From Armatimonadota bacterium (GTDB taxonomy: Bacteria > Armatimonadota > UBA10988), in the NCBI GenBank assembly GCA_016235455.1, contig JACRKZ010000076.1, positions 1-11,273 on the forward strand: 11,273 nt of DNA. The letters are read 5' to 3'. The translations under genes were made by a program, and so were the position numbers. Positions 1-11,273 of the stretch are shown piece after piece. The first letter of the stretch is position 1. Each line of letters opens with the position of its first letter. The notes beneath the pieces were generated by a model. The model was not told the DNA's origin. It worked only from the letters and a program-made list of their open reading frames with translations, and did no database searches.

Positions 1-58
1 CACTGGCCATCGCGGTCGCCAGCAGAGCAAGGGTCAGCGCACGGAGTACAGCGTTCAT
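1..58 (-). CDS. Partial CDS (5' end only): putative secreted protein
   Basis: ATG at 58-56 overlaps the TGA of the upstream gene (ATGA coupling). It translates as MNAVLRALTLALLATAMAS..., resembling a Sec signal peptide (basic residue, hydrophobic core, AxA). Runs off the window and is not in the ORF track. Confidence 0.65.
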   Translation of the reverse strand, partial: MNAVLRALTLALLATAMAS

Positions 59-2475
59 ACAGGTTCGTCCCACATGTCTTCTGGTTTCTGCCAGTGCAAC
101 TCTTCTCCTCCATCACCGCGCATGGTCTCGGCGCTGACGGGGTCGTCGTCGAACTTGAGCTCGGACAGCTCGGCCAGCAGCTCCCCAGCATCGCGCGGCC
201 GCTGGTCGGGGTCCTTGTCCAGGAGGCGCAGCAGCAGGCGATCCACGAACGCTGGCAGGTTGGGGTTGAAGTGGCTGGGCACCGGCGTGGGATGGTGGCG
301 GATGGCCTCCATCAGCTCGCGCTGGCCGGTAGCGGCGAAGGGCTGATAGCCGGTCAGGAGTTCAAACAGAATGACACCCAGCGCGTAGACATCCGAACGC
401 AGGTCGGTCTGCCGCTCGATGACCTCGCGCGCCATGTATGGCAGCGTGCCGACCACGTCCGTCAGGCATTCGCGTCCGCGCACGCTGGCCGCATGCTCGA
501 AGTCGGTGACCCGCACATCGGGGCCGATGGAGCGCACCAGGATGTTGCTGGGCTTGAGGTTGCGATGGCAGACCCGGCGCTCATGCAGCGCCGCCACACC
601 CGCGCAGGCCTGGCGCACCACCTCCAGGCACCAGTTGGCCGGGTGCGGGTGCCGCTGCTCGGGCGTGCCCGCGGCGTCGCGCAGTGTGACCCATTCGTCC
701 CACTCGTTGACCACGTACCAGCCGCCCTCGGCGGAGCCGAAGTCGAGCAGGCGGGCCAGGTTGGGATGGTCGATGCCGAGCACATTCAGGCTGCCCAGGA
801 ACAGGCTGCGCCCGACGTCGCTGGCATCGGCGAAGGTCTTTACCAGCACATGCCGACCAGTCAGCGTGTCCGTAGCGCGGTGCACCTCCACCGAGTTGCC
901 GCGTTCCACCAGTTCACGACCCGCCCAGCGCGATGCGCCACCACCGGTCACCGTGACGGCGGCGGCGGTCGGCACGGGTGCCTCGCGCGGCGCTGGCGGC
1001 GCCGTCCAGCCATCGGCCAATCGAGGCGGCCCGTCGGCGGCGGTCACGGTCAGGCCGAGCACGCCGGCCGCGTCGACGTTCAGCGCCAGGGTCAGCGCAT
1101 CGCCGGCCTTGGCGCCCGGCGGCACGGGCACGCTCTGCCACAACTCGCGCGGCGCCGCGCCGGGCTGTTCGACCCAGAGCCGCAACTCGACCGTCTCCGG
1201 CAGCGGATCGACAAGCCGCAGATGCAGCGGACCACCTTGCGCGGTGGACAGCGTGGGCAACGGCGTCTCCACGCGTAGCCAGGCATGCCGCGCCAGCTCG
1301 AGGCGCGTCTCGGTGACCTGCACCTCGCGCCACGGCAACTCCAGTCGCACCGCGGGCGGCGCCACCGAGGCGGTGGCCACCGGCGGAGGAGGCGGCGGGG
1401 CGGCCAATGCGCCCACCTGCACGGGCGGACGCGATGCGTAGATCGCCGCGCCGAATGCCGTCTGCTCGGTGGGACTGGCCTGCAGCAGCGGCACCCGTGG
1501 GAAGGAGGTCTCGAAGTGTCGCTGGACGAACGGGATCTGACAACTCCCACCGACCAGCAGCAGGTCGGTGGGATGGCCCGCGCGGATCACCTCGCGCGCC
1601 GCCTCCATGGCCTCGGCCACGGAACTCTCGATCATCGACTCGAAGTCTTCGGTCAGCACGCCGACCTCGACGTCCACCGGATCACCACCGCCGGGCCGCT
1701 CCAGGTCGCGGAAGTCGATCATGCTCCAGGCCACGCGGCCGAGTTCGAGCTTGGCCGCCTCGGCGCGCTGGGGCAACTCGGCCATCAGCCACTTTTCGTG
1801 GCGCAGGTCGAAGCCGCTGTCCTGGCTGGCACGAGAGCACACGAAGTCGACGATGTGGTTGGTGAACGCATGCCCCGCGATGTGGTCGCGTTGGGACAGG
1901 GCGATGCGCTCCAGCCGGCCGCTCTCGGCGTTCACCAGGCTGACGTTGAACTGCTCGCCGCCCATGTCGAGCACCAGCACCCGGCGCGGCTCGGGGGTGG
2001 GTCGGGCGAAGCCACAGGCCAGCACCGCCGCCAAGGGGCTGTCGATGGGTGTCAGGTCCAGTCCGGCCTCGGCGCCGCAGGCCACCAACCGCTCGATCAC
2101 CGCGTCTGTCCAGCGCGGTGGCACGGCCACCGCGGCACTCTTGACCGGATGACCGAGGGCGGATTTGAGGCTGACGCGGCAGTGCTGCAGCAGGCCGCGC
2201 AGCAACTCGCTCGCGTGCACCGCGCCCGAGGGCAGGCTGACGTAGCTGTCGCGCGCGAACCGGTGCAGCAGGTCGCGTACCACCGCGTCGGGCTTGGTCG
2301 CGATGAGCCGGGCCGCGCTCTGACCGTAGACCAGCCCCCCGGCATCGGCGGCAGCCATGGTGGGGATGTGGCGGCAACCCTCGATGTCGCTGACCAGCTC
2401 CAGTGTGCCATTGGGCTGGCGCCAGGCCAGTCGCGTGAACGTGTGGCCCAGGTCCAGGCCCACCCACAGATCCAT
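55..2475 (-). CDS. Hsp70/DnaK-family protein fused to a C-terminal Hanks-type Ser/Thr (pseudo)kinase domain, 806 aa
   Basis: Hsp70 NBD motifs: GLDLGHT, IPT, AVAVPPRW, IDSPLAAVLACG, VLVLDMGG, AEAAKLEL, LLVGGSCQIPFVQ, AFGAAIYA. Then a Pro-rich linker and an SBD-beta-like segment (LTLALNVDAAGVLGLTV, cf. DnaK IEVTFDIDANGILxVS). Kinase motifs: VLVK, HPNL, HRNLKPSN, DFE, GTLPYMARE, DVYALGVILFELLTG, RP. GGGAG RBS upstream of the ATG. Confidence 0.9.
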   Translation of the reverse strand: MDLWVGLDLGHTFTRLAWRQPNGTLELVSDIEGCRHIPTMAAADAGGLVYGQSAARLIATKPDAVVRDLLHRFARDSYVSLPSGAVHASELLRGLLQHCRVSLKSALGHPVKSAAVAVPPRWTDAVIERLVACGAEAGLDLTPIDSPLAAVLACGFARPTPEPRRVLVLDMGGEQFNVSLVNAESGRLERIALSQRDHIAGHAFTNHIVDFVCSRASQDSGFDLRHEKWLMAELPQRAEAAKLELGRVAWSMIDFRDLERPGGGDPVDVEVGVLTEDFESMIESSVAEAMEAAREVIRAGHPTDLLLVGGSCQIPFVQRHFETSFPRVPLLQASPTEQTAFGAAIYASRPPVQVGALAAPPPPPPVATASVAPPAVRLELPWREVQVTETRLELARHAWLRVETPLPTLSTAQGGPLHLRLVDPLPETVELRLWVEQPGAAPRELWQSVPVPPGAKAGDALTLALNVDAAGVLGLTVTAADGPPRLADGWTAPPAPREAPVPTAAAVTVTGGGASRWAGRELVERGNSVEVHRATDTLTGRHVLVKTFADASDVGRSLFLGSLNVLGIDHPNLARLLDFGSAEGGWYVVNEWDEWVTLRDAAGTPEQRHPHPANWCLEVVRQACAGVAALHERRVCHRNLKPSNILVRSIGPDVRVTDFEHAASVRGRECLTDVVGTLPYMAREVIERQTDLRSDVYALGVILFELLTGYQPFAATGQRELMEAIRHHPTPVPSHFNPNLPAFVDRLLLRLLDKDPDQRPRDAGELLAELSELKFDDDPVSAETMRGDGGEELHWQKPEDMWDEPV

Positions 2476-2505
2476 GTGGTCGCACTCCCGTCGCTACATT
2501 GTCCG

Positions 2506-3534
2506 TTAGGATAACGGCACCTGCAACACCCACGGCCGATCCCGCAGTTCGAGCAGGTCGCCGAGTGGGTAACGGTCGGTGGGCGAGATGTACAGCACCT
2601 GTTCGGGTCGCAGCGACGCCGTCCATACAGCCAGATCGTCGGTCGCGCGATCATTGACCTGCACGGTAGCCAAGGCCGGCATGCTGCTCCACACCGACGC
2701 GTGCTGGGCGTGCGCGCCGCACAAGTGGATCATGCCGCCATGGCGATGCTGCCCGAGCAGTTCGGCATCCAGCGGCGCAATGAACTCAGCGTACGAACGC
2801 GGGGACACCAACTGCGTGGCGCAGCCATCAATGAAGCCGTGGCCGGCCGGCGCGTAGCGGCTGCAGAACACCGAACCGCGATGCACCGCCGGCGGGATCA
2901 CCGCGTCGAACCGCGCCATGCACTCGCCGATCACGTCGGTGATGACGCGCAGCGCGTGGCGCGCCGCGTCCGGGCAGGCCAGCAGCCCCCACAGCAGGCG
3001 CTCACCGAACAGGTTGATACCCACGTTGATCGGGCAGCTCAGGACGGGATTGCTGATCAGCAGCCGACCGTCGCCCGCCTGTACGGCCAACGCGGCCAGT
3101 CGCAGCGCCGCGTTCAGCAGCGGGCTGGCGTCGAGGTCCGGGCGGCACAGCTCACCCAGTTCGCAGGTCAACTCCGACGACCAAGCCTGGTTGTTGACAA
3201 AGCGCACCTCGGCGCCAAACAACGCGTCGACGAAATGCGTGCCCAACGGGTCGATCTCAATGCCCAGCGGCCGGAACGTAACGCGATCGGCACCCTCGCG
3301 CGCGTGCGCTGCCAGGTCGGCCAGCACGTCGTCCAGCCAGCGCTCCGGCTCGGTCAGCATGTCGATGGCGTTGGTGCCCCACAAGCCGTGGTTAGCGCCA
3401 TAGAAGCGGCCGGCAATGGCCACCGGGCCGCCCGTGTCGCGACCGGCGAAGAGATCGTCGACGCGTTGTCGATGCCAGGCCTGCGCGTCCTCGATCTCGG
3501 GAGTGAGCCATGTCAAGCAGGTGGGATTCGGCAC
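2506..3534 (-). CDS. Uroporphyrinogen decarboxylase (URO-D)/MtaA-CmuA superfamily protein, function unknown, ~342 aa
   Basis: C-terminal motifs DGCATQLVSPRSYAEFIAP and GGMIHLCG, plus CPINVGINLFGE..L...PD, are typical of URO-D-fold paralogues. Start reassigned from 3843 to GTG 3534, which has an AGGAAG RBS and avoids overlap with the divergent GH32 gene. Confidence 0.72.
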   Translation of the reverse strand: MPNPTCLTWLTPEIEDAQAWHRQRVDDLFAGRDTGGPVAIAGRFYGANHGLWGTNAIDMLTEPERWLDDVLADLAAHAREGADRVTFRPLGIEIDPLGTHFVDALFGAEVRFVNNQAWSSELTCELGELCRPDLDASPLLNAALRLAALAVQAGDGRLLISNPVLSCPINVGINLFGERLLWGLLACPDAARHALRVITDVIGECMARFDAVIPPAVHRGSVFCSRYAPAGHGFIDGCATQLVSPRSYAEFIAPLDAELLGQHRHGGMIHLCGAHAQHASVWSSMPALATVQVNDRATDDLAVWTASLRPEQVLYISPTDRYPLGDLLELRDRPWVLQVPLS

Positions 3535-3542
3535 GATTGGCT

Positions 3543-3562
3543 TCCTGCCGGGCAGGATAGCA
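3543..3562 (-). promoter_or_regulatory. Candidate extended -10 promoter (TGcTATCCT) for the URO-D/Hsp70-kinase unit, overlapped by a perfect palindrome TCCTGCC-G-GGCAGGA
   Basis: The minus strand reads TGCTATCCT at 3562-3554, about 20 nt upstream of GTG 3534. A 7-1-7 inverted repeat at 3543-3557 covers part of the -10, the predicted TSS and part of the RBS. Confidence 0.45.
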
Positions 3563-3616
3563 GATGCCCTGGCGAATTGGGGCGCGGGCCAGAGGATGCC
3601 GTGGGCGGAGATCACC

Positions 3617-5800
3617 ATGAGACGAGTTGCGATTTTGGCGCTGCTGGCCGCGGGGTGTGTGATGGCGGATGAGACGACGTTCACCGACAAGACGCTGGTG
3701 GTCTGGGCCACCGTGGCCAACCTGACCCAGCGCGGCGGCAGCGTGCTGTCGCTGGAGAACCCCGCCGGCGTGTTCGACGGCCTCGTGCTGGGCGAGATCG
3801 AGCCCGGCCGTTGGATGCCCGGCAGCAATGGCTTCGTCCGCACACCGCGCGACCAGTCGGCCTGGCCGGTGGAGACCGCGGGACCGGCCGAACTGCACCA
3901 GTTGGCGCTGGTCTACCGCGGTCGGCAGGTGACCTGCCTGCGCGACGGACAGACACTGTGGACGACGCACCTGGCCGAAGACCCGCCGGCCTACGGGCCG
4001 CAGACGCTGGTGCTGCTCGGCTTGCGCCATCGTAGCGCCAACGGCGTCCGCTACTTCACCGGCAGCATCGCCGACGCGCGGGTCTATGCCGAGGCGCTGA
4101 CGCCCGAGAGCCTGGCCGCGCTACGACCCGGCCAGGCCGGCGCGACCAAGGCCTGGGCGTGGTGGTCGTTCGCCGACGGCCGGACCGAGGAGCGCACCGG
4201 CCGCTTCGCCAAGTCGAAGCTGATGGGCGACGCCAAGGTCGAGGGCGGCCGGCTGCTGCTCGGCGGCGAGGGCCATCTGCTGGCCGCCTCGCCCGAGCCG
4301 ACCGTGGCGGCCGACCGTGGCGGCGAGAGCTGGCCTATCTACCACCTCACGGCCCAGCGCGACGAGGGCCAGGCCATCCCCTTCGACCCCAACGGCGCGC
4401 TCTGGTGGAAGGGCCGCTACCACCTCATGTACATCTTCCAGGACCCCAACCTGCCCGCCGGCGGACACTGCTGGGGGCACTGGTCGAGTGCCGACCTGAT
4501 CAACTGGACGCTGCATCCGGCGGCCATCGTGCCGGGGCCGACCACGCCCGACAAGGGCATCTTCAGCGGCAACGCGCTGGTGGCCAAGGACGGGCGGCCC
4601 ATGATCTGCTGGTTCGGCATCGACGCCGGCGTGTGCGTGGCGTCGGCGGCCGATGACGATCTGATCAAGTGGGACCACCACCCCGGCAACCCCATCGTGC
4701 CCATGCCGCGCGAGGGTCAGCCGGGCCACGGCGTGTACCGCGTCTGGGACCCGTACCTGTGGCTGGAGGACGGCACCTACTACTGCCTGCTGGGCGGCAA
4801 TGAAGTCAAGGGCAAAGACACGCTCTACCTGATGAAGTCGCCCGACCTGAAGACCTGGACGCCGGTCGGCCCGTTCTACGAGCATCCCGACGCCTACTGG
4901 ACCGGCGACGGCGAGGACTGCTCCTGCCCCGACTTCTTCCAACTCGGCGACAAGCATGTCCTGCTGTGCATCAGCCACAAGGTCGGCGCGCGCTGCTATA
5001 TTGGCCGGTTCGACAAAGCCCACGACCGCTTCATCCCCGAGCGGCACCAACGCATGAACTGGCCGGGCGGCGCGTTCTTCGCGCCAGAGAGCCTGCTCGA
5101 CGGCAACGGTCGGCGCGTGTTCTGGGCCTGGGTGACCGACTGCCGCATCGGCCCGACGCGAGCGCGCACGGGCTCCGGCGTGCAGAGCCTGCCGCGCGTG
5201 ATGGCCATGAACCCCGACGGCAGCCTCAAGCTCACGCCGGCGGTGGAGTTGGAGAAGCTGCGGCGCGACCCGGTCAAAGTCGGCCCGCTGGAGCTGCCCG
5301 CCGACCAGCCGGTGCTACTGGACGCGGTTCGCGGCGAGCACTACGAACTGGCCGCGACCTTCGAGCCTGGCGGGGCCCGGCGCCTCGGCCTGCGGCTGCG
5401 CAGCGATGCCGAGGGCAAGCAGGAAACGGCGGTCTGGTATGAGCCCGACCCCGGCCGGCTGATCCTCGACATGTCTCGCTCGACAACGCGCACCGACGTC
5501 TGCTACCCCGAAGGCCCCATCGGCTTCGTGGGCATGAACGCGGTGGCCGACATCAAGAATCCGCGGCAGCGCGTCGAAGCGCCGTTTGCTCTGGCGCCGG
5601 GCGAGGCGCTACACCTGCGCGTGTTCGTCGACGGCCCGGTGATAGAGGTCTTCGCCAACGACCGCCAGGTGCTCACGCAGCAGGTCTTCCCGGCCGGTGA
5701 GGCGCCGCTGGTCCGGGCCGTGGCCGAAGGCGGCGCGGCGCGACTGGTGGCGCTGGAGGCCTGGCGCATGGCACCCTTGGTGGTGGAGGACAAACGATGA
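3617..5800 (+). CDS. Exported GH32-like (clan GH-J five-bladed beta-propeller + beta-sandwich) glycoside hydrolase with N-terminal LamG/ConA-like domain, ~727 aa
   Basis: GGAG RBS, then ATG 3617 and signal peptide MRRVAILALLAAGCVMA (possible lipobox AAGC). LamG-like motifs HQLALVY...G and FTGSIADARVYAEALT. GH32 motifs FDPNG, WGHWSSADLINW, FSG, WDP, SCPDFF, FFAPES, SLPR and C-terminal LRVFVDGPVIEVFAN. Confidence 0.88.
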   Translation: MRRVAILALLAAGCVMADETTFTDKTLVVWATVANLTQRGGSVLSLENPAGVFDGLVLGEIEPGRWMPGSNGFVRTPRDQSAWPVETAGPAELHQLALVYRGRQVTCLRDGQTLWTTHLAEDPPAYGPQTLVLLGLRHRSANGVRYFTGSIADARVYAEALTPESLAALRPGQAGATKAWAWWSFADGRTEERTGRFAKSKLMGDAKVEGGRLLLGGEGHLLAASPEPTVAADRGGESWPIYHLTAQRDEGQAIPFDPNGALWWKGRYHLMYIFQDPNLPAGGHCWGHWSSADLINWTLHPAAIVPGPTTPDKGIFSGNALVAKDGRPMICWFGIDAGVCVASAADDDLIKWDHHPGNPIVPMPREGQPGHGVYRVWDPYLWLEDGTYYCLLGGNEVKGKDTLYLMKSPDLKTWTPVGPFYEHPDAYWTGDGEDCSCPDFFQLGDKHVLLCISHKVGARCYIGRFDKAHDRFIPERHQRMNWPGGAFFAPESLLDGNGRRVFWAWVTDCRIGPTRARTGSGVQSLPRVMAMNPDGSLKLTPAVELEKLRRDPVKVGPLELPADQPVLLDAVRGEHYELAATFEPGGARRLGLRLRSDAEGKQETAVWYEPDPGRLILDMSRSTTRTDVCYPEGPIGFVGMNAVADIKNPRQRVEAPFALAPGEALHLRVFVDGPVIEVFANDRQVLTQQVFPAGEAPLVRAVAEGGAARLVALEAWRMAPLVVEDKR

Positions 5801-6153
5801 GTCAAGTAACCTATGCCGGTCGCCGAGGCGCCCGGATCCCGCATGGCGGGCTGACCGGCGTGGCACTGGCGCAGTCGCTGCACGACACCGTGGAGGCGCG
5901 CGCGGACATGTTCATCGCCGTGGCCACGGCTTTCGGCACCGGCCTGTTGGCCACGGTGGGCTGGTTCGTGGCCGAAGTCTTCTACCACCACCCGCTCGTC
6001 GGCGCGCTGATCGGCGCGGTCCACGGCGGCGCGCTGTGGTGGCTCCTGTCCAGTATGGCCGTGACGGGGTTGCGGATGCTCGCGCAGATCATGCTGGCGC
6101 AGGCGCGGTTGGTGGAGGCGGCGCCGGCTGGCGAGGCTGAGGCCGCTGACTGA
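5797..6153 (+). CDS. Small hypothetical membrane protein (about 2 TM helices), 118 aa
   Basis: ATGA overlap with the GH32 stop and GGAGG RBS. Hydrophobic Gly-rich segments FIAVATAFGTGLLATVGWFVA and LVGALIGAVHGGALWWLLSS. GC-ending codon bias in this frame. Confidence 0.72.
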   Translation: MSQVTYAGRRGARIPHGGLTGVALAQSLHDTVEARADMFIAVATAFGTGLLATVGWFVAEVFYHHPLVGALIGAVHGGALWWLLSSMAVTGLRMLAQIMLAQARLVEAAPAGEAEAAD

Positions 6154-6158
6154 GCGCA

Positions 6159-6266
6159 GCCTAACGGGTCGGCGTCTGCCGCCGGTCGGCGCGGACTGGT
6201 TACGCCGCGCTCCAGCGCGGCACCAAGGCTGACCCCGGTCGCAGGCGGTCCGCGTCATCGTTGGGT
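6159..6266 (-). mobile_element. Candidate degenerate attC-like integron cassette recombination site (alternatively a structured repeat or terminator)
   Basis: The minus strand begins ACCCAAC (RYYYAAC, 6266-6260) and ends GTTAGGC (GTTRRRY, 6165-6159), 108 bp in total, as an imperfect palindrome with apical stem GCCGCGC-TCCA-GCGCGGC (6204-6221). It starts 25 nt after the nuclease stop codon. The L boxes pair poorly. Confidence 0.38.
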
Positions 6267-6291
6267 GGTGACGCGAGCGCCCGCCAGCAGA

Positions 6292-7239
6292 CTACGGGGT
6301 CCAGCGCACCGTGTCCGGGTCAACGCCACACACCTTGAGAAGGTGGAGGGCGTTGGTGACGCAGCTACCCGCGGAGTAGTTGCTCTCGAGCAAGATGCCT
6401 CCACCGAGTTGGTGGGCGTTCTTGAACGACGCGCCGTCCTTGTGCACAGGACTGGTGTTCACGATGAAGCGCTTCTTGCCGCCGGCGTCGGGCACAGGGC
6501 ACTGCTCGGCACTCAGGCGAGCGCTCGCAACAAGCCAGAGTCCGACAGACTTCAGCACAGAGGCCCATGAGCTGACCTGAACCTGATCACCATTCGGGAA
6601 CTGGATCGAGGCGGGCACCTTGCTCCCGCTCACGACGAGATCCGCGAGCAGGGACAGGCCGTCCACACGATGTGGAAGCGACTTTGTCGGTTGAGTCTCT
6701 GCCGCGGGCAGCGGCGTAGTCGCCTTCGGAACAGCCAATGCATTGATGTGTCCAGCCACCAGGCCAAACAGTGATACCAACTGGTTCAGTGCCGCCAGCG
6801 CCGTGCCGGCGGAGATGGCAAACTGGAGCACGATCCGGTCCTGCAAGGGCACCATGATGTTGTGCGCATCCACAAGCTGCCACTGGTCGCCATTCGTCAG
6901 GATGCCCCAACGTACCGGCTTGGGCTGGCAGTTCACGCAGTAGTTGCTGAGCTGTTCAAGTTCCTTGAGCGCCAGATTGGCGCCCAGCGACTTTGCTTCG
7001 ATCAGGGTCGCCGGTGCCCCTGCTGCCATGAGCGCGTAGTCCACGAAGTTCACGCTGGCGGCGCCGGCGCGGTACTCCGCCAGCACGCTGTGCGCGTCAT
7101 GCACGTCCCAGCCGAGCAGCTTCAGGACCGGGTCGATGAGCGCGTACCGCGTCGCGGATTCTGTCTTGGACAAGTAGCCGTGGTGCTGCTTCATCACCTC
7201 ACGCAAGCGTTCGACCTCGTCGAGCAGTGGCTTGATCAC
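6292..7239 (-). CDS. Standalone HsdR_N-like PD-(D/E)xK restriction endonuclease with a C-terminal putative DNA-binding domain, 315 aa
   Basis: Motifs ESATRYALIDPVLKLLGWD, EY, VDYAL (D67), IEAK (E81/K83), EQLSNY (QxxxY) and GILTNGDQW match the type I restriction enzyme R N-terminal domain. A Pro/Thr linker is followed by a ~120-aa domain. GAGAGGGG RBS before the GTG. No helicase domain and no adjacent hsdM/hsdS. Confidence 0.82.
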   Translation of the reverse strand: MIKPLLDEVERLREVMKQHHGYLSKTESATRYALIDPVLKLLGWDVHDAHSVLAEYRAGAASVNFVDYALMAAGAPATLIEAKSLGANLALKELEQLSNYCVNCQPKPVRWGILTNGDQWQLVDAHNIMVPLQDRIVLQFAISAGTALAALNQLVSLFGLVAGHINALAVPKATTPLPAAETQPTKSLPHRVDGLSLLADLVVSGSKVPASIQFPNGDQVQVSSWASVLKSVGLWLVASARLSAEQCPVPDAGGKKRFIVNTSPVHKDGASFKNAHQLGGGILLESNYSAGSCVTNALHLLKVCGVDPDTVRWTP

Positions 7240-7301
7240 CGTTGAGCACCCCTCTCGTCCTGGGCATTCGCCGCCGTCGCCCAGCCCCCTCCGCGCGGCC
7301 C

Positions 7302-7348
7302 AAATCCGAAGGCCGCGAACGGGTCCGACGAACCCGTTCGCGGCCCTC
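7302..7348 (-). terminator. Intrinsic terminator of the sdhCAB operon
   Basis: Perfect 14-bp stem GGCCGCGAACGGGT/ACCCGTTCGCGGCC (7311-7324 / 7332-7345) with a 7-nt loop, 22 nt after the sdhB stop. It is followed on the minus strand by an imperfect U-tract TTCGGATTT. Confidence 0.7.
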
Positions 7349-7367
7349 TGCTACGTTGGCTAGACGC

Positions 7368-8125
7368 CTACTCCTGCGCCACCGGCGCCCGCAGCGCCGA
7401 GGCCAGCATGTCGCGGTTCAGCTTGGCGATGAAGTCCAGGCTGATGCCCTTGGGGCAGACCGCCTCGCAGGCGCCGTGGTTGGTGCAGTTGCCAAACCCC
7501 TCGGCGTCGTGCTGCTCTAGCATGCGCTGCACCCGCTCATAGCGCTCGGGCTGGCCCTGGGGCAGCAGGCCGAGATGGCTCACCTTGGCCGACAGGAAGA
7601 GCATGGCCGAGGCGTTGGGGCAGGCCGCCACGCAGGCGCCGCAGCCGATGCACTGGGCCGCGTCCATGGCCCAATCGGCCGCGGGCTTGGGCACCAGGAT
7701 GGCGTTGGCCTCCGGCGCGGAGCCGGTGCGCGCGCTGATGTAGCCGCCGGCCTGGATGATGCGGTCGAACGCGCTGCGGTCAACGATCAGGTCACGGATG
7801 ACCGGGAAGGCCTTGGCGCGATACGGCTCGATCCACAGCTCCTCGCCATCGGAGAAATGGCGCATGTGGAGCTGGCAGGTGGCGGTCAGGCCGGTCTTGC
7901 CGTGCGGCCGGCCGTTGATGACCATGCCGCACGAGCCGCAAATGCCTTCGCGGCAGTCATGCTCGAAGGCGAACGGCTCCTTGCCCTCGGCGGTCAGGCG
8001 CTCGTTGACGACGTCGAGCATCTCCAGGAAGGACATGTGCTCGTTGACGTCGGGCGCCACGTACGTTTCGAACCGACCCGGCGCGGTGGGGCCGCTCTGG
8101 CGCCAGACATGCAGTGTCAGTTTCA

Positions 8126-8126
<1 letters not shown>
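7368..8126 (-). CDS. sdhB: Succinate dehydrogenase/fumarate reductase iron-sulfur subunit, 252 aa
   Basis: CREGICGSC...C ([2Fe-2S]), [12 protein letters not shown] and [12 protein letters not shown] ([4Fe-4S]/[3Fe-4S]), plus [10 protein letters not shown]. The true start is ATG 8126 ([10 protein letters not shown]), overlapping the sdhA stop as TGATG. Confidence 0.96.
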
Positions 8127-10039
<1,913 letters not shown>

Positions 10040-10057
10040 GTCGTGTCTCCTCGTGCT

Positions 10058-10744
10058 CTACAGGTGCAGCACACCGGCCTGGACGGCCAGCGGAATGCTT
10101 GCGTTGCCCACGAAAACGAGCAGACTGAAGGCCAGCGCCAACGGCCGCCGTAGCGCGTTGTAGCGCGGGCTGTTGAGGCCGAGGGTCTGGAAGGCGCTCC
10201 AGATGCCGTGATACAGGTGCAGGCACAGCGGCACCATGGCCAACAGGTAAAAGGCGGCCAGCCAGCTGTGCTGGAAACCGGCAATCACGTTGTTGTACGG
10301 GTCGCCCGCGACATACTCGCCGGGGCAGATCCAGCCCCAGGTGAGATGGGCCAGGTGGAACAGAATGAACGCGCCGAGGGTGACGCCCCCCAGGCGCATC
10401 ATCAAGCTGGTCCGCGACAGCACGAGACTATTGTCAACCTTGTTGTACCGGGTGGGCCGAGCGGCATCGCTCAGCAAGTAGAGTTGGACGGCCATGGTGA
10501 TGTGAAGCGCAGCACAAGCAATGATGCCCAGTCGCGCAACGCATAGTCCGGCCGTTGGAGGCAACAGGGGTTCGCCGATGTGGCGAAGCCATTCCGCATA
10601 GTGGTTGAAGACTTCTCGTCCCAGGAAGATCTTGAGGTTGCCGGCCATGTGACCCAGCACAAAGGCACAGAGGCCCGCGCCGGTCGCCGCCATGATGATC
10701 TTCTTGCCGACGGTCAGTCGCCAGAGACTGCTCAGGGCTCGCAT
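10058..10744 (-). CDS. sdhC: Succinate dehydrogenase/fumarate reductase cytochrome b subunit (single anchor, b558-type, diheme), ~228 aa
   Basis: TVGKKIIMAATG, GHMAGNL, LHI, FHLAHL and HLYHGIWSAFQTLG, with five hydrophobic segments. Start taken as ATG 10744 behind AAAGGA. First gene of the sdhCAB operon. Confidence 0.93.
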   Translation of the reverse strand: MRALSSLWRLTVGKKIIMAATGAGLCAFVLGHMAGNLKIFLGREVFNHYAEWLRHIGEPLLPPTAGLCVARLGIIACAALHITMAVQLYLLSDAARPTRYNKVDNSLVLSRTSLMMRLGGVTLGAFILFHLAHLTWGWICPGEYVAGDPYNNVIAGFQHSWLAAFYLLAMVPLCLHLYHGIWSAFQTLGLNSPRYNALRRPLALAFSLLVFVGNASIPLAVQAGVLHL

Positions 10745-10765
10745 CGTAGCGTCCTTTCGGCCCCA

Positions 10766-10793
10766 ACCGTACAACGAACCGGGTAGGCGTCAA
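10766..10793 (-). promoter_or_regulatory. Candidate sigma70 promoter of sdhCAB
   Basis: Minus strand TTGACG (10793-10788), 16-nt spacer, TACGGT (10771-10766; TAnnnT), ending about 21 nt upstream of the sdhC ATG. Confidence 0.45.
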
Positions 10794-10900
10794 GCTGAAG
10801 TGCGAGCGTAGTGTGACACGGCCTGGGGGCTTGACAGGCTAGGAATTGGCCGTGAAGGAGGCGCGGTCGTGGCGGCCAACTCCGCGTTCGGAGCAATGCC

Positions 10901-11273
10901 GTGTGGTCCCTCGCCCTACTTGCCACCCTCACCCTGGCCGACCCCGTCGGCAAGCGACCCTACGAACTCGACTGGGCCGGTCGCACCGCCGACGCGCAGC
11001 CGGCGCTGGTCGACTTCGAGCAGCCGGCCGACTGGAAGGTCGAGGCGGCCAACAGCGAGGCCACCTTCGTGCGCACGCGCGAGCAGCAGATCTGGGGCGA
11101 CTGGGTCGGCCGGCTGACCTACCGCGGCACCGGCGGCAACCCCACGGTCATGATCAGGCCGCCGGCGCCCGTGCCGATTGGCAAGGCGTTCGATGCCGTG
11201 ACGTTGTGGGTCTATGGCAACAACTGGGGCTGGGGACCCAATCCCGGCACGCCGCAGGTGGGCATCACGGCGC
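10901..11273 (+). CDS. Partial CDS (5' end): putative secreted hypothetical protein
   Basis: GGAG (10890-10893), 7 nt, GTG 10901. Open to the window end: MWSLALLATLTLADPVGKRPYELDWAGRTADAQPALVDFEQPADWKVE...RLTYRGTGG...AVTLWVYGNNWGW. Hydrophobic N-terminus and strong GC-ending codon bias. Missing from the ORF track because it has no stop in the window. Confidence 0.8.
   Translation, partial: MWSLALLATLTLADPVGKRPYELDWAGRTADAQPALVDFEQPADWKVEAANSEATFVRTREQQIWGDWVGRLTYRGTGGNPTVMIRPPAPVPIGKAFDAVTLWVYGNNWGWGPNPGTPQVGITA

Follow-up and report, generated by a model that had tools for sequence, protein, structure and literature searches.

The ATP hydrolysis residues of the chaperone DnaK are the Lys of I-K-R, the Glu of N-E-P and the Thr/Asp of D-L-G-G-G-T-F-D. 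Fusions of Hsp70 to kinases in which such motifs are intact are already known. The 'Kinase + HSP70' protein of Pirellula (PMC1262709) carries an Hsp70 nucleotide-binding domain (NBD) and a Hanks kinase in one chain, but in the reverse order to that of the protein described here (P0001). A representative library also contains proteins of ~1000-1270 residues with both domains in a single chain, Hsp70 at the N-terminus and the kinase at the C-terminus. The intact fusions carry the motifs G-I-D-L-G-T-T, D-[LF]-G-G-G-T-F and H-R-D, unlike the P0001 family. Compared with ordinary kinases and DnaKs, their kinase domains and NBDs are no closer to those of the P0001 family, and the fusions are therefore probably independent. 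In the literature outside subscription papers and supplements, we found no published account of an Hsp70-pseudokinase family in which both parts are degenerate.

The replacement of HRD by HRN is found in the eukaryotic pseudokinases HER3, JAK2 and PSKH2, where according to passages of PMC7586955 it usually abolishes catalysis; the same passages attribute residual catalysis to HER3 and to the JH2 domain of JAK2. As in P0001, these proteins keep the kinase fold, and the PSKH2 loop given there, HRNLKPEN, closely resembles the HRNLKPSN of P0001. They nevertheless differ in descent and in domain context, since P0001 is fused to parts of an Hsp70. Among bacterial pseudokinases, the families ActPs1-3, GLW, CP1, DYD and DLHK have a Hanks fold with degraded catalytic motifs, and CP1 is cytosolic, fused to an ATPase domain and linked to COG3899 rather than Hsp70 (PMC12599244). 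These families are set apart from P0001 by their descriptions, as the review mentions neither Hsp70, DnaK nor HRN. Finally, degenerate Hsp70 NBD/SBD units occur in conflict systems, i.e., CnuD of CoCoNuT (PMC10542128) and the GTPase-centric systems (PMC7159879). The passages of these two papers on such units describe them as predicted to bind ATP and barely hydrolyse it, sometimes with TPR or vWA proteins alongside, and do not mention a fusion to a pseudokinase.

Gene and domain architecture

The fusion gene occupies positions 55-2475 of the reverse strand of the window, i.e., of the whole 11,273-nt stretch of DNA analysed. According to the ORF list and its translation it encodes 806 amino acids plus a stop (codon 55-57), inside an 812-aa open frame, and the N-terminus of the 806-aa product, P0001, matches those of its homologues in the alignment. 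A Shine-Dalgarno-like GGGAG can be read at 2485-2489 on the same strand, 9 nt before the ATG (2473-2475), and no sigma-70-like promoter or terminator consensus was found in positions 1-3800. The gene is present in a single copy in the 6.5-Mb genome, and no RNA record was listed as containing it.

The protein consists, in this order, of an Hsp70 NBD, a Pro-rich linker, a beta domain of ~105 residues, a second linker, a Hanks-kinase fold and an acidic tail. The initial annotation had recognised an Hsp70 and a kinase fold in this one frame, and Pfam, HMMER searches against the PDB and AlphaFold2 all agree with it; its domain coordinates were accurate to ~40 nt. The Pfam HSP70 profile (PF00012) matches residues 87-347 (E 1.1e-34, 120 bits for a cut-off of 20.6) and nothing beyond the NBD. 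As the match is restricted to profile positions 109-372 of 599, it covers the NBD alone. Pfam Pkinase (PF00069) matches residues 525-761 (E 1.4e-33). The searches against the PDB equate residues 4-347 with the NBD of DnaK (2v7y) and residues 516-781 with PknB. The scores of the whole-protein NCBIfam models fall below their cut-offs (121.9 vs 822.55 bits for the DnaK model TIGR02350, 69 vs 708.55 for HscA).

AlphaFold2 predicted three folded blocks (residues 1-357, 391-495 and 513-776) and three disordered stretches (358-390, 496-512 and 777-806), with a mean pLDDT of 83.6. The pTM of the full-length model was 0.49, and the packing between domains was not confidently predicted; a three-chain complex prediction with the NBD, the beta domain and the pseudokinase scored 0.00 for a mark of 0.32, which is neutral on packing. 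The Pro/Ala linker (940-990, reverse strand; residues 496-512) and the acidic tail (58-147, reverse strand; residues 777-806) both have pLDDT below 50. The tail of P0001 shares a motif W-x-K-P-x-D-x-W with that of the closest homologue, P0004, and five of 18 family members carry a short hydrophobic tail motif, T-I-T-S/A. No transmembrane segment was found, the best 19-residue Kyte-Doolittle window (1.52) being inside beta strands, in line with the single cytoplasmic polypeptide initially proposed.

A conserved pseudokinase domain

The Hanks-type kinase fold is encoded at 148-939 on the reverse strand (residues 513-776, from the Pfam Pkinase match, the PknB alignment and pLDDT of 85-97). In its catalytic loop, HRNLKPSN (544-567, reverse strand; residues 637-644), Asn639 replaces the catalytic Asp. 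Every family member found has HRN instead of HRD, and H637, R638, N639, K641, P642 and N644 are invariant in all 17 aligned members. Among these same homologues the Glu of helix alphaC and the Gly of DFG are never kept, the beta3 Lys is kept in six and lost in 11 (Arg in four), and the Asp of DFG is kept in 12 and lost in five. P0001 has DFE for DFG and a degenerate Gly-rich loop (ERGNSVEV). Its beta3 Lys, DFG Asp and Asn644 are intact, and it may for this reason still bind ATP/Mg and have some residual activity. The alphaC Glu is also missing from HER3, which acts as an allosteric activator. To judge from its sequence, then, the kinase fold is a pseudokinase, and the loss of its catalytic residue is conserved across the family. 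The motifs listed above do not support the 'full kinase' output that had been assigned to this domain.

The pseudokinase domains of the family, all HRN, score 117-296 bits, and the best HRD kinases score at most 130 bits. Nearly all members outscore these kinases, with two divergent members just below them, and by these scores the family is a group of its own. The H-R-N-x-K-P-x-N loop and the G-T-x-x-Y...E activation segment show little or no variation among sequences with only 25-47% identity to P0001. Such conservation in divergent sequences points to a non-catalytic or atypical function that is under selection, and not to decay.

An invariant catalytic loop would equally be expected of a working active site. 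The protein could therefore be an atypical kinase of low activity, or another ATP-using transferase, in which the Hsp70-like module would be the regulator and Asn639 and its neighbours would support a non-canonical mechanism. The three residues retained by P0001 speak for this, as does the catalysis reported for HRN-bearing HER3 and JAK2 JH2 in the cited passages of PMC7586955. However, with the beta3 Lys and the DFG Asp lost from part of the family, the alphaC Glu from all of it and the Gly-rich loop degenerate, a catalytic function is hard to sustain family-wide, and we regard an enzyme of this kind as rather unlikely.

A degenerate Hsp70 module

The NBD (1420-2475, reverse strand; residues 1-352, from Pfam, the DnaK alignment and pLDDT of ~90) has DnaK and BiP as its top Foldseek matches. 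P0001 resembles DnaK/Hsp70 (Geobacillus 2v7y, BiP 6asy) in the fold of this domain, in its position before a beta-sandwich and in its recognisable phosphate-1, phosphate-2 and adenosine motifs, all three of which are kept in most NBDs of the family. It differs in the catalytic Lys and Glu of DnaK, whose aligned positions are occupied by L69 and S146, and its second phosphate motif reads DMGGEQFN. The aligned Lys is kept in none of 13 family members and the Glu in none of 14. In two members, a Glu precedes the DnaK column by one position. Given an NBD without the aligned Lys and Glu and a kinase fold with degraded motifs, ATP hydrolysis is unlikely to be coupled to phosphorylation.

The conserved hydrophobic interdomain linker of Hsp70, which is short, is also missing. 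In its place P0001 has 38 Pro-rich residues (1306-1419, reverse strand; residues 353-390) that are disordered in the model (pLDDT below 50 over 358-390), and the linker between the NBD and the beta domain varies from ~30 to ~300 residues among homologues.

The beta-sandwich domain (991-1305, reverse strand; residues 391-495) was modelled with a pLDDT of 88 and is barely recognisable as an SBD-beta. With VIA-align against 48,161 representative chains, the weak matches at ranks 1 and 3 were Sse1 385-549 (Z 5.8) and BiP 418-528 (Z 5.3). A re-scored Foldseek list included BiP 420-527, also a weak match (Z 7.2, rmsd 3.8, 87 aligned), and 40 of the 50 entries shown in it were of the Hsp70 family. 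The hhalign score was weak too (P 0.0072, probability 5%), and Foldseek with the isolated domain gave no match in the PDB at E 0.001 or better (E > 0.1). On these model comparisons, weak as the scores are (Z 5-7), the domain is probably a remnant of the Hsp70 SBD-beta, and this part of the initial annotation stands as probable. Its other part, that the chaperone lid is absent and a kinase fold occupies the lid position, was borne out: AlphaFold2 places no helical segment, and hence no SBD-alpha, between residue 495 and the kinase fold.

This position after an SBD-beta-like domain raises the idea of a specialised holdase or chaperone, in which the NBD and SBD-beta would hold one dedicated client, with the kinase fold closing over the peptide cleft as a structural substitute for the lid. 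The T-I-T-S/A tail motif could then act as a pseudo-substrate. This is unlikely, given that a disordered stretch whose length varies replaces the interdomain linker, that the hydrolysis residues are missing from the NBD and that the packing between domains is not confidently predicted. Moreover, P0004 lacks the N-terminal half of the beta domain, and there are no J-domain or GrpE genes nearby; as initially reported, the window contains neither dnaJ nor grpE.

Distribution and genomic context

The architecture is common to ~15 homologue clusters from independent assemblies, which confirms the existence of full-length fusion homologues, and we found no characterised family that has it. We detected the fusion in two of 401 genomes sampled from its own phylum (Armatimonadota) and in one of 201 genomes sampled from the class to which the sole other genome-resolved member belongs. 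A scan of genome contigs gave one fusion locus (L009) among the best 80 loci, and a scan of metagenomes with a generic activation-loop pattern gave at least 80 kinase-only loci and no fusion among the matches listed. Across phyla, the family occurs rarely and patchily. In the source databases, relatives are named 'Hsp70 family protein' or 'serine/threonine kinase'.

The neighbouring genes in the window and in a genome of the same genus (G056) are housekeeping genes (URO-D-like, GH32, sdhCAB, Dps, BipA). We considered the upstream URO-D-like gene (P0002) as a conserved partner and rejected it: its relatives form a widespread family of stand-alone proteins, and it was not found in G401 or G056, with the caveat that the latter is only 80% complete. 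At L009, the fusion gene adjoins Hsp70NBD-TPR, TPR-BON and vWA genes. Several Hanks kinases separate from P0001 and two DnaK-like proteins of canonical length are encoded in the same genome and are possible partners.

The initial annotation had suggested a defence module, i.e., a place for P0001 in an anti-phage or other conflict system, as its sensor or scaffold. The patchy distribution would fit such a role, and the neighbours at L009 recall the TPR and vWA proteins found with degenerate Hsp70 NBDs in the passages cited above (PMC10542128, PMC7159879). Matches to the models of PD-T4-6, MADS6 and PglW were also obtained. Yet these PADLOC and NCBIfam matches concern the generic kinase domain only and are far under the cut-offs (MADS6 113 vs 460 bits, PglW 56 vs 990), and P0001 lacks the catalytic Asp. 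The housekeeping neighbours leave the idea without support; no effector, nuclease or GTPase gene was found in any of the three loci inspected (the window, G056 and L009), and, unlike in the conflict systems, no McrB/McrC or HEPN genes lie near the fusion. We consider a role in conflict quite improbable.

The Logan contigs show strain-level bubbles at 367-514 and 568-696. An assembly chimera or a decaying pseudogene, which these bubbles, the short contig (11.3 kb) and a gene ending 54 nt from its end might have suggested, is effectively refuted by the intact frame, by the invariant motifs of the homologue clusters and by Logan contigs that bridge both junctions in runs X1 (667-2928, one difference; possibly the source sample) and X2 (667-2469, two differences) and the beta/kinase junction in run X4 of a different study (763-1289, three differences).

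Proposed function

As both enzymes lack key catalytic residues, P0001 is probably a signalling scaffold, not an active kinase. The reading that we favour, tentatively, is that of a 'double pseudoenzyme': a cytoplasmic protein, non-catalytic or feebly catalytic, that serves Hanks Ser/Thr-kinase signalling as a scaffold or allosteric partner. In such a protein, the Hsp70 NBD and the SBD-beta-like domain would be tethered by flexible linkers to the pseudokinase, which would engage a separate active kinase or a phospho-dependent partner, much like the HRN-type HER3. The Hsp70-derived part would bind nucleotide without turning it over, and perhaps an extended peptide segment through the beta domain, and might serve as a sensor of ligands or clients or as an assembly module.

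A more specific and more speculative form of this double pseudoenzyme would be a ligand-gated allosteric activator. Through its ATP-binding, non-hydrolysing NBD and its SBD-beta remnant, the protein would sense a peptide, an unfolded segment or, as a pseudo-substrate, its own C-terminal tail, and would thereby control whether the HER3-like HRN pseudokinase pairs with and activates a free-standing Hanks kinase. If true, this would connect sensing of the proteostasis type with Ser/Thr phosphorylation in bacteria in a way not described before, with dead enzymes as the only building blocks.

Little is understood of either bacterial pseudokinases or truncated Hsp70 paralogues. A conserved fusion of the two in which both have lost their catalytic residues shows that these folds are reused for binding or allostery, and cautions against annotating such genes simply as Hsp70 proteins or kinases. 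With 806 residues and no membrane part, P0001 offers a compact soluble model for studying how a kinase and a chaperone ATPase, both dead, work together.

Domain architecture of the fusion protein

The contig (C170), all 11,273 nt of which make up the window, belongs to a 6.5-Mb genome of 185 contigs that is 93% complete. Its ORF at 55..2475 on the reverse strand translates without internal stops into a protein of 806 amino acids (P0001), with a GGGAG motif 9 nt 5' of the ATG on the same strand. Pfam matched residues 87-347 to HSP70 (E 1.1e-34) and residues 525-761 to Pkinase (E 1.4e-33). The HSP70 match goes no further than position 372 of the 599-position profile and therefore covers the nucleotide-binding domain (NBD) alone. 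Using HMMER against the PDB, residues 4-347 aligned to Geobacillus DnaK and residues 516-781 to M. tuberculosis PknB. The AlphaFold2 model (17-sequence alignment, mean pLDDT 83.6, pTM 0.49) has three folded blocks (residues 1-357, 391-495 and 513-776) and disordered stretches at residues 358-390, 496-512 and 777-806. We saw no helical lid after the beta block in this model, and no hydrophobicity of transmembrane level in P0001 (the highest 19-residue Kyte-Doolittle mean, 1.52, falls within beta strands). Pfam, HMMER, AlphaFold2 and hydropathy thus bear out the anatomy proposed in the initial annotation, with its coordinates correct within ~40 nt. The feature is real and was correctly described, but its interpretation as a sensor or scaffold with a kinase-like output needs correction, since both enzyme modules are degenerate.

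Degeneration of the two enzyme modules

The Lys of I-K-R, the Glu of N-E-P and the residues of the second phosphate motif drive ATP hydrolysis in DnaK. When aligned to DnaK, P0001 has L69 at the Lys position, S146 at the Glu position, and D-M-G-G-E-Q-F-N in place of D-L-G-G-G-T-F-D. All 13 family sequences covering the Lys column have a hydrophobic residue or Pro in it, and none of 14 members has Glu in the Glu column (two have one a position earlier). Phosphate loop 1, the loop 2 Asp and the adenosine motif (G-G/A-S-x-x-x-P) are mostly retained. We infer that the NBD of the family binds nucleotide with little or no turnover. It is nearest to NBD-only proteins with other C-termini, and not to fusions with intact motifs. 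The NBDs of P0007, P0142 and P0146 are 52-56% identical to that of the homologue P0005, with P0007 and P0142 at 53-56%. In place of a pseudokinase these proteins carry other C-termini: P0007 has a hydrophobic stretch there, and P0142 a UPF0547 zinc ribbon. This suggests module swapping upon a shared degenerate NBD.

The kinase fold was analysed in a 17-sequence alignment. The catalytic-loop Asp is replaced by Asn in all 17, within an invariant H-R-N-x-K-P-x-N. The alphaC Glu is absent throughout (the residue there is G, N, S, R or A), the DFG motif keeps its Gly in none and its Asp in 12 of the 17, and the beta3 Lys is kept in six and is Arg in four. The Gly-rich loop of P0001 is degenerate (ERGNSVEV, versus G-F-G-G-M-S-E-V in PknB). 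By its motifs, the kinase fold of P0001 is a pseudokinase. A blastp comparison of 272 proteins found HRN in the kinase-like domain of every family member; the family scored 165-296 bits (117-119 in the divergent P0137/P0158 subgroup), and the top HRD kinases at most 130. The Asn thus had a single origin and has since been kept. The HRD-to-HRN change also occurs in HER3, JAK2 and PSKH2 and as a rule abolishes catalysis, with residual activity possible in HER3 and JAK2 (PMC7586955). Residual, atypical catalysis by P0001 is unlikely.

The beta domain

Residues 372-500, modelled separately, reached a pLDDT of 88, and no Foldseek match to this model had an E-value of 0.001 or lower. A VIA-align search of 48,161 representative chains ranked Hsp110 Sse1 385-549 first (Z 5.8, rmsd 6.7, 105 aligned), BiP 418-528 third (Z 5.3), and the peptide-binding domains (SBD) of human Hsp70 and mortalin 15th and 29th; re-scoring of the Foldseek top 1000 gave Z 7.2 for BiP 420-527 (rmsd 3.8, 87 aligned), all beta-domain scores lying below the tool's caution line of Z 8. 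The 50 re-scored entries shown comprise 40 of the Hsp70 family over the SBD-beta range, a count inflated by redundant PDB entries, eight CARM1 and two ciliary complexes. The full-length model aligned over 517-560 columns with full DnaK or BiP chains, versus ~380 with NBD-only chains. With hhalign, the alignment of the family's beta domains matched residues 449-482 to the last two SBD-beta strands of five canonical Hsp70s (P 0.0072, probability 5%). Given also that the domain immediately follows the NBD, these matches make a putative SBD-beta remnant probable.

P0004, the closest homologue (47% identity), has lost the N-terminal half of this domain, so the sister lineage either does not need the domain or is losing it. 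A dedicated holdase using the kinase fold as a substitute for the lid is unlikely.

Homologues and distribution

Full-length fusions of this type exist in independent assemblies: P0004 (740 aa), P0005 (1075 aa), P0006 (901 aa), a 972-aa protein in a Blastocatellia MAG (locus L009), and the clusters retrieved when a profile was run against 1.84 billion representatives. In that search, P0124-P0130, P0135, P0137, P0143 and P0158 all matched Pfam HSP70 (NBD alone) and Pkinase; the shorter P0140 and P0152 have the beta domain and kinase fold alone. In 5 of 18 members (P0005, P0006, P0124, P0125 and P0126), a short C-terminal motif (hydrophobic-x-T-I-T-S/A) follows 10-15 residues past the kinase fold, and the two Armatimonadota fusions carry W-x-K-P-x-D-x-W in its place. 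These tails could be docking or pseudo-substrate peptides.

Among 401 sampled genomes of the phylum, including the one studied here, a search with a stricter first look and a threshold of E 1e-40 found the fusion only in this genome and in one of the same genus (G056). The latter encodes a sequence identical to P0004 (contig C282; locus L091, 13083-15305, reverse strand), and a member of the P0004 cluster bears the NCBI name Armatimonadetes bacterium. Among 201 genomes of the class of L009, with only four candidates scored per genome and a threshold of E 1e-60, a single genome (G401) had it. A scan of one genome per species kept 80 loci, of which L009 alone was a full-length fusion. P0001 is a member of an uncharacterised and rare family that comprises ~15 clusters.

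Other Hsp70-kinase fusions exist. The top 150 representatives included at least ten Hsp70-N/kinase-C and several kinase-N/Hsp70-C proteins whose motifs (G-I-D-L-G-T-T, D-[LF]-G-G-G-T-F and H-R-D) are canonical. In both types, the kinase domain and the NBD are not specially near the P0001 family. At least ten Hsp70-N/HRD-kinase-C clusters (P0170, P0176, P0186, P0187, P0196, P0205, P0224, P0227, P0236 and P0249; ~1000-1270 aa) make up a separate fusion family that is apparently active. "Kinase + HSP70" is listed for Pirellula in PMC1262709. A term search of the review PMC12599244, which names seven bacterial pseudokinase families, found neither Hsp70 nor DnaK nor HRN. In openly accessible main texts, we found no description of the P0001 family. 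It is best called a novel variant among lidless Hsp70 paralogues, bacterial pseudokinases and Hsp70-kinase fusions, each already known.

Genomic neighbourhood

Upstream of the fusion gene, and separated from it by 31 nt, the same strand carries a URO-D-like gene (P0286, 342 aa; 2506-3534, reverse strand); a longer 445-aa ORF (to 3843) probably does not have the real start. Its family consists of widespread, stand-alone hypothetical proteins of ~340 aa (PF01208 in only 3 of the 120 matches listed), and we found the gene in neither G056 nor G401. Divergent from it is a GH32 glycosidase with an N-terminal, ConA-like Laminin_G_3 domain (3416-5800, forward strand), whose ORF has a signal-peptide-like start ~67 codons in. 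Between this gene and sdhB are two reverse-strand ORFs, one of 251 aa with no family match (5503-6258) and one of 315 aa with a weak match to HSDR_N, a nuclease-like restriction-enzyme N-terminus (6292-7239). The sdhCAB operon for the cytochrome b, flavoprotein and Fe-S subunits of succinate dehydrogenase/fumarate reductase follows (7368-10774, reverse strand).

Downstream of the fusion gene in G056 are housekeeping genes, among them those for a glucuronyl esterase, Dps/ferritin, Fe-ADH and BipA. In L009 it is flanked by Hsp70NBD-TPR, TPR-BON and acidobacterial-type vWA genes (708-2465, 5704-6960 and 6967-8184), which may form with it a system of several components that the window lacks. Defence had been suggested as a possible role; defence models matched only the generic kinase domain of P0001, with scores far below cut-offs, and a component of a conflict system is very unlikely.

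Assembly and strain variation

Logan contigs span both domain junctions of P0001 in sequencing runs X1 (667-2928, one difference) and X2 (667-2469, two differences), and a contig from a separate study (X4) covers 763-1289 with three differences. X1 may be the sample from which the window originates. These contigs and the full-length relatives in independent assemblies exclude the chimeric assembly considered at the outset, and there is next to no chance that P0001 is an artefact. The gene stops 54 nt short of the contig end, and the X1 and X2 contigs reach 1,093 nt past the first base of the window. At each of 367-514 and 568-696, runs X1-X3 have two alternative unitigs (0 versus 4-8 differences), which indicates co-existing strains.

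Putative function

Catalytic residues are lost from both modules of P0001, and the remodelled loop is strictly conserved. The family would act by partner binding and ligand sensing. The reading with most support, though tentative, is that P0001 is a soluble protein with little or no catalysis that takes part in Hanks-kinase signalling, either as a scaffold or as an allosteric partner.
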